DNA from: Sphaerodactylus townsendi
Taxonomy: Eukaryota
Assembly: GCF_021028975.2 (NCBI RefSeq)
Contig: NC_059429.1
Span: 38,998,001-39,062,000, forward strand
Direction of reading: 5' to 3'
DNA length: 64,000 nt
Shown one piece after another: positions 1-64,000 of this stretch. Under the pieces are notes generated by a model. The model ran no database searches and was not told where the DNA came from. It saw nothing but the letters and a program-made list of their open reading frames with translations. A program made the translations under genes and the position numbers. Within the stretch, counting starts at the first letter, position 1; every line of letters begins with the position of its first letter.

Positions 1-190
1 TATAACTCTGGACTAAGATAATTGATGATACTTCCAAAGAGAAAGAGACTATACCCTATTCTGAGTGAGCCAGAAGCAACTAATTTTTAGTTGACGGAAG
101 AAGATAATTTTTGTACTCTCCTCCACCAAAGATATATGAATCCTTTGGTGATTAAACAGTTATTCAAACACTACTTTTTGTAATGACCTT

Positions 191-614
191 AGCGCTTTCC
201 GCAGGGGGTCAATAAATTTGGGATAACCATGGTAAAAAACCCACTGCGGGTGGAAACTTCGCACAGTTCCTGCCCTTAACATAAGCCTGACCCATATTAT
301 TTCCTCCAAAACAGGATATTCAAGAATCACACTATCCACAATTCTTTTAAAAAATCCCAGGTTGCAGCCACTTCCAAATGAATGGACAGGCAGGAAAGTG
401 GTTTTTTGGCTGCATGTTCCGTTAAAAAATTTTCCCCAGTGCCTATCTGCGTAGCCATGCAGGTGCAAAGGGTTGTGATGTCAGATAGCATGGCTATGGG
501 GGGGTCAATTTGCTTGCTGACCACATGACAGCCAGCCATGCAAAGGTCTGGGGCTATGCTGGGTTCATTTATCCTGATTGCAACCCATGTTACATTTCAT
601 GTGCGGAAAGGGCC
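191..614. mobile_element. Harbinger/PIF-like non-autonomous DNA transposon
   Basis: Ends agcgctttccgca ... tgcggaaagggcc form imperfect TIRs. Related ends occur at ~7415, 15922-16439 and 25686-26209. Confidence 0.55.
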
Positions 615-741
615 CTTGAAAGTATTTGCTAGAGTTTTTTTTTAAAAACCAGTGCATGAAACAAAGCTCAGGATGACTAAAGCAGTTTCAGAATCAGGGT
701 TCAACTGCTGCTGAATTCACAAGCAAACTAGTTGACCTAAT

Positions 742-858
742 CTATATAAGAATAGTGTGGCGACTGATGATAAAGTCCAGTAAAATAAGCCCAATATATA
801 TCAGGAACAACGTAGCACTGGGAAAAGAGCAGTTTAACTCTTCTCCTTGCAGGATATC
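742..858 (-). CDS. Candidate terminal coding exon with hydrophobic C-terminus (GPI signal or TM): DILQGEELNCSFPSATLFLIYIGLILLDFIISRHTILI*
   Basis: Acceptor gcattttttaatcag|; reads in phase 0 to TAG at 742-744; hydrophobic stretch LFLIYIGLILLDFII. No polyA signal was seen within the window. Confidence 0.5.
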   Translation of the reverse strand, partial: DILQGEELNCSFPSATLFLIYIGLILLDFIISRHTILI

Positions 859-1335
859 CTGATTAAAAAATGCCCCCTCCTGGTTGCTTTTAGCCTTGGC
901 AGGAAAACAACTGGGGCGATTATTGTGCCTGTCTTTTCCTCCTGTTGGTGTTAAAAGGAGCCTAGAGACTACACTCAAACAGGTAACAGCACAAGGAGGG
1001 GTGTTACCAGCCCTTCCACATATTGTCCCTTTTTGTGTGACTATTTTTGAGGTTCCAGAAATACCTGGGGAGAGTCAGCTATTTGTCCCTGTCACAGGAC
1101 AAGATCCCAAGCTTATCTTAATGTCTCCTGAACACTGAGACACTTGCATTGCAATCCCATATGGTTAATCCAGGCTAAATCCACTGAAATCAGTGTTCTT
1201 AGACTGGAGTAACTTTGCACAGGATTGCACTGTTAGTCTGTAAACTAAGACTAATCTGAAAACAATAAAATGGTTACAGGCATTAACTATTACTGTGATG
1301 GTATATATGCTAAAAAAAAAAAGATTAAGTCATAC

Positions 1336-1368
1336 CTGGCTCTGTACTTTGCTGCCATATTGAGTGCT
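1336..1368 (-). CDS. Micro-exon 15 (33 nt, phase 0): STQYGSKVQSQ
   Basis: ctgtttcccctgcag|...CAG|gtatga. Confidence 0.8.
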
Positions 1369-1744
1369 CTGCAGGGGAAACAGATTTGCTTGCGTTAAGG
1401 TCTAGAGCAGAGCTTTGACTGCAGTACTGCAGGTTATCACTCTGCACCACGGGTCATTTACTACCCCTCAGTAACACCAAGTAGTAAATTAATATTGGAT
1501 ATAAAGGACCATGGTTTCATTGAGGCAACTATTCTTCAGAGATTTACACTAGCTAAAATTCTGGGATATTTCATGTTCCTGAGGATTCGACAGTAATTCC
1601 AGTTCTTAGAAAGTGAACCACTGGATTTAAACCGTAACTTTGCTAATCTTTTCTCACTCCACTCCTCAGTTTACACCTTACAATGAAGACTCTATTCTAG
1701 TGGTCCTAAATCTGCTCTAAATAAAGTAGGAAAAGAATGCTTAC

Positions 1745-1777
1745 CTGAATATGCTTATAGTGAGAGTTGGCAAGTTG
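1745..1777 (-). CDS. Micro-exon 14 (33 nt, phase 0): QLANSHYKHIQ
   Basis: gatttctttgtag|...CAG|gtaagc. Confidence 0.78.
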
Positions 1778-4017
1778 CTACAAAGAAATCAAAATTAATT
1801 TTGTTCCATATGTCCACACACAGATTAATTATTGTCATACCTGTAGTGTTATACTATGAACATGATTGGGACATAGTAGCCAGGGAATGTTCCTTCCCAA
1901 AACAAACAAGATGATAATAGCACAGACCAATAGATCTGTTCATAGGAGGTACCCAGCAGGGATCTGAGCAAATTTGAAAATTTCGGATTTTCCTGGTTGA
2001 CATGCTCCCTAGACACTTCTCTGCTTTAGGGTAAAACCTGTTAGCCTCTGTGTAAAAGCTACTGGCAATGGAAAATGCTGTGAAGTCCTAGTCTATTTTC
2101 TGCCACCCCTCGAGGAGTTTTAAAGGCAAGAGAAAAACAGAGGTGGTTTGCCATTGCCTTCCTCAGCACAGCAAACTTAAGCTTCTTTGGTGGACGTCCA
2201 TGCAAGTACTAATCAAGGCCAATACTGCTTAGCTTCCAAGATCTGATGAGATCAGGGTTCATTTGCACAATTTGAGTTGCCTTATCTCAGAAAGATCTTA
2301 GAGAGCTGGGAAAAATGCAGAACAGTACAACCAACAGCATTAAGTGGGCTGGAGCATTTTCCTATGAGGAAAATCTGAAGATTCTTGAAGCCAATAGTGT
2401 ACCGCCACAAAACAGTGCCTGCCTCAGCCGAACTCCATGCTGAATTCCTTCCCACCTCCTCCATTGCTGCACTGCTACCCCTGCAAAAAAACCACAACCC
2501 TTTTCATCCGCCTGAGTGGCACCGGTCAGCAACACACTTTGAGTTTGTCTGGGTGCAGCTGTGCAAGCAGATCTGCAAGTGGCAGCAGGCGAGTTCAGCT
2601 AGGTGTGGCAAGGGGAGCAAATGGCCTGGTGGACCAGGCCATATGAGTAGGGGGCAAGCAGCATGGGCCATGCGAGCAGGGCAAGTACAGTTGGGGGCAG
2701 GGAGCAAGCGGTATGGGAGGCTGGGTGAATGGGGGGCAAGCAGCGCAGGCCATGCGAGTGGGGCAGGTGAGCAGGGTGGACTGGGCAAGCAGCAGCAGGT
2801 GATTTTGGCTGAGTGCAGGGGGGGTCTGTCCCCTTTTGCCCCCTAGATATGCCATTGCTTGAGGTTTCAGTTTAGGGAAGGAAAGGCTAACATGTATACA
2901 ACTGGATGGGAGAAAAGGAGGATTTTTTTCCTATAATACCACAACTTGGACAAACCCAATGAAATCGATCGACAACAAATTCATGGCAGACAAAAGGAAG
3001 TACTTCCCTCAACAAGTAATTTAATTGTACAACTCACTGCCAGTGAACAAAATGATGGACAATGGCATAGACAGTTGCAATGGCATAGACAGTTGCAAAA
3101 GGTATCAGCTAGATTCATGGAGGTTAGGTTGACTCATCAATAAGTGAGCACTAACTGTGATAACAACAGGTTGATCTTATTAGTTATGATGGCTAAAGGG
3201 AACCCCTTTCGGTTGCCCATCTCTAGGGAGTGGCTGGAGATCTGTTGTGATTGCAGAGACAGAGGTCAGTTCCCCTGGAGTAAACAGCCACTTGACTGTA
3301 TGGAATTATACCCCACTGAAGTCCCACCATTCCCAAACTGTGTCCTCCTCAGGCTCCACCACAAAAATTCCCAAGCATTTTTGAACCAGGAGCTGCCAAC
3401 TCTAAAACCTCCACACCTAGAAACCATAAATCTTGGAATACGAGTGCTAGGAGACAACAGCAGGCCTCTATGACCTGTTTGGTGGCCCTCCAGGCAATTG
3501 ATTGGCATGTAAAACAGAACAGTGGGCTATATGGACCACTGGTCTGATCTAGCAGGATATTCTCATACTTGCCCTAGCTAGACAGTCTGTATTATTAGCT
3601 TGCACATGTTTAATATGACAGATGTGTATGTGTGTGAGCGGAATGAAACATAAGCTCTTTCCCATATTCTAGCACAATTAAAGTATACATACCAGAGAGA
3701 CTGGAAAAATGGCATATCATAAAGGCCAATTTCCACATTTCCCAATCATATAATAACTCTTGAAAACATAAGGTGTGAATTTTATGCACATAATGTATTG
3801 TTCCCTATCCAACTGAAAATTTAGAATGAAAGCAGTGTCAGAAAACAATTGTAATGTATCCACGCATTATATGTCAATAGATATCCAGACTTGTAAAAGA
3901 CACTTGGGCACAGATTTCATTGCAGGAATAATTGTATGACTAGATAAGCTAATATGTAAATTGACCTGAGTAGGTTAAAACACAACAAAAAACTAAACAA
4001 AAACAAAGTATCCTTAC

Positions 4018-4035
4018 CGCAGTGATTGATGTACG
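4018..4035 (-). CDS. Micro-exon 13 (18 nt, phase 0): RTSITA
   Basis: gttctctttacag|...GCG|gtaagg. Confidence 0.7.
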
Positions 4036-4218
4036 CTGTAAAGAGAACATATGGCTCATAAGTTTGTCAAATAAGTATTTTTAGAAAGGCTACATCTGAC
4101 AAGAAAGCAAAGAATCAGCAACTTTCACTTTGATGCTCATCTGAATGTCACATTCATTAAAGCTTTAAGGCATACTATAGGGACAAAATAATGAATAGAG
4201 TTTTGTAAAGGAACTTAC

Positions 4219-4257
4219 TTCTGGTGGGTAGGGGTTGCTAGGAGGATGCTGAAAAGT
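4219..4257 (-). CDS. Micro-exon 12 (39 nt, phase 0): TFQHPPSNPYPPE
   Basis: ttttgtttttttggcag|...GAA|gtaagt. Confidence 0.75.
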
Positions 4258-5604
4258 CTGCCAAAAAAACAAAACACCCAAGTTTAAATAGTTTTGAAAT
4301 TAAATCACAGAATGTTTTTTATTGTACTGATTGATTCTGCTTGCTATATTTTGATTCAGCAAATACGGAATGCATGAAAGTAGAAATGTAACAAAGAGAA
4401 AAAGAAATTTCAGCTAAGAAAAAAGCCCCTCCCCACCCAAGCCAGACTATTCAGAAACTCAGGTTTGTCTCTTGCAGCTGGAAAATAATCAGAAAATTAA
4501 GAGGAAAAGTAAATCAATAAACCTGAAACAATTATTGTTCCCTTCTTTCTCCAAATACTGAAGTATAATAAGTTTTCTCAAGTAGTTACATTTTACAAAT
4601 TAAGGGTATATTCCAATTAGATAAGTTATAATTTTGAAATGGCAGCCAGTGGGAAGAGACTATTATATCCTAGCAATCAACAGGATGGAGGGCTTGCAGC
4701 ATTCTGAGATTCTGATCCAACTCTAGCTGGGCTGGGCCCAACCATTATCAGCATCACTAGCTGATAAATAATTATAATATTGAATGAACACTGTGAGGCA
4801 GGTAAAAGTGCATGTTTTGCATCGACATGGTAGCATATGTGAATGACTTCTTCTGTAAGTGCATCTTTCTTGCTGAATTGTGGGGGTGGAGAGAGAGATG
4901 GAAAAGGCAATGCGCCAATGGTTGTTGCTGCACCAGACTTACAGTGCCAACATTAGCAGAGTTACACCCTCTGACTTCAATGGGCTTAGAAGGGTGTAAC
5001 ACTGTTTAGGTGTAACACTGTTAGTCTAGTTTCAGATCTTGCAACTTCAAGGTGCTGTGTCTCTACAAGGCTCACATCCTATGTGTTACAGTGATTGTCA
5101 AAATGTTTTATGTAAAGGGTCATTAGTAGGTAGTATTGGATCAACTCAGCTACCTGGGTGCACAACAGCATACATTGCACAGTTTGAACTGGGGATGGGG
5201 GCGGACATTCAGCCTCCAGATACAATTAATACCTTAAGCCTGTCCTGAAATTAGTAGTGGGGAATGGGGCCAATTTCATTTTATCCAAATCCCTGGAGCC
5301 TCTGCTTTGAGGGCCATGGTGCTCTTCTCAATTATATTGCATCAATTTAGATATTTCATTTGGGGCATAACATTATAAGACCTTCTCCTGTTTCCACTTC
5401 AGTGTTCAACCCCACAGTGAGCCTTTAGGAGAATCTCTCAACAGACATTGGTCATAATGGGGAGCTTTTCATCTACTTAGCTCACAATGAAACTTCTAAG
5501 GGAATGTCTTGAAAAACACATTGTAGGGATTTCACATGCAGAAAAAAGCCCTATGAAACCCTATGAAGAAATATTTTAATATTTTGGTTAGAAAAAGTAC
5601 ATAC

Positions 5605-5634
5605 CTTTTTGGTATCTGACACAGTTGACACAGA
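5605..5634 (-). CDS. Micro-exon 11 (30 nt, phase 0): SVSTVSDTKK
   Basis: ctgttttctttatag|...AAG|gtatgt. Confidence 0.75.
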
Positions 5635-6262
5635 CTATAAAGAAAACAGAAACCCAATATTGATATTTTGTTCATTAGGAAGGCTGTGGCAGGCAGAGGG
5701 ATTCAAGAAGCAGTGTTTGTCTTCCCTTGGAGTCACATGTACCTTTTTTGGAAGTTTGTTTCATACTTGGCAACCTGGTAATCATTTAATCAAAACACCT
5801 TAGGGGTAGGACTGGCACAATACATAGTACTTTGGGAAACTGTGCTTTGAAAAACTATGTACATGCAAGTTGTCACATGCATGTAGATCTTATTCAAAGG
5901 ATCACAAAACATTTGATGGAAAAGGAGAGGATGCTAGTGATCTACTCCAGTTTCTTACAACCTGATTGCAGGCTTTGCATTTGCTTATATTTTTTCCTCT
6001 TGCAATACATTGGGCATGCTGGACTGTAGCCAACCTACAATATGCCTGTTACTATTCCTCTTTCTGAGCATTCTCGGAACAAAGCTAGAGCAAATGGTAG
6101 TGAACCATAATATGGAGTACTGTAGCACAGTCAAGAGTAATTAACATTATGTCCCTCTATTAAACTACATTAATGCAGCTTGAAATAACACAAAGAACTG
6201 CTTTTTCAGACTGCTGTGGTCTAAACCAAGATAAGTGGCCAGAGGTGGTATCTACTTACACA

Positions 6263-6650
6263 TCTAATTGATTCACTCCATTTCACAATCTGGATGAAAC
6301 AGGCTAGTGGGTGGCTGCAGCTCCTCTTCCTGCACTAGGGACTGAACTACTTTTGAGGTTCTGTGTATGATACTCCCAGAATCCCAGATGCTTTTGAGGT
6401 GGGGGGAGAGAACATGATCCTGTCTGCAGGCAGGATAGCTTCCCCTTCCTTGCTTTCCCAACTCCTGCCAGGGTTGGGAAGCAAGGGGGGATGGGAGAGA
6501 ATGCCCTCCTGCCTGGCCTGGCACTGGCCCACCAAATTCCCAGCCCATCCTCCCCCCACCCCAAAGAAGCAGCAGTGCCCGGCGGGGCATCTCAGTCCCC
6601 TGCTCACCCTCACCACCTCACCCTATTACCACAGCAGGCTTTACTGCTAG
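6263..6650 (+). mobile_element. Short non-autonomous Helitron-like element
   Basis: a|TC start and ggctttactgCTAG|t end, identical to the 3' end of the element ending at 49574. The 5' boundary is uncertain (6251 or 6263). Confidence 0.5.
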
Positions 6651-6815
6651 TGCTGTTATAATTTAGTAAAAGATCTGCGCAGGAGAAAATTCTGTAAGTT
6701 CAAGTATGTGTTTTTAAAAATCTGTCAACTATGGTAACACTTAATGTATCTTTTAGCCTTTAAGATGCCACTAGAATTAGTGCTGGCGTTGATATTATAG
6801 ATAAAGTATCCTTAC

Positions 6816-6851
6816 CTGCCCATATGAGCTGCTACTGTACGCTGTACCCCC
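6816..6851 (-). CDS. Micro-exon 10 (36 nt, phase 0): GGTAYSSSSYGQ
   Basis: gttttatttgtag|...CAG|gtaagg. Confidence 0.85.
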
Positions 6852-7092
6852 CTACAAATAAAACATACCTCCTTTTATTTATTAGCTAAAATAAGAAATC
6901 AACAAAGTGGCCCTTATTAAGATGCATAATTATATCAATTAAAATTTAACAGTTTGGATGGTAACTCGGGGGATTAATCTAGGCTTGTTCTAGAAAAAAG
7001 AGGTCCAATCTTTGGGGGGGAAACTCTATAGAGGTTATCACAGTATTTCTTTAAAATTTAAATTGCTACCACATTTGTGCATAAATTGCACC

Positions 7093-7290
7093 TAAGGTTG
7101 CCATCTTCTGGATGGAAAATATCAAACATTTGGGGTTGGAGCCTCTGGATGGTGGGATTTGGGGAAGGAAGAGACCTCAATGAGGTATAATACCATAGAG
7201 TGGACTCCCTAAAGCAGCCATTTCTTGTGTTTGAATTTCAGTCATAACTTTGGCAGATCTCCAGCCACCACCTGGAGATTGGCAACCCTA
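7093..7290. mobile_element. hAT-type MITE (TAGGGTTGCCA termini)
   Basis: taaggttgcca ... tggcaacccta; degenerate 8-bp flanks attgcacc/cttgcaac. A related copy lies at ~11300-11480. Confidence 0.6.
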
Positions 7291-7414
7291 CTTGCAACAT
7301 ATATCAATGTTTACATGTACATTTACGAACTAGACCCAGTCAGTTAGAAATTCTGCTAGTGGAAGGAGTGCCATCAGCAAACTGCAACTTCTTTCTTGCT
7401 TCTCTCCCACTGTA

Positions 7415-7870
7415 TGGCCCTTTCCGCACGGTGGCGGAAATGAGCCTCCACTGGCATAATTTATGCTGATGGAGGCTCTGGGACCATTTGCACGCTAGCG
7501 TGCAAGCGGTCCCCACTCCCCCCCCAGATGGAGAGGGGGTCAGCCCCCTCCACTCACTGTCATGTCCAGCGTCACCCTGAAGGGCTGCAGGGACCCGCCC
7601 ACACTGCCCTCCGACCTCCAGGGGTCGGAAGGCAGCACGGGCGGATCCCTGCAGCCCTCCAGGGCGATGCTGGACATGACAGTGTGTGGAGGCGACGGGG
7701 GAAGCAGCGTCTTCCCAGCGGTGCGGTTTGCACCACGCCACTGGAAAGACGCTCCTTTGCAAAAACCTTGCTTGTTTTGTGAGGTTAAAAGCGGCGGCTT
7801 CACACCACTTTCGGGCGTTTTTGCCGTCCCTGGGCTGCTGTATACCGCCCGTGCGTTAAAATGCACCTCT
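7415..7870. mobile_element. GC-rich Harbinger-like MITE with a long internal hairpin
   Basis: Starts ggccctttccgcac. The internal inverted repeat 7555-7684 runs cactgtcatgtccagc...gctggacatgacagtg. Confidence 0.5.
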
Positions 7871-8042
7871 GAAATATTGCTCTCTAGGGGAAGGGGAAAC
7901 CCAGGAACAGAATGAGGGAGGAACTGGAGGTCTACAGTGAGAGAGAGGAATTAACAAAATCACTTCCCCTTCCAAATACTCTATAGGATCCAATTCAATA
8001 TATTTCGATCGATACTTTATTAATTACATTAACCTTATAGCA

Positions 8043-8280
8043 TAAGGTGACCAGATTGTCACCTTTGTAAGCCGGGACCTGGGCAGGCGGGCGGCTGCGC
8101 GGGCATGCACGCGCAGCCGCACTGCCTTCTGGGGCGCACCCAGTTTCCCGCCCTGAGCGCCCCAGAAGGCAGTGCGGCAGCCTTCCAAAAACCGGGACAG
8201 TTGAAAAAACCCGCAGGACGCAGGACAAATTGTTTTAAGGTGGGACTGTCCTGCCAAAAGTGGGACGTCTGGTCACCATA
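8043..8280. mobile_element. hAT MITE with perfect 8-bp TSD
   Basis: TIR taaggtgaccaga/tctggtcaccata; TSD ttatagca at 8035-8042 and 8281-8288. Confidence 0.85.
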
Positions 8281-8674
8281 TTATAGCAGTCATTTCAACT
8301 TTGTGGTCTTTGTACCACTGCAAACTGTACAACAGGGATTACGACAAAGATTACACTTGCCATATTTTACCCTAAATTAGTAATTGATATGAAGTGAAAA
8401 ACAAACATAATATGTGAAAGTTATCTAGAATTTGTATCCTGGATGTTCTGAATTTTTATTTACAGAGAGGTTTTGCCTTTGGAAGCATTAAAAAGGTGAG
8501 TTTCCACCTGCAACCTGAAATGGTACAATCACATCTACCTTTCCATTCTGCTGCATGGACAGACCACACCAAGGTGTTTAGGAGAATACTTGTAGCAAAT
8601 ATGGTTGCTACCCAGCAGATGGAGTTGAGCTAATGACATCAGCCTTCCAAAATGCAAAAAAAAAAAAAACTTAC

Positions 8675-8716
8675 ATCACGGCAGCCATACTTGCTGTAGA
8701 CACTTGAAACTCCACC
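8675..8716 (-). CDS. Micro-exon 9 (42 nt, phase 0): GGVSSVYSKYGCRD
   Basis: ggttttttacacag|...GAT|gtaagt. Confidence 0.82.
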
Positions 8717-9717
8717 CTGTGTAAAAAACCAGAGAGTTGAATATTTTATTTTGCTTTGCTTCATAATGGAAACATGTCATAGTAAAAACGTTGATCAAAA
8801 GGAGGAGTGCCCAATGTTAGAGACTAAGTAAAATTGTATAAATATTTTGGCTTTGGCTTTTTTAAAACAGCAAAATGTAGTAGTGATTATTTTCTAAGAA
8901 GAAATGACCTGGGACTCAGTTAACTTCCCCAAGAACCACATCTGCTGATTTACAATGAAGTACTACCAAACTGAACGTAATCTTACCACACACTTGTAAA
9001 TGTGCACCTCTCTCTCCATGGTAATATAAGCAAGTTCTTTTATGGGCATTATATAGAAAGCAAGAGTCATGTGCAGACTCCCTGTCAGAACTTTAGTACA
9101 AGCAGAGATGAATGCCATCTATGGTTTCATAGAGGCAGGGAAAGGCACTTTATATAGGCTAAGCAGCCACCTCTGTACATTGCATTTCAAGGTTCACATA
9201 TTATCACAGCGTAGGTAGCATGATAGGAAATCTTTTTATTTATTCATACATTCATTTCAGTTTCTATCCCATTCTGCCCCATCAAATGTTTAAAAAATGA
9301 CAATAGTGTACCTGTCTGTGTGCATATACACAAATCTCCTGACTAGTGTCATTAAAGGAGAAAGTTTTTTATAGCACTCTGGAAAGTATTCAAGTTTTTA
9401 AGGAAGGGAGTCTCACAGTAGCGAGGAGGTAGCAATCGAGAATACCTTTTTACATGCCTTTTCCTGATTATGCAGAGAAAGGAAATAACAGGATGCCAGT
9501 ATAAACACTGGATTGCTGCTACAATGCACCTCCGGTTTCTAAACTGAGGCCATTTTGTATTAATCAAAGTAATGAACACCCGAAGTCCCACAATATCACC
9601 AAGGCTATAGTTTAACACAGTCTAAAAGCTGAAAGAAGAAGAAGAAGAAGACTTTATTTACAGTCAATGACCAGATGTATTACAAAGACTCCAAAGCTGA
9701 AAGAAGAATATGCTTAC

Positions 9718-9765
9718 ACCAGCGCAGCCACCCTTTTTGATTCCTCCTTGGTACACTGAACCATC
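9718..9765 (-). CDS. Micro-exon 8 (48 nt, phase 0): DGSVYQGGIKKGGCAG
   Basis: ttattttcttccag|...GGT|gtaagc. Confidence 0.82.
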
Positions 9766-10267
9766 CTGGAAGAAAATAAAATGGGTTATTTTTTTTAAGG
9801 CGCTTTGTTTGACGCATGACATAAAAGCCTGCAATCTATAGAAACACAATCCATCTACTTTGGAAAAAGGAACACGTATTTGAGAGTAATGGCTATGATC
9901 ACAGGGAGCAACATATCTACCAAGAAATCAGAACTTATTTGTTGTGATTTTAAAAAGAAGAATGAATTCACAAGAACACCCTGGTGAGGTTTTTGCTTTG
10001 CATGTGCACTAGAAGGAGAAAAAGATGGCATCCCCACATGTTCCCACTGGCCTTTTCATCTTCTGTTTCATTTCCCTAATACAGTAATTCACAATGGCTA
10101 AAAGTTGCCCACGACAACTTTATGGCAGTTCCCCCGAAGAAATAGTCCTGATTGTTGAGGATAATGTGACTTGCCAGCCTTAAAGAATTGGTAGCTTGAT
10201 TGATTTTTAGACCTATTATGCATTTTTTGAGACAGCTACAGAACACACATAAACAAGTGAAACTTAC

Positions 10268-10309
10268 CTGCCTGCCAGAATAAGAGCCAGACGAAGAACC
10301 CTGATATAT
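10268..10309 (-). CDS. Micro-exon 7 (42 nt, phase 0): IYQGSSSGSYSGRQ
   Basis: ctgattgttgcag|...CAG|gtaagt. Confidence 0.85.
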
Positions 10310-11066
10310 CTGCAACAATCAGATATTTATTTTTAATTTTCTGTTTTATTTTTTAAAACTGGGTTTCAAGGTCAGGGGAAGGTAAAAACTGATGGAAAGA
10401 AGAGTCTGTGCAAACATTTCGCAGTCTAAAGAAAAATAAATATTTGTTGTGGCAGATCATCCATAAGCAATCAGATGAGAGAGGAATTATATAGCATAGT
10501 ATTCAGTGAATGGTGTTATGGAAAATAAAACTGCAGTAGTGAGAACAAGAAGTTGGAGGCCCGCAAGAATGGGGAAGGGATGAACAAACTCCCACTTTAT
10601 AAACCTTCCCCAGGAGATTACTATAAGATCTTAGGAGCTTCAGCATGCCAATTATCTGTCCCCATTTTGTTTTCTATCCTTTTGTTAACTGATGCTCAGA
10701 TGCTGTCAAAATTCTACAGTCTTCAGGCCATTTTGTAATTTTTTCCCTGTTTAAAAAATTTACAAATTGAAAAGGCATAGGACAATCATATTTGCGAATG
10801 GAAAGACATAGATGAATAATACTAACAAAGAATCCAAAGAACAGTAAAAGAAGTGATAAAATTGTCATCAGGAGAGGTGGCATGATATAGCCCACTGCCA
10901 TCAGGTTTCAGAAGATAAGCAGGGTCAGTACTTGGAAGCAAGACAACCTCTGATTTTCACCTGCTTTGCTGGGATTGCCATAAGTTGGTTGCAACTTGAT
11001 GACACTTACATATGTACGTAAAAGTGTCATCGCATACATGGTAAATTTTTGAAAGGAATGACTTAC

Positions 11067-11102
11067 CTTGGTACATTCACTGCTGCTTGCATAACTGCCA
11101 CC
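11067..11102 (-). CDS. Micro-exon 6 (36 nt, phase 0): GGSYASSSECTK
   Basis: taactttcag|...AAG|gtaagt. Confidence 0.85.
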
Positions 11103-11822
11103 CTGAAAGTTATAAAAATAATGTTCTGGTAAAATTTCAGAAAATACGCACAATTTTTAGTGCCAGAACACTATGAGCAGTCAGGTTTCTCTTTACAGTG
11201 GCTTCAAAAGGTGCCAGCACCTCATGTTTCCTAATCCCCCTACTTCTTTGTAATGGCTAAATAGAATATTCGACTTGAGCCTGTTCCTGTGATCCTAGAC
11301 CAGGGTTGCTAGTCTCCAGGTCATGTCTGGAGATCTCCTGGAATTACATCTGATTGCTAGACTAGGAGAAAATGGCAGATTTGGAGGGAAGAGTCAATCG
11401 CATCATAAAGCCTGTGGTTTCCCTTCCTCAAACTCTACCATCATCAGGCACCGCCCCTGAATCCCCAAGAATTTCCCAAGGCGAATTTGGGAAACCTACC
11501 CAGGTCCAAGAGGGGGAAGATGTGCAAGTTCAATTTCAAGCATGCAAAGAAGTGTGGAAACATGAAGTGTGAATCACATTTCAGATCATGCTGTCCCCCC
11601 ATATCCTTATATCATTAAAGGTTTTGGCAAAGATGCCAGGATCAATTTGCATCAGTTATCTTGAGGTACCTTAAATATACATCTAACAGAAAAGTGTTGT
11701 CATCATGTAAGTGCCATTGTGCCAAGTTAACTTTACCCACACTCCAAACAATGGATTTAATGCAATCAAAATCAACTTGTAAATAACAGATGTATTGATA
11801 ATTAAAGTTCAAAAATTCTTAC

Positions 11823-11858
11823 CTGGCCACAGTTTATTCTTAGAGTAATACCTGCAGA
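11823..11858 (-). CDS. Micro-exon 5 (36 nt, phase 0): SAGITLRINCGQ
   Basis: ttttctttacag|...CAG|gtaaga; no stop; length a multiple of 3. Confidence 0.8.
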
Positions 11859-12590
11859 CTGTAAAGAAAACAAAATATCTGAATTATAATGAAAGGGACT
11901 CAAATTACAATTTATTCACGCTGGATCATCTTATTGACACGAAGCCAGTTCAAATGATAGACTGTCACAACAAATCTTTGAATATTTGATACATGACCAT
12001 GGTGGCAGTGTCATGAATCAGACACAGGTGCAGAAGAAAGCACCCCTCTCTACAGTTCTGGATATTGTGATCACAGCTGATTTGTCTTACGTAAAGCGCA
12101 GTTTTTCCAGTGCTTTTGTGTTCTTCATGTACATCAACACTTGGAGAATTGTATTAGTGCTACCCAAGCCCAAGAAGCGTAATCTTACATTTACTAGACT
12201 CCCAGCCAATATTAAGCACCTTTAACCCTCTGTTGAGTTTAAGATTTAAGCATCCAGTTAGCTATCACCCACGTTCAAGATGCATCCATAGACCTGGTGC
12301 TAAACTACTGGCATCAGAGTGAAGCTGTAAGTACATGATGTCTCTCTTCCCTACTTATATTGTAGCCCACTGAACTCTCTTTGCCCCAAATTCTGTTGCT
12401 GGAAATTAAGAAACAGCATGGCGGGCAAAGTGAGGGTCTGCAGTGGGAGGGGGGAAGACAAGGAAAACCACCATCTTCTCCTCCACCAACATAAAGCTGT
12501 GTTGCCAGCAAAACAGGGGAGCAACACCTTTGGTACCAAACCAGAATATGTAAAATGGAACATAATGGAGACCAAGTCATTTCAACAAAC

Positions 12591-12738
12591 CTTCTTCCTG
12601 CTTTTGGGTGATACTTGGGCTGATTGAGATTCACCAACAATTTTGGAATCATCTTCTGCCTCACTGAAATTTCTAGGAAAGAGGACGACACTGGGAACAA
12701 CAACCCAGTATGTTTCAGGGTCTTGAAAAATGGTTGCT
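12591..12738 (-). CDS. Coding exon 4, Reeler C-terminal strands plus linker
   Basis: Acceptor ttatcttttcag|, donor AAG|gtttgt (a stop follows if read through). 148 nt, phase 2 to 0. ATIFQDPETYWVVVPSVVLFPRNFSEAEDDSKIVGESQSAQVSPKSRKK contains the Reeler AT-x-x-Q...YWV motif. Confidence 0.85.
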
Positions 12739-13770
12739 CTGAAAAGATAATAAATCATATTTTATTATGGTGATTATCTCCTATAGTGAAGCAAAGTCTA
12801 TGTTATGAAGGGGTTTGGGTTTTTTTAAGTTGCCTAAGGATGGGCATAGGGTTCCATTCAAAGCATATACTTTTCATGCAGAATGTCTCAGGTAAATCTC
12901 TGGCACCTCTAGTTTAAAGAAGATACTGAGTACAGGTGTTCAGAAAGCTCTTTTTCTGCCAGTTACCTTGGAGAACCAATTAGGGGAGACATTCATCCAT
13001 TCTGCACAGCACAAATAAGATGTCTGGAGGACATTTTAAAAGAGGCAACTTTTTTTGTCTGAACAGCACAAATAAGACATCCTGGGGACATCTTTAAAAA
13101 TCTGCCCTCTCATTTTTTTTGCCTGGACAGCACAAGCATCAGAGGAGAAATGAGGCTTTCCCCTCTCTGGTCAGTTTCCTCCTCAGCTTGTGCCTGACAT
13201 TTTGTGTGCTGCTGAAGGGATTCTCCCTGCCTCCATTTGCCCCATGATGTTAGCTCTGCAGGCACCAATCTGGGCACCTTTTCAGACCCCAAAAGCACAT
13301 AGTTGTACTCCACTTGTCCTGCCAATTCCGGCAATATATAGTTTTCCTATTTTTAATTCTTGATGAGGTGTCTGCAAAGCAACGCAGACATGCTATGAAA
13401 ATCTTAGCCACTTGGGTAGACCTTTTAGCATCTTCAAAATATGGTGGCTTGGGCTGAAATAAGGCATCCTGAGGACGTCTTGTGGAAAAAGTGTGTAGAG
13501 TTCCTCCACAAGATGCCTTCTTTTGCATCCTCAGGAATTCTTATTTGACTGTGACGAATGGACCATTATTTAGCTAAATAGGCTGATGAAAACTTCCTAT
13601 TTCAACTCATGTTTACCAAAAAATGCAAAATGAATTATGCATGTTACGCTAAATTTTATTTATCTATATTAATCACTTCCATTATATCACATGATATCAA
13701 ACTATTTGAAATAATAATCCCACTAAGTTACAAACATCCTTCTCATTTGCTAGTTTTTTCTTCCTATAAC

Positions 13771-13830
13771 TAATATAATATATAATAAATATAATATATA
13801 ATAATATATAATATAATATAATATAATAAA
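13771..13830. repeat. AT-rich microsatellite (ATATA)n
   Basis: Directly visible taatatataatatataata... run. Confidence 0.9.
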
Positions 13831-14056
13831 AAATAGCAAATGCAAAAAAATTAATGAGAGTCTATTTGGAGATCCTCTTTGACCTTGAGACCCAGGCCAA
13901 ATGCCCCTGACCAATACTGTGACATAAAATAAGGAACTGAAATGTCTGGGTAGAATGAAAACATGGAAAGGAAAAATGTTTGAGGAAGCCACAGAAAATC
14001 TGGGATTAAAAAATAAAGTAAAATTTTCAAATGATGATTTTCAGATATCTACTTAC

Positions 14057-14145
14057 ATAAATTGAATAGTTTTAGCATCAGGTGAAACCCAGTGTGCTGT
14101 TACGTCCTGTTTCGTATCCAAGTTTGTTTGAATTAATGCTGAATT
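14057..14145 (-). CDS. Coding exon 3, Reeler domain
   Basis: Acceptor tctttaatttcaaag|, donor AT|gtaagt. 89 nt, phase 0 to 2. NSALIQTNLDTKQDVTAHWVSPDAKTIQF(I) contains the Reeler K-x-x-V-x-x-x-W-x-x-P...I-x-F pattern. Confidence 0.9.
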
Positions 14146-14488
14146 CTTTGAAATTAAAGACAGGCATGAAAACATTATTTAGATATCTATATACTGGCTT
14201 ATTAAATAATTTAAATTTCACAACAATCCTGGAGCCCAAACATCAGATTCAAATGGCTATCCAAGAAATATACAAAACAAGATTTTGAATTCATTTTCCT
14301 AATGAAGACAAGGAATGTAAGGGCATACTAAAGTCTTTATCAATTTGAGGCAATATTTGAAAGCTGTTTCCTTCATCGCTCTTATTTTATTTTTAAAAAT
14401 TATTTCTGCTAGATTTAAATGGTACTCAGGATATTGTTTTTCACCTTTTTTGCATCCAATGCTATATTAAGCCCTGATCAGTGCCACA

Positions 14489-14955
14489 CAGTGGCGAAGC
14501 TACTAGGGGACAGGGTCTGGGGAGCACAAAAAATCACCCAGGCCCCTCTCCCTTTCCCTGCCCCCTCCGTGGCACCCCCCGCAGCGCCCCCCCCCGCGGC
14601 ACCCCCCATCCATTTTTTTCACATTTACCTTAGTTCCTTTCCTTTTTGAGAACTTTTTCAGGCTGCAAAAGGCCTGTTCTCAGTAAAAATGGCCTGAGGA
14701 ACTACAGTACCCAGGGGATCTTGGGGCTCACAAGGTCTCCTGGGAAGTATAGTTCCCATCAGGCCGTTTTTACTGAGAACAGGCCTTTTGCAGCCTGAAA
14801 AAGTTCTGAAAATGGAAAGGAACTAAGGTAAGTGTGGGAAAGGGAAAAGGGGAGGTGCCGTGAGGGGGGGTGCCGGGGAGGCGCGGGGGGCACTGCAGGG
14901 GGGGCGTAAAATATAGTATGCGCACCGGGCACAATTTGGCCCAGCTATGCCTCTG
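14489..14955. mobile_element. hAT MITE, internally palindromic
   Basis: TIR cagtggcg/tgcctctg; TSD gtgccaca on both sides; ~200-bp internal inverted repeat at 14625-14830. Confidence 0.85.
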
Positions 14956-15921
14956 GTGCCACATCAAGGATTGTTTTTTGTTCTAGAAAAGTCAGTTCAG
15001 AGATGCAAACTAAGAATATGCTCCACAACCTCTGGAGATGTTGGAGATTATTTTGAACAAATTCTTGGTTCATTTCAGTGGGGAGTTGACCAAGGCAGAA
15101 ATAATATCAAGGCACCATTTCTTTTACAACTTTTTAATACATTATATACAACAGTTGGGTATGGGGTGCCCACCCTGTGCAGCAGTCAGACATGAGTTAA
15201 GGTTCTCTTCAGTTTCCCCAGGTACAGGGCATGATTCAGTTCAGAACAGAAGCATGCATGAAGAAGGGGATTCAGCATTGTACCCCACATTATTCCCCAA
15301 CCTAAAATGGCTTGGGAGAGTGCTCCCAAGAGAACACACTGTTTTCCCCATTGAGCCAAATAGTGTTCCCAGACAGTGCAGGAGACTAGGCTGAAGACTG
15401 GGCACCATGCAGATGGGAAATGAAGAGAAACTGTCACTCATATGTGATTGATAAGCTCTTTTAGGTAGAGGAGTCCTATCACTCTCACAGAACTCTCATA
15501 CCAAGAAGAAACTGTTTGATCAGAATAAATACATTGTCCTTATATTGTCACATTCTGTTCATATCATTTGGATCTTTTTGTTCTGAAGTGATCAGGTGTG
15601 CGATGAACTACAAACTAACCATCTTTTTGCAAACAAATATTTAGCTCATAGAAAGTGTGGTATTATCCAATTTCATTTGCTCACTGAATTCTTTCTAGAA
15701 TTGTTCTCAATAGGAATGACAACAAATATGAAAGCAAAAGTGAACACACGTAACAAAAATACTGCAGTAAAAATAAATTAAACTTTTGAAAATGAGAAGA
15801 AAATAAACCCTTGCACAAAAAGTGTACCTTTCTCATATGTAGTGCACAGTTTGCACTCCAAACACTTGAAAGGATTTGATTCTTTTGACTTTTTTTAATC
15901 AGCTTGTAATTTTGAGACATA

Positions 15922-16439
15922 GGCCCTTTCCTCGCAGACACTTTAACATGTTTGGGAGCAGGAAATAAAACATTTCCTCCAAGGAGTTCTGCATTGTCGT
16001 TCCCCCCTTAAAAATGTTATATTTGCATCCTTAATGTGTCCTCTGTTCTAGCAATTCAGAACAGAAGCATGCATGAAGAAGGGGATTCAGATTATGTTCT
16101 AGCATTCTTTTGGCTGAAACATTTTTAAAAGGCTTCACTTGTGTGCTGTCCCTTTCAGATGCCATTTTGTGAATTCTTGCCTGAAGAAGCCCCTTACCCT
16201 GTTTTTGGAGAGTTTCAGATTGTTTTTGAGATCTTTGCAGGCTGAATTTTCACAGCATTGACTACAGAACACTCAGGGAACTGCAACATGAAGCTGTGAA
16301 GCCTGAAGCAGAAAATGGTGGCCAGGAACCAATTTAAGGGGGTGAGTGCGAACAAAAATGTGTGTGTGCAAGGGGGGGAGGTTGAAAACATTTTACTAGT
16401 GTTTTACAAACGTTTCAGGAGATTTGTGTGGAAAGGGCC
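15922..16439. mobile_element. Harbinger-like MITE
   Basis: ggccctttcc ... ggaaagggcc termini. Confidence 0.5.
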
Positions 16440-16676
16440 ATTGAGAGTTTTGAAACCAAATATGAACTATGTTGCACTTCCAGAAAATTTGATATGATTG
16501 AAACCACTACTCTTGGGTGATTCAACATTTACATTTCGCACCAGATCTTGGGCACTGCTCAGGATAAGCAGTCACCTCCACAGTAGTAAGTTGATGTAAA
16601 TGCAAAATACCAGCAGTCTGGTTCCACTCCAGTTCAACAGAAATATCTGGCTTATTTGAGGATCGAATGTCTAATG

Positions 16677-16775
16677 CAGGGGTAGGGAACCTGCGGCTCT
16701 CCAGATGTTCAGGAACTACAATTCCCATCAGCCTCTGGTAGGGGCTGATGGGAATTGTAGTTATTCTAGGTATCT
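16677..16775. mobile_element. Partial palindromic hAT MITE (CAGGGGTAGGGAAC family)
   Basis: Matches the full copy at 31561-31708. Confidence 0.75.
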
Positions 16776-17371
16776 GGAAAACAAGTTCTAGTCGAGATCT
16801 ATGACCACCATGTTTCATGTGAATAAAAACCATAAAAAACTAGTACGTTAATGACTTGGCAAGTGATGGCTATGATTTATAAACTACAGCTCCCAAAAAT
16901 TCTACAAAGAACTGTCTGTAAATGCTTCACACAATATTAAAACAGCAAATGGCTTTTATCCCACAAACCACCAACAGTGGTAGATATTCCCCACATTCTT
17001 CTTTCTCCCTGCAATTTCTTCCAGTCCCTACAATGTTTATTACTGGAGTCATAGGACCCACAGATAAACTGAAGTCTGAGTTGAAGCTTATAGTGAGGAT
17101 CTCCCCTTTCATTCTCATCCTTCTTCTCACTCTGACCTATGTATCTATATGGATGATTGCACAGGATGAAGAGGAATATGTGAACCATCTTTACTTATTC
17201 ATACAGCATTCTGCTGTTGGTTTGTTGGATAGAATCTAATTATATCTAAAACCAGTTGTCGCTAGAAATAGTGACTTTGCTGGAAGCACAAAAAGGATTG
17301 TTTTTCATGTATATTCCAGGATATGTAATTCCATGATATTATCTATCCAAACTGAAGAAATAAATACATAC

Positions 17372-17508
17372 TGAAAGGTTGTAACAGTCAAGGCTTTGCG
17401 TGTTTGGATCTGTGATCTGAAATGAACCAACTGGAATGTTTTCTTCAATGTCTCGAGCCTGTAGCATAAACCATTTAAATCCAACATCAGGTGTTCCTTC
17501 TATTTTCA
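17372..17508 (-). CDS. Coding exon 2, Reeler domain core
   Basis: Acceptor cttctccag|, donor TCA|gtatgt. 137 nt, phase 1 to 0. (V)KIEGTPDVGFKWFMLQARDIEENIPVGSFQITDPNTQSLDCYNLS matches the Reeler F-x-G-F-x-LQAR...VGSF...C pattern. Confidence 0.92.
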
Positions 17509-18268
17509 CTGGAGAAGCAGATATTGAGAATCATAAGCATAACATATTATATTCTGCATTTTAAAGGTATGATAGTGTTAGAGTTATGGCAAGTTTGGCA
17601 TTTTAAAGGATGATATTGTTAGAGTTATGGCAAGTTTGGCATTTAGACATGCTTCTTTCACATATACTTGGCATCAGTTCTCTATGACACAGTCTTTCAT
17701 GCATGACAAAAGGGATCGTAATTAACTGAAACTTGCTGGAGATATTGCCACTAAACTTGTCCTTTAATGGCTATGAAAGGCTCTGTCTGAGCAGCAGCTA
17801 TAGGTGGGTCTGTATAAAGAAAATGCAACATTTAGACTAGAAAAGCAAGAAATACAGAGCAGGAGCCATTGTTGTGAGCACCTAAAGAGTGCTAGATCTC
17901 TCTCTTCCTTTTGGTGTTTGATTAGCAGTAGGTGGTACTTGTAAATACAGCAAATACTATAAAGATACTATAAGACTCCCTTGTGCCAAGGGAAACAACC
18001 TGGATAAATGTTAGTCCCTGAACTGTATTATCATGATTCACCCTTCGGGGATAGGGTGGGATATAAATCCTAAATAAATAAATAATACTATATTACCTCA
18101 TACTTAGAACTGTAGTCTGCTTTACTTAGATATCTTCTGAAGTTGCTAACTATATTATTTTTATTCTGGCATAGAAACTATATTACTTTCTGAAATTGGG
18201 GAACATGAATCAACCAGTTTGTTTAATAATTCTCAGGTAAGAGATATCGTGCATATCATGCATACTTT

Positions 18269-18730
18269 AGGGATCATCTCTCCCTTTATATTCCTACTCG
18301 GCCTATGTGATCTGAAGAGGTAAATTTGCTGGTGGTCCCCAGCCCCTCAATGATACGACTAGCCTCTACTCGGACCAGGGGTTTTGCAGCCCTGGCCCCT
18401 GTCTGGTGGAACACTCTCCCTCCAGCCATCAGGGCCCTGAGGGATCTTGGACAGTTCCGCAAGGCCTGTAAAACAGAGCTGTTTCAACAGGCATTTTGGG
18501 GGGCGCCTCCCCTGCCATCCCCCTCATACCATCATAATTGGTTACCGCTATATTGCATCCAGTCCCCTCCCAGGAGGATAGTCGGTTCTTCAATTGCTAT
18601 CTGATTTTAGTTTTTTTCTGTCTTGTTCTGATGTTGTATTTGATTATTTCAGTTTTAATTATCCTATTGTAATTATGTTTTAATCGTTTTATCCTGTACG
18701 CCGCCCAGAGCCTTTCGGGGGTGGGTGTTT
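18269..18730 (+). mobile_element. L2-clade LINE 3' end, running into an assembly gap
   Basis: ORF remnant RGFAALAPVWWNTLPPAIRALRDLGQFRKACKTELF is typical of the L2 ORF2 C-terminus, followed by an AT-rich 3' UTR and gtacgccgcccagag. Confidence 0.75.
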
Positions 18731-18870
18731 NNNNNNNNNNNNNNNNNNNNNNNNNNNNNNNNNNNNNNNNNNNNNNNNNNNNNNNNNNNNNNNNNNNNNN
18801 NNNNNNNNNNNNNNNNNNNNNNNNNNNNNNNNNNNNNNNNNNNNNNNNNNNNNNNNNNNNNNNNNNNNNN
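18731..18870. other. Assembly gap (N run); further gaps at 51609-51744, 61388-61548 and 61839-62085
   Basis: N characters. Confidence 1.
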
Positions 18871-19781
18871 GATGGCTAAAAATCCCTATCAAGCATAATG
18901 AGCATTATTTAATATCAGCAATTTGCAGTATGGATGCAAATCGCATGGCCAGCCATTTAAAGCAATAATTTTAAATAAGCTCCATGCATTGCCTTTTCTG
19001 TGCATACAAGTTGTAGAAAAGTAAGAACCCATATGGTGAACTTAAGCTGAAGAACAGCATTGATGCAAACCTAGAACCCTGCATTTTCTTCATAAATGAT
19101 TATCATATATATTTAGAGAGCAATCCATGTGTATGTGCAAATAAACCATGGATGTGGCACAAGGGTGCACTGATGTGAGTGCCCCTTACACCAGTACAAG
19201 GGACAAATACACTGGCAGGACAACAAATATTCCAGCATCACCCCTGGCACAGACCCAAACATGAAAGCTTCCACTGAACCAGTGCTCCTCCACCATAGGA
19301 CACCGTGCCAGTGTAGGTGGGGGCTTTCCAAGGGCATTCCTGGGGACAGAGCAGTGGTGGGATTCTAATAATTTAACAACCGGTTTCCCCCCCCCCCCGC
19401 CACATGGCCCCCGCTGCCCACTTACCTGCTCTGGAGGAACTTCTTGTTGGGGTGGAGGGGGGCAACGGGGCCTTGCCGCCACTGCTCTGAAAGCCCCCTT
19501 GCTCCTCTGGGAAAGGGGGAAATGGGGCTTTTAGTGCCTCAGAGCAGCTGGGTGGCAAGGCACATGGCAGCTCCGGGGCTCTGAAAGCCACTTTTAACAA
19601 CCGGTTCGCCGAACTCAACAAAAAATTCTACCAAACCAGTGTGAACTGGCTGGATTAGACAAACCTCCTTTTTGATGTCGTGTGTAAGAAATACAAAGTC
19701 AGTTTATACATGGGACAGCCAGATAAAAGACCCTGTTCACTGGATGGCCTCAGGCAAGTGACTATTTCTGCTTAATGGTAG

Positions 19782-20558
19782 CAGAGGTGGGATCCAGCAG
19801 GTTCTCACAGGTTCCCGAGAGTAGGTTACTAATTATTTTTGTGTGCCGAGAGCGGGTTACTAATTGGTGATTTTGCCATGTGATTTTTGCCTTAGGCTTC
19901 GTTTCTAGGGAATTATACATGCTTAAGCGGTGAGATTTCCTTCCGAAGTATTTACTTCTGAGGGCCTTTCCCCACTTACCTTAAGCCCCGCGCTACTCTC
20001 TTTCCTCAGAGTGGCATTAGGGGTCCCCCGACTTACTCCGCACGACAGAGGCGGCGACAACACCGCAGCCGCCCTGAAGCGGCTGCAGCTATCCCGCCCC
20101 CTCGAAGCAGCGCCTTGGCATCCCTGAGTGCTCTTGTATGCTTGCAGCAGCGGTGACCCTTTAGCGCCAGAAGCGGGATGCGATGAGATACCCAGGCGCG
20201 CGCCAGGGATGTCGCGTGCTGAGCAGCGCGTGGCATAGGGGGGATCGTGAAGAGTGGGGAAACGCCCTTAGTTACGCCTCTCCTCTCAGCAGTAGCACAC
20301 AGAACTTGAAGCAGTCTAGCAGGAGGTGCACTGGTGTGCATGGCAGCCTGCGCCTGTGTGCATTTGTTTCCCGCCCAAGGACCAGCACAGCAGCTGCGTC
20401 CTTGCCACAGCCCTGCCCAGGAATGCCCCACCCAAGAATGCCTGGCCACGCCCTGTGGGTGCCCTTCGCCCAGCAACCCCATTGGTTGCTTTCACAGCCA
20501 CTGTTTGAATCCCACCCCCATGGGAACCTGTTACTAAAATTTTTGGATCCCACCACTG
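19782..20558 (+). mobile_element. hAT MITE (CAGTGGTGGGAT family) carrying a nested insertion at 19895-20267
   Basis: Colinear with the uninterrupted copy at 33267-33659 apart from the insertion. Confidence 0.85.
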
Positions 20559-21044
20559 CTCTCAGGCACCTACTGGCTTAGTGCCTTTGGTGCTAGAGAG
20601 AGGTTGAAGAAGACCTTTGGGACAGGAATTTGAGAGCTGAGGGAGACTTGAGAGAATTTGGTAAGTGAACTCCCTCCAATGAACTGAACTCTGAAGAGAT
20701 TAATGAAAGCATCTCGGGACAAAATGCCCTCTGAATCAGGAGGCATTTCCAAAAGTATTGTGTGTACAGCCACTTTCCTACAGAGTCTTCAGAAATCTAA
20801 GTGCAGAGGGGGTGGGTTGCTACATGATTTGGAGTGGAGTTGATGGAATACTTAAAAAAGTGGTAGCAGATGATTGCCAACTGGGTGATCAACTAGCAGC
20901 CTGGAGTCTTATACATGTTGCATTTCTACTAACAAGATCGTCAGACATAGCGTAACTCAACCTACTCAACTTCCTTTCAAGAACAAGAAAGCCAATAAGC
21001 TAGGAGAAATATTGTAGGAAAAACAGGATGTTGATACTATTTAC

Positions 21045-21240
21045 CTTTTACTTCTTTTCCTGGGTCATATTCATCTGATGATACAGAAATGTGATAGGGT
21101 GATTCGGATTCCTGTGGTTCTACAGAGTGGTTTGGCAACATCGATTCACAAGCTAGTGAAATATTCCCATATGGAAGGCAGCAGACTCGTGTGACGAAGA
21201 CCCCACAGAGCAGAAATGAAAAGAAGAGAATGTGCTTCAT
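21045..21240 (-). CDS. Coding exon 1 of a Reeler-domain (FRRS1-like / defense protein-like) secreted protein: signal peptide and Reeler N-terminus
   Basis: Acceptor gtttgtttcag|TCCAAG ATG (exon starts 21246). Translates MKHILFFSFLLCGVFVTRVCCLPYGNISLACESMLPNHSVEPQESESPYHISVSSDEYDPGKEVK: hydrophobic signal peptide plus the Reeler motif C-x-x-M-x-P-x-H...Q...SPY-x-I. Donor AAG|gtaaat, phase 1. Confidence 0.92.
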
Positions 21241-21290
21241 CTTGGACTGAAACAAACAACAAAATAGGCACATGGAATGTGAGTGACCAA

Positions 21291-23055
21291 ACATAAGAAC
21301 ATAAGAACATAAGAACAAGCCAGCTGGATCAGACCAGAGTCCATCTAGTCCAGCTCTCTGCTACTCGCAGTGGCCCACCAGGTGCCTTTGGGAGTTCACA
21401 TGTAGGATGTGAAAGCAATGGCCTTCTGCGGCTGTTGCTCCCGAGCACCTGGACTGTTAAGGCATTTGCAATCTCAGATCAAAGAGGATCAAGATTGGTA
21501 GCCATAAATTGACTTCTCCTCCATAAATCTGTCAAAGCCCCTTTTAAAGCTATCCAGGTTAGTGGCCATCACCACCTCCTGTGGCAGCATATTCCAAACA
21601 CACCAATCACATGTTGCAAGTGAAGAGGTGTTTCCTTTTATTAGTCCTAATTCTTCCCCAGCATTTTTCAATGAATGCCCCCCCTGGTTCCTGAGTGTTG
21701 GCCGAGAAGAGAGAAAAATTTCTCTCTGTCAACATTTTCTACCCCATGCATAATTTTATAGACTTCAATCATATCCCCCCCCCTCAGACGTCTCCTCTCC
21801 AAACTAAAGAGTCCCCAGGCGGCTGCAGCCTTTCCCCTCATAAAGGAAGGTTGCTCCAGTCCCTCAATCATCCCTGCGTTTACCCTTCTCTGCACTTTTT
21901 CTATCTAGCTATATCCTTTTTTGAGGATGTGGTGACCAGAACTGAACACAGTACTCCAAATTGTAGGTGCGCTGCATAGTATTTATATAAAGGGCATGAC
22001 AATCTTTACCAGTTTAGTATCAATTCCTTTCCTGATTATCCCCACAGCATAGAGTTTGCCCTTTTTTTCACAGCTGCCATACATTGAGTTGACGATTTCC
22101 CATGGAACTATCAATTAAAGGCGTAAAATCCCTTTCCCTGGTCTGTGACTGATTAGCACTGACCCCTGTAAGCGATGTATGTGAAGTTTGGATTTTTTGC
22201 CCTATGTGCATCACTTTTGCATTTTTTTGCTACATTGAACTGCATTTTGCCATTTCTTAGCCCACTCACCCTAATTTATCAAGGTCCAGCTTGGACCTCC
22301 CTCATGAGAAATCCTTTGTGGTTCTCACCCACCCTACATGGTTTGGTATCATCTACAAACTTGGCCACTGCAGCTACCCACCCTACTTCCAGGTCATTTT
22401 ATGGAATAGGTTAAAGAGCACTTCGGGTCCCAATCACTACGGATCCTTGGGGACACCACTCCCACATCTCTCCATTGTGAGAATTTCCCATTTACACCCA
22501 CTCTTTGCTTCCTGTTTCTCAACCAGTTTTTTAATCCATGGGAGGGACTTCCCCTCTTATTCCCTTCATTTGCTGAGTTTTTTTTTTTTTCTCCAATGAG
22601 TCTCTGGTGAGGAACTTTGTGTCAAAAAGCCTTTTGGAAATCAAGTAGACAATGTCCACTGGTTCCCCATATCCACATGCCTATTTACATCCTCAAAGAA
22701 CTCTAGTAAGTTTGGCAAGACAGGATTTTGCCTCTGCAAAAGCCATGCTGACTCTTTTCTCAACGGGTTTTGCTTTTGTACACATCATTTTTATAATTTT
22801 TATCTTTAATGACAGATTCTACTAATTTACCAGGAACAGATGTCAAACTGACTGGCCTGTAATTTCCCGGGTCCCCCCTAGATCCTTTCTTAAAGATTGG
22901 TGTGACATTGGCCATCTTCCAGTCTTCAGGGATGGAGCCTGATTTCAAGGATAAGTTGCATATTAAAGTGAGAACATCAGCAATTTCATGCTTGAGCTCT
23001 TTAAGAACTCTTGGGTGAATGCAATCTGGGCCAGGGGATTTGGTAGCATTTAGTT
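21291..23055 (-). mobile_element. 5'-truncated CR1 LINE (RT domain and 3' UTR)
   Basis: (ATAAGAAC)n tail at 21291-21316. ORF remnant IPEDWKMANVTPIFKKGSRGDPGNYRPVSLTSVPGK is the canonical CR1 RT N-terminus. Confidence 0.95.
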
Positions 23056-23120
23056 GATATAATAGGCAATACCACTCTTACTGCACTTTATGCTTCAGTG
23101 TGATTTTATTCAGTTTGCTT

Positions 23121-23382
23121 AGAAGAAGAGGAGTTTGGATTTACACCTTACCTTTCTTTGTGAGGAATCTCAAAGCTTGAAAACTCCTTCCCAAGGTCAC
23201 CCAGCAGGCTTCAGGGGTAGGAGAGCGGAAATAAATCCAGTTCACCAGATAAGAGTCCACCACTCGTGTGGAGGAGTGGGGAATCAAACCCAGTTCTTGA
23301 GATTACACCACTAACCCAGTTAGATCACTAACCCAGTTCTCGAGATTAGACCACTGCTCTTAACCACTAACACCAGGCTGGC
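23121..23382 (-). mobile_element. tRNA-derived squamate SINE
   Basis: Minus strand gccagcctggtgttagtggttaagagcagtgg...ggtttgattcccc (A/B-box-like) with a (TTC)n tail. Confidence 0.7.
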
Positions 23383-26300
23383 ACCACACTTAGCTGAAGA
23401 GCTGAAAGAAGTAAGGGGTGGAAAGGAAAGCAACAGTGTAGGCAAGCTTCTAACCCACAGCCAAGCCCATAGGGATATCAGGAGCATCACAAACTCCCTC
23501 TGCTCTGCCTGTGCCACTTGTGACACCAGTGCTGCAGGCTGGTCATTTGCATTAATACAACATTGTGCTGATACACCATATGCAAGCAAAATCTATTTCT
23601 TATGGAAGTGAAGTTAAACTATCTTGATAGGTAGACCATTTTCTTAAAGTACCATTAAATTGGTTTCTCCTTAAATCTGATTCAAATGCAACAGTCTGCA
23701 TTGACTGAAATCTGCACTATTTGCATTGATTTCATTCCACAGCCTGTTCTGGTTATCATCATTCATGCAAGAATGGCATGCAAGAGTCCCAGTGCAGTCA
23801 GGTATGAAAACCAGTCCTCCTCAATCATTAGAATTTTGGTGCTCCAACATAATAGGTCAGTGGGCTACTTCCAATCCTGCCAACATGTGTTGTCACCATT
23901 TCGTATGAATGGGGCAATCCACATATTTTTCCAATTTCAGTATGCACATCCATAAAAGTTTGAGTTTCTGGTTACATACAATGAGGCTGGAAGTCATGTA
24001 TTGCCCTATTCATGCTCAATGATAGCCATACCTATCAAGAGGCAATGATGACATGGCACAGAAGACAAGTATCATTTTAGGTTTTATCATTCAGACCATT
24101 GTGAATTTCCTACCACTCTGTTCAGAAAACTAAGAAACCCTCTTCCAGTTTAAGGAGCTTAAAAGACAGAAGTTGGAGGAAAGTTCCTAAGGTTCAAAGA
24201 AGGTTTGAACTGGCAAGAATGTTGTTCTAACCAAAGTTTGTTAATTATTGTTTTAGAAATTATAGTTTCTATGAAGTGTACTCTTGTAATTGACAGCAAG
24301 CCAACATGAATTCTAAGAGGGCAACTGAGTGCGGTATTTCACCTTCAATGAATCATGCTCATTTTTTGTTGAGGTTTTGTTATCTATTGGGACTTACACC
24401 TACCTAGAACCTGGATTGACATGTTGATTCAGATCCCATCTACTTCCTTTAAAAGAGTCCATAATTACAAACTCAGATTAAGTATAGTCTTTCTCCATCC
24501 CTTTCAATTTCACAAACATACTTTGACCAAGTCAATATTCAGTTAAAGTATTTCAAGACATGGAAGCAAGGGACTATTTTGTATAAAAATCCCACAGAAA
24601 TAAGGGAGCTCTGATATGTTGACACCAGCAAGAAAAAATAGAATACAAAATATCATAGGAAAAAAGGCTTTTGATCCTCTTAACCATGAATGGACTACAA
24701 GGACTGTGTTGCTCCCATTTCCCACTGAAACTTCTTTACTCTCCCTCAAAGCCATCACGGCTCTTCAGGAACAGCACATGATGTGGTGTAGGTAGAGCTC
24801 AAGAGTGGAAATTCTTCTCTGTGTGAACTCATGCTTCATCTGTCCAAAAAACCTTATGCACAGTCTGTTCTGGTTAACATCATTCATGCAACTCCACCAC
24901 TCCAGCATCCCAGCTAGTTCTCAGCATTCCTCACTTTTGGAAGCAGCTCGGGGGGTCCTGGGGGATGGGGAGTTGGCTGCATCCCTTCTATAAACTCATT
25001 CACAGTTCATAGCATCAAAATCTATTTCCTGATTTCACTCTTGTTTGTATTCTATGTATGTCCTGGATTCTACATCCACTGGTAAGGCATATAAATGTTT
25101 TAAGTAATAAATAATAACAATAATATTCGAGGTACAACTCTGCCCATTCCCTACAGGCTTGCCCACACAGATTTTTAGGAGAGGTGGGAATAACAGAAAG
25201 CCAGATAGTATCTTGGATAGTATTCATTCAGTATACTGATTTATTGTATTCCCATAAGCTTCCTGAGAGGCATGTGTCTCACTTCCACTAGTTGTCCACA
25301 TAGCAACAAGCACATGCTTTTCAGTCTGATCTACCTAGAAGACATTGCCTGCAATTTCAGTACTAAAGTATAGATGCTCTCCTAAAGAAATTCCTATGTC
25401 GGGAGAATCTATGAAACTGTCAAGCAGTCTGCCCCATACTAATTAACTATCTGGTGTGCTCCAGTGAAGTTAAAATAAATTATTTCCTCTGCTATAGTCA
25501 AATAGAATCATTGTAAATTCAGGGGTGGGGGGGAAGCATGAGTCAATCTTGCTTCCTATTTCTGAACTTCTTTTTATAATTTTTTAAATGCATGCTTAGC
25601 TGTCTTGTCAGAGATTCTAGAAGAGTAGCTGTGTACATCTGTCGCTCCAAGTAAACTAGGAGTCCTGTGCCATCTCAAAGACTATGGCCCCTTCTGCACG
25701 GGTCAATAAACCAGGGGTAACAACTGGATAAAATCTGTTTTGGGGGGAACTTCACACGGTTCCCACACCGCATAAGCTGCTGGGAATCCACCCACATTTC
25801 ACCCCCCCCCAAAAGGCCATTTTGAGGGTATTGCTATTCTTTGTGAGATTGTTAATGTGGGTTGCAATACTGCATGCAGTGGCAGCACTTACTTTTCCCC
25901 AGTCCCTGCATGCCTCTCTGCTGTGAAGCTATGCACCAGGGGCACAGGGAGGCAGCAACAGCTGTAGCTGTGGAGGGTCCAATGCCTGCCTGGCCCATGG
26001 CTTCTGTAAGCAGAGAGGAAGGGTAATTAAGAGATGGAGGTGGTCAGAAGCAGCCCTCCATGTGAAGGTGCATCGGGAACCCGTATTGCCTCTGCTGGCT
26101 CCATTCCCTGCCTGCACAGAGGCATGTGAGCATCCCAATGACAATGCTCGGTTTGCTACCCCGACACAAACCGCCATGTACACTTTGCCTGTCTTGGAAG
26201 GGGGGGCCTATGAAAGCAATCCTAAGCAGCTCTACTCAGAATGCTGCTCAGGACTATTCAGTGGGGCGTGCTACCTGGATAGTGTTCTTAGGTATCTGGG

Positions 26301-27577
26301 TTTATATTAATTTTAGAATAAACTTCTAGAGGCAAGAGCCCTACTGGATCAGATGCATGAAGCAGATAATTAAGGATTTTATATCTGGGATATGTATATA
26401 TAAACATGTGAACATATGATTTCAGTGAAGAAAAAACGTTTTGGAAGGCTAAGTTTAAGAAAATGCTAAAGGTGAAATATGCAATTGAAATAGTCAAGAT
26501 TTAATCACAAGGAATCATCCAACCCACAGGTAGAAAAGGTTCCAGAACATCTATTGAGTTCCATTTTGGATATTACAAAGAAACATGAGTGAGTTTGCTG
26601 TTTGTTATCATTCTTATTGTAGCGAGTTTGAATCCCAAGCAAACAACATTAAGGGTCGCTGAAGGTTTCCTAAACAGATTTTGAGGCTGCATTTGAGGTA
26701 CAACTGAAACCAAGCACCCAGTGAACAAGTTACAGCGCCAGCAGATAAATTAGAAGATTGTAAACGTTATGTTGAAAGAACTGAAAGAGGCCACAGGAGG
26801 AGTGAAAGATTTGCCATTGTCACAATCAATAAAAGGGAGTGAAAGAGCAAATGCTTGAACAAACAAACTATCACTGCTTTGAAGGGGAAAATTGGAGGGA
26901 GAAATAGAAACTGTCTCACCCTGGGATGGCATGGTGAATAGCATTCACATGGGATTCCTTCATACAACTCTTGCATCAGTATCAGTGAGGTAGGTGTGGT
27001 TGCACACTTTCCTGTGAGTATATTGACCTACCCACCTCTAATTAAAATATAAGTACTTCATGTGGGTGCTGCTCTATTAAGCAGAGTGATAAACAGTGAT
27101 TTCATGTGATTTGCTCTCTGTGTTGCAGAGCTCTTCCTCTCTGACTCACCTGCTGTGTGCAGCATTTAAATTACACAGGTTTGGGAAATGTGATCTTAAA
27201 AATAATATCTGCAATGACTGCTGGGATACATGGAAGGAAACCTGCCCCTGAGTATTTTGCTTCTCTGCTTCCTTCCTGAACCAGGACATGTAATTGTGTC
27301 CAAAATGACATGCCAAAGGGACACTTCCCATAACAAGAATGTTAAGGTATACAAATAAGACGCTTGAAGTGTAAACATACAGGTGTGAATGTGAAAAGCA
27401 TACTATCAAACTGGTAGCCTCAAGAGGGAGCTGCAAGGGCCTGTTGGTGGCAAATGCAAATTTCTCTCACCAGTGTGAGAAGTGGCCCATATGTTATATG
27501 ATAGAAAGAACAGATCAAAGAGGCTTGGATGTGTGCTGAAAGATAGAAGAAACAGCAGCTTGGTAACTTGGAATCAG

Positions 27578-27796
27578 ATAAGGCCTTTTTGCCATCAAGT
27601 TGCAACTGACTCATAGTGACCCCTCATGGGGTTTTCAAGGCAAGAGACTCACAGAGGTGGCTTGTCATTGCCTGCCTGTGCATAGCAACCCTGGTATTCT
27701 TTGGAGGGCTACCATCTGAATACTAATCAGGGCTGACCCTGCTCAGCTTCCAAGACCTAACAAGATCTGGCCAGCCTGAGGTATCCTGGTCAGGGC
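27578..27796 (-). mobile_element. 5S rRNA-headed SINE with a Sauria/BovB-like tail
   Basis: Reverse complement of gatcttgttaggtcttggaagctgagcagggtcagccctg plus ggcaggcaatgacaagccacctctg. Other copies at ~2100-2260 and 53710-53890. Confidence 0.65.
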
Positions 27797-27981
27797 AAGA
27801 CATTGAAGGGATTTTTAAATATCTTGCTAAAATACTAAAATAGAGACCATGCCAAGAAAAAAAAATCCTTCTACAAAACTAAAGACTACGCAAATTCATA
27901 TTCCTAGCAGCATTTTCCAAATGGGCTGTTGTGGTTTTTGCAGGCTGTGTGGTCTGGTAGTTTTTGCTGCTCACAGTTCAG

Positions 27982-28152
27982 CAGTGGTTCTCAATCTTCC
28001 TAATGCCACTAACATAGTTCCTCATGTTGTGGTGACCCCCAACCCTAACATTTATTCATTTTACAGATGGAGAACACTAATGCAGAGTCTTAGGCAACCC
28101 CTGTGAAAGGGTTGTTCGACCCCCAAAGGGGTCGCAACCCACAGATTGAGAA
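27982..28152 (-). mobile_element. SPIN-type non-autonomous hAT element (degenerate)
   Basis: cagtggttctcaatcttcctaatgcc...gacccccaaaggggtcgcaaccc is the reverse orientation of the copy at 36101. Confidence 0.8.
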
Positions 28153-28644
28153 TATCAATGGCTGCCATTTTCAGTTCTTTCCAAACTGCTTCATGAATCT
28201 GACTGGTGGCTATAGGTCTCAAGAGTTTAAGATGCCATTGGAATCTTGCTCATTTTTGCTACCATCAACCCTCATCTAGTCTGTACGGATGTCAGATTAT
28301 TGATTTAGAATCCTAATAAAAATTCAGAACATTAAAATGGTTCAAAATCCTATCCTTTTTTCCCTCATAGTGTCACCCTCAGCCACATAATCGAGGGTGA
28401 AATGACTGCCACATTTCCTTGCAACTTTACTTTTGCACCCCAGCCGAGTTATCTGCCTCTCATATCCGATTTAATTTAAAAGCATGCAGCACTCCCCTTT
28501 TCGTCCTTAATCTGCTTTTTTCTTTTGGCAAAAACTCCCACTTTTTTCCTTATCACATTCTTTCTCCATCAGAAATGTAAGTGAAAGACATAAGCATTTG
28601 GAAAGGAAGGAAACTTCTTCCTGCCCACTGCTGTTGGAGCTATT

Positions 28645-31357
28645 GCAGCAAAAGGAAGAAGAGATATCAATACCAGGGGTGAAGCATAGTTTAACATTAG
28701 GAATATATTATCGTCCCCCTGACCAAAGCGCACAAGAGGATTCTGAGATGGAAAAGAAATTAGAGGCCAACAAAGCAAAATGTAGAGTGGTAATGGGAAG
28801 CGATTTAATATCTATATAAACTGGAAAAATGCATGTTCAGGTCATAGTAAGGAGAGAACATTCCTGGATATGCTAAATGACTGTGGCTTAGAGCAGATGG
28901 TTGTAGAACCAACCAGGGGGATGTGATCTAGATCTAATTCTATGTGGGCCCAGGACCACAGATGGAAGTCAGTGTTGTTGAGCCGATGAGAACAGCGACC
29001 ACAATGCTGTCAGATTCAGTATCTCTGCATGCAAACAAGTGACAACTACTAATGTAGTTACATTACAGCTAGAAAGGAAATTTCTCAAGATGAGGGGGAT
29101 AGTGCGCCAGGGAAGCTGAGGAAAATCAAGAGAGAGAGTCAAAATGTCAAGATGCTTGGAGGTTATTTAAAACACAGTCTTAAAAGCTCAACTGGAATGT
29201 GTTCCACAGGTTAGGAAAGGCAGCCCAGTCCAAAGCCACCATGGTTAACAGGGGCGTTGAGGAAATTATTAGGGAAAAAAGATGTCTTTTTTTAGAAAAT
29301 GGAAGTCCAACTTAACTGATAAAAGAATTACAGAGAACACAAATGGTGGCAAAGAGAGAAACAAGTTAGCTGTAAAGAGGCAAAAAAGGATTATGAGGCA
29401 GCATGGCTGTGAACATCAAAACCAGCAACAAACAGTTCTTCAAGGGTACATCAAAGCAGGAAGAGCCAGCAAGGGAAGCGGTAGGCCAGTTAGATGACAA
29501 AGGAACAAGGGTGTGCTAAAGATGACAGGAGTGCAGAAAAGCTGAATGAATTCTTTGCATCTGTCTTCACCCAAGGAGGTGAGAAAATTCTGCACCTGAA
29601 CCAAGCTTCTTAGGAGGCTGAGATCAGGAACTACTTGAAGATAGTGGTAGACAAGGAAGAAGTTCTAGCAGCCATTGATAAACTAAATGCTACCAACTCC
29701 CTGGCCCAGATTGCATTCACCCAAGAGTTCTTAAAGAGCTCAAGCATGAAGGTGGTGATGTTCTCACTTTAATATGCAACTTATCCCCTTGAAATCAGGC
29801 TCCATCCCACAAGAGACTGGAAGATGGCCAATGTCACACCAATCTTTAAGAAAGGATCACAAGGGGGGGACCCGGAAATTACAAGCCAGTCAGTTTGACA
29901 TCTGTTCCTGTGAGTAAATTAGTAGGAATCTGTCATTAAAGATAAAATTATAAAACATGTACAAAAGCAAAACCTGCTGAGAAAGAGTCAGCATGGCTTT
30001 TGCCAGAGGCAAATCTGTGCTGAGCTTACTAGAGTTCTTTGAGGGATGTAAAATAGGCATGTGGATGAGGGGGGGAACCAGTGGACATTGTCTACTTGGA
30101 TTTCCAAAAGGCTTTGACAAGTTCCTCTGAGACTATTGAGAAAACTCAGCAATGAAAGGAATAAGAGAGTCCTCTATGGATTAAAACTGGTTGAGGAACG
30201 GGAAGCAAGGAGTGGGTGTGGGAAATTCTCACAATGGAGATGTGGGGAGTGGTGTCCCCAAGGATCAGTATTGGGACCAGTGCTCTTTAACCTATTCATA
30301 AATGACCTGGAAGTAGGGGTGGGTAAGCGTGGTGGCCAAGTTTGCAGATGATACCAAATTATGTAAATTGGTGAGAACCACAAAGGATTACTTGAGGAGG
30401 GTCCAAGCGGTTATGATAAGTGGGTGAGTGGGCTAAGAAATGGCAAGTACAGTTCAATGTAGCAAATGAAGTGATGCATAGGGGCAAAAATCCAAACTTC
30501 ACATACAAGCTACAGAGGGGTCAGTGCTATCAGTCACAGACCAGGAAGGGATTTGAAGTCTTAATTGATAGTTCCTTAGAGAATGTCAACTCAATGTATG
30601 GCAGCTGTGAAAAAGGCAAACTCTATGCTGGGGATAATCAGGAAAGGAATTGATAATAAACTGCAAAAGATTGTCATGCCCTTATATAAAGCCGTGGATG
30701 CGTACACTTGGAGTACTGTGTCCAGTTCTGGTCACCACATCTCCAAAAAGGATATTGAAGAGATAGAAAAAGTGCAGAGAAGGGCAACGAGGATGATTGA
30801 GGGACTGGAGCACCTTCCTTATGGGGAAAGGCTGCAGCGTTTGGGACTCTTTAGTTTGGAGAGGAGACGTCTGAGGGATATGATTGAAGTCTATAAAATC
30901 ATGCATGGGGTAGAAAATGTTGACAGAAATTTTTCTCTCTTTCTCACAATACTAAAACCAGGGCATTCATTGAAAATGCTGGGAAAGAGGTGGGACTAAT
31001 AAAAGGAAAACACTTCTTCAATGCTAGCGTGTGATTGGTGTTTTGGAATATGCTGCCACAGGGTGGTGATGGCCACTAACCTGGATAGCTTTAAAAGGGG
31101 CTTGGACAGATTTATGGAGGGAGAACAGTCAATTTACTATGGCTACCAATCTTGATCCTTCTTTGATCTTGAGATTGCAAAATGCCTTTTAACAGTCCAA
31201 GGGTGCTTCGGGAGCAACAGCCTTGAAAGTCATTGCTTTCACATCCTACATGTGAACTCCCAAAGGCACCTGGTGGGCCACTGCGAGTAGCAGAGAGCTG
31301 GACTAGATGGACTCTGGTCTGATCCAGCTGGCTTGTTCTTATGTTCTTATGTTCTTA
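28645..31357 (+). mobile_element. 5'-truncated CR1 LINE (end of the APE domain, RT and 3' UTR), frameshifted
   Basis: GIYYRPP (APE), PQGSVLGPVLFNLFINDL, KFADDTKL-like and LGLFSLERRRLR motifs; (GTTCTTAT)n tail at 31335-31357. Confidence 0.95.
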
Positions 31358-31560
31358 AGAGGGCATGTTCATCCATTTCTAGTCTACTCATTCCAGGTTG
31401 CAAATTTTTTAAAACCAATGATAAATTCCATTTACAAACTTAGAACATTTAATGTACAACAGAATCCCCTTCATTAAAACTAAAACACCATCCTAAAACG
31501 TTCCATTATACACATTCTACATAAAAAGGAGACGAGCTGTCCTGACTTCATCAGTTAGGC

Positions 31561-31708
31561 CAGGGGTAGGGAACCTGCGGCTCTCCAGATGTTGAGGAAC
31601 TACAATTCCCATCAGCCTCTGTCAGCATGGCCAATTGGCCATGCTAGTAGGGGCTGATGGGAATTGTAGTTCCTGAACATCTGGAGAGCCGCAGGTTCCC
31701 TACCCCTG
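31561..31708. mobile_element. Fully palindromic hAT MITE
   Basis: 148-bp near-perfect hairpin centred on catggccaattggccatg; perfect TSD agttaggc. A partial copy lies at 32720-32818. Confidence 0.9.
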
Positions 31709-33266
31709 AGTTAGGCTGTTCCACCAGCTGGGGTCACCACATAAAATCTCGAGTATGGGTAATATGGCATCTTCTTAAAACCTTGCTCAGAAGAAGAAAG
31801 CTATCACAGTGGAACAACATGTGTGAGCTCAGAACTGTCCTTTGTACAGCACATCATTCCTATCTAGGGGAACAACAGTAGTAAAGTAGGGAAAACCTCC
31901 ATCTATTCAGTAGTCTCCCTTCTAGGGTCCACCAACATGTTTCAGTACACTCTATATCATGCTTAATGTGCTATGCTGGTTCAAATTTTTGTAATCTCAG
32001 GCTAGGCCTAGTGCACTGCTTATTAGATGTCTTTTCATACTGATTGTATGAACTTGCACTGCATTTACCAGGTGTGTCTTCAGACTGATTGTATTGATTT
32101 ACACTCTGTAATCTGCTTTGAGTCTCAACAAACTCTACTGCTGTTGTTCACCGCCCTGAGCCCTTCGGGGGAATAATACAACACAATACAACAGGAAAAG
32201 TGGACTATAAATATAGTAAAGAAAGAAAGAAATTGGGTCTTCCTGGCACTTACAGTAGAACTTAAAGCCAGAGGCATATCTAGGGAAAATGTAGCCCGGT
32301 GCAAAATCTGAGTTTTCCGCCTCAACCCTGTATGGGCAGCTGCCCCCACCCCCACCAGTGTATGGAGTATGAAGTCAATGTATCGACCCAGGTGGAAGAA
32401 GGAGGGGTGTGTGTGTGGGGGGGATTTTCCACCCTCCACATGACTAAATGGCCACAGCCCGGAGCCTCCTGGATGGTATGCCCCTGCTTACAGCCATGCT
32501 GTGTCCTTCTTCTAAAGCTTATAAGAACACAGTGGTCAACGAGATTGGCAAAACCATGCAGAGGTGGAAAGGTTAAACCATCTCCTGTGGATCTAAGCTG
32601 AACTGTAGCCCCAAGCAGCTTCTTCTTCTATTTCATAAACCCAATCAGAAACCTCCCACTGTCTTGGATTCGTTAGGGACAGGGTGGAATCGTGCTTTCC
32701 AGATACCAGGTCTGCATCTCCCATCAGCTCACCAGCATGGCCAATTGGCCATGCTGACAGAGGCTGATGGGAATTGTAGTTCCTGAACATCTGGAGAGCC
32801 ACAGGTTCCCTACCCCTGAGCTAGACTTTCCCTCTTGCTTGAGAGGGCTGGTCACACTAATATTTCTGAGGTAGCACACTGACAAAATTAATGTTGTTGC
32901 ACTAAAGGAACCTCAGTTCCTTCCTATACATTTGTATAGGGCCATACTTGGTGTGTCTTTGTTCTTGTGTATTTGCATGAGAATGTTCATTTGTTCAATC
33001 ATACTTAAACACAAGGATAGCAAATGAGATGAAAAAATTATTCCTCCATCTTTCCACTTGCTATTGCAAAGTGTGTGTGTGGGAGGGGAAATCATACGAT
33101 TGAATGCTGCTCCATTATGTTTAAAAAAGAACTCACTGTACATACAGGTCGATTACCCACTGGTGGCATTTTCCAGCCTTGCCCTGCTCTGGCACAAAAA
33201 GGTGTGCCAGAAGTGCTCTCGCTTTCCCTGGGGGAAGCAAGAACACGTGGGGTAAGATGAAGTGTG

Positions 33267-33659
33267 CAGCGGTGGGATCCAGCAGGTTCTCACAGGTTCC
33301 CGAAAGTAGGTTACTAATTATTTGTGTGTGCCGAGAGGGGGTTACTAATTGGTGATTTTGCCACGTGATTTTTGCCTTAGTTATGCCCCTCCTCCGCTCC
33401 TCAGCAGTAGTGCGCAGAACTTGAAGCAGTCTAGCAGGAGGTGCACTGGCGTGCATGGCAGCCTGCGCCTGCGTGCATTCGTTTCCCACCCAAGGACCGG
33501 CACAGCTGCTGCGTCCTTGCCACAGCCCCGCCCAGCAATGCCCCACCCCCAGAATGCCCAGCCACGCCCCCATCGTGCCCAGCCCCATTGGCACTACGCC
33601 ACTGTTTGAATCCCACCACCAGGGGAACCTGTTACTGAAGTTTTTGGATCCCACCACTG
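33267..33659 (+). mobile_element. hAT MITE (CAGTGGTGGGAT family)
   Basis: TIR cagcggtgggatcc/ggatcccaccactg; TSD gaagtgtg/gaagagtg. Confidence 0.85.
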
Positions 33660-36100
33660 GAAGAGTGCCAGAACAAGAAATCTTGCCCCAACGCACCTCC
33701 TCTTTTAGTGGGCCACACATAGAAAGCACTTGGGACAAGATTTTTTACTTGATGTGCTTTCTTTCTTGGCGCACTGCAAACAAGCGCATCAGGACAAGAT
33801 CTCTTGCCCCGATGTTCTTCCTGTCCCACCCCGTGCCAGAGCACTGGTGGGTAATCACCCATAAACTTAGATTTGAAGGGGGAATGTCCTAGCTTCCCCT
33901 TTTTCCTTATATCCTAGTTCTGTGTGTACGTGGAATTTGTTTCTCCTTACTGCAGCATTCAGCATTTCCTCCACATGCAGTTGAAGGCGGTAAGGTTCAC
34001 TTAAGAATTTACAACGCTACCCTAAGCAGAGCTACACCCCTCTAAAGGTGCAAATCTACTTAGGATTTCATTGTTATCTCCTCTACTACTCACATTAGCT
34101 AGCCTTCAACACAGCTGGGGACGGTAGAGGTACACAATCACTTTCTTCTACGGCTGTAAAAATAACAATTTTGTAGAAAGTCACAAATTATAAGCCTAAA
34201 TGTTACTAAATGATGTTTTTGATTTTGTCTAGGCCTGAAAGTAATAACAAGCTTTATAAATGCAAGAAGCATACTACAATTTGATCACATCTCAGAAGCC
34301 TTGCCCTCAACCACAGCCTTATCAGAACATCAACCTCAAATAGCCACCCACTTGTGATTTAACATGGATTTGTGATAACACATAAGATTAGAGAGTTAGG
34401 TACATAGTTTCCACCACAGCTGTTGTAAATATCGAAACATGTCTCGCCATCTAAAAAAGAAAAATTTCATCTCTATGGAAAAAAACTTCAGTGCAATCAC
34501 ATTCATGAAAAACAAAACCCACATGCTTTGCATTCAGTCCAAGAATCTTTCAATCTTCAATATTGTCCTAAATAATTCAGGGCTCAAAGACCAGCACCCA
34601 ATTCATTGCTCAGCACAAAATAACCTTCCACTTTTGTAATTAAATCCTGATAGAATATCCAGTGAACACACCAGTACTATGAGGAAGAAAAGCCAGCAGA
34701 TGAAATTATATTGCCTCTCCCTTTCATCCCACAAATTCCAGCCAACACACCTTTGTTTCTTGAGTCTTGCAACCAGGAGCAAACCTGTGGCCAGTGTGCA
34801 GCAAGTACAGCCCTGGAGTGCAAGAGGATGAGCAAAAAATGACAGAGAAACAAAGCAGAGGTGGGAGGATCTTCCAATCACAAACAGGGTGGGGGAGGAA
34901 AATTAGCCAATCAATGACACCGGCATCGCCTCCTCAGAAATTAGGACATCAAAAGTGGAACCCTCCATCAAAATTTAGCAATAGCCACTCACACTGTTCA
35001 TGATTCATGTATTCCCTGACCTTCAGATTACCTTAATTGATATGGAAATGGAGGCTGGAAAAAAGATTTGTTTTAAGCCAATCATTCCGGTTGGAATCCT
35101 GTACAAACAAAGACCCTGATATTATTCCAGTAAAATAAAATGGACAGTTAGAATGACAAGGTGGATGGGATATATGCCTACTTTTCTAGCTTTTTACTAA
35201 ATTGTTTGTAAGTCCTGTGGAACCACTTTTGGACTTTGGTTGGGAAGGAATTAATGTTTCTAGATTTTTTTTTAAAGAAATGTTGAGGGTAGTGAACAAT
35301 AAATGCAGTTTTAAGCACAATTTTAAATTTAACATGTTCAGAGTTATTAGGCATGATTCTCTAATACACTTTCCAGATAATGTGGCCTTCGGGAAGAGAT
35401 TTTTTTAAAGTAATGTTTTACAAAAAGATTCATTCTATTGAAAGAGTTGCAACAAGCTGTTCAAACAACATAAAGATGGTATAAACATACTTATTGTGTG
35501 TTGTATGACTATTTCACAAAAAACACCCTAAGAAACGCTAAAGTTGGTAAACATATGTATGGGTAACTGAATATACAGGGAAAATACTACCACCTGGGGA
35601 GGAGGGGGGAAACATAGTTGTAACTTTCAGGATTTAAAGGTTGCAATCCTAAAGATACTTTCCTGGGATTAAGCTCCATTGAATAGCACGGGGTTTGCCT
35701 CTGAGTAAACCTTCTTAGGATGTACTTCTCTGCAGTTTCAAAGCATATTTATTTATTGATACATACAAGAGGGCTCAAAGTGGCTCACAATCAATATGAA
35801 CCCAACATAAGTAGAAAACAAATGTTATGTTGATCTCACATAGGGAGAAATCAAAAATAGTTTTTTTTTCCATTTGTCCTTTTCCTACCACTCAAATGGC
35901 AAAAAAATGGTGTCCAGGTTGGAAAGAATCTGAAATATTTTTCAGCAGAGGAGTATGAAGTTGGAAGGAGTATAAAGTTGGAAGTATAAGAGACTTGTCA
36001 GCAAAAGGGTGGGGGGGAAACAGATTTCATCAGCATAAATTCATACAAGATTTCCACCAATTTTAACATTTGGTCACTGATATTTATGCATCTTTTATGG

Positions 36101-36286
36101 CAGTGGTTCTCAATCTGGGGGTCGCAACCCCTTTGGGGGTCGAATGACCCTTTCACAGGGGTCGCCTAAGACCATCAGAAAACGGTCTTTTTATATTTTA
36201 TATATACCAATTTTATGGTTGGGGGTCACCACAACATGAGGAACGGTATTAAAGGGTCGCGGCATTAGGAAGGTTGAGAACCACTG
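36101..36286 (+). mobile_element. SPIN (Space Invader)/URR1-like non-autonomous hAT element
   Basis: TIR cagtggttctcaa/ttgagaaccactg; internal ...ggggtcaccacaacatgaggaac...aaagggtcgcggcattaggaagg recognised as SPIN/URR1; perfect TSD ttttatgg. Confidence 0.9.
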
Positions 36287-39074
36287 TTTTATGGGGATAT
36301 ATACACAGAGATTGTGCTCCTCTGCATATAATTTGTGCAGTTCATATGCATATTCTTTTAACATTCCTGCAAAAATATATGTATAAAACATTTTGTATTC
36401 TCCTTATTGTATGTATTGATTTTTAATATATAATTGTATTCATGTCTTTTAAAGCTTTGTTGGTTTTCAGGTTTTATAATCTACTTCGTCTGTAAGAAAG
36501 GTGGGCTATAAATGAAGTAAATCCATTGATACACAATGCTGGTGATGTTGCAATGTTAGGAAGTGTTATAGGAAGGTGTTGATAGGCTGGTTGAATTCCT
36601 GTCTGCTGTGATGTGGCTGAAGCAGTTGGGTGAGGCTTTGGGCAGTGAAGTTTTGTCGCTGTGTCAGCACATGAATGCTTCAATCACATCACCTCTCTCT
36701 TCCCACTCGCTGGCTTGGAAGAACGTATTATTAACAGTCATTAAATATTTTATTGGAGGAACAACTTAGGCTCTAATCCTTTTGCACCAGCTCATGTACA
36801 AATTGAAAACAATTAGACAGTTCCTGCCCTGCAGAGCTTCCACAGTAATGTGCTATTTCTGTTATAGCATGGACCTTTCCTTGCATTCTGATTCTGCCAA
36901 CTGCATGACAATGCTCTAAAGGTTATTCTTTACTGAAAGTGAAGATACATATCAAAGTCCCATTTATTTAAAGAGAAAAATCATTTTCTCCCCCTCTTAG
37001 ATAAGGGGAGATATTTGCCCCAGTCTTTAAGGAATGCAGTGATATTCCGCCACAAAACTGGGCAGGCAAGAGGCTGTGCTACACTGCTGCTCCCCTGTCC
37101 CCACCACAAAAAGCCTTTTCCCTGTCACCATCAATGCTTCCCTGGCTAGACCACATCTATATCTGTCTTCCCAGCTGGCTTGATCTTTTTTACTTCTAGC
37201 CAGTGAGCCATCAACAGACCAGATGGCCCCCCACAAAAAAAGCTGGCAGGCAACCTCCCAAAAGGCAGGCTGGTGGGCTGGTGGGCAAAATGGCAGATTG
37301 GCCCAGATGCCAATAAAGGGGAGGGGGAAGGAGAATGAAAACAAAACATCTTCAATTAAGGGCATAATTTATAAGTATTGGCCTTTAATACAAGATTTAC
37401 TAGAATGTAACTTACACACACACACACCCTCCCTCCCTCCCTCCCTCCCTCATGGGATTAAGGAAAACCAAGAATCTGGGTGACATCCTAATCAGGGCTG
37501 ACATCAGGGCCCAACCTAAGAAAAATATCCAATGAGGCAAAGGGTATTTCAGATGTGACAAGCATGTGGAACATCCCTGTTACTATTGAATCCAAAGAAC
37601 TTGCCTTTCCTGACCAAGGCTTTTCAAAGAAACTTATCAGGCTCTCTAATTGTAATACTGAAAATGTAATTTACTATGTAAGATGAGAATGCAGTTTATT
37701 GTACATTGGGCAAATGTCTAGCAAGTTAAAAGTGAATATGTTGGAACATATTTCGCACATCAGAAATCTGAATAGAGAAGTACCCATGGTTGACCATTTC
37801 ACCCAGAAATGACGTGTTCCTGATTCTCTATGGTTTGGGGTGTTAGCAACAGTCAAGGAGAGCATCGCTTCCATTGACATTCAACAGCAATTGCAGAGAC
37901 TGGAAACTGTTTTCATTTTTCATCTTGGCACTTTGGAGCCAGCCAAACTTAGCCAGAACATGGACTTTTCATGTTCTCTCTGAACAGTTAGCTGCACCTG
38001 GATTCTTTGACCTTTTACATGTAGCCTCCCTTCAAATAACTGGTGTGCTCACTCCTTGCCAAGGACATTTGCGGCAGCTAGAGCTTTGTGAGCAGACTGC
38101 AGTCTTGAATAGTAATTGATTCCTTCCTCTGCCTCTACAGGCAATTCAGACTGCTTTTAGGCAACACTTTACAATGTTTACATATATCTTTGCAGGTTGG
38201 TGAGTTGTTTCCATCATATAGATATTGATTTTACTCTAAGCTTTCGGATATGTAGACATATGGATTACATGTAAGTGCCTTTAATGTTTTTGTTCATACA
38301 TATAGAACCTTATATATTCATTTTTTCTTATCGTATGATTATCTTATTTCATTATGTGTCTAGGTACCACTAGCCTTGTGAAGAGAAAACGAGACTGGTT
38401 TACATCCAGATTCTGGTTAGCTCAGTGGGCCTACATTGATTTATGCATTTTTCTTGTTTTCTTGTTCACAGTGTTTGAATTCTAATCATTGTATTTGAAT
38501 CCACTATTCTTTATGTTTGATTGAGACATATAAAAATAATATCAGAGAATTCTTCTGAAGATTGTTGTAAAACTTTATTGCAACTAGACAGCTATTGCTA
38601 TGAGCCCTTTACATTATATTCTCCGTTTGCTAATTTATTATTGTTTGGTAATTTATTATTGCACTGAGACCCATTATCATGGGAGATTCTGGATAGCTAC
38701 TGCCAGCCAGAGTAGGCAATCTTGAGCTACAATTTACAACAGTCCAGCTCAGTATAATGAACTAAATATGGTTCTTATTGATTTGCAGGGGTACTCTCCT
38801 CTCCAGTAGATACTCTCGGTTCTGGTTTGCATGAAAATCCATGCATTCCCCCATTCACAATAAAATTATTGAAACACACTCCCAAAACACATAACATGTC
38901 TTTGAAAGAAGAGAGAAACCTGTACAAAATATTCAGTGCTTGAGTCAAGCTAACCTGAAGTACTACTAATGCATTAATTTGTCGAGGGAGCGTGTGTGGA
39001 TTGCTAGAACAGATGAAATCTGGAATAGGTTCTTGGTGCCATTTTCATTTTCATAGTGAAGCTGGAGAGTGATA

Positions 39075-39290
39075 GGGTGTTGAGGGTTTTCTGGGTTGTA
39101 TGGCTGCGTTCCAGTAGCATTTTCTCCTGACGTTTCACTTGCATCTGTGGCTGGCATCAGACCCTCTGAAGATGCCAGCCACAGATGCAGGCAAAACATC
39201 AGGAGAAAATGCTACTGGAACACAGCCATACAACCTGGAAAACCCTCAACACCCTACTGATTTCGGCCGTGAAAGCCTTTGACGATACAT
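39075..39290. mobile_element. Penelope-like element terminal repeat in an inverted (hairpin) arrangement
   Basis: Arms gggtgttgagggttttc...ggcatc and gatgcc...gaaaaccctcaacaccc; flanking direct repeat tggagagtgata/tggagcgtgata; decayed hammerhead core. Confidence 0.75.
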
Positions 39291-41829
39291 TGGAGCGTGA
39301 TACACTGCAACTGAGAAGCTTGGCTAAAAGTACATAGCTTAAAGTAGTGAAAGAGGAACCATGAATGTCATTTAAAAGAATGCATAGAATACTCTGCTGA
39401 CAGTAGCAGTGGTCCTTCAAGCACCTGAAGTTGTGGGGATTGAGTTTAAAGGGACCTGAGCATTGTAACAGATACTAGGGAATATATTTAAGAACCTCTA
39501 GCTCAGAATATTTCCTTATTTGGTCAATAAGACACTGGGAATTTGAAAAAAGAAACATTTTCAGTTTACTTATTAGATCTCTAGTGTCCAAAGATACAAT
39601 TGACTGGTCTAGCGAAACAGAAAATTGCAGGTTGAGCTGAGAAAATGAACTCAGCTTTAGCACATACAAAGGCAAACTTTTTTAGCCACCAACGATAACT
39701 ATAGTAGTTAATCTGCAATTATCAGTACAAACTGATTGACAGAATAACTTCAGCTCCACATTTGTTTTCAAAAATTGAATCTGGCATCTATAAACTGTCA
39801 CCTAATATGTGACAGCTGCACTTATAATGAAGTAAGCTGCACACTTTCATCTTTCAAGAAAACATTGCTATGGCTAATTGTTAAGGCATATTTATGATCT
39901 CCTTGGTAGCGTCAACAGACATGAGTAGCATGAGGCCAGCAGAAATCCTTGTTCTTTCTGCTCTCAAAATACTAGGAATTGTATATCCTATACATTTGGC
40001 TGCAACACCTAAAATATGACATATATTATACCAGGCAAAACAAGCACAGCTTGCCTGCATCCAACTACTCCACTCAGCCAAGTTTGAAGTTTTCTTTTAA
40101 ACTAAGGAGACTTCTTCCAAGTCAAGTGGCTCTTCCTCCAATGGAAATTCCTCCAGTCTCAGGTAGGATGCCATAACCACTGAAGAATGCTGTTTACACA
40201 GGCCACAAACATAAGTGCCTTTCACATGGGGATAAGCTTCTGTGGTTTCACATTGCTCCTGCAGCTGCTTATACAGCATAAGGGCGATCAGGTTCCACTT
40301 GGGAGGTTTTCCTCCATTTTCCCCACCACAATTCTCTGCAGAGGCCTTTTCCAAATGCCATTAGGGCAACTAGCAATTGCCAATTAATATATTGTGATAG
40401 TGTTATAATATTGTAACAAACTCCCAGAGAACCTGATAGATGGTTATGATGTTATAACATTATAGTAAAACGTTAAGTGCTGATTTAAAAGCAAAAACCC
40501 TCGGGCAGTGGGAAAAGTGACTACTACAGGGTACCAGGCTGGGAAACTGAAACAAATATGAACTGGACTTTGTGTGAGTGGGACCTAGAAGATTTGGACT
40601 TTCCCAACTGTATAGATGCTCAAAACACCTTTCCCAGAACATTCCATAAAAGCAGATTTGAGAAAACCTGCAGGAAAGAACTCTCCGGAGGTACATAGAA
40701 GCACCTTGATGCTATGGGGAAGTGGCGGAAAACAAGTCTTATCATCCAAGCTGTGGCAAACCTTCCATGTATAAGTAACCATAGAAAATTCAACTATGGA
40801 AATAGGACTGTACCCTTGAGAAAGCATGTGTGAAGACTCTGTCAAGACCTGCTAATATTTCAGCTTTTCCCTGGTTCTTGCCATGAAATTATGGGGTGGG
40901 GGGCAGTGGACAGGATCAAGTAGTAATGTGGGAATGCAGGCATCTCTGACTTGTTTTATTTTGCTTTAGGTGCACAGTAACTTTCTTATTCTCTGGGGCT
41001 GGCCACCTGCTTTACCTCTGGGGTGACCTTGGAGACTATGCACTGCTTGGAAATGCTGTTAGTGATTTCACCCTGCTGGGATCCCAAGGGTGGGGACTGG
41101 AAGGATGTATGAGGAAAATATATTAACCAAGAAATGCTGTAGTTTCAGCAAAGCCTGCTTGCATGTTGTTTGTGATATCTTGACAATAAACTAATTTCTG
41201 AACTCAAGAGTTTGGTATTGTAGATCCTGACATAATGAAAAATGTGGTGGTGCTAAAACTGTAATTTACAGAACCATACAACGGAATCTGGAATGGATCA
41301 CCAAAGATAAATTAATCCTGACTCTTGGATGAATCATACTAATATACTGAGTTACACCCTTTTAAGTCTATTGTAGTCAATGTATGGGTGTAACACTGCT
41401 TAGGATTGCACTAAATTCCATTTCCAAAATGGCTAAACTAAAAGTATCACTGAGGTGATCATTGAAATATGTTCCTCCATTCCTCTTTGGAATGAGTTTA
41501 CCATTTCCCTTTATATCTTGCACCATATATCCAAAGAACAATGATTTTTAGCATAACCTTGGACAATTGATCTATAATATTCAGTAGTGAGGAAATTACT
41601 AAACAGTATATATATAATAGAATGGGCAACCTTTCATTTGATAACCTTTTCAGAGTTCATTGAAGGAGGACAGTTTGACCTACCTGTGCCAGTAGTGTGA
41701 CAAGGGGAATGCAACTTCCCCCACCCCTAGCCACAGCAAACTGGTCATTAAATATTTTAATCCCACCGCTGGAAGTTCGGAACCGGTTGTTAAATTATTT
41801 GAATCCCACCACTGCTGATACTCCTAGAT

Positions 41830-42150
41830 TGTTTGGTGGCTTTCGATACTATCAACTATGGTATTCTTCTGGAGTTGCTGATGAAGCTGGGAGTAGAGGA
41901 CAGTGCACTGGAGTCCTTCCACTCCTACTTGGAGGATCATCTCCAGAAAAAAGGGCTTGGGGAATATTGTTCAGTCCCATCCCTGTGGTTTCGCCAGTGT
42001 GGAATTCCTCAGGGGTCTGCTTTATTTAACATCTATATGAAATCACTGAATGACATCATCCAGAGTTTTGGAGTGTGTTGTCATCATTATGCTGACAACA
42101 CGCAGCTCTATTTCTCCTTTTCATCAGTGGCATGTGAGGCTGGGGATGTG
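41830..42150 (+). mobile_element. L2-clade LINE RT fragment
   Basis: AFDTINYGILL...GIPQGS..LFNIYMKSL...YADNTQLYFSF motifs. Confidence 0.8.
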
Positions 42151-45100
42151 CTAAGCCACACACACGCATGTTGGGGAGAATTAGACAAAAGTTTTTATTG
42201 ACTACAGCTTCAGGAGCACTGAAACAGCATGGGGATGGATCCCAGATTGGGTGACCTGCCTGCCAGCTGATACTACCTCATCTCTCCAGCCAGGGGAATA
42301 GCATGGAGTGGCAAGCCCAGGATCCACGTAGGCATTAGCTGCTGCGTAGTTCCCTTGCCATCTGGTGTTGATAGCCAGCCTGCCCCTGAACTGGTCAAGC
42401 TGCTGAGCTGCATCACCCCCAAGACCCCTTAGGGGTCCCCAAAATGAGGGAAATGGGAACACAGGCATGACCCTCCCCAAATGGATCTGTCTCAATGCAC
42501 AAACTACCACAAGACAGGGGCCACCTTGCTGATTTTACTTTTGTCCTGTCTGGTCCACCCTGTCTGGTGAAACGGCGGTGTGCCATTCACATTTCTTGAG
42601 CAGTTCTGACCAAAACAGCCCTGTATTTGGGTGTCAATATATAGCATGTGCAAAAAGAAAAAAAGATGGCAGTGGTACGTTGCAGTCTCTGCAGTGATAA
42701 AAGTGCTGGTAGAATTAATTTACCATATCAAGTGCAAGGGAAAACTCAACCAGTAGTGTACTGCTAATCGGGACATGGGGTATCCCGTGTCCCGGGCGCA
42801 TGCCATTTGATCATGGGGGGGCACTGTGCGCTGGCTCCCTCTGTGCTGCTCAAGTGGGTGCCGCAGTCACAGGCTTACTCCTGCACTCCCTGGCCTCCCT
42901 GCTGACAGGGAGGCCGGCTGTGGTTGCGGCAGCTGCCTGAGCCAACTGCTGCCAAGTTGCAACTGAGGGCCAGCTCCTGCTCGAGAGCCGGCCTCCCTGT
43001 CAACAGGGAGGCTGGGGAGGCAGGAGCTGGCCTCAAGTGCCTGCCTGAGCTGTGAGCTGCAGCTGCAGGCTAGCTCTTGGACAGAGCCAGCCTATGGCCA
43101 TGGCTCAGCACCAAGCAATTCAGGGGGTGGGGGCTCTGCCAGCTCAAAGAGCAGCCTGGCAGGGCTGGGCTAAGGGGCAGCTGCCGCCAGGACCGCTGCC
43201 ACTGGAGCAACTGGAGGGACCACCACCACTGGAGCAGCCACCAGCTAAAGTAAGTGGGGTGTAGAGGGTGGGGGTGGTGCAGAGGCAGTGGTGGGATGGG
43301 GGGGGGTCCCCAGAGCAGGTGTTGCTCCAGGGTGCCATTTCCCCCCGGTACTCCTCTGAACTCAGCTGAGAAAAGGCTGAGAAAAAGCAGGGGAAAGCAA
43401 CCCAACCGGAAGCAAATTTGCGAGAGCATTTCAACTGGAAGTGGGACAGCGACAGAGAAAATGCAAAACAGAAGCAGCCTGTGCGTGTGTGCTCCTCAAC
43501 TCCAAGGGATTTATTGGGCTGACCAAGCATGTGAATTGGCCTTCAGAGTATTGGTTGAGATAAAAGGTATGGAAAATGCTCACACACTGGGAAGACAGGA
43601 GAAACAAGCATTGTTCATGGACAAGGTGTTTCCCGTGTCAGTGATTCACAGATGGCTGTCGCATGAGCAAAAAGCCCCAGAGGTAATAATTGATCCAGAA
43701 AGGATATGCTGGATTTAAAAATTTCAAAGATCTTCAGATTACCACTCAGTAATATCCAATTAATGGGACAAGTACCAGTGCATAAGTAGTGATGCATTAT
43801 TCTGTTTCAGTGGTAAACTGTTTTGTAAGCTACTAGCTTACCAAGATCTACTAACAGGCAGTAGATCTTCAACACACTTGTGAAACCGGAAAGCAACTAT
43901 TAGCTCCATTTTATACATGTAGAAACTGGACAAAATTTACTGGGTTTATTGCTAAAGATATGTATGGAAGATAATTATGATGAGTCATGATTAGAAAAGG
44001 CTAGTCTTCCTTCCCAAGGGCAGCATCGTTCCAGGGGATACTTGTCTTTTCACACATGGCATAAAGGCAGGGTTGCTTTGAATGTGACAGAGGATAAGCA
44101 AGTGAACAATACCTGTGCTTCCTGTTCCCTGAATTTCTCCAGAGGAACTTTTTCATTTCATCTTACAGGAAAACGAAGAAATATCCCTATACTAAAAGCC
44201 CTCCTTTCAGTGTGACAAATTACACAACTAGGTGCCACAGCCAGGCATCCCAGGACCTTGCAGTGGCCAGACACTGGCGGATTTCCATCTCTGCCAGGGT
44301 AAGTGCCCCAGGGAGGGCAAATCTGCCGGCATAAGCCTGTGCCACCACCAAGGGGGGTGGGTGGGTTGTCCTGCTCTGGATTGGGCTGTGCATTACATAG
44401 AATTAAGTTCTTATTGGCTTAAATGAGGGGTCAATACTATGCAGGCAAATTTAAGTGTTGGAGTTGCAAGTTAAGCTCATGGGGACTATGTTGCCGGAAA
44501 TGCACAGAGTTCAACTGCCATCCTTAAATTCCTTAAGGTGGCCATTATATCCCTGTAACCCCTTGAATTCTCAAGGGCCAGGTTCAAAGTCTAGGATAAT
44601 TCTAATAAACTCAAAATATAAATCCAATTTATTTAAAAAAAACCAGAAAGCTCTGTCCTGCGGTGGCTGGAGGCAGCATGGCGAAGGTGCTGCCACACCA
44701 CCTACATCAGAGTCTCAGGGAGAAAGGAAAAACCCAAGCCCATCCTTACTACTGAACAGCCTTCCATTGGGTCCAATGGACTTATGCTACCCAAAACCAT
44801 GATGTAACTCCAGGGCTGGGGCTGCAGTAAAACTGGCTGCAAACATGGGATTAAGCTGACTAACATTGGCTCTGCCCCCAGGAACACCCCAGCCCCCTCC
44901 CCCACCAATGCGGGCATCTGTTTCAGATGGCAGTACAGCTCTGCCATGGCTGGGACTTCTGGCTTTGTCGCAAAGGGGCTGAGGGGTGGCTGGGCACTGA
45001 AGTCTCTCCCCCGCCCCATTGGCACGTGTCCCCTTTCTCCTCTTCTCTCAAAGTCTTATTCTGAAACAAAATCTGTGTAACATGAACTTCTTGATTTTAT

Positions 45101-46695
45101 CCTCACAATATCCCATATGAGGTCGGTGATAGGGAAGATGATTTACCTGAGATAACCCCATGAGCTTCCATACAGAGTGAGGATCTGAACTGGGATGCAA
45201 GAACCTGTAACTTTAACCCTCTTAAATATTCAAGGAGCGCTGCCTTATCTCTCTTGGAGTTCTTTTCCTGCTCAAAAACCATGAACAATTCTTTTAAACC
45301 AGTATTAGGTTTGTTTTACTCTTAGTTTTTAAAATTAACCATCGGTATCTGACTTAAGGTAGCTTTTTGTAAAACAATTAGAAAGTGTTCCTCTATGTGA
45401 AGTATTAAATCCCCTTGCAATTTCCCAGAGGCATGAAAAAGCTGCAATTATCCTCTATTGTTTTCTATATTATGGCAAGCTGGAAGAAGGAATGTTAATC
45501 TCTCTTTTAGAAGTCAGTTGCTTAAAATAATTGTCTCTCTCATTAGTTGCCAATTAATATTGTTACAAAGGGTCTACTCCATCCTAGAATGAATGTTTGT
45601 ATGCCATTCTCTTTTTCTTTTTTTGGAAAGCAAACTTTTTTTGGGCATCAATGTTTTTGAACTGATCAACATGACCTAATTGATTAAATTTAATAAGCAG
45701 TTGAGAAGTTTCTTCATGCAGAGACATGCATCTTCCCTCTTCCTTGTGAACAGTCACCTACTCTGCATCCCCATGGATACTGTAAAGAGATTATCTCTGA
45801 GCAAGTAGCATCTGTTAAGTCAACAACAACCAATCATTCTTAGCCATAAATTTAACAAAGGAGTGATCTTCCAGCAGATCACTGAAATGCTCTCTTCTTT
45901 AGCCAGAACGTGCGGCTTATCGATTGCTGAAACAAATCTATAAATACCTGTTCTGAGGAATACATTTTCTTCACCAATCTTCAGTGGGAAAAATCTTCAG
46001 AAAGTTTGTTTTGTTCTGTTCTGTTTTTGCAAAGGAAATTTCCTGTACAGTATGCATTGGCAAAGGTGATTGATCTGATTTGTTGAGCTGGTTAATGTTT
46101 TTAATATGAATAATTTGAATATTTGTTCTCGATGGTGTTGCAACTTTTTGTATTCTGCCTTGAGTTCTTCATGGAAAAGCAAGAATATAAATAAATTGCA
46201 AAATATTGCACATCACAATGTTTTTGATACACGATCATGATATACCACATGTAACGGGACCAAATTCCTAAGTCACAAAGAAATAAAAACAATCCAGGAC
46301 TGTAACAAGATAAGAATCGGCTCGAAAAATCAAATAGAACTAAGCTTCTGTTTCAGTCTCATCTGTGGTCAATGTATTTGATAGCTGTTCTATTCCACAG
46401 AATCACCTATTTGATTTATATTGAAAAATTCGAGTTTTTATACAAGTAATATAAATTTGGATTCCCAGATCATAGCTCAGCACTCTTACCCCTATAAGAA
46501 GAACAATCCCTTTGTCATTCAGGAAAGCACAATTTACAGGATTACTGAACTAATTACATTCTGATCTACAAATGTCATTTGATTTACTAAGAAACTGAAT
46601 TTAATCTGTTGCAGAAGAAAGAAGGGTTAGAATGACTTAAAGTGTGCTATACTGGCAGATAAATTGTTTAGTATTTGCTATCCTTTCAGAATGAA

Positions 46696-47702
46696 CTAGC
46701 GGGGCCCAGCCACGCGTTGCTGTGGCTTATTGTGGTGAAATGGAAAAGGAACAGTAGCAGCAAATCAATTGCAGAGGCCAGCAGTATGTGCTCATGCAAA
46801 CACGCAGCCTGATACTGTGTGATGTCATTGATGTGTGTGCCCGCATTCCTTGCAGGGGGGGGGGGATGGAAAGGCACCCCTTCCACACATCTAGGCTGGC
46901 TGGTCATGATCCTTTACCTGGGAGTAAGTGTGGTTGGTGGCAATGGGTGTTGCTTCTGAGGAAACCCTCTGAGGGGCGCGACGCAGCCATTCAAAGTATG
47001 TCACAGTTGCTGTACCGAGTTTACTCCTGAGTAATGTGTGCCTGGTTTTCTTAACTGTAACCGCAGTATTCAGGGAATCTAGGGTGCCTGGCCCCTCCCT
47101 CCCATCCCTTGCATGTTGCCCCTCACTTATCTTCCCTTGCATGCCACCCCTCCCCCTCCTTCCCTTCCCTTTCCCTCCGTTAGGGTGGGTGGGTCATATC
47201 AAGATGCTGGGCCCCCTGCCTCCCCTCCTTTGCATGCCACCCCTCACTGTCTCCCCTCTCTCACTTCTCTTCCCTTGCATGCCTCCCCCTCCATCCCTTC
47301 CCTCTCCCTCCCTCTCTTCCCTTGCATGCCACCCCTCCCTCCCTCTCCCTCCCTTCCCTCTCCCTCGTGTGTATGTGTGTGTATGTGTTTCACTTCCACT
47401 AGAGTTACTGCCTATGTACTGTTTTCACTGCTCATATCTGGCCGTCTGAGTGAACATTCTAAGCAGCACGAACATTCTAAGGGTGACAGTTACACACAGG
47501 CAGCTGCATGTCCTTCACCATGGAGTGCCAAGAAAAAGGCGTTTTACCTGGGCCAGGTGTGAAATTTCAGGTATGTGAACATCTAAAAACACTCTCGCCT
47601 GGCTGACTATAGTGGCTGAGAATTTTCAGAGGAATTGGCCCAGCAGTTACTGAGGTATACTGTCATCAACAAAAAACACTGTTAGCTTTTTGTATATATA
47701 GA
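46696..47702 (-). mobile_element. Non-autonomous Helitron (~1 kb) with an internal pyrimidine-rich minisatellite
   Basis: Minus strand a|TCTATATATAC...GCCACagcaacgcGTGGC hairpin...CTAG|t, i.e. inserted between A and T with no TSD. cccttgcatgcc repeats at 47090-47365. Confidence 0.85.
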
Positions 47703-48188
47703 TTGGTTGTAATCAGGTGCTTTTGCAAAATGGATTTAAAAACCTTTCAGTGGAGGAGGAGATATGTCTTCTGTGTCACTTTTTGAGAGTTTGTGTAAAG
47801 TTACTATATCTCAGTTTCTTCTTCTGTGAACTGAGAACAGACACCTATGAATGTCATAAGGCTGTTGGAGACGCCTCATTAACTTTTAAAGAAATGGGTT
47901 GCAGATGATGATTCACACACACAGTTTATTATTTTGGCTATGAAGGTTGTTACAGAATTATGATGACATCATAATCACCACAGCAGGTAAAATTAGCCAA
48001 TTAACACTGAAAGGAATTTTTAAACTATCCATCCTTTCAAAAGCAGCTCAGCGCAGAAATTCAGTGGGAGGAGATATTTTCTTGACCAGTCTGGTAATAA
48101 GATTTTACTGTCTTCCCTTAAGTGCTTAATTTTATATCCTCTGAAACATTACACATGACGTTTCAGATCCAGTCATCTCACAGCTCAA

Positions 48189-49574
48189 TCCCTATATATG
48201 AATGAGTAAGGGTTGGAATGTGAGAGACTCACCTTCCAACCTGCTTCCTCACACCTGCCATTGCTGCCCCACCAGCCCTGTCAGCCCCCTCCTCATTCCC
48301 CTGCCTGCCTGCCTTCTCCCAATCCCAAACACCAAGCCCGGTGGTGTATATAGGATCAGGTCACCTTCCCTGTTTTCCATGCCATACAGGGCTTGGGAAA
48401 CAAGGAGGGGGATAACAACATCCTGATCTTCCATGCAGGACTCAGATAGCTGAGCCCCACATGAAGGATCAGGGCCCCTTCCTTGTTTCCAGGGGCGTAC
48501 CACCCAGGGGAACATATGGGGGCAAATGTCCCTCAGTTCTGGCCATTTAGTAAAATGTGGGGGGCGTAAAATTGCCCCCACACCCCTGGGTGAGGCGCTG
48601 CAGGGCGGGGAAGCCACAGCAACAGTGCAGTTTTTCCAGCAGCAGCTGTTTTTAGAGCCTGCTGCTAATTCAGCTGCAGGAACAAACTTTTCCTGTCTCC
48701 TCCTGCTGCTATGTCGGCCGTGGAGGAGTCACAAGGTGCCAGGTTGCCGCAGCTAAGGTTAACCCCCCTTTGTGCCTTCTCTTTCTCCACTTCCTAAGAC
48801 GACCTCACCCTGGAGCTAAATATACCCCCCAATCTTGCCTTCCCCTGGTTGGACCCTGCCTTTTGGCAGCCTCCCAGAGCTGCCAACCCAGCTTCTCCTC
48901 CCCCATGGCGGGAAGGTGCCCACCTCCACCAGTGAGCACTTTGTCCTTTTGGGGACAAAGGTCATTGACCCCCCCCCCTAATTTCTTCTTCTCCATGACC
49001 CCACCACCTTCTGTTTGCTTTTTTGCTGTGTGACTTTTGGGGCTGTTTGGGGGGTGGGGGTGGGCAGGTGCATGCGTGGCTGCTTGCAAATTCAGAGAGG
49101 CTGCATGCATATCCTTGGCTGAGCATTTGGAAAAGAGACCCTATGATCCTAATGGTTTTTTGGGGGGAGGGGGCTATAATCTGGAAAGAAGTGGGAGGAA
49201 GTTATTTCCCAAGTTATTTCAGGAAGGGGTTGTGGTGGGGGAGGGTGGCCACCCATGGGGGGGGGGGCTGGAAAACTCAGATTTTGCCCTGGGCTACATT
49301 TTCCCTAGATATGCCTCTGCCTGTTTCCCAAGCTGAGCAAAGCTGTAGAAACAAGGAGGAGGGGAAAAGCAGCCCTATCCTCCATAAGGGGCTCAGCTAT
49401 CTGAGCTCCACATAGAAGAGCCCCACACAGCCTCTTCCCTGTTTTCCGAGCCTTCCCTGTTTCCTGAGCCACGCAAGGCTTGAGAGACAAAGAAGAGGGG
49501 GAATAGCCATATCCTGCTGCTATCTCCCCCTGCATCTAGAACCCATTTTATTTTAAAATGGGCTTTACTGCTAG
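48189..49574 (+). mobile_element. Non-autonomous Helitron containing a nested hAT MITE
   Basis: a|TCCCTATATATG start; 3' hairpin cccatttta/taaaatggg followed by CTAG|t. Confidence 0.7.
48490..49319. mobile_element. hAT MITE nested in the Helitron
   Basis: caggggcgta ... tatgcctctg; TSD cttgtttc/cctgtttc. The right end matches the fragment at 32269-32320. Confidence 0.8.
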
Positions 49575-49677
49575 TGTTATATATATTTGCTTAGAAACTG
49601 CCACTTCTGAGAGATTTCAGAGATTTCCTTAGGTGTCCCATTTACAGGTTTAAAGACAAAAAACAGCATCTTAAATG

Positions 49678-49906
49678 GGTGCTGTGTGGTTTCCAGGCTG
49701 TCAACAGACAAGGTTTCCCCACCCATCCTGGACACTCTAACAGATATATACTCCACTTGCTTTCCCAACATCAGATCCTCTGAAGATGCCAGCCACAGAT
49801 GCAGGCGAAACGTCAGGAGAGAATGCTGCTAGAACATGGCCATACAGCCCGGAAACCACACAGCACCCAAGTGATTCTGGCAGTGAAAGCCTTCGACAAT
49901 ACATTG
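49678..49906 (+). mobile_element. Penelope-like terminal repeat with a short inverted 5' piece
   Basis: 13-bp flanking direct repeat agcatcttaaatg (49665-49677 and 49907-49919); same family as 39075-39290. Confidence 0.8.
49776..49818 (+). ncRNA. Minimal type I hammerhead ribozyme motif inside the Penelope repeat
   Basis: tcct-CTGAAGA-t-gcc(loop)ggc-GAAA-c-GTC-agga: conserved core, stem I tcct/agga, stem II gcc/ggc, palindromic ACGT in place of stem III. Confidence 0.7.
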
Positions 49907-50833
49907 AGCATCTTAAATGTTGCCTGGAAACAGAATATTTAGTCGCAATCAGCGGGAGCTGGTGTTATATGTGTTTTTGTTCAGATAGAGGTCAGAATAC
50001 TGCATTCTAGACTAAATGACATTTCCAAACATGTCAGTTTCTTACTCTCCAGAAAATTATGCCAACTGAAATTTCATGAAACCTCATGAGATCACAGGTG
50101 GCATTCTGGGGTTACCTAGCAACTCCACCATAGAGTACTGGAGGGCACTGATGGCAGAAGTAGACGAAGTGGCAGCACTGGCAAAAGGGAAATACTAGGG
50201 TGACAGTGGGAGGGGTGGGGGGAGCAGGAAAGAAAGTGACAGGAACAAATGAAGTTTTGAAGCTGGCCATTCATGTATAGGAGCCCTATCAATAAAATGT
50301 TTTCCCCTTAGTAAAAAAATAGCCTGTCCTATATATGAAGTTTCACTGATCTTTTTCATGCATCACAGTGAAGCTGTGGCCCAGAATGAATCATTGTAGC
50401 ATCTTTTTACTGCATCCATTAATATCTAGAAGTATACTTTATCAGCCACAGTGGTGAGGACAGGATGGCAGTCTAGTATTATTATGACAATGGATGATTC
50501 AATAGAGAATGTATGTTTTATTCTCTCTTTTAGTATTAACTTAGGCATCTTGCTGAACAACTTTTAATGGTGCACAGAGTAGTTTCATGATTGACTACAT
50601 ATGTGGAATGGAAGCACAAGCCTAAATACCTGTTAAGCAAAGAACTAAGTTACATGGGCCATGCAACATCTTCAAAATGGAATCATATTATTACTGTAAA
50701 AAATAATGGATTTACAGATTGTATTTGACAGCGTTCCAGCAATTGCATCTATTATATTGTTGTGAGTTTGCTGTCTTGATTACTCTGAATGGATCTATAA
50801 CTATGTGCTTGGTCTAAAAGTATATAATCAGCA

Positions 50834-50947
50834 AAGAGCCCCATGGTGCAGAGTGGTAAGTTTTAGTACTGCAATACTAGCTCTGCTCATGACCTAAATC
50901 TGACCAAGGTCAATTTCAGGCTGCTAGCTCAAGGTTGACTCAGCCTC
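50834..50947 (+). mobile_element. Sauria-SINE-like fragment
   Basis: gagccccatggtgcagagtggtaag...tactgc...ctcaaggttgactcagcct. A reverse fragment lies at ~1375-1452. Confidence 0.6.
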
Positions 50948-53709
50948 AGAGGCGGAGTGAAGGGAAACTGCCCAGGGAGCGCACGCATGCCACAGCACTG
51001 CCTTCCACCCCACACCCCACACTGCCAAGTAACCATCAGCTTCAAAAAGTAATCCCTTCCAGTTTAGGGGATAGGGAAAGTGTATTTGGAGAAGCTTTGA
51101 GAAAGAATAATAAGTTGAAGTTGGATGTGAGTTGGCTGAAATATTTTGCCATGTATAATCTTTTTCTCAATACGGGGATCTGATACGGAGGAGCAGATTT
51201 GCTGCCCTGAAGGAGAGTATGTTTATATTATTTATTTCTTTGCATGTATTTTTAGCCTTCCCTATACCCAAAGAAATCCATCCATTCCATTCTGTTTTTG
51301 TATACTTGTAAATAAACAGTTTTAAAAGCCAGTGCTCTTGCTTTTCAAAGAAGTCTCAGACCATTTAATGTTGCCATTGGAACCTCTTACCCAGCAGAAA
51401 AGTAGGAAATACAACATTATAATCACAATGAATTAGTATGGAAGCATTTTCATTATTTGTGGTTGGTTTATCAGTTGTGAGACCATCTTCAGGGAGCAAT
51501 GGTTATATAAGAACAATGTTTTATATACAGAAGGTCCTGGGTTAATTCCCTGGTATTTCCAGTTCAGCGATTGCCACTCTTTTCTTTAACAGCAACATTT
51601 GATTAATGNNNNNNNNNNNNNNNNNNNNNNNNNNNNNNNNNNNNNNNNNNNNNNNNNNNNNNNNNNNNNNNNNNNNNNNNNNNNNNNNNNNNNNNNNNNN
51701 NNNNNNNNNNNNNNNNNNNNNNNNNNNNNNNNNNNNNNNNNNNNCCCCACTTAAAGGCAGGACTGCTTCCACTTCCTTTCACACATAGAGACATAACAAG
51801 TCAGTTGTTCGAGTCTTGTAAGAGCATTCTATCTTGAAATCTTTTCCTGGGTCTTGCAGGCACTGCATGAATTACTCTTTCTCAGTCAGTAAGCTCCTAA
51901 TAGTTCATGAGCTATTTGTTAGAGACCCCTGCTCTATTTAAAGGATGACTGATAGTTAAAGAAAGCCTAGAAAACTGCCTCCAAAGTAGACTATACAGAG
52001 CTAGATGGACCAGTGATCTTACACAGCATAAGGCAATTTCATATGTCTCTTGTTCTATTTGTGTATATTCAACAGTAGATAATTAGAGTATTAGAATTAG
52101 TCTGGCAATATACATGTGGTTGTTTATGAGATTACCATATGTCTGACAAATAATTTGTTGTTTATTCTGGGAACCTCTTTTTGCTAATTTGTCTGAATTT
52201 TAATCCCTGCAAATAACTAGAGGAAATCTTTATACGGTGCTAATAACAGCAGCTGCGCTTATTAGATATCTAATGCAGAGCTAGCATAGTAGCACATTAC
52301 TTTTGCATGTCTCATTATCTACATATTCATATATAATAAAGACTTTGTTAATTCTTCCCCCACAGTACAAGATAATTCATGGTTTCCAATCATGGCATAA
52401 CAATTCACTTTTACAGACAAATTGACACTTACTGTATTATATATCTCTGTACAAACCCTGAATGCTATGGTTCTTGCCATTCGTTAATTATAAGCAAAGA
52501 CAACAGACATTTAAATTATCAGACAAGTCACAGCTTACATGAGTCTGATCTATATTTCCTAGTGCTAAATGGCATCTTCCCCAAAACAAAACAAAGTTAC
52601 AACTTGGAATGAGCATCAATATTTTTAATCAGTAAATTTTGTGTTTGGGTTTTTCAACCTGGACATTTTTGGTAAATCTGGTATCCATCAGCTTTATTTG
52701 GCTGTTACTGAAAATTAGATGTTTTGCAACACAAACCCAGCTGCAGCAAAATGGCCACCATAGCAGTCCACTAACAATATTGCCATATAATGTTTAGACT
52801 TTCCACAAATGTTTGGTATAATGGTTTATTTATTGTAGGGTTATCAGTTTTAATTGGTTTAATCCATAAATTACACTGCCATCTTCAGCAGAGTTACCTC
52901 ATTCTAAGTCTATGGACTTCAGAGGACTTGGAAGGTTATAACTCTGCTTATAATAGAACCATCAGTCAATGAATGCTTTACAAGTTGGGCCAATATTACT
53001 TTCAGAAGCAAACTTTAATTTGCAAGGTTCAAAATTAAGACCATAACTGTCTATTTTTAAGATAACATTTGTCCTGGTGTGAGGTTATGATGAGGTGAGA
53101 TTTTTTTAAAACCAAAAACTGTAGTTTTGTTATTAGATTCAAGTTATCTTACACTTCCTTCAAAATATCAAAAAGTATCTCTGCTGAAGTGTTAACAATA
53201 TGCAAATTATTTAAATTATCAGTGAATGATTAATCAACTAAATACCAGATTAAAGGTAGACTAAAATAGTTATGCACATTAATTTGCAGTTTTATGATAA
53301 TTATTGTATTTTAACAGATTAATTACACCAGACATCCAACAGATAGATCACTCAAGGTTCTTAATGGTGTCACCAGGATGTTAGCAATAGATGGGAGAAG
53401 CAAGATAGTATAAGAATACAAAGGGGGATGGTTACCCGAGTCTAGCCTGGAGATGCTGCTAATCATTTTAGAATTTCATAGGCTGTGAGACAGAATACAA
53501 CTGTGACTTGTCCCATTTCTTGTTGCAAGCAGAACTCTAGCAGAACTCTAGCAGAACACCTATATAGAGAATAATCAGTATTATAGCTCTATAGGGATTT
53601 TAGCACCACTAACATTCCTCATTAAAAAACCTGTCTGATGCGCACAGAGATTCAGTACATTCAGAGGTCTCAAAAGTTATCCCTTTTTCTCAGAATGTAA
53701 ATATTCTAT

Positions 53710-53890
53710 GCCCTGATTTGGATGACCAGGCTAACCCAACCTTGTCAGATCTTGGAAGCTAAGCAGGGTCAGCCCTGGTTAGCACCTGGATGGAAGAACA
53801 TCAAGGAAGACATCCAGGCATAGAGGCAGGCAATGGCAAACTATCTGTGAATGGGGTCATCATAAGGCAATTGCAACTTGATGACCCTTT
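53710..53890 (+). mobile_element. 5S rRNA-headed SINE
   Basis: gtcagatcttggaagctaagcagggtcagccctggttagcacctggatgg (5S internal control region-like) followed by gaggcaggcaatggcaaac. Confidence 0.7.
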
Positions 53891-54791
53891 CCAGCACCAA
53901 ATATTCTGTGGAGAGATGTTGATGGGACTTCACTTGAAACGGGATATAATGTCTCATCTACATTTTGCAGCAGAACACTCACAACAGTGCCACATTATAT
54001 TATTCTGAATATTTGTCAGGTCTTAGAGTGGTAGCCAGAATATCAGAGATTGCTAGTCCCCAGAGGAGCCTCTAATGGGAGAAGAATAATTTCCTTTAAG
54101 AAAGAAAAGGGTGGTTCCCTTGGAAATCAGAGCATTAAACTGGCAACAGGGTTAAAAAGGGGGGGCCAGTTGTAAAACAAAAGTCATATGTTCTCTAAGA
54201 TAACAAATTGGTAGATATCATAAGAGGCGTACTATTTACAAATTTAACTAGGACAGTAACAGTATGAGTTTGAGGGAAATACCGGTACAAGGTAATGTAG
54301 TACCTGTGAACAGGGACAGGTATAGTTTTCTTTGGATGTGGAGTGAGTTCTGCGTCCTCAATCACCCACACTTCCACACTTTTCATATAGTCTTAATAAA
54401 AACACCCTCTTGATCAAATCTTGACTGCTTCTTCCTGTTCACCCTTCCCCATGTTTCAGGTAAGTTATCTGCTTTGCTCTTCCTTATTTAAGTGCCAGGC
54501 ATGTTTACTTAGTGAAACAGCTTTTATAGTGTGCTTTTGTGCACTCCAAAATTTGTTCAGTAAGGGGGAGGACTTGGCTTTGGGGTTGAACCAAGGACCA
54601 GCCAGTCAGCTTTATGCATAGCACTTCTCTGAAAATCAGAATTATATATGCGGTCAAAGTGGTTCAAACATACACGAGGACTGCTCACAAGTTACTGAGT
54701 TGGATTCAGTTTATAAGTAAAATAAGGCCTAGTCAGCTTATAGGAAGTTCTGACCATAGACTTCATGGTGATTTCTACAGCTACATGCACA

Positions 54792-56172
54792 CAGAGGCGT
54801 TCCTCCCATTGGGCAAAGTGGGCAGTTGCCCTGGGTGCAGCCCTGTGGGGGGCGCAGGTTTGTTTGTGGGATTTTTTGTATTTTCAGTGTTTCTTTTCAT
54901 TTTTGGCCTGCAGAGGGCGCAGTTTTTAGGCTAGCAGCACCAAAATTTCAGGGATGATTTGGGAGACTCTCCTGATACTATCACCCAGGTTTGGTGAGGT
55001 TTGGTTCAGGGAGTCCAAAGTTATGGACTCCCAAAGGGGGTGACCCATCCCCCATTGTTTCCAATGGGAGCTAATAGAAGATGAGGCTACACCTTTGAGG
55101 GTCGATAACTTTGGACCCCCTGAACCAAACTTCACCAAACCTGGGAGGTATCATCAGGAGAATATTTTACTGATACCACCCAGGTTTGGTGAAGTTTGGT
55201 CCAGGGGGTCCAAAGCTATGGACTCCCAAAGGGGGTGCCCCATCATCCATTGTTTCCATTGATAGCTAACAGAAGATGGGGGTTACACCTTTGAGGGTCC
55301 ATAACTTTGGACCCCCTGAACCAAACTTCACCAAACCTGGGTGGTATCATTAGGGAAGTCTCCTAAAGATACCCTGAAAGTTTGGTGCTGCTAGCTTAAC
55401 AATTGCACCCTTGCCCCTGCCAGCAGGCACCTCCCAAATTCTACTAGAATTTTTTCCTTTTAAATCCCCCCCCCTGCAGCTTGGACATTGGATTTAAAGG
55501 GAGAATCTATGAGGTCCCCATTTAAACATTGCAAGAGTGATGCTGTTTCAGGGGTGAGGGAGAGAATCAACCCCAAAATAGCATCACTTCCAATGTTGTT
55601 TAAACACAAGAACTCGGAACCCCCAGAATTTTTCCCTTTAAGGTGGATTTAAAAGGAGAATCTGGGCTCCCTAGTTTAAACACCATTGAAAATTATGCTG
55701 TTTGGGGGTGGATTCCAGCATCATTTTGTTTAAACTAGGGAGCCCAGATTGCTCCTTTGAAACATTGAAAGTGATGCTGTTTTTTCCCCAATTATGGGGA
55801 GGAATTTACTGGATACAACACCATAAAATGTTTTCATAGCAGTAATAAAACATTTTGAAAGCATTTTGAAAATGTTTTCAAACAATTATTTCTGCTGTGT
55901 GGCATGGCTTATTGCTGTGCTCAGATTTGTGAGTTGGGGCATGTTCTATAATGTGATGGTGACTTTGAAATGACCTGGTGGAAAAAATCATTGCTTGGTC
56001 ACACTGGGGGAGGGTGGCTGCCCCTGGGGGGGCACCAAACTCCAGTTTGTTTAGATACACCACTGGGCGTAGCTACAAGGAGGGGTGCGTGTTGCATTGG
56101 GCACGTGCCTGGGGGGGGGGGCATCAAACTCAACTTTTGCCCAGGGCTCCAGTTTGCCTAGTTACGCCACTG
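54792..56172. mobile_element. Large composite hAT non-autonomous element with nested hairpins
   Basis: cagaggcgt ... acgccactg; perfect TSD catgcaca; two tandem ~160-bp hairpin units (54985-55144 and 55179-55340). Confidence 0.85.
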
Positions 56173-56349
56173 CATGCACATGACAAATGTAGCTCTAGGA
56201 ACTGCCAGAAACTGGATGGTAAGATTATTAGAGCTGCCCCGGCTCTAAGAATTACAAGAAACTCTGTAGTCAGACTTTCCTGTAAGCTGACAAGACATTT
56301 TTCATTTTAACATTTTTTCAAGAATATTGCCCACCCATAACCCTACACC

Positions 56350-56481
56350 CAGTGGTGGGATTCCAATAATTTAACTGGTTCCGGTGATGGGATTCAGATA
56401 ATTTAACAACTGATTGTTTACAAGCACCATTTAACAACTGGTTCTGCCGAAGAGGTGCGAACCTGCTAAATCCCACCACTG
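56350..56481. mobile_element. Small hAT MITE (CAGTGGTGGGATT)
   Basis: TIRs plus perfect TSD cctacacc. Related pieces at 19352-19655 and 41760-41815. Confidence 0.85.
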
Positions 56482-57089
56482 CCTACACCCAACCCATATT
56501 TCATCTGTCATCTGATCATATTCTGACAGTCCTTACCTGGTATATCAAGCCAATACAATTTGGGATCCCAAAGGAAAATTTGGGTTATCAAATCCAGTCT
56601 GTAGAATACCTGGAGATCTTGGGGAAGTGCTTGGAGTATGCAGGACCGGAGCGAGAGGGAACTGCGCCCAGGGCATGTGTGTGCCCTGCACCCCTGCCAT
56701 GTTCCTCGCCCTGCCCCAGAACTCCCCCTCCACACTCCCACACCTGCATGCACCCAATGCGTCGTGCGCACCCCTGCCCCCTTGGTCTACACCCCTGGGA
56801 GTATGGGAGAATTTGGGGAAGAATTTCATATAAGATCTATGACAATATTATATCTAGGGAGGTCAGAGGGGGAACAAGACCCAGGCACCATTCACCTGAG
56901 TCACATGAGAATGCGTTTTGGCCACCCACTCCCACCCTCTCTCCCACTTCATGCCCAGTCCCTGGCTGAACTCCCTCACCCATGTCCCCCTGCCAAATAC
57001 CTCCTACCAGCCAAATTCCTCCTACCAGTGTGTTACCAGCTGCAGAGACACTTGGAGGGAGGAAAGTTAGCTGCAGTTAGTCTCCTGTT

Positions 57090-58140
57090 ACATGTGGGAA
57101 TTAGTATGGGGTCCCCTAAGACACCTTCTTTAGCTAATTTATTTATAGCCCTGTTTGAGGAGACATTTATTTTAAATCCAGACAATAATCCTTTCTTTGA
57201 TAATATATTGTTTTATAGGAGATTTATAGATTATTTGTTTTGTTTTGTTTCTAGACTATCAATAAGTTGAGTTTTTCAATAACTGGTTAAATATGGTCCA
57301 TGAGACCATCAATTTCACCAGTAACAACAGTTTGGAAGAGTTACCATTTCTTAATTTAAGGGTTAGAATTATCAGCAGTGGCATTGTATCAAAAACCCGC
57401 AGACTGTAATAATCATTTACACTATTCCATCCACATCACACTAGAGAAAATTTACCATTTGACATTTTTCTCAAAAGGAAATGTACTAAGGGCAAAGACA
57501 GTGAAAAAGCAGTGAGAAGTATAAAGAAGTATAGAGGTTAACTTGCTCAATAGGAACGACTGTGGAGAGTGATTAAGAGAGCCAGAGAGAAAGCAGATGC
57601 AACCAACAGGGATTCTTTATTGACAGTTAAAGATCGAAAAATAGCAGACAGTGAGGCAATTAGAAAAATATATTTAAATACTGGCCCATAATCCAAGAAT
57701 TGCCAGGTTTCCAACAGCCCCCAATACTGGCTGGAGACGAAGTGAAACCATAGGCAACACATTAATTAGGGCTGATGTGAGACCAATGGAACAGAAAAAA
57801 ACAATCTTAATAGGACATTACAAGTGTGGAAGGTGTACACTGTGCAAAATGTATGAAGAAAATAAGGAAACTATGGTCATTGAGAAAGGATTTAGGAAGG
57901 TACTGCAGGGCTTGCAACTCCTCTAATGTAATTTACATGGTAAGATGTTTATGTAATTTATATTATATTGGCCAGACCCAAAAAAAGCTGCAGGTAAGAA
58001 TTTTGGAATATTTATCCAGTGTCAGGAAGAGCATGATAGAAGCTCTTATAGTGGCACATTTCACAGAAAAACAACACCAATCTCTAAGATTTACGGTCCT
58101 GGAAACTGTGGACCATGGAGGAGAAAGCCTACCTATTGTA
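57090..58140 (+). mobile_element. Decayed Penelope-like (Neptune-type) RT + GIY-YIG ORF
   Basis: RT motifs GISMGS..PSLANLFI..FE and FYRRFIDYLF; GHYKCGRCTLC zinc-knuckle-like linker; CNSSNVIY...YYIGQT...RILEY GIY-YIG. Several stops and frameshifts. Confidence 0.88.
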
Positions 58141-58375
58141 TAGTTTTTAGATAGCTTAGCAAATAGTGTCTGTATTAGTGGGGTAGTTCAGATCTTAGTT
58201 GTTAGGCTAAATTAGTTAATTTTTGCTAGTGTTGTTAGTTGGGTAAATTGGTTTAAATGGGCCATAGAGAGGTGGAGGAATGGGCCAGGGATCCCAGTGA
58301 TTCTGGGGCATGGGAGATATGGCGATAGGCCTAGGCCATATAAGAGATACCAAGGGAGATGTAGTTATGCTCGCT

Positions 58376-58447
58376 CTCTGTCTGACCTACAGCCTATCCC
58401 TCTGTCTGATCTACAGCCTATCCCACTGTCTGACCTACAGCCTATCT
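58376..58447. repeat. 21-bp tandem repeat x3 (ctgtctgacctacagcctatc)
   Basis: Directly visible. Confidence 0.9.
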
Positions 58448-61400
58448 TGGTATACCGAGGAGCTGCAACTATAAACAGTCTTTCTGACCTGCATCATGTA
58501 CATTTATTGTTGCCGTCTTTTATCTCTCCCTCCTAGTTTTTAAAGCAGTCTAACGATCCAATTCCCATCAGGGAAAGCATCAGGGGAGAAAGAATTAAAT
58601 CCCAGAGTAATGGCCACAACTCCTACCTCCCCAGATGCTTTTTGCAACTATAATATTCATCTTGGAATGCAATCATGAATGCCCCAACATCACATGTGGT
58701 TTGTTCCCAATCAGCATGTATAAGAGCAGCATACAAATCCCTGTCACTTTCATTCAGAGATGCCAGCTTTTTTACAAGCATTTCAGACATCTTTGGCATG
58801 TCAGCGATTATACTTCATTGATTGGGCCCAAGTAGTTACCTAACAGATATGTAGCCAAATATAAAAAGTGTGTTGGTACGCTGTGCTATAAATATTTTAT
58901 TAGTATCAGGTATTAGGAAGATTGAGATACCCATAACAGAGATGATACTTGCCTGTCTACCAAAATGTGGCTGAGATGCAATCTTATGCAAATTAAGTAG
59001 CAACAGCAGGTAAAGCTTGGGGTTGTTAGACATTCATTTCTGAGGAGAAGACACACATTGGAATGATATGAAAAGAGCTTTCTTGCTTTGTATTTTAAAA
59101 CACAGGGCTCAAGTTTTAGTGCTGAAATCAAATGGAGACAAAGAATGCACATGATGAATACATGATCTTCAAACCCTTCCATGTGCAGAGGGAGTCATGA
59201 AAGTAATTTGTGAGGAAATCAGAAGTAGGTGGAGTAGACTCAAAGCTGGTGTTAGACCCAGAGGCCTATGTGCAGTACCAACTGTTGGGAGAGGTTTAGG
59301 ATCAAATTAGGTCAGTGGCAGAGTGGTTGCACACAGATATTAAAAATCAGGGATAGCTTATCATAAATGTGTTTTCAACAAAGTCTCTAACAGCTAGGCT
59401 TTCTTCCTTTTTACATGTGCAAGTACCATGACATCCAAGTACCATAACAGTTTAATTCTCTCCTGACTCTCAGGTACTCTCTTTCCTCTCAACATGAAAA
59501 ACAAGCTGTTAAGGGAAAAACTACACATACGGTAGGAAAGAGAAGAGCAAACTTTATGTTTCTGGGAACTACTTAATGTTTTTCAAGAGCCTCACAAGCT
59601 ACCAGTCACAAAATGAAAGTAGAGTGGGTTAAGCCAGTTCACAAAATAGCATCTGGTACAAAAATTATAGAGTTTCTGAGCAGGTACGCAATATTTATGA
59701 AAGAAAATGTTTACTTTAATATTTATCCAAAGTAAGTCACTACACAAAGCTGTAATTTGCCCTGTAGGAAATGTGTGGTTATTTCTATGTAAGTTCTAGA
59801 AGAGGCAAAGAGCAGCTTTGATATAGGAGGAAAAGATCCATAACATTCTCCTTTTTCATCCAGTTCATGAAGGAGGAATAGGAGAGATGGATGTGAAAGG
59901 GTGCTGGTAGTGCTATCATGTGCACATTCAGAGCTGGTATGCCTCTGTGTATTTCCTTCTCCTTCACACAAATGAAAAAGTGGAGAGTTGTGCCTGCTAC
60001 TATGCAAAAGCCAATTGGGTGCAGGACCTGATTATTTTTCCCGCCCAGCCGCCTGATCTTCCCACCTGACGTTCATTCAAGCTGCCACTCAAAAACAGCA
60101 GGCAATCAGAACGCAGGACATCGGGCATGCTCAGAGATGCTTGCAGTTGCCACTCAAAAAATAACAGCCAATCAGATATGCTTCCAAAGTAAATACAGAA
60201 GTCCCAAGCTCGTGGGAAATAAATTGGAGTATTTCCTCCTGGTTTTCAATGGGTTCCTTCAAAAAGCAGGCAGCCCTGCAGACGGACACCCTGGGATAAA
60301 ATAGACCCAGGTTAAAAAAATCCCGGTGGTGCACAGGTATAATTTTGCCATGCAGAAATGACCGAGGTGGGCTTTTATCTTTCCAGTGTTGTGATGTGAG
60401 TCTTTTAGCTGAAGTAAGGCCACAATTTTCACTGACTATCAGTTACCCTTCAGGAGACAGGCAAATAGCACGTAGACATCCTAAAAAAATCAGTGAATGT
60501 TCTAAAAAGAAATTGATGTGAATAACTTCTCAGAAAAAAAACACAAATGACTGGACAGACCCAAAGCAAATGTTTGAGGGACTTACAATATCAGCAATAA
60601 GATGCTTTAACCCAGACCTTTGCTAAAGAGTTGCTGGGTCCAATATAACTTATATTTAATTTCTTGCCGAATAAGTCTCAACTTAAGATCCATGGAGAGA
60701 ACATGGCAACATGGAGAGAACATCATTAGGGCAATATCCCACTGCTTTGGCAAAATAGGGCAGTCTAACTCCTTATTCCATTCATTCCTGATACTTTTTA
60801 TGTCATATTTCTTAATCTACATCATATATTTATAAAGGAATATTGTAGGTTTTGTTTTCTGTCTTGATTCAATTAGTTTTCTGGAATAAATGGGACTCTG
60901 TCAACCCAATCCAGAGGGGGAGCTTCAAATCTACTTCAGGGTGCAGTGGAGGACAACATCGATACATTTGCCCCTTCTGCTAGCGTAAGGGGATCCAACA
61001 CAGGCAGAGAAAGTAAATATGCCATTCATCCAGCTGCCCCATAGCTCTGTGATGGGCAAACCTGGAAGTGGGTGCTGCACCAAAGCTGAGTGGATGGCAG
61101 TGCAGGGGGGTGGGGTGGTCCGGGGATTCCTGGGTGTGGAGATGACTTTAGTCAGCTTCCATCCGGGCTTTCTTGCTGAGAATGCCAACCTAGGGGCCTC
61201 AGCTGTATGTGATCTAAAAGGGTGGTATAACTCTTTTGAGTCATAAAAAGGGCTTTCCATGTGGCTGGGGATTTTTTTTATTTTTTGCTGCCTGCCTGCC
61301 TACCCTGTTTGAAGGCCCTCTGGAGATGGCACAGCAGCGTGGCAGTGGTGCCACCTCTGGCCACTGCAGTCCTGTGGATTGCCACANNNNNNNNNNNNNN

Positions 61401-63449
61401 NNNNNNNNNNNNNNNNNNNNNNNNNNNNNNNNNNNNNNNNNNNNNNNNNNNNNNNNNNNNNNNNNNNNNNNNNNNNNNNNNNNNNNNNNNNNNNNNNNNN
61501 NNNNNNNNNNNNNNNNNNNNNNNNNNNNNNNNNNNNNNNNNNNNNNNNAAATGTCAAAAATTATTTGCAGCTCCAAGTGTTTTCTTTTCCCATGGAAAAC
61601 AGGTCCAAATGGCTCTTTGAGTGTTAAAGGTTCCCTACGCCTGATTTAGAATATTACATAAACTTTGGTGGTAAACCATATATATATGTTTTTTTTATCT
61701 TTTACTCTGCCCATTCTGAGAAGTGCATGGATGCGCCTGCCCTGCTGCCTGCAGGGCGGGCAAGGATGGGGCCGGCGGCTCGGCTCGTGGAGCCACAGCG
61801 CAAGGGCAGAAGAGCCGCATGCGGCTCTCGAGCCGCAGNNNNNNNNNNNNNNNNNNNNNNNNNNNNNNNNNNNNNNNNNNNNNNNNNNNNNNNNNNNNNN
61901 NNNNNNNNNNNNNNNNNNNNNNNNNNNNNNNNNNNNNNNNNNNNNNNNNNNNNNNNNNNNNNNNNNNNNNNNNNNNNNNNNNNNNNNNNNNNNNNNNNNN
62001 NNNNNNNNNNNNNNNNNNNNNNNNNNNNNNNNNNNNNNNNNNNNNNNNNNNNNNNNNNNNNNNNNNNNNNNNNNNNNNNNNNNNNCAAATTGGTTCCTTT
62101 TCAGTAGCTGGGTTTTTTTTTTAATGTTCAGACAAAATGTTGACAGATTCAGTCCTGGATTTCTAATTTAACAGTTCATTGATCCTAAGCTTCTTTGAGC
62201 ATTATTTTCATCATACTGTTATGACTGTCAATGTAACACTGTATTCGGGAATTGTTGGCATACTGAGGAGATGACTTTGATGCCAGTCTTTGGCATGGCC
62301 ACAGACTCACAGAGCACAGGAAGGAGAACTGTTGAGGAATTGCTAGGCAGCTGCACAATATCTCAGGTGTGTTTTTGTCTCCTTCCTGTAGCAGGTACCT
62401 ACAAAACTTGGGTGTGGCTAGTTCTATTGTTTTTAGTCTGCAACTAATTGACAGTGACTGCAACTCATCAGCCAGCTATGGAATCCTGAACCAGCCCAAG
62501 ACATCATTTATTGTTTTGTTGGTGTGACATAACTAAGCAGAGGCAAACAGAATATAAAGAGTTCACTACAGGAGTATGAATAAGAGAGAAAGAGAGAGAG
62601 AGAAATAATTTCTGATTGGCTGGAGAGAGTGCCTGTTAATCAGTGAGTGGTTATTTTGAACAGAAAAGACAGTTGGAAGAGGGCTTTTTTGAGAGGCAGA
62701 GATTGAGTGAGCAACTCTGTACCTTCTGAGGAGATTGTCAGACAGATGTGGCTGGTCTAATCTATGTTCCCTTGTTGCAGTTTAACACAGACACACAGGG
62801 ATATTGGTCATCTTTGGGGAAAATACATTGTTGGCAAGAGGCAGTGAGGCTTCTTATTCAGTCAGTACCCAAAAAGGTAAGGGATTCTTCTGAGGGTCAG
62901 AAGGAAAAATCCTGACCATAATCCATGTGAATAAGGAATAATCATGTGGTTATGGTAGATTGTCCTTAGTCTGGTGTTAGGCAAAACTGCTAAGATTTTA
63001 CTTTAGAGTAAATATATTCTCTCAAACTATATAGTGATGAAGGAATTCTGATAACTATAGCATCAGGAAGTGCACAGGATTTGCAGAAATCGATATTGTA
63101 GCTATAGCTGGTCAAATTGTATGAGTTTGCCTAACCATATAGGTTCCAACTCTTGATGATTAGTTACATGCTACTGATGAAATAATATCACTGTTACTTC
63201 CTTACCCTTGGTGGTGTCAGTTAACATTTATGAGACATTTCTGAGAAATATGTGAGGTTATTGAATGTGACAGTGGCAGAAGTTTTGAAATCATTATTTA
63301 TCTCGATGTTTCCTGGAAGGCTCTTATTTATATATATACCCATCCACACAGGTAGAAATGTGCTTTGTATATTGGTCAGCATCTAAAAAAAATGTCTATT
63401 GCTAGATTTTTCAGGATTTTTGGAGGATGCTTGAAATATAATCCCTACT

Positions 63450-63621
63450 TCAAAAATAAGCCCTAGTTACTGATTCCTTGGCACAGCTAATCTGGTCACG
63501 GGCGGGTGGGGGGGGGGGGATCATGGAAAAAAATAAGACAGCCCCTGAAAATAAGCCCTAACACATCTCTGGGAGCAAAAATTAATATAAGACCCTGTCT
63601 TATTTTCGGGGAAACAAGGTA
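63450..63621. mobile_element. Tc2/pogo-like DNA transposon end
   Basis: Repeated aaaataag(c/a)cc motifs ending in tcttattttcggggaaacaagg|ta. Confidence 0.55.
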
Positions 63622-63789
63622 TGCAAGCTCCTTCTGCCATCATGGGCTAATATGCCATAACCACAAAGGATAAGAACTGCCCTACTGGTAACAGAGTGTG
63701 AGAAGTAAAGCTGCTTTAGATCCAGTTCTTGAAATTATATGGCGTGGGTTTTATACTCTTCTCAGAAAAGGGAGAACAGCTACATTCTA

Positions 63790-63962
63790 TTTCAGCAGCA
63801 TTTTAGGGACCAACAAGATCTCTGGTGTATGAGCTTTCATGAGTCAAAGCTCCCTTTGTCTGACTCTCATAAGCTGAACCCCCCCCCCCCCATCTTGCTG
63901 GTCTCTAAGGTACTGGGTGGACTTGAATCTAGCCATTGTACCGCAGACCAAAACAGCTGCCC
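63790..63962. mobile_element. Degenerate Penelope-derived short element
   Basis: gaccaacaagat...gagctttcatgagtcaaagctccc...ggtctctaaggtact...gcagacc; decayed hammerhead-like motif on the minus strand. Confidence 0.45.
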
Positions 63963-64000
63963 TGTAAAACTATGGTAGGCAACATTTGGGGGCTGCTGAT

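Follow-up and report, generated by a model that had tools for sequence, protein, structure and literature searches.

The eleven short minus-strand segments that a sequence-only reading had picked out in a 64,000-nt stretch of the Sphaerodactylus townsendi genome (the window) are very probably coding exons 5–15 of an intact minus-strand gene, a conclusion to which a probability of about 0.85 was assigned. Judged from its sequence, the product of the gene is a Reeler domain followed by a long, apparently disordered stalk that is rich in glycine, serine and tyrosine and that is encoded, in the orthologues, by approximately 50 in-frame micro-exons. It appears to be paralogue 'A' of the squamates, within a gene family whose members turned up here in sauropsids (reptiles and birds) only.

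All eleven segments were recovered with the sizes, AG acceptors and donors first reported for them, by reading of the minus strand and with a coordinate-based script. Each is a multiple of three nucleotides (3n) in length and has no stop in phase 0; their translations matched those given previously. Every acceptor consists of a pyrimidine-rich tract ending in AG; the donor is GTAAG in nine segments and GTATG in two. The exons found in the window are listed in Table 1.

Table 1. Exons of the Reeler gene in the window, with lengths (nt) of the counterparts in Pantherophis (corn snake; same order) and Elgaria (gene model plus genomic DNA)
Exon	Positions	Strand	Window	Pantherophis	Elgaria	Features
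Coding exon 1	21045..21240	-				Start codon, signal peptide, Reeler start; ends in phase 1; aligns to Elgaria exon 1 block
Coding exon 2	17372..17508	-				Reeler core; phase 1 to 0; 82% DNA identity to Elgaria
Coding exon 3	14057..14145	-	89	89	89	Reeler domain; phase 0 to 2; collinear Elgaria block
Coding exon 4	12591..12738	-				Reeler end, linker, conserved polybasic motif; ends in phase 0
Micro-exon 1	11823..11858	-	36	36	36	Phase 0-0; conserved Cys; 12/12 residues as in Euleptes
Micro-exon 2	11067..11102	-	36	36	36	Conserved Cys; 12/12 residues as in Euleptes
Micro-exon 3	10268..10309	-	42	42	42	12/14 residues as in Euleptes
Micro-exon 4	9718..9765	-	48	51	48	Conserved Cys
Micro-exon 5	8675..8716	-	42	42	42	14/14 residues as in Euleptes
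Micro-exon 6	6816..6851	-	36	39	none	Absent from Elgaria model
Micro-exon 7	5605..5634	-	30	30	30	
Micro-exon 8	4219..4257	-	39	39	39	Proline-rich motif conserved to birds
Micro-exon 9	4018..4035	-	18	18	18 (DNA)	Counterpart in lacertid paralogue is an annotated cassette exon
Micro-exon 10	1745..1777	-	33	33	33	86% DNA identity to Elgaria; 11/11 residues as in Pantherophis
Micro-exon 11	1336..1368	-	33	33	27 (DNA)	GTATGA donor

The first four exons encode the Reeler head. Exons 1 and 2 score 28.7 and 24.6 bits, respectively, against Pfam PF02014 (Reeler), for which the gathering cut-off is 21. The fold was checked on the AlphaFold model of the Elgaria orthologue, standing in for the window protein. 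In that model a ten-strand β-sandwich occupies roughly residues 30–165, with pLDDT values above 90 over approximately residues 40–160, and values are below 50 throughout the part encoded by the micro-exons. The exon 4 donor is GTTTGT, an identical hexamer being present in the gecko, Elgaria and Pantherophis, and read-through past this exon meets a TGA (at approximately position 12582) two codons on.

Only exons 1–15 are covered by the window. Since micro-exon 11 ends at a donor, the gene continues beyond the window, past its start, and the 3′ four-fifths (approximately 39 exons) lie outside it; a counterpart of the next snake exon was not found in positions 1–1335. The complete Pantherophis gene has 54 coding exons and a hydrophobic C-terminal segment, with a hydrophobic C-terminus present also in the turtle and crow proteins. 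Of the snake exons that follow exon 4, 47 of 49 are 3n and 45 of 49 are no longer than 60 nt. (Exons 44–45 of the snake model look doubtful.) The array had been described as a tail on a Reeler protein, a term that must be abandoned: it makes up the first fifth of the stalk, which comprises approximately 50 micro-exons and in the orthologues ends in the hydrophobic C-terminus.

Conservation relative to the introns, as envisaged in the sequence-only reading, was observed at the orthologous Elgaria locus. Eleven of the 12 collinear blastn blocks fall on exons, i.e. exons 1–4 and micro-exons 1, 2, 4, 5, 7, 9 and 10; the twelfth is intronic and lies upstream of micro-exon 3. For the remaining micro-exons, splice sites and 3n lengths were recovered by local alignment, with the exception of micro-exon 6, of which the acceptor AG is missing in Elgaria. 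Micro-exon 3, which yields no DNA alignment to Elgaria of its own, is the most divergent in sequence but is conserved in length, and micro-exon 5 carries the best conserved stalk motif, recognisable in bird, crocodile and turtle. At the protein level, collinear exon-by-exon matches were found in a protein held only in UniParc (UPI00044192AB) and in those of Pantherophis, Anolis and the gecko Euleptes, the last being 83% identical over the window exons; matches in turtle, crocodile and crow are partial. Substitutions are lowest at codon position 2 (0.30 and 0.24 per site, vs 0.33–0.38 at positions 1 and 3), which counts in favour of the exon reading. The micro-exon codons that differ from those of Elgaria comprise 50 nonsynonymous and 16 synonymous changes. 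By this measure amino-acid constraint on the micro-exons is weak, and their conservation may in part reflect splicing signals rather than protein sequence.

It had also been stated that no such architecture was known for a vertebrate Reeler protein. This no longer holds, in that all eleven exons are present in the models of Pantherophis, Anolis carolinensis and UPI00044192AB. The last is 82% identical to the Pantherophis guttatus orthologue, a 'hornerin-like' XP protein (P0057). The A. carolinensis orthologues are named 'hornerin isoform X27' and 'pro-resilin isoform X16', that of Elgaria is 'ferric-chelate reductase 1-like', and that of Euleptes europaea is the C-terminal half of a LOC protein. 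Database names are misleading and inconsistent across the family (hornerin-like, pro-resilin, mucin-21-like, DSPP-like, FRRS1-like); those of the orthologues reflect composition only, and no study of these proteins was found, nor did a literature search find a paper describing the gene. The expectation that automated annotation misses such exons was correct for two species: the Elgaria model stops after micro-exon 8, although micro-exons 9–11 are present in Elgaria DNA (the match to micro-exon 10 sits past the end of the annotated gene), and the Euleptes model, a fusion of two genes, likewise ends after the eighth micro-exon. Because other relatives are fully annotated, the array is only partly 'hidden'. 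All of these orthologue models are automated predictions, of which at least two are faulty (one truncation and one fusion).

A tree of Reeler domains placed the sauropsid proteins in a clade separate from FRRS1, with support of 100/99. The C-terminal half of the Euleptes protein falls in clade A (support 100/100), and the assignment of the S. townsendi gene to that clade rests on its similarity to this half. On the matter of orthology to the mammalian REELD1 gene, no mammalian proteins were present among the 45 phmmer matches. The orthologues resemble the window gene in having a signal peptide and four Reeler exons with phases 1, 0, 2 and 0, followed by the eleven micro-exons. In Podarcis, the paralogue and FRRS1 have consecutive protein accessions, suggesting that the two genes are neighbours.

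It was proposed from the sequence that any subset of the eleven micro-exons might be skipped independently, yielding a large repertoire of stalks in the manner of schistosome micro-exon genes (MEGs). All of the units are symmetric, so that skipping would be frame-neutral. RefSeq isoform numbers reach X28 in A. carolinensis and X32 in Corvus kubaryi, and isoforms were found to differ by single units of 7 aa (three lacertids), 12 aa (Anolis) and 13 aa (Pelodiscus and gar). However, the only recurrent skip within the part that matches the window is that of the 18-nt exon's counterpart, by exactly which the isoform pairs of Zootoca, Lacerta and Podarcis differ, and it belongs to the paralogue of these three genera, not to the gene studied here. 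The A-paralogue models examined each include the micro-exons present in their own genome, the Anolis differences fall in distal repeat exons, and the high isoform numbers given by Gnomon arise by multiplication of a handful of local events. Moreover, constitutive use is favoured by the strong GTAAG donor of nine exons and by good acceptors. Free combination of the eleven exons is therefore considered unlikely. Most of them are probably constitutive in S. townsendi, as the ten besides the 18-nt exon look to be, and that exon would be the likeliest cassette.

The visible exons might be intact in a gene that is broken downstream or unexpressed, i.e. a decaying or silent copy in S. townsendi. The many downstream exons beyond the window leave room for such damage, the loss of micro-exon 6 in Elgaria illustrates that lineage-specific exon loss happens, and a search found no RNA runs for S. 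townsendi, the runs that were found holding the stretch as genomic DNA only. Against this, the start codon is kept, frame and splice sites are retained in 15 of 15 window exons, the nearest gecko protein has the high identity across these exons noted above, and the genomic DNA runs show a single in-exon difference, which is synonymous. These data make decay or silence improbable.

The frequency with which such segments arise by chance was estimated using a motif rule that specified a Y-AG acceptor after a tract with at least 10 pyrimidines in 15 positions, a GTAAG or GTATG donor, a 3n length of 18–60 nt and an open frame. Ten matches were obtained on the minus strand of positions 1336–11858 (10.5 kb); they cover nine of the proposed exons, for one of which two alternative acceptors qualify, plus an unclaimed segment at 6289–6260. 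The other 117.5 kb, both strands included, contained nine matches, from which approximately 0.8 would be expected in 1336–11858; the excess over background is roughly ten-fold. The two claimed exons missed by the rule, those beginning at 10309 and 6851, fail the pyrimidine-count threshold only. That the segments are pseudo-exons, fortuitous AG...GT pairs within an intron or downstream of a short Reeler gene of four exons whose frame is closed by the read-through TGA, would fit the weak GTTTGT donor, the stop two codons later in gecko and Elgaria and the existence of short Reeler-only models in the databases, but is rendered wholly implausible by this excess, by the exon-centred conservation across squamates, by the same order and the same or 3n-shifted lengths in the snake and anguid models, and by the absence of the read-through stop in the snake.

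As exons of a probably intact gene, the segments encode the beginning of what is predicted to be a disordered, low-complexity G/S/Y/Q-rich stalk with scattered conserved cysteines, extending from exon 5 onwards. Almost every piece of it is a separate symmetric micro-exon (phase 0-0, 3n) of 18–60 nt. With every unit in frame, the stalk varies in steps of an entire exon or an entire codon; between species, exon lengths differ by multiples of three only, and the isoforms predicted for relatives are set apart by single units. Exon duplication, which had been suspected from the resemblance of several segments, is evident in the snake orthologue, in the distal part of its array, where repeat exons have been duplicated in tandem together with their introns or flanks; among the eleven exons themselves, DNA similarity is barely above that of an intronic control, and the suspicion was not borne out there.

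These features invite a tentative proposal as to function. The protein would be secreted and might be retained at the cell surface through a GPI-type or tail anchor. The Reeler head would then be displayed on a flexible Tyr/Cys-rich stalk that could be cross-linked, and the conserved polybasic motif that separates the two may be a cleavage site. The sauropsid family could conceivably be the extracellular equivalent, anchored at the surface, of the FUS-type Ser/Tyr/Gly/Gln low-complexity domain, with Reeler as its binding head. Rapid gain and loss of exons among lineages, together with alternative splicing in the individual, would determine, one exon at a time, how long the stalk is and what capacity it has for cross-linking or condensation, giving dozens of isoforms of an undescribed matrix or barrier protein. 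This last reading, of a FUS-like stalk tuned by its exons, is speculative and, on balance, more apt to be wrong than right.

What began as a suspicion raised by raw sequence is now a defined, unstudied and fast-evolving gene, found here only in sauropsids. It offers a clean vertebrate example of protein length tuned in one-exon units, a folded Reeler head being followed by approximately 50 frame-neutral micro-exons. Since the models of two relatives are visibly truncated or fused, it also provides a test case for micro-exon-aware annotation, and it should be useful for studying exon duplication and loss and for asking what role an extracellular Tyr/Gly/Ser/Gln-rich stalk may play. It does not change any paradigm, the exon array being already present in public gene models of related species.

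Among known systems, the Reeler domain of FRRS1/SDR2 is the nearest outgroup, to which the first two exons of the window gene align at 43–45% identity; in the sauropsid gene, the micro-exon stalk takes the place of the DOMON and cytochrome b561 domains. Identity with FRRS1/SDR2 was rejected, because tblastn with two lacertid FRRS1 proteins matches only the Reeler exons in the window and because the full-length orthologues carry PF02014 only, according to precomputed Pfam content. Hornerin and other S100 fused-type proteins, and insect pro-resilin, share nothing beyond a G/S/Y/Q-rich composition. The former have an S100 EF-hand in place of the Reeler head and one large coding exon, as opposed to 54 coding exons in the orthologue; the chitin-binding R&R domain of the latter is absent, Reeler being the sole Pfam domain. 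Fibrillar collagens (with their 54-nt exons), elastin, SCPP genes, dermokine and suprabasin likewise build a low-complexity secreted protein from phase-0 exons that each supply one unit, and likewise grow by exon duplication, but the Reeler gene lacks Gly-X-Y periodicity and has a Reeler head. Membership of the SCPP group is further contradicted by its first three introns, which are in phases 1, 0 and 2 rather than all in phase 0. The schistosome MEGs resemble it in that symmetric 3n micro-exons, flanked by ordinary terminal exons, carry the bulk of the coding sequence, in that the product is secreted (predicted in the present case) and in that skipping preserves the frame. The two are not homologous: the Reeler gene belongs to vertebrates, encodes a folded domain at the N-terminus and has exons mostly of 30–60 nt, and extensive exon skipping, which is documented in the schistosome MEGs, is only predicted for the Reeler family, from the isoforms of relatives.

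The minus strand of positions 1–12000 was read and a script that works by coordinates was applied, and all eleven segments picked out by the sequence-only reading (here micro-exons 1–11, coding exons 5–15) were recovered with the sizes, splice sites and frame claimed for them. Each is preceded by a pyrimidine tract and AG, the donor is GTAAG in 9 of the 11 and GTATG in the other 2, and every one has a length divisible by three and is open in phase 0. As a chance control, one strict splice-motif rule was applied to both strands of the whole window. It gave 10 matches in the 10.5 kb of the array versus 9 in the remaining 117.5 kb; approximately 0.8 would be expected by chance in those 10.5 kb. 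The scan also marked a candidate twelfth micro-exon (6289–6260), which has no counterpart in any orthologue and was taken as a chance match. The window ends after exon 15: no further exon was found in 1–1335, where exon 16 of the corn snake, Pantherophis guttatus, lacks a counterpart, and a possible short last exon immediately following 1336 was ruled out, since its intron would measure only about 25 nt.

Coding exons of the Reeler gene in the window, with the lengths of exons 5–15 of the snake gene
Feature	Position	Strand	Observation	Snake exon (nt)
Exon 1	21240-21045	minus	ATG and signal peptide, end in phase 1	
Exon 2	17508-17372	minus	ordinary exon upstream of micro-exons	
Exon 3	14145-14057	minus	ordinary exon upstream of micro-exons	
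Exon 4	12738-12591	minus	end in phase 0, GTTTGT donor	
Micro-exon 1	11858-11823	minus	splice sites, open phase 0, 36 nt	36
Micro-exon 2	11102-11067	minus	splice sites, open phase 0, 36 nt	36
Micro-exon 3	10309-10268	minus	splice sites, open phase 0, 42 nt	42
Micro-exon 4	9765-9718	minus	splice sites, open phase 0, 48 nt	51
Micro-exon 5	8716-8675	minus	splice sites, open phase 0, 42 nt	42
Micro-exon 6	6851-6816	minus	splice sites, open phase 0, 36 nt	39
Micro-exon 7	5634-5605	minus	splice sites, open phase 0, 30 nt	30
Micro-exon 8	4257-4219	minus	splice sites, open phase 0, 39 nt	39
Micro-exon 9	4035-4018	minus	splice sites, open phase 0, 18 nt	18
Micro-exon 10	1777-1745	minus	splice sites, open phase 0, 33 nt	33
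Micro-exon 11	1368-1336	minus	splice sites, open phase 0, 33 nt	33

In both exon 1 and exon 2, the Pfam Reeler profile scored higher than the gathering cut-off. The proposal that symmetric exons follow a Reeler domain is borne out. A run of N lies at about 18731–18870.

Because no RNA run of Sphaerodactylus townsendi was found, the segments had to be assessed by comparison with relatives. The public runs found were four, all DNA-like; genomic contigs from the three that were compared cross the introns (6800–12790) with no splice joints. A phmmer search with exon 1 alone against 1.84 billion representatives returned 45 proteins, the best of which carry the same short peptides, in the same order, after the Reeler domain. 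Each window exon was translated and compared separately with each homologue, with no joined protein. Unit-for-unit collinear matches were obtained in the proteins of Pantherophis and Anolis carolinensis, in the UniParc-only protein UPI00044192AB (82% identical to that of Pantherophis) and in the C-terminal half of a Euleptes europaea protein (266 of 319 residues identical over fifteen exons). Anchors, micro-exons 5 and 8 for example, can still be made out in the turtle, crocodile and crow proteins.

At the DNA level, blastn of 22 kb of the window against the orthologous Elgaria locus (L001) gave 13 blocks. Eleven are collinear, on exons 1–4 and micro-exons 1, 2, 4, 5, 7, 9 and 10; the remaining two are an intronic block upstream of micro-exon 3 and a non-collinear repeat. 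Local alignments recovered other exons in Elgaria with AG and GT sites. In the orthologous Pantherophis locus (L002), exact spliced mapping of the RefSeq protein revealed 54 coding exons over 84 kb, and all length differences between snake exons 5–15 and micro-exons 1–11 are multiples of three. The lengths in the Elgaria model equal those of the window for the units present in that model. The alignments with Elgaria are centred on exons, and the lack of conservation relative to introns that would have spoken against the array was not found. Taken together, these comparisons show that the eleven segments are real exons.

Two intronic stretches also align with Elgaria. Approximately 22 nt immediately following the weak GTTTGT donor of exon 4 (12569–12590) hardly differ between gecko and Elgaria; an in-frame TGA lies two codons past that donor, and the snake retains the donor hexamer, not the stop. 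This stretch could be a splicing-control element, or could permit a short Reeler-only product. The 81-nt block upstream of micro-exon 3 (10413–10492; 74% identity, collinear) is an exon in no model and could be a conserved intronic element.

The suspicion that automated annotation misses such exons was justified in part: the Elgaria and Euleptes models stop after micro-exon 8, while those of some other relatives hold all of the exons. Counterparts of micro-exons 9–11 with intact splice sites lie in L001 at 23417–23434, 25745–25777 and approximately 27680–27741, at the 3′ limit of the annotated gene or past it. The last exon of that gene model is a doubtful 6 nt. The Elgaria RefSeq model thus looks truncated.

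After exon 4 of the snake gene, 47 of 49 exons are multiples of three and 45 of 49 are no longer than 60 nt; many encode one Ser/Gly/Tyr/Gln repeat apiece. The eleven exons, first described as a tail, thus form the beginning of a stalk with about 50 micro-exons; that they are symmetric exons following the Reeler domain stands. The sole non-3n exons after exon 4 are snake exons 44 and 45 (L002 62175–62208 and 71246–71355), which have poor splice sites and atypical sequence, and are probably an annotation error within the array. The last snake exon contributes a hydrophobic segment, which also forms the C-terminal end of the turtle and crow proteins.

AlphaFold, run on the Elgaria protein with a 21-sequence alignment, gave a confident Reeler β-sandwich and pLDDT values below 50 across the entire micro-exon part, and the stalk is therefore predicted to be disordered. 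Four cysteines (micro-exons 1, 2, 4 and 5) are kept from gecko to crow, and in all lineages a polybasic motif falls exactly on the boundary between exon 4 and micro-exon 1, a possible convertase site. As to the function, anchoring, cleavage and tissue of the Reeler-stalk protein, we infer rather than observe.

Every stalk unit is frame-neutral, and evolution exploits this neutrality; length changes between species are whole codons. In Elgaria, the acceptor AG of micro-exon 6 is lost (L001 21400–22560) and the exon is missing from the protein, so that one unit of the stalk has been lost specifically in this lineage. Exon duplication, suggested by the sequence-only reading, holds for the distal repeats of the snake, where similarity between exons (e.g. 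29/32 and 30/33) reaches into the introns and therefore points to tandem duplication of exon-plus-intron units. It is barely visible among the eleven proximal exons: with their flanks, these have a DNA similarity barely above the intronic control, and any common origin is therefore old. Codon position 2 changes least, yet nonsynonymous codon differences outnumber synonymous ones. These counts indicate that amino-acid constraint on the micro-exons is weak, so that mainly splice sites, lengths, composition and a few motifs are retained.

Symmetric exons could be skipped freely in any combination. Predicted isoforms are numerous in relatives (numbers X16 and X26–28 in Anolis carolinensis, X32 in Corvus kubaryi), and some differ by single units: in Zootoca, Lacerta and Podarcis, the 7-residue counterpart of the 18-nt micro-exon is precisely what sets the two isoforms apart, and those of Pelodiscus, like those of gar, are one 13-residue repeat apart. 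Single-Gln differences suggest tandem acceptors. In the distal repeats, Anolis isoforms show differences of 12 residues and of larger blocks; a second protein search, aimed at listing the Anolis isoforms, gave only six clusters. All of these are automated models and not experiments. In the part matching the window, every exon is included in all models of paralogue A, to which the window gene belongs; it is therefore unlikely that the eleven exons are skipped independently in any combination. Constitutive inclusion is the better reading, with the 18-nt exon the likeliest cassette.

Within the public DNA runs, organism B, a relative, differs from the window by approximately 1.8%. One of the 40 differences listed is exonic (6846, synonymous, common to all three runs); with 69 more outside these 40, the differences say nothing firm on constraint. 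At 6846, in micro-exon 6, the window has A and all three runs have G, so the A is either a minor allele or an error in the base. In each of the three runs, word depth is very high over 7200–8400, 9600–9800 and 10800–11400, which marks interspersed repeats in the introns, one of them a GC-rich element (approximately 7400–8250).

In a maximum-likelihood tree of the Reeler parts, a sauropsid clade (turtles, crocodile and birds, and squamate clades A and B) is split from the FRRS1 group at 100/99 support. The latter comprises FRRS1 proper and short fish and frog forms, which on this evidence are related to FRRS1 or fragments of it. The Euleptes protein (P0060) is a head-to-tail fusion of paralogue B (residues 1–494) and paralogue A (495–799), and A and B are therefore probably tandem neighbours in geckos. 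Paralogue B and FRRS1 were sought elsewhere in the window and neither is present, nor are DOMON or cytochrome b561 exons. Neither the Reeler gene nor FRRS1 has a relative in positions 22000–64000, and eight long ORFs there have no Pfam match; judged by these results, the region upstream of the gene looks poor in genes.

The window gene belongs, as an orthologue, to a family that has been annotated but not described. RefSeq names of its members (hornerin-like, pro-resilin, mucin-21-like, dentin sialophosphoprotein-like and ferric-chelate reductase 1-like) mirror composition or head domain only. The sequence-only reading knew of no description of this architecture for a vertebrate Reeler protein; the array is already public in the gene models of related species, and a literature search found no published description of a Reeler micro-exon family. 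The array is much longer than was first seen, and its combinatorial use is unproven. In its micro-exon build, the Reeler-stalk family resembles collagens, SCPP genes and micro-exon genes.

What the first reader, a model, noticed from the sequence alone, without database searches (positions are those of the whole stretch)
12591..21246. Apparent FRRS1-derived paralog that kept the Reeler exons but replaced DOMON/cytochrome b561
Seen: coding exons of 196/137/89/148 nt with phases 1,0,2,0, and the ATG 6 nt after an acceptor (so there are upstream non-coding exons). From memory, the first coding exons of vertebrate FRRS1 have very similar sizes and phases, which needs verifying. In FRRS1 the Reeler domain is followed by DOMON and cytochrome b561 domains. 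No such exons are recognisable here; the micro-exon tail follows instead. Inference: a lineage-specific duplicate with a new domain architecture that pipelines may mislabel as 'ferric-chelate reductase 1' or 'defense protein'.
Basis: partly seen in the sequence, partly recalled or inferred. Interest (0 to 1): 0.8.

Follow-up and report, generated by a model that had tools for sequence, protein, structure and literature searches.

The report
Sauropsid Reeler gene from FRRS1-like duplicate
This is an intact lizard (gecko-like) gene for a secreted protein whose Reeler-domain head was copied from a neighbouring iron-reductase-like gene, with the enzyme part replaced by a long tail built from tiny exons; reptiles and birds all carry it under misleading automatic names, and I found no study of it.

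Summary
On the minus strand, four coding exons of 196/137/89/148 nt (phases 1,0,2,0) encode a signal peptide and a Reeler domain. The ATG lies 6 nt after an acceptor. The N gap lies inside intron 1 and hides no exon.

- The gene belongs to a family ("X") found in lizards, snakes, turtles, a crocodile and birds. Members carry a Reeler head, a conserved polybasic motif and 10-70 phase-0 micro-exons.
- X has no DOMON or cytochrome b561 domain.
- In a turtle, X lies 47 kb downstream of, and in tandem with, a full Reeler-DOMON-b561 gene ("putative ferric-chelate reductase 1"). That gene's Reeler exons are 199/137/92/85 nt with the same phases.
- In duck, X lies between AGL and SLC35A3.
- Trees make X monophyletic (100/100) and sister to the sauropsid FRRS1-like genes (91-93% bootstrap).
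- Squamates have two copies. The window holds "Xb", 88% identical to the second half of a fused Euleptes gecko model.

REELD1 maps to another locus. Its sequence and that of canonical FRRS1 could not be fetched. No RNA data were available, and function is inferred. The scan noted the tail on this same window (s1-748457, s1-748531), not on other DNA.

The parts
21045..21246 (-). First coding exon. It has 6 nt of 5' leader (21241-21246) after an AG acceptor, then ATG at 21240 and 196 coding nt. It encodes the signal peptide and the start of the Reeler domain, and ends in phase 1.
18731..18870 (.). Assembly gap inside intron 1, flanked by repeat sequence. It is not coding.
   Evidence: Orthologue residues are contiguous across the exon 1/2 junction.
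17372..17508 (-). Coding exon 2, 137 nt, ending in phase 0. It encodes the Reeler core (GFKWFMLQAR...).
14057..14145 (-). Coding exon 3, 89 nt, ending in phase 2. Reeler domain.
12591..12738 (-). Coding exon 4, 148 nt, ending in phase 0. It encodes the end of the Reeler domain, a linker and the conserved polybasic motif KSRKK. This is the point where the FRRS1-like gene continues with DOMON exons.
11823..11858 (-). Micro-exon 1 of the tail (36 nt, SAGITLRINCGQ). It is conserved in all family members.
11067..11102 (-). Tail micro-exon (36 nt), phase 0.
10268..10309 (-). Tail micro-exon (42 nt), phase 0.
9718..9765 (-). Tail micro-exon (48 nt), phase 0.
8675..8716 (-). Tail micro-exon (42 nt, GGVSSVYSKYGCRD), 100% identical to Euleptes.
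6816..6851 (-). Tail micro-exon (36 nt), phase 0.
5605..5634 (-). Tail micro-exon (30 nt), phase 0.
4219..4257 (-). Tail micro-exon (39 nt, ...NPYPPE), phase 0.
4018..4035 (-). Tail micro-exon (18 nt), phase 0.
   Evidence: It matches the P0005 order.
1745..1777 (-). Tail micro-exon (33 nt, QLANSHYKHIQ), phase 0.
1336..1368 (-). Last tail micro-exon seen (33 nt). The gene continues beyond the left end of the window.

Best explanation
The window holds the 5' two-fifths of an intact gene of a sauropsid-wide family, here called X. The window copy is the squamate paralogue Xb.

Origin. X arose as a tandem copy of an FRRS1-like gene with Reeler, DOMON and cytochrome b561 domains. Databases call that gene 'putative ferric-chelate reductase 1'. 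X kept the 5'-UTR intron just before the ATG and the four Reeler exons, with the same intron positions and phases. After the phase-0 intron that follows exon 4, the DOMON and b561 exons were replaced by an array of symmetric (phase-0) micro-exons of 18-48 nt.

Product (inferred from sequence). The protein has a cleaved signal peptide and an N-glycosylated Reeler beta-sandwich head. Next comes a conserved polybasic motif ([KR]x[KR][KR]K), which may be a convertase-cleavage or glycosaminoglycan-binding site. Then follows a G/S/Q/Y-rich, cysteine-punctuated, low-complexity tail. Because every tail exon is a skippable cassette, the tail length can vary. In turtles and birds the last exon encodes a conserved hydrophobic C-terminus, which suggests a GPI or membrane anchor.

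Function. Without DOMON and b561 the protein cannot be a transmembrane ferric reductase. I take it to be an extracellular or cell-surface binding or matrix protein: a Reeler head on a variable stalk. Shown here: the exon structure, family membership, synteny in duck and turtle, the tree and the absence of the reductase domains. Inferred: secretion, processing, anchoring and function.
For: - Exons and Reeler domain.
- Orthologues with the same head and tail in lizards, snakes, turtles, a crocodile and birds.
- Exact exon maps. Pelodiscus X has 196/137/92/112 nt plus 24 phase-0 micro-exons. Elgaria has 196/137/89/145 nt plus micro-exons. Duck has 196/137/92/109 nt plus about 69 micro-exons, 76 coding exons in all.
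- The FRRS1-like neighbour has 199/137/92/85 nt, phases 1,0,2,0, followed by DOMON and b561 exons.
- Tandem arrangement 47 kb apart on one strand in Pelodiscus.
- Duck order AGL -> X -> SLC35A3. Willisornis has a fused X+SLC35A3+MFSD14A model followed by SASS6.
- An AG acceptor lies 0-6 nt before the ATG in all four genes examined.
- Pfam finds only Reeler in full-length X proteins, but Reeler+DOMON+b561 in the neighbour type.
- No DOMON or b561 relic is present in the window or in the X loci.
- Trees: X 100/100, sister to sauropsid FRRS1-like at 91-93/94, Xa and Xb each 100, and the window groups with the Euleptes second half at 88% identity.
- The polybasic motif is present in 16 of 16 X proteins and absent in the Pelodiscus FRRS1-like protein, the only neighbour-type protein scanned.
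- The conserved hydrophobic C-terminus is seen in turtles and birds.
- 30-50 RefSeq isoforms per bird gene.
- The closest solved fold by sequence is the F-spondin reeler domain, E 4e-7.
Against: - No RNA run holds this locus, so splicing, the 5' exon and expression in this animal are unverified.
- Canonical FRRS1 and mammalian REELD1 sequences were not in the tree.
- The AU test does not reject an older origin of X (p 0.28).
- The 3' end of the gene lies outside the window. Squamate models end differently from turtle and bird models, so the anchor is not shown for Xb.
- Fused models with the upstream paralogue (Euleptes) and with SLC35A3 leave open how independent the transcription units are.
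- Function is pure inference.
Confidence: 0.8

Rival explanations
1. It is the sauropsid orthologue of mammalian REELD1, a named Reeler-only gene, so it is an already named gene rather than an FRRS1-derived family of its own.
For: One bird orthologue was auto-named 'RELD1 protein, partial' (P0073). REELD1 is also a Reeler protein without DOMON or b561 (from memory).
Against: - Cattle REELD1 lies on BTA17 next to HHIP/ANAPC10/IL15 (PMC11122073), whereas X lies between AGL and SLC35A3.
- Mallard has a gene named REELD1 (PMC8692775), while its X gene is 'uncharacterized protein' or is fused to SLC35A3.
- Seven other bird orthologues in the same list were auto-named FRRS1.
- The exhaustive exon-1 search returned 45 hits. 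None of those I named or read is mammalian, although invertebrate Reeler proteins scored.
Confidence: 0.06
2. The four exons are not an independent gene. They are internal or alternative exons of a larger transcription unit: read-through from the upstream paralogue Xa, or an upstream module of SLC35A3.
For: The Euleptes RefSeq model P0057 fuses Xa and Xb in frame. The 6 nt between the acceptor and the ATG in the window (TCC AAG) are in frame and free of stops. Fused Reeler+SLC35A3 models exist in duck, turtle, swallow and antbird.
Against: - Exon 1 starts with its own Met and a typical signal peptide, conserved in all family members, including species with one copy.
- Elgaria and P0005 are modelled as stand-alone Xb proteins.
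- Turtle and bird X genes have their own conserved terminal exon and stop.
- Fusions of neighbouring same-strand genes are a common prediction artefact.
Confidence: 0.08
3. It is a decaying or non-functional duplicate that happens still to be open.
For: - The Xb stem branch is long (0.52).
- The near-invariant His of the 'VSH' motif is Gln in both gecko Xb copies.
- No expression data are available.
Against: - All 15 exons seen are open, with canonical splice sites.
- Head and tail exons are 67-100% identical to Euleptes Xb, with the tail as conserved as the head.
- All invariant Reeler residues of the family alignment are kept.
- Xb is retained in both Gekkota and Anguimorpha.
Confidence: 0.04
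4. It is still a ferric-chelate reductase whose DOMON and b561 exons lie beyond the left end of the window.
For: The gene does run off the window.
Against: - Full-length orthologues of 488-1145 aa contain only Reeler.
- The gene downstream of X is SLC35A3.
- No DOMON or b561 relic is present in three complete X loci.
Confidence: 0.02

Closest known systems
FRRS1 / SDR2-type ferric-chelate reductases (Reeler-DOMON-cytochrome b561), specifically the 'putative ferric-chelate reductase 1' (zgc:163022-type) genes of fish, frogs, turtles and lizards
   Same: - N-terminal signal peptide and Reeler domain.
- An acceptor just before the ATG.
- Four Reeler exons with identical intron positions and phases (199/137/92/85 against 196/137/89/148 nt).
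- Tandem neighbours in the turtle.
- Nearest relatives in the tree.
   Different: X has no DOMON and no cytochrome b561 domain, so no haem-binding membrane part. Instead it has a polybasic motif and a micro-exon-encoded low-complexity tail. I did not resolve whether the 'putative FRRS1' type is the true FRRS1 orthologue or a paralogue.
REELD1 (reeler domain containing 1)
   Same: A vertebrate protein with a Reeler domain and no reductase domains (from memory).
   Different: It is at a different locus: cattle BTA17 near HHIP/ANAPC10, against AGL-SLC35A3 for X. Birds have both genes. The sequence comparison was not done.
Invertebrate secreted single-Reeler defence proteins (Hdd11/Noduler, tick PIXR, crayfish and shrimp Reeler proteins)
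   Same: They are secreted proteins with a single N-terminal Reeler domain. Pipelines transfer this name to family members (Emydura 'defense protein Hdd11-like'). They are a functional analogy for a binding head (abstracts of PMC10149183, PMC12113285, PMC5543126 as listed).
   Different: They lack the micro-exon tail, fall in the outgroup position in the tree, and are not orthologous.
S100-fused-type and cornified-envelope proteins (hornerin, filaggrin-2, loricrin)
   Same: Only the composition of the tail matches (G/S/Q/Y-rich). This drives the automatic names 'hornerin-like', 'filaggrin-2-like' and 'loricrin-like'.
   Different: X has no S100/EF-hand domain. It has a signal peptide and Reeler head, dozens of micro-exons instead of one large repeat exon, and lies at the AGL-SLC35A3 locus.
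F-spondin (Spondin-1) reeler domain, PDB 2ZOU/3COO/2ZOT
   Same: It is the closest solved structure by profile search (E about 4e-7), so the head should have the same beta-sandwich fold.
   Different: It is only a distant sequence relative, and the rest of the protein is different.

Membership tests
Reeler domain (Pfam PF02014) | Match to the family profile above the curated cut-off | tested here: met
   Exon 1 scores 28.7 bits and exon 2 scores 24.6 bits, each alone above the 21-bit cut-off. Orthologues match the whole profile (1-131) with 85-190 bits.
Reeler domain (Pfam PF02014) | Conserved cysteine pair and core motif (GF..LQAR, VGxF) | tested here: met
   Cys31 and Cys107 and the invariant columns of alignments A1 and A2 are present in the 190-aa translation. 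The near-invariant His of 'VSH' is Gln in the gecko Xb copies.
FRRS1-type ferric-chelate reductase | DOMON domain after the Reeler domain | tested here: not met
   tblastn finds no hit in the window. Pfam finds no DOMON in full-length orthologues. No relic is present in three X loci.
FRRS1-type ferric-chelate reductase | Cytochrome b561 transmembrane domain | tested here: not met
   Same tests as for DOMON. The FRRS1-like controls P0249 and P0230 do show it.
FRRS1-type ferric-chelate reductase | Shared exon-intron structure of the Reeler part | tested here: met
   199/137/92/85 nt with phases 1,0,2,0 in Pelodiscus 'putative FRRS1', against 196/137/89/148 nt here. Canonical mammalian FRRS1 was not tested.
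REELD1 orthologue | Conserved chromosomal neighbourhood | tested here: not met
   X lies between AGL and SLC35A3 in duck. Cattle REELD1 lies near HHIP/ANAPC10/IL15 (PMC11122073).
REELD1 orthologue | Groups with REELD1 in a Reeler-domain tree | not tested
   No REELD1 sequence could be fetched.
Sauropsid Reeler-plus-micro-exon-tail family (X; unnamed) | Four Reeler exons, then a polybasic motif at the end of exon 4, then a conserved first micro-exon (xxxIxLxIxCxx) and a phase-0 micro-exon array | tested here: met
Sauropsid Reeler-plus-micro-exon-tail family (X; unnamed) | Falls inside the family clade | tested here: met
   X is supported at 100/100. The window falls inside Xb (100/100), next to the Euleptes second half.
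S100-fused-type proteins (hornerin, filaggrin-2) | N-terminal S100/EF-hand domain | tested here: not met
   Pfam finds only Reeler in proteins labelled hornerin-like (P0018) and in four other full-length X proteins (P0005, P0007, P0057, P0095).

The most novel reading that the evidence does not exclude
Reptiles and birds share an unstudied gene family made by exon replacement. A tandem copy of an FRRS1-like reductase gene kept its four Reeler exons and swapped the DOMON and b561 part, at a phase-0 intron, for 10-70 cassette micro-exons. These encode a G/S/Q/Y/C-rich tail that can be spliced into dozens of length variants. The family was duplicated again in squamates, and the window holds the faster-evolving copy. 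It may be a new kind of variable-length surface or matrix protein specific to sauropsids and lost or never present in mammals.
Probability: 0.6. Interest if true: 0.65.

Novelty: new variant of a known kind. Interest (0 to 1): 0.6.

Why it matters
- It is a clean, datable example of a new protein architecture made by tandem duplication plus exon replacement at a phase-compatible intron. Parent and daughter are still side by side in turtles.
- The daughter gene has one of the longest arrays of symmetric micro-exons I know of (about 70 in duck) and dozens of annotated isoforms.
- It is conserved across roughly 280 million years of sauropsid evolution (age from memory, not tested here), yet it has no proper name and, in my searches, no literature.
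- Databases spread at least ten misleading names for it: ferric-chelate reductase, defense protein Hdd11, hornerin, filaggrin-2, loricrin, spidroin-2, sericin, dentin sialophosphoprotein and others. It is also fused in some models to SLC35A3 or to its own paralogue. Correct naming would clean up reptile and bird annotations.
- A possible chicken member (LOC424473, 'hornerin-like', at least 41 variants) changes in wooden-breast muscle. That would give the family a first phenotype link if the identity is confirmed.

Tried and rejected
- RNA evidence. The look-up of sequencing runs found only four DNA-type runs from one study and no RNA.
- Exon 1 against PDB sequences found nothing meaningful.
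- ORF listing of 21.3-64 kb found only repeat-derived ORFs and no neighbouring gene.
- tblastn of fused Reeler+SLC35A3 proteins on the window found no SLC35A3 or MFSD14A exon.
- tblastn for the upstream paralogue's (Xa) exons at 21-64 kb gave nothing convincing.
- Elgaria locus flanks showed no neighbours within 10 kb.
- Looking up Corvus isoform P0011 returned 'not on record'.
- The alignment-based protein search, meant to reach canonical FRRS1 and REELD1, listed only its best 120 hits, and these are FRRS1-like proteins ('putative FRRS1' type). REELD1 and canonical FRRS1 therefore stayed out of the tree.
- The protein atlas search on the turtle tail gave no usable hit.
- Paper searches for the LOC numbers of six orthologues, for LOC424473, and for 'Reelin domain-containing protein' found nothing on this family.
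- The idea that the short 'putative ferric-chelate reductase 1' proteins P0017 and P0045 are a separate stand-alone gene was dropped. P0045 groups with the full-length FRRS1-like genes in the trees, and the P0017 sequence closely resembles the Pelodiscus FRRS1-like protein P0249 by eye.
- Joined model. Exons were searched one at a time by reference. The joined 190-aa translation was built only inside scripts from window.fa, for local alignment and trees.

Full report
**1. What is in the sequence**

The feature lies on the minus strand. The first coding exon begins at 21246, directly after 'tttcag', and the ATG is at 21240. The coding part runs to 21045 (196 nt) and is followed by GTAAAT. The next exons are 17372-17508 (137 nt), 14057-14145 (89 nt) and 12591-12738 (148 nt). 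All have AG/GT borders.

Searched one exon at a time by reference, exon 1 and exon 2 each pass Pfam's Reeler cut-off alone (28.7 and 24.6 bits, against a cut-off of 21).

The 190-aa product starts with a typical signal peptide (by inspection). It has four N-glycosylation sequons and keeps the Cys31/Cys107 pair.

No DOMON or cytochrome b561 exon is detectable anywhere in the 64 kb with four full-length FRRS1-like queries.

Downstream, eleven phase-0 micro-exons of 18-48 nt follow, down to 1336. All have AG/GT borders. No stop is reached, so the gene leaves the window on the left.

**2. The gap**

The N run at 18731-18870 lies in intron 1, more than 1 kb from either exon, next to repeat sequence. 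In orthologues, the residues encoded by exons 1 and 2 are contiguous. Nothing coding is hidden there and no frame depends on it. I did not try to fill it.

**3. Relatives**

An exhaustive phmmer search with exon 1 found 45 proteins. Their sequences and names, and two word searches seeded with a turtle and a swan member, show a family I call X. Members carry a Reeler head followed by the same tail motifs (...INC....VYSKYGCRD..NPYPPE..).

X is found in:
- lizards (Elgaria, Lacerta, Podarcis, Zootoca, several geckos);
- snakes (Python, Laticauda, Notechis, Pseudonaja);
- turtles;
- Crocodylus;
- many birds.

Pfam finds only Reeler in full-length members of 488-1145 aa.

The names given by pipelines are a collection of misnomers: 'ferric-chelate reductase 1-like', 'putative ferric-chelate reductase 1', 'FRRS1 reductase, partial', 'RELD1 protein, partial', 'putative defense protein Hdd11-like', 'hornerin-like' (up to isoform X50), 'filaggrin-2-like', 'loricrin-like', 'spidroin-2-like', 'sericin 1-like' and 'dentin sialophosphoprotein-like'.

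**4. Gene structure in relatives**

I mapped annotated proteins exactly onto their own loci.
- Pelodiscus X: 196/137/92/112 nt (phases 1,0,2,0), then 24 phase-0 exons. The last is a 99-nt exon encoding a hydrophobic C-terminus.
- Elgaria: 196/137/89/145 nt, then 36/36/42/48/42/30/39 nt.
- Duck: 76 coding exons, of which about 69 are micro-exons of 18-45 nt.

The window's structure is therefore the family's structure.

The Euleptes europaea model P0057 is a fusion of two genes. Its second half (residues 495-799) matches the window's four exons at 80-91% identity and its micro-exons at 67-100% identity. The window therefore comes from a gecko-like lizard, as another agent of this scan also concluded (s1-743312).

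**5. Where the family came from**

*Tandem neighbour.* In Pelodiscus, a full Reeler-DOMON-b561 gene (P0249, 'putative ferric-chelate reductase 1') lies 47 kb upstream of X on the same strand. Its Reeler exons are 199/137/92/85 nt with phases 1,0,2,0. After the phase-0 intron the DOMON exons begin.

*Shared 5' intron.* All four genes examined have an AG acceptor 0-6 nt before the ATG.

*Swap point.* The two gene types share every intron of the head. They diverge exactly at a phase-0 intron, after which every X exon is phase 0-0.

*No relics.* X loci hold no relics of DOMON or b561, and the FRRS1-like locus holds no relics of the tail.

*Synteny.* In duck, X lies between AGL and SLC35A3, all on one strand, with no FRRS1-like exons in between. 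In Willisornis a fused model joins X, SLC35A3 and MFSD14A and is followed by SASS6. From memory, human 1p21.2 reads FRRS1-AGL-SLC35A3-MFSD14A-SASS6. If so, X sits in the FRRS1 neighbourhood.

*Trees.* Maximum-likelihood trees of the Reeler domain used the window row, joined only inside the script. X is monophyletic (100/100) and sister to the turtle and lizard FRRS1-like genes (93/94 and 91/94). Frog and fish genes fall outside. An AU test does not reject tetrapod FRRS1-like genes being one clade without X (p 0.28). An origin in the sauropsid or amniote stem is therefore favoured but not proven.

**6. Two copies in squamates**

Within X, squamate sequences form two fully supported groups.
- Xa: geckos, lacertids and snakes.
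- Xb: the window, the Euleptes second half, Elgaria and P0005.

Euleptes has both copies, fused in one model, which implies tandem copies on one strand. Xa+Xb as one clade has weak support (74/60), which is compatible with a squamate-stem duplication.

Xb has a long stem branch (0.52). In the two geckos it has lost the near-invariant His of the 'VSH' motif.

**7. REELD1**

I could not obtain a REELD1 sequence. The indirect evidence argues against orthology.
- Cattle REELD1 lies on BTA17 at 12.1 Mb, among HHIP, ANAPC10 and IL15 (PMC11122073), not near AGL.
- Mallard has a gene named REELD1 (PMC8692775), while its X gene is 'uncharacterized' or merged with SLC35A3.
- Seven other bird orthologues in the same list were auto-named after FRRS1, and one after RELD1.
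- No mammalian protein reached E 0.001 with exon 1 among the hits I named or read, although invertebrate Reeler proteins did.

**8. How it probably works**

Shown:
- The protein has a Reeler head whose closest solved relative is the F-spondin reeler domain.
- It has no reductase domains.
- A polybasic motif [KR]x[KR][KR]K lies at the end of exon 4 in 16 of 16 X proteins, and is absent in the Pelodiscus FRRS1-like protein, the only neighbour-type protein scanned.
- A conserved first micro-exon follows (xxxIxLxIxCxx).
- The tail is rich in S (19-32%), G (10-24%), Q and Y, with spaced cysteines.
- Turtles and birds have a conserved hydrophobic C-terminal peptide.
- Birds have tens of annotated isoforms.

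Inferred: the protein is secreted and glycosylated. The head is a binding module. The polybasic site is either cut by a convertase or binds glycosaminoglycans. The tail is a flexible stalk or matrix segment, possibly cross-linked, whose length is set by cassette-exon choice. The C-terminus anchors the protein (GPI or membrane) at least in turtles and birds.

The protein cannot be a b561-type reductase. Invertebrate single-Reeler proteins bind microbes and limit biofilms (abstracts of PMC10149183, PMC12113285 and PMC5543126, as listed). That is an analogy, not evidence.

One lead on expression comes from chicken. The 'hornerin-like' gene LOC424473 has at least 41 transcript variants, 36 of which fall 3.4-4.1-fold in wooden-breast pectoral muscle (PMC8273767). 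Its identity with X is likely from the name and the isoform count, but I did not verify it.

**9. Limits**

- No RNA data exist for this animal in the runs served.
- The spliced protein was not sent to any search tool.
- I did not resolve whether the FRRS1-like 'putative ferric-chelate reductase 1' gene is the true FRRS1 orthologue or a paralogue.
- The 3' half of the gene, its neighbours in this genome, and a separate intact FRRS1 could not be checked from this window.

**10. Verdict**

The interpretation (an FRRS1-derived paralogue with a replaced C-terminal part, mislabelled by pipelines) is right in substance. However, the event is old and shared by all sauropsids, and the window copy is a squamate paralogue of it. 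I found no paper on the family. I rate it a new variant of a known kind, with interest 0.6.

Noticed in passing
window 21241-21246: The 6 nt between the acceptor and the ATG (TCC AAG) are in frame and free of stops. Splicing from an upstream phase-0 micro-exon, as in the fused Euleptes Xa+Xb model P0057, would therefore stay in frame here too.
   Followed up: partly
window 14564-14904: A roughly 340-bp palindromic element in intron 2. It has 83-nt arms that are 93% complementary (14615-14697 and 14759-14841), flanked by C-rich and G-rich outer arms. A similar G/C-rich hairpin-like stretch lies near 19380-19560.
   Followed up: partly
window 14100-14130 (exon 3, residue about 117): The near-invariant His of the Reeler 'VSH' motif is Gln (ALIQ) in the window and in Euleptes Xb. 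It is kept in Elgaria and P0005 Xb, in Xa and in the FRRS1-like genes.
   Followed up: partly
L002 67482-69851 (duck locus): Three tandem copies, about 1094 bp apart, each carry a pair of tail micro-exons. The tail therefore grows by cassette duplication. The duck model has 76 coding exons.
   Followed up: partly
L002 5951-39378 (duck): There are no FRRS1-like (DOMON/b561) exons between the end of AGL and the first Reeler exon of X. Birds seem to have lost the tandem parent gene that turtles and lizards keep.
   Followed up: partly
PMC8273767, supplement file 2: Chicken LOC424473 'hornerin-like' has at least 41 transcript variants, 36 of them down 3.4-4.1-fold in wooden-breast muscle. It may be the chicken member of this family. 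The identity was not verified.
   Followed up: partly
window 30583-30999 (+): A 138-aa ORF that looks like the C-terminal part of a LINE reverse transcriptase (judged by eye only, not searched). The rest of 21.3-64 kb shows only repeat-like ORFs and no neighbouring gene.
   Followed up: no
window 13769-13811: A simple AT-rich repeat in intron 3 tripped the reads tool's filter.
   Followed up: no
another piece of this genome (finding s1-736262): The scan notes a separate stand-alone, probably GPI-anchored Reeler gene between AKAP14 and NDUFA1. Short Reeler-only proteins of fish and amphibians (P0019, P0040, P0016) may be its relatives.
   Followed up: no
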